Shown here: positions 1 to 5,905 of the stretch, piece by piece
How the letters are laid out: each line of letters opens with the position of its first letter
Position numbering within the stretch: position 1 is the stretch's first letter
NCBI GenBank assembly: GCA_010909165.1
Contig: VJWM01000445.1
Span: forward strand, 1 to 5,905
DNA from: Anthoceros angustus
Taxonomy: Eukaryota; Plantae; Anthocerotophyta
Length of the DNA stretch: 5,905 nt
Direction of reading: 5' to 3'
Notes under the pieces: model-generated
Seen by the model: the letters and a program-made list of their open reading frames with translations, nothing else
Databases searched by the model: none
What the model was told of the DNA's origin: nothing
Position numbers and translations under genes: made by a program

Positions 1-640
1 GGCCTTGCTTGCCTCGGTCAGCTTCTTTCCCACCACAGCTCAGCCGCTTCACGATTTTACGTGCAATAGCATCCGGACTGATTTCTCGATCAAGGCTGCT
101 TTCACCTCGGCTGACTTTCCTAACATTGGGGCGAGGTTCGTGGTGGTCTTTATCGCCTTCTCCGTCTCGATCAAGGCCCAAACCCGCTGCCTCCTCTGTA
201 GGTTTAGCCGCCTCCTGACAGCAGCCGGTTTGAATTGAATTAGACATCCAAGCGAGTTGCATGAGTGCTCGGATCTTTAGCCTCACAACAATGGTGACAG
301 CTTCCTTGGGAACGGGTAAGCCCGCACATTCTCCCTTTGTATTCACACTTTCCAGCTTCCGATTCACGAGCCTGCTTTTCTGTCCGGCCGGGATCGATTT
401 TCAGAGGGTTGGGAATTGCTGCGGGAGGAGGCGGGCTCAACAGCCTTTGCAGCAGCCAGCGGCTTTGCCCGGTTTTCCATCAGATTTATCTCCAGCTCCA
501 GGCTTGGCTCCGGCCTTGGGTGAGTCTGGTTTTGTGACTTCCGGTCTTGGCATGAGTTTGGATGCTTTTGCTTTACTCCACCCTTCCCTTGGGCTGTGCC
601 CTTTGGATCCTTCCCACTTTGTTTCTCTGCGGTCTCTTAA
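1..640 (-). pseudogene. Exon block K: low-complexity linker and helical region, truncated by the window edge
   Basis: EVTKPDSPKAGAKPGAGDKSDGKPGK...NLAPMLGKSAEVKAALIEKSVRML resembles recalled NSLPDDLWDDEETKAELHQRVNDL. Multiple shifts and stops. A possible extra ~72-nt GTGAGG..CAG intron lies near 287-216. Confidence 0.5.
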
Positions 641-734
641 CTACGATGAATGACTCGTGAGCAAGAATGAATTAGCAAACCTTTGAATGAAAGTGGGCGA
701 GCTCCAAACCTTCTCCCCTCATTATCGCGTTTAC

Positions 735-830
735 TGGTGCTTGTTCCACATATTGCAGCCGAGTATGCAGCATGGAAAGGACCAGTTCATTGGCACATCC
801 ATTACCCAAAGTCTAGCCAAACATGGCATG
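735..830 (-). pseudogene. Exon J: MPCLARLWVMD / ANELVLSMLHTRLQYVEQAP
   Basis: Post-LID helices. The upstream intron would be only 49 nt (879-831), with an alternative acceptor at 813. Followed by a 94-nt GTAAAC...CATCGTAG intron (734-641). Confidence 0.45.
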
Positions 831-879
831 CTGGAAATGAGGTATATAGGCACCATGGGGGTGGATAGGAGGGCCTCAC

Positions 880-1034
880 GTTTTATCATCTTTAGGCGGG
901 GATCAAACAAGAGGTGATATTGACGGCCTGTCTTTGGGTCCACGCATTTTCCCAATGCACGTTTGATGGCATCTTCTTACGGTGATGTACAGTGAACAAA
1001 GCAATCCATCCAACCAGAAACCACCTTCTCCAGG
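880..1034 (-). pseudogene. Exon I: adenylate kinase LID-like segment
   Basis: SGWMDCFVHCTSP*EDAIKRALGKCVDPKTGRQYHLLFDP/PPKDDK matches the GRRxDPxTGxxYHLxFxPP LID pattern. TAA at 979-977. Donor GTGAGG at 879. Confidence 0.75.
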
Positions 1035-1122
1035 CTGCAAAGCGAAAGCAAGCCATCTTAGTTGGCTCCTATCCTTGAAAGCACCCAACAAAATAGGAGA
1101 GAACATCACCGGGGTGACTTAC
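1035..1122 (-). other. Spliceosomal intron, 88 nt
   Basis: GTAAGT...CTAAG...TTCGCTTTGCAG. Phase 2 joins LLF|LEKVVSG in frame with the LID motif. Confidence 0.85.
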
Positions 1123-1484
1123 AACAGGAGGTGGGGAGCAATGGTGGATGCGTTTGCGCTGCGAATGAGAGATCCGTCCGTAAGGTGCTTCTCCAAAAGG
1201 TCTGCTTGAGCACAAGTTGCTGGAAAAACCGTCCAGAATGAATCCCTTCTCTGCTTTTGAGTCACTGGACCTTTCTTTTGTCCCTTTTAGAGGTGATTGA
1301 GACGTTGTTGGCTTAGAGCCAGGAGGAGTTCCTCCTTTTAGCCTTCGCTGGCTTCGGTGGAGGTTTGGCTCCTCCTTTGCCTTTCTGTTTAGGAGATTCA
1401 CTGAACCTTTGGCGCTGCTTTTGGAAAGCATTGCTGAACCACTGTGACAGATTTCCCACTAGTCAAAATTTTGCTAATAGTCCC
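1123..1484 (-). pseudogene. Exon H: K/P/G-rich insert followed by GFILDGFPATCAQADLLEKHLT
   Basis: Two +1 shifts (T4 1336-1339 and A5 1224-1228) join KQKGKGGAKPPPKPAKAK, GGTPPGSKP...KAEKGFILDGF and PATCAQADLLEKHLT. Ends at donor TT|GTAAGT. Confidence 0.75.
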
Positions 1485-1595
1485 CTACAACGGTGAACAG
1501 TTGAATGAATCGAGCAGCGGCATTCTATTACCGTATTCGTCGAGGGATGTGAATGTGAGAACCAACAATTTAATCACAATGTGGTTACTGTGTAC

Positions 1596-1923
1596 CTCCA
1601 CCTCTATCAATACTAGGATGTATAGGTAATGTGTCCACACGTACATATTGAATATTTGCTTTATACCGCTTTCCACCATCCAATTCATTTTGGGCAACTA
1701 GACCTAGTCGCGCCATCGGAATAACGTAAAGTTCCAATTGAGATATTGCAGTTGCGGATGTTGCATCTTGGATCTTGTTTCGTTCCAAGGGCATCGGATC
1801 TTGTACCTTATTCCTTTCTAGGTTATGAACCTATTAAATTTCAATGGTTATGAGACCAAACTCGTTTGCTAACTTTTGGGTCAAGGTTGTTTTCCTTAAA
1901 CAACCCAAACAACACAAGCTTTT
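1596..1923 (-). pseudogene. Exon G: degenerate P-loop and start of adenylate-kinase-like domain
   Basis: KACVVWVV*GK/TTLTQKLANEFGLITIEI**...ARLGLVAQNELDGGK. The donor is uncertain: GTACGT at 1644 or GTACAC at 1595. Acceptor TTGTAG at 1485. Confidence 0.6.
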
Positions 1924-1999
1924 CTAGTAAGACAAACTAAGTAGGTTTTGATTAACAAGTACTTGCAAACAAATGTTGTAATCATAAGGATTTATTCAT
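1924..1999 (-). other. Intron (76 nt) with apparently mutated donor (GT to AT)
   Basis: GA|ATGAAT...TCTTACTAG|. Removing it yields ELPNLLEKACVV, which aligns without gaps to recalled ELPSFAVKGCLL. Confidence 0.55.
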
Positions 2000-2161
2000 T
2001 CTAAAAGATTAGGCAGCTCAGATGGTGCTGGTATATTGGGAACATGAGCAGGATCGTGTATACAACCTAGAATTAAATCTAGATGTATATTTTTCCGATA
2101 TTTAATCCCTCCCATTCTTCCTTTTCATTAATGTATTCCAAAACAAACGCAAATCAATCAT
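2000..2161 (-). pseudogene. Exon F: EYINEKEEWEG / DLILG...PAPSELPNLLE
   Basis: Resembles recalled SPEF2 EYKNMVGEW...NCILG...PELPSF. One -1 shift at T5 2090-2094. Confidence 0.6.
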
Positions 2162-2245
2162 CTAGAATGAGAAATCTTTTCATAAATGTTAAACATGTAC
2201 GTTATGTTGCAATTCTACATCTTTCCACAAGTCAAGTTACTATAC

Positions 2246-2425
2246 CTCATCGACAATCACCTCCACTTGTGTGACTTCCTCCGTAGATGCAGAGTCAAAG
2301 ATTGTAAAGGATTGGGTAGGACTGCTTCAAGAATAAAATTTTCCAATCATTCCATTTTGTATTTGGCATCACATTGTATTAGTGCTTTCCTTATAGGTCA
2401 TAGCATTTTCGGATAAACTTAAGAT
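2246..2425 (-). pseudogene. Exon E: ILSLSENAMTYKESTN / VMPNTKWNDWKILFLK
   Basis: Resembles recalled SPEF2 IVDLSTKVADYRMLTNNLIPYKLMHDWKELFF, with internal frameshifts. The 3' boundary GAG|GTATAG is tentative (84-nt intron at 2245-2162). Confidence 0.65.
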
Positions 2426-2538
2426 CTGCAAAAAAAAAACACTAAATTCATATGTGGTTTTGTATTACATTTATGGAGGTCTTGTGCTATGGATAGAACA
2501 AATCAAGGCTATATTTTCTTAAAAGTTGGAGTTGGTAC
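2426..2538 (-). other. Spliceosomal intron, 113 nt
   Basis: GTACCA...T10-GCAG|. The plus-strand A10 run at 2430-2439 is its polypyrimidine tract. Confidence 0.7.
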
Positions 2539-2607
2539 TTGCAATTAGCTCAAAACAATATCTCCTTCCATCCGCAAGTTCTTGTTCCATTTTCAATTTT
2601 TTTCTTC
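2539..2607 (-). pseudogene. Exon D: GRKKLKMEQELADGRRYCFELIA
   Basis: In phase with exon C. CFELIA aligns with recalled SPEF2 CAEILD just before IVDLS. Confidence 0.5.
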
Positions 2608-2800
2608 CCGAAAGCAATAATGCACATATATGATATGTTTGGCATGTAATCCAATAACCAAAAGAACAATTCACCGTAAACTACATCACAATCTAAATGC
2701 ATTATAGGCTCATAGTCAATATCAAATCACAAGAACAAAGTAACCACAACTTGAATAATTTTATGATAAAAATAGATTATTTTAAATTTAAAATAAATAC
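2608..2800 (-). other. Intron (193 nt) with apparently mutated acceptor (AG to GG)
   Basis: GTATTT...TTATTGCTTTCGG|. Splicing here keeps the frame: TKR-G-RKKLKMEQELADGRRYCFELIA. Confidence 0.5.
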
Positions 2801-3099
2801 CTCTCTTAGTTTACATTCTTTTGAGTTTCTGCCAATAATCCTCCCGTAACATCATCAACATTTCATGATCTCTAGCTAACACTAAATCCCATTCTTTATC
2901 ACGTTGTTACGCTATTTGCACTAATAAGATCCTATGTGCAATCCAAGAAAGCTCTTCCTCCTTCTCCATCCGTTCCGCTTCTTGTCTTCGAAGTGCTTCA
3001 TCACTAAAGTTCCGCTGAAAATCCTCTTTCTGAGCTTCTTTTTGGGCTTTTTCTTCCTCTATTGTTGATTGTTGTTGCAGTACTCTTTTCTGTAATGAT
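2801..3099 (-). pseudogene. Exon C: SPEF2 coiled-coil region
   Basis: RVLQQQSTIEEEKAQKEAQKEDFQRNFSDEALRRQEAERMEKEEELSWIAHRILLVQIA*QRDKEWDLVLARDHEMLMMLREDYWQKLKRM*TKR. TAA stops at 2909 and 2813. Ends at donor AGAG|GTATTT. Confidence 0.75.
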
Positions 3100-3199
3100 C
3101 TATTGTACGTTAGCTACGTACCATTAGTCTAAACTTGAGATCCATAAGTAGTAGGTACATGGTTTTTTGAATTATAACTTAATTATGAAGATATTTTAC
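3100..3199 (-). other. Spliceosomal intron, 100 nt
   Basis: GTAAAA...GCTAAC (branch-like)...AATAG. Confidence 0.75.
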
Positions 3200-3308
3200 C
3201 TTTCTTTTCATGATATCTGCTTGAAATCTTTTGCTCTTCTTTGGCTTTCCTCCTTTTGATGTCATCCAGCCTTTCCATCCTTTATCCGAGCCGCCTTTCA
3301 ATAAATAG
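3200..3308 (-). pseudogene. Exon B: coiled coil LFIERRLG*RMERLDDIKRRKAKEEQKISSRYHEKK
   Basis: 109 nt between AG and GT sites, with one TAA at 3284-3282. Charged helical composition. Confidence 0.7.
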
Positions 3309-3442
3309 CTATAATCAGATGAACTACAAATAATATACACCGATTCTTTTTATTCCTAGTAAGTCAACAATCTATCTTATTATTAGTCCATGGTTTTTAT
3401 CATTGTGCACATTGCTAACAATAAATTTATAGGTAAGCTCAC
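3309..3442 (-). other. Spliceosomal intron, 134 nt
   Basis: GTGAGC...CTGATTATAG. Removing it joins RLAQ|LFIERRLG in phase 0. Confidence 0.75.
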
Positions 3443-4254
3443 TTGTGCAAGACGAACGGGGTCTAATGGTAGGCTTTCATCCTCTTGCCCTTTCTTCTGT
3501 TTGGTATCTGCCTTTTTCCCCGCTTCTTTTCCTTTTTTCTCAGGTGTTGAAGCTTTCTCCTTTTTACCAGGTGACTTAATATCCCTTTTCTTCCCGTCGG
3601 GAGGAGTATCAACTCCTAGCTCATAACCTTTGTTTTCAAACTCATCAAAGTCCTTAATTGCTTGTTGTATGAGTTCTTTTTGTTGTCTCATTTGTTGCAT
3701 AGTATTCTGTTTTAATGAAATTGAAGTTGATGAGGATATGTAAGTCTTCATGGTACACTATTCAATTTTCTCTATTCTAAATATTTTGGTGATTGTTTTG
3801 AATAATGGACCTTGTGTGTAATGGAAACCTCCATGGAATAATCCAATTGTTGCATCTCGTGCCAATTACCCTAAACCAAATTCATGTCAAGATTTAAATG
3901 TAAGTATTCAAGAATATATATTTAAGGCTACCTCAAACATAAACCCCATTCTAGGTGTTAAGAATTGATCATTAAATGTTTTTTATTATCCTAATATTGA
4001 AAGTTTTGTGAAAATTACTCTAAGGCTTATGAATTGCAATTGCATATTGTTCTTCCAGCCTACTTTGAAGATATCCTTTGTTGAAAGGCCTGCAGAAAAT
4101 ATTTGAAATCAAAATTAATATCATTGATTATCTCTATGACTTTCAATCTATGCTCATCTTGAAATATTTTTCAAACATTTTCCTCAAAAATTTGGTTTAT
4201 CTTTTGTTCTTTTCTTTGAGGAAAAGAGATACATTTTATATTATATATAATCAT
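3443..4254 (-). pseudogene. Exon block A: CH-domain-like N-terminus plus K-rich linker (contains track ORF 3383-3751)
   Basis: One frame from ~4050 to 3443 reads FISLRVIFTKLSILG**KTFNDQFLTPRMGFMFEVALNIYS*ILTFKS*HEFGLG*LARD...QQKELIQQAIKDFDEFENKG...DPVRLAQ. Stops are at 3988, 3985, 3910, 3889, 3868 and 3760. An upstream frame (IFQDEHRLKVIEIINDINFDFKYFLQAFQQRISSK) joins via a frameshift near 4030-4060. The block ends at donor CAA|GTGAGC. A hidden intron inside it cannot be excluded. Confidence 0.6.
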
Positions 4255-4511
4255 CTGAATAATGAACATCAAAATCATGATTGACCAAATTTACCCATTA
4301 AGATGATCTTGTTACATGTACTAAAATTAACATAATAGGACAGGTGATAAAGAACAACACATCTTGAAATGACTATTATTTATATAGCTCATTATTTCCT
4401 CTTTTATAAAAATAAATCCCCATATAAATTGGTGAAGTCCATGTTTCCTTTACTTTCATCTAGTAACCTCCATCAATCTTGTTTAGTAATGACATGATTT
4501 GGGTCTCAATC

Positions 4512-5036
4512 AAACTTGGTAGCATGAACAATAAGCATCTAGCCAAGAAGCACAATAAGCTCATCAACATTCTATGTGATACAGTAGCTCCATAATAATC
4601 TTCCTCCTCAAACTCAAAGAGTTTGGATGATATAGGTGCTAATAACAGTGATTCATATTTCAAATCTCTTCACTACAATAAATTCACAATCGTGATGGAA
4701 ATGTTAATATATTGCACACATAATGTATCTATTGAATTTGCTCGCAATCTCCAATACATTCTTGGTATAATCATACTTCTTGAAACTTGGTAGTATGAAC
4801 AATAAGCATCTAGCCACAAAAAGCACAATAAGCGCTTATTGTTGTTCTATGTGATACACAAGTTCCTATAATAAACACCTCCTCCTCAAACTCAAAGAGT
4901 TTGCATGATATAGTAATCTTCTTCACTGTAATGATTTATTTTCAAATCTCTTTACTACAATAAATAAATTCACAATCATGATGGAAATGTTAATATATTG
5001 CTCACATAATATTATCTATTGAATATTGCTCACAAT
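4512..5036. repeat. Imperfect tandem duplication, period ~271 bp (copies 4512-4748 and 4783-5036)
   Basis: Shared blocks in both copies: aaacttggtag(c/t)atgaacaataagcatctagcca, cctcctcaaactcaaagagtttg, ttcaaatctctt, aaattcacaatc(g/a)tgatggaaatgttaatatattgc. Confidence 0.9.
4825..4842. repeat. Perfect 18-bp palindrome acaataagcgcttattgt
   Basis: The sequence equals its own reverse complement. It is present only in the second repeat copy. Confidence 0.9.
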
Positions 5037-5299
5037 AATCTGTCAAGTGGTATTGATCAATCTTCGGTGATAATAAAGTTCTTGCAAAATTCTTCTAAAA
5101 ATGAAGTTCAAAATAACATGTTTTTTATTAAAATTTATTCTTAAATTAAATATTTGAATATGTACTATGCATATATAATTATGATACCTAGGTCTCCTAT
5201 AATGAGTTAGCAAAGTTAATCCATTTGTTACAAATAGGGAGCTGTCGATCGATACTACAAAGGTGGTGCTAACTATTTGAGATGCCTCGTTCTTCAAAA

Positions 5300-5905
5300 C
5301 TCACTTTTCATGTCTCTCCACTTTCTTGCCATCTCTACTCCTATGGTACCTATTTGTCGTCGAGATGTAATGCAATTTCTCTTATCTTTGGCTCAATTTG
5401 CATCTAGACACTGGTATGTTGGTGTCACAATTTGGAGATAAAGGTAGATCTGGGGGTCAGTGCGTGGAGAGAGCATCATCGGCCCAAAGGCGATGGCACG
5501 AGGTCATGGCGAATCCTCGGAAGGTGAGGCTGATTCCCTCCCCGTGTGCTAATGTTTTGGGCTGCCAAAGAATTGGGCAGGAATGGAGCTTTAATTGGCG
5601 AGCATCACGCACATTGTGTGTGGATCGAACAAGTCGTGAGCTAAGTGGTACTTGTTCAAATTCCGGAAAAGTGCAACAAAGAAAGATTTCTCAAGCGCCA
5701 TTCTAGGCGGAAAAAATCTCCCCAGACTCGTTGTAGATGAGGCAGCAAAGCGATGACAATTTTGGTAGCCTAAACATGGAGGTGATGGAGAAGTTGCTGC
5801 TTTTCGAGGTGATCTTGCTCGATCAAGGTACTATGAAGAAGAAGGCATGCAACAAAGAAGGGAACTCTGATTATCCCCTTGGTGAGAGATTGCTTTGCTT
5901 CAAAT
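5300..5905. other. GC-richer, coding-like segment of unknown identity and orientation (decayed exon or TE fragment)
   Basis: GC and CpG rise relative to 3600-5300. Protein-like text appears in the plus frame from 5448 (NWAGMEL*LASITHIV...KWYLFKFRK) and in its exact antisense frame (MALEKSFFVALFRNLNKYHLAHDLFDP). I recognise no motif. Confidence 0.25.

Follow-up and report, generated by a model that had tools for sequence, protein, structure and literature searches.

The minus strand of the analysed stretch of Anthoceros angustus DNA (the window, 5,905 nt) carries, from position 4089 down to 1, 14 exons collinear with the intact CPC1/SPEF2 gene of a related plant, and appears to hold the 5′ half of an intron-bearing SPEF2/CPC1 pseudogene. 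The SPEF2/CPC1 product is a C1b central-pair protein of 9+2 flagella. We favor the interpretation that the copy is a genuine unprocessed pseudogene, the damage of which has been inflated by assembly errors: at least one frame break appears real, and many may be products of a poor assembly. The protein presumably cannot be made, given a premature stop in exon 5, exons out of frame and lost splice sites, while the pseudogene itself would do nothing and most likely persists alongside a working copy at another genomic location. Both the death of the gene and the existence of that working copy are what we infer. We regard the window copy as probably a dead gene copy of the ordinary kind, which does not prove that the flagellum was lost.

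A collinear SPEF2/CPC1 gene with retained introns

The original prediction had identified the locus as SPEF2/CPC1 and proposed a tblastn check, which we ran against the window with stop-free segments of a related locus (L001; Logan contig SRR33208241_3575, from another plant) as queries. The search returned significant, ordered SPEF2/CPC1 matches (E = 4e-8 for exon 1, 1e-10 for exon 2, 3e-22 for exon 3, 1.5e-26 for exon 5 and 7e-15 for exon 13, with further values of 8e-8 and 1.6e-8, among others), and 14 of 14 exon peptides score far over shuffled controls. The predicted collinearity of the peptide blocks is thus upheld by the ordered matches, whereas the exon count of about 11 has to be revised to 14. 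The introns are retained, as expected from the description of the copy as unprocessed, with 12 of 13 intron positions common to the window and L001 and the AG/GT borders kept at most of them. The gene part inside the window corresponds to the front half of SPEF2/CPC1, and the 3′ part leaves the window at base 1.

Domain-level evidence points to the same family. A piece of window exon 7 gives a weak Pfam match to SPEF2_D5 (E = 0.14, profile positions 115-132), and the window is 68-74% identical to the D5-matching exons of L001. An adenylate-kinase-like domain (GF.LDGFP motif; lid ..DP.TGR.YH..F.P) is present in the window; its GFILDGF/FPATCAQADLLEKHLT kinase motif can be read directly, split by a frameshift, and the window piece 734-976 matches both CPC1 residues 835-858 (E = 1.2e-3) and AK8. 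Together, the collinear L001 exons and the kinase lid match to CPC1 confirm the predicted identity, and, judged from sequence, the SPEF2/CPC1 homology of the window copy is real. Pfam and PDB searches with the window pieces alone, which are short, were mostly blank; a Tau repeat match of the piece 2-400 was rejected as a low-complexity chance hit. Exact look-ups of two window open reading frames returned no record, and a metagenome scan with L001 exon 5 found no relative. Word-index protein searches, run with a piece of window exon 3 and with the products of two L001 exons, retrieved only the queries or nothing, and these blanks are uninformative, as the length rule of the index excludes full-length plant proteins.

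Stop-free minus-strand pieces of 4063-5905 gave no Pfam or PDB match, and thus none to the N-terminal calponin-homology (DUF1042/CH_2) domain, for which L001 begins too late to guide a search; the domain may lie outside the window or have decayed past detection. On both strands of 4255-5905, we found nothing recognizable of SPEF2/CPC1, no calponin-homology domain, no Rfam family and no other gene. Upstream of exon 1, positions 4500..5075 hold a tandem repeat of two diverged copies of an AT-rich unit of approximately 280 nt, which is non-coding as far as tested and at which a second sample (X1, see below) shows a joint from 4937 to 4655.

Exon states and frame breaks as assembled

All exons lie on the minus strand. 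Exon 1 survives as a remnant (4019..4089; AFQ.KGYLQSRLEEQYAIAIH..LR) with its AG and GT kept and two frameshifts as assembled. It is followed by exon 2 (3811..3870; 60 nt, GNWHEMQQLDYSMEVSITHK), which is clean with AG/GT kept, and by exon 3 (3443..3706), clean in the window and with 264 nt identical in length to its L001 counterpart. The exon 4 remnant (3200..3279) measures 80 nt versus 87 in L001 and has its frame shifted by the loss of 5 nt and the gain of 1 nt. Exon 5 (2801..3089) encodes the beginning of the CPC1/SPEF2 D5 domain and contains an in-frame TAA at 2909-2907 within the conserved block IA*QRDKEWDLVLARDHE, as well as a +1 shift at approximately 2822. Exon 6 (2539..2608) keeps an open frame, with GG where L001 has the acceptor AG, and exon 7 (2246..2425), the end of the D5 domain (...WNDWKILFLK...), carries four frameshifting indels (+4, -2, -4 and -1).

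The main part of exon 8 (1999..2135) shows an acceptor changed from AG to AA and has lost 1 nt from an A run at approximately 2093. The P-loop region of the adenylate-kinase domain falls in 1666..1924, which combines the exon 8 tail with exons 9 and 10; here L001 intron 8 is absent, the adjacent stops TAA and TAG occupy 1836-1831, the sequence is some 140 nt short of L001, and the exon 10 donor has changed from GT to TA. Exon 11 (1532..1595; ..IVIKLLVLTFTSLDEYG) is an open frame. Exon 12 (1123..1445) contributes the kinase motif GFILDGFPATCAQADLLEKHLT and contains five frameshifts as assembled, while exon 13 (880..1037) encodes the kinase lid AIKRALGKCVDPKTGRQYHLLFDP and retains 84% identity to L001 with four indels of 1-2 nt. 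Finally, the start of exon 14 (1..776) uses all three frames with at most 12 shifts, and its acceptor is gone in a 9-nt deletion; the L001 counterpart is one 1381-nt open frame.

Overall, four exons of the window copy are clean. A frameshift-aware alignment required 34 frameshift moves, 11 of which pass a strict rule by which each flank must span 6 or more residues and reach an identity of 50%, so that the many frameshifts of the original prediction do exist in the exons as assembled. Its count of more than ten stops does not hold: three firm stops (TAA 2909-2907, TAA 1836-1834 and TAG 1833-1831) and one further weak one (403-401) lie on the homologous path, and the rest fall in introns or in post-shift frames. 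Acceptors or donors are lost at exons 6, 8, 10 and 14, and the multi-base indels include changes of -5, +4, -4 and -13 nt. These lesions beyond simple 1-base slips, namely the exon 5 TAA, the TAA/TAG pair, the multi-base indels and the lost splice sites, support real decay. Part of the assembled frameshifts are probably assembly errors. A restriction of such errors to homopolymers was rejected, with only about 7 of the 34 shift sites in runs of four or more bases and most outside them. Exons bearing four frameshifts nevertheless keep 74-87% identity to L001.

Real decay, assembly error and copy number

An independent view of the locus comes from X1, the contigs of the only public DNA run in which it was found; the X1 contig was rebuilt only in part. 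X1 and the window differ by indels at 63 places and by substitutions at 58, with an indel rate of about 1.6%, and a fraction of 0.21 of the window's 31-mers is contained in X1. Since indel places are about as many as substitutions and so few 31-mers are shared, technical error seems a more plausible source of the difference than natural divergence. The X1 contigs mend at least three window breaks: they repair the exon 12 frameshifts at 1224 and approximately 1422, with GFILDGFPATCAQADL back in one frame, and a loose end at 1582 offers an exon 11 start resembling that of L001 (VPD).

These observations also speak for a rival reading, which we consider rather unlikely, namely that the window holds the organism's working single-copy SPEF2/CPC1 and that every break in it stems from consensus errors in a small long-read contig with poor polishing. 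The differences from X1 are indel-rich, the indel rate would suffice for 34 frameshifts, and several frames are restored in X1; moreover, the "broken" exons retain high protein identity to L001 together with most splice sites, and exon composition equals that of the intact gene without GC-to-AT decay. Indeed, AT-richness as a product of deamination was rejected, as L001 follows the same composition trend and the differences are balanced, with 284 GC-to-AT versus 308 AT-to-GC; CpG observed/expected in exons is 0.62 in the window and 0.36 in L001. Against a working gene, multi-base indels, the two adjacent exon 9 stops, the gap of about 140 nt and the lost splice sites are atypical of homopolymer errors. 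Furthermore, the letters of the exon 5 TAA appear unchanged in X1, as its record 5 (covering 2547-3028) shows only two substitutions, at 2676 and 2989, although the positions of its 6 gap letters are not displayed and an indel at the stop is possible.

X1 also carries defects of its own that would be unexpected under constraint. Its exon 3 has a private deletion of 1 nt at position 3677, and conserved residues have undergone radical changes (H to Y, R to Q and L to F). At four residues (L, H, L and R in exons 1, 2, 3 and 5), the window agrees with the distant L001 and X1 is derived. Of the visible codon differences between window and X1, 10 of 11 are nonsynonymous and one is synonymous, a small sample in which window-side changes could be errors. 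This 10:1 ratio and the four X1-derived changes are what an absence of purifying selection would leave, and the relaxed selection put forward in the original prediction thereby gains some independent support, together with the exon 5 stop apparently present in X1 and the private X1 defects. The heavy decay it described stands for the breaks as assembled and is overstated in extent, given the several frames that X1 restores. In a methylation-context test, CG/CHG sites are over-represented among the differences between X1 and the window whichever the direction, a pattern that does not separate mutation from miscall. Nothing maps to the window from X2, the one run of the same sample presumed to be RNA; a sperm gene is expected to be silent in vegetative tissue.

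We retain the reading of an unprocessed pseudogene, some frame breaks of which are probably nanopore-type consensus errors, so that its true decay would be milder and younger than it appears. In a further reading, which we hold to be improbable, the copy would be a real pseudogene because it resides on a sex-limited or accessory chromosome, such as a U chromosome, that has no use for a sperm gene, with the partner copy intact. The piece is only 5.9 kb, AT-rich and furnished with tandem repeats, in keeping with hornwort sex and accessory chromosomes, which according to PMC12409103 are highly repetitive and, in assemblies, fragmented. Yet the AT-richness is native to the gene, as L001 has the same trend, and SPEF2 was not encountered in that study's text on gametologs.

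We assign a similarly low probability to the proposal that the window represents the lineage's only SPEF2/CPC1 copy, truly inactivated by a premature stop common to two independent samples while other flagellar genes are kept. X1 shows a single version across most of the locus, in which the stop is accompanied by a frameshift and by replacements free of constraint, and no second copy emerged from searches, the protein searches being blind to full-length plant proteins. However, the X1 mapping took contigs at least 90% alike, a threshold at which a working copy that had diverged would go unseen; X1 has two versions at 1224 and 1583-1604; and the gene is intact in the related plant. For this last reason, the flagella loss raised in the original prediction also looks unlikely. 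Were the lesions real and this the only copy, the locus would offer a rarely caught view of one central-pair gene dying while the plant still produces flagellate sperm, and one would have to ask whether such a plant can do without C1b. An ordinary dead duplicate, or in part an artefact, is the more likely reading, and in that case the window copy is of practical use as a caution: broken frames in this assembly are not to be trusted as such, and claims of gene loss require accurate reads.

Comparison with intact SPEF2/CPC1 genes

In L001, all exons are bordered by GT-AG and join into a 1147-codon open frame, unlike the window copy, which is not open. Its Pfam matches comprise SPEF2_D5 (30.9 bits, above the cut-off of 27, at E = 2.8e-7; a further match at E = 1.3e-4) as well as ADK and ADK_lid. 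For 13 of the 14 exons, the window has the exon-intron arrangement of L001; protein identities are 43-87% per exon, and G+C rises along the gene in the same way. It departs from L001 in missing intron 8 at that place, with about 75 extra bases 36 nt upstream, and in lacking approximately 140 nt of exons 9 and 10.

The order of landmarks is likewise that of Chlamydomonas reinhardtii CPC1 (PDB 7n6g/7sqc, chain 6A, 1929 aa), in which the D5 segment 477-519 aligns to L001 exon 7, the counterpart of window exon 7, the P-loop lies near 590-610, and the lid motif ALKRALGRRLDPQTGRVYHLEFDP at 835-858 (7n6g_6A) matches the lid motif of window exon 13. Beyond the kinase motifs and D5, similarity is low, and unlike CPC1 the window copy carries stops and frameshifts, spans approximately the first half only and has no detected calponin-homology domain. 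Pfam places mammalian SPEF2 in this family as well (PF22946, "CPC1/SPEF2 domain D5", together with an adenylate-kinase domain), and no mammalian SPEF2 chain was among the matches in the solved-structure searches. Non-flagellate seed plants have lost their flagellar genes. In a host that keeps its other flagellar genes, by contrast, the window would record the decay of one copy and not the disappearance of an entire apparatus. With its retained introns, frame breaks, stops and lost splice sites, the window copy resembles unprocessed pseudogenes in general.

An intact guide gene and the identity of the window copy

An exhaustive protein search with the piece covering exon 3 (3757-3386) returned a single match, P0001 (E 1.8e-18, 61% identity), located on a Logan contig (run SRR33208241) 23 kb long, whose first 11 kb, L001, served as our guide sequence. 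Within 178-5415 of L001 we defined 14 exons, all with AG and GT borders, whose joining yields a stop-free frame of 1147 codons as checked by script; the searches with L001 were run exon by exon rather than with a joined model. The exons match Pfam SPEF2_D5 (E 2.8e-7, bit score 30.9 with the threshold at 27; second part E 1.3e-4) as well as ADK and ADK_lid, and the sole PDB match of exon 7 is a weak alignment to CPC1 477-519. Because of this open 14-exon frame and the Pfam and CPC1 matches, L001, as judged from its sequence, represents CPC1/SPEF2 in intact form, from a related plant. Further ORFs called on the same strand at L001 5416-11051 (e.g. 6472-7259 and 9300-10156) probably represent subsequent exons of SPEF2/CPC1, which could guide the reading of the 3' half missing from the window.

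All coding signal of the window lies on the minus strand. The stop-free pieces of L001 gave, by tblastn, an ordered one-strand series of matches from 4091 to ~80 (E down to 1.5e-26), and frameshift-aware protein-to-DNA alignment of the L001 exon peptides placed every one of the 14 exons, shuffled peptides scoring far lower, the exon DNA of the two copies being 55-78% identical. The collinear SPEF2/CPC1 blocks of the original prediction are thereby borne out, and the homology to a known flagellar gene is solid. A stop-free piece at 976-734 (minus strand) carries AIKRALGKCVDPKTGRQYHLLFDP, which matches Chlamydomonas CPC1 residues 835-858 (PDB 7n6g chain 6A, E 1.2e-3); the piece also matches adenylate kinase 8, and the kinase motif GFILDGF / FPATCAQADLLEKHLT is legible at ~1250-1180, spread over two frames.

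The window, 5905 bases long, is ~50% G+C at 1-1500 and 5250-5905 and ~30% between. In window and L001 alike, the 5' part of the gene has ~30-36% G+C and the 3' part 45-50% (window 1-1500 versus 1800-5200; L001 1-5000), and since the intact gene follows the same trend, the sharp composition shift is native to the gene rather than a product of decay or chimerism.

Lesions and splice sites

Numbered after L001, four exons of the minus-strand copy are clean, namely exon 2 (3870-3811), exon 3 (3706-3443; 264 nt, the very length it has in L001), exon 6 and exon 11, and the remaining exons require 34 frameshift moves in total in the frameshift-aware alignment, or 11 by a strict rule, so that the assembled sequence does contain the predicted frameshifts. 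The "more than ten stops" of the same prediction shrink on the aligned exons to three firm ones, TAA at 2909-2907 (exon 5) and TAA at 1836-1834 and TAG at 1833-1831 (both exon 9), plus a weak one at 403-401 (all minus strand), most stops being intronic or in shifted frames. DNA alignments of the window with the L001 exons show indels of -5, +4, -4, -2 and -13 as well as single bases. Splice sites are mostly retained, with acceptors gone at exons 6, 8 and 14, the donor gone at exon 10 and the exon 13 acceptor shifted by 3 nt. Compared with L001, ~140 nt are lacking around exons 9 and 10, and intron 8 is absent at its place, a difference that could stem from an assembly jump, a sliding intron, or the loss of an intron combined with an insertion. 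In this region (1925-1998 and 1894-1924) reading is uninterrupted at the intron 8 position (between ..GPPYSG and RSTV..), and ~75 extra bases with an inner GT...AG pair only 41 nt apart lie 36 nt upstream of it.

Probable decay and technical damage, compared with a second sample

A single public run, the DNA sample X1, holds the locus and contains 0.21 of the window 31-mers. Comparing its contigs with the window gives 58 places of substitution and 63 with indels, a ratio far off normal natural divergence and one that favors a technical origin of the damage. Also in favor of such an assembly artifact, a 394-nt X1 contig over 1196-1573 drops one A at 1224, bringing GFILDGFPATCAQADL back into one frame, and repairs the shift at ~1422, with TTAQS read as in L001; exon 11 begins, at a loose end at 1582, with codons for VPD as it does in L001; the most-shifted exons keep 74-87% identity to L001; and the composition comparison revealed no decay signal in the window copy.

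Against this explanation, the X1 contig over 2547-3028 shows only two substitutions (2676, 2989), so the exon 5 TAA appears common to the window and the X1 sample, the contig having 6 gap letters at unlisted positions. X1 further lacks one nucleotide at 3677, a private deletion in exon 3, which is clean in the window; most of the frameshifts fall outside homopolymer runs; and, among visible substitutions, 10 of the 11 codons differing between window and X1 are nonsynonymous. At four residues the window agrees with the distant L001 (L in exon 1, H in GNWHEM of exon 2, L in exon 3, R in ALRRQE of exon 5) against F, Y, I and Q in X1, a pattern that errors in the window cannot explain and that points to a copy in X1 that would be unconstrained; exon 12 shows the reverse, with A and E common to X1 and L001. 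CG/CHG contexts are over-represented, in both directions, among the window-X1 differences, a pattern that fits methylated DNA, mutation and miscalls not being separated. We consider a merely misassembled working gene less likely, though still plausible with 51 of the X1 indel rows unlisted, and the locus is probably a real, unprocessed pseudogene common to the window source and the X1 organism, its lesion count inflated by assembly errors. Decay of the window copy is accordingly only partly secure.

Copy number, upstream region and origin

X1 holds two versions at 1224 (A5 and A4; window 1160-1235) and at 1583-1604, where one exon 11 start is window-like and the other L001-like, and its near-identical contigs have depths of 5-9, the others ~20. 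The two versions and the depth split hint at two copies or two genotypes, neither being proven. A run presumed to be RNA from that sample has no contig matching the window, a blank that carries no information in the case of a sperm gene.

No CH domain, other gene or RNA family was found at 4255-5905, where the sole feature is a diverged tandem pair of an AT-rich ~280-nt unit (4500-5075; copies ~86% alike, ~9 indels). An X1 contig links 4937 back to 4655, and the repeat number may be different or higher in that sample. The G+C-rich stretch upstream of the gene remnant (5250-5905, 47-50%) has ORFs on both strands (e.g. plus strand 5398-5706, 102 aa) with no family match.

Wholesale loss of flagella is unlikely because L001 shows that a relative retains the gene. 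The copy may be sex-limited or sit on an accessory chromosome; PMC12409103 describes such chromosomes, poorly assembled, in hornworts. The window copy is of a familiar type: a known flagellar gene in broken form.
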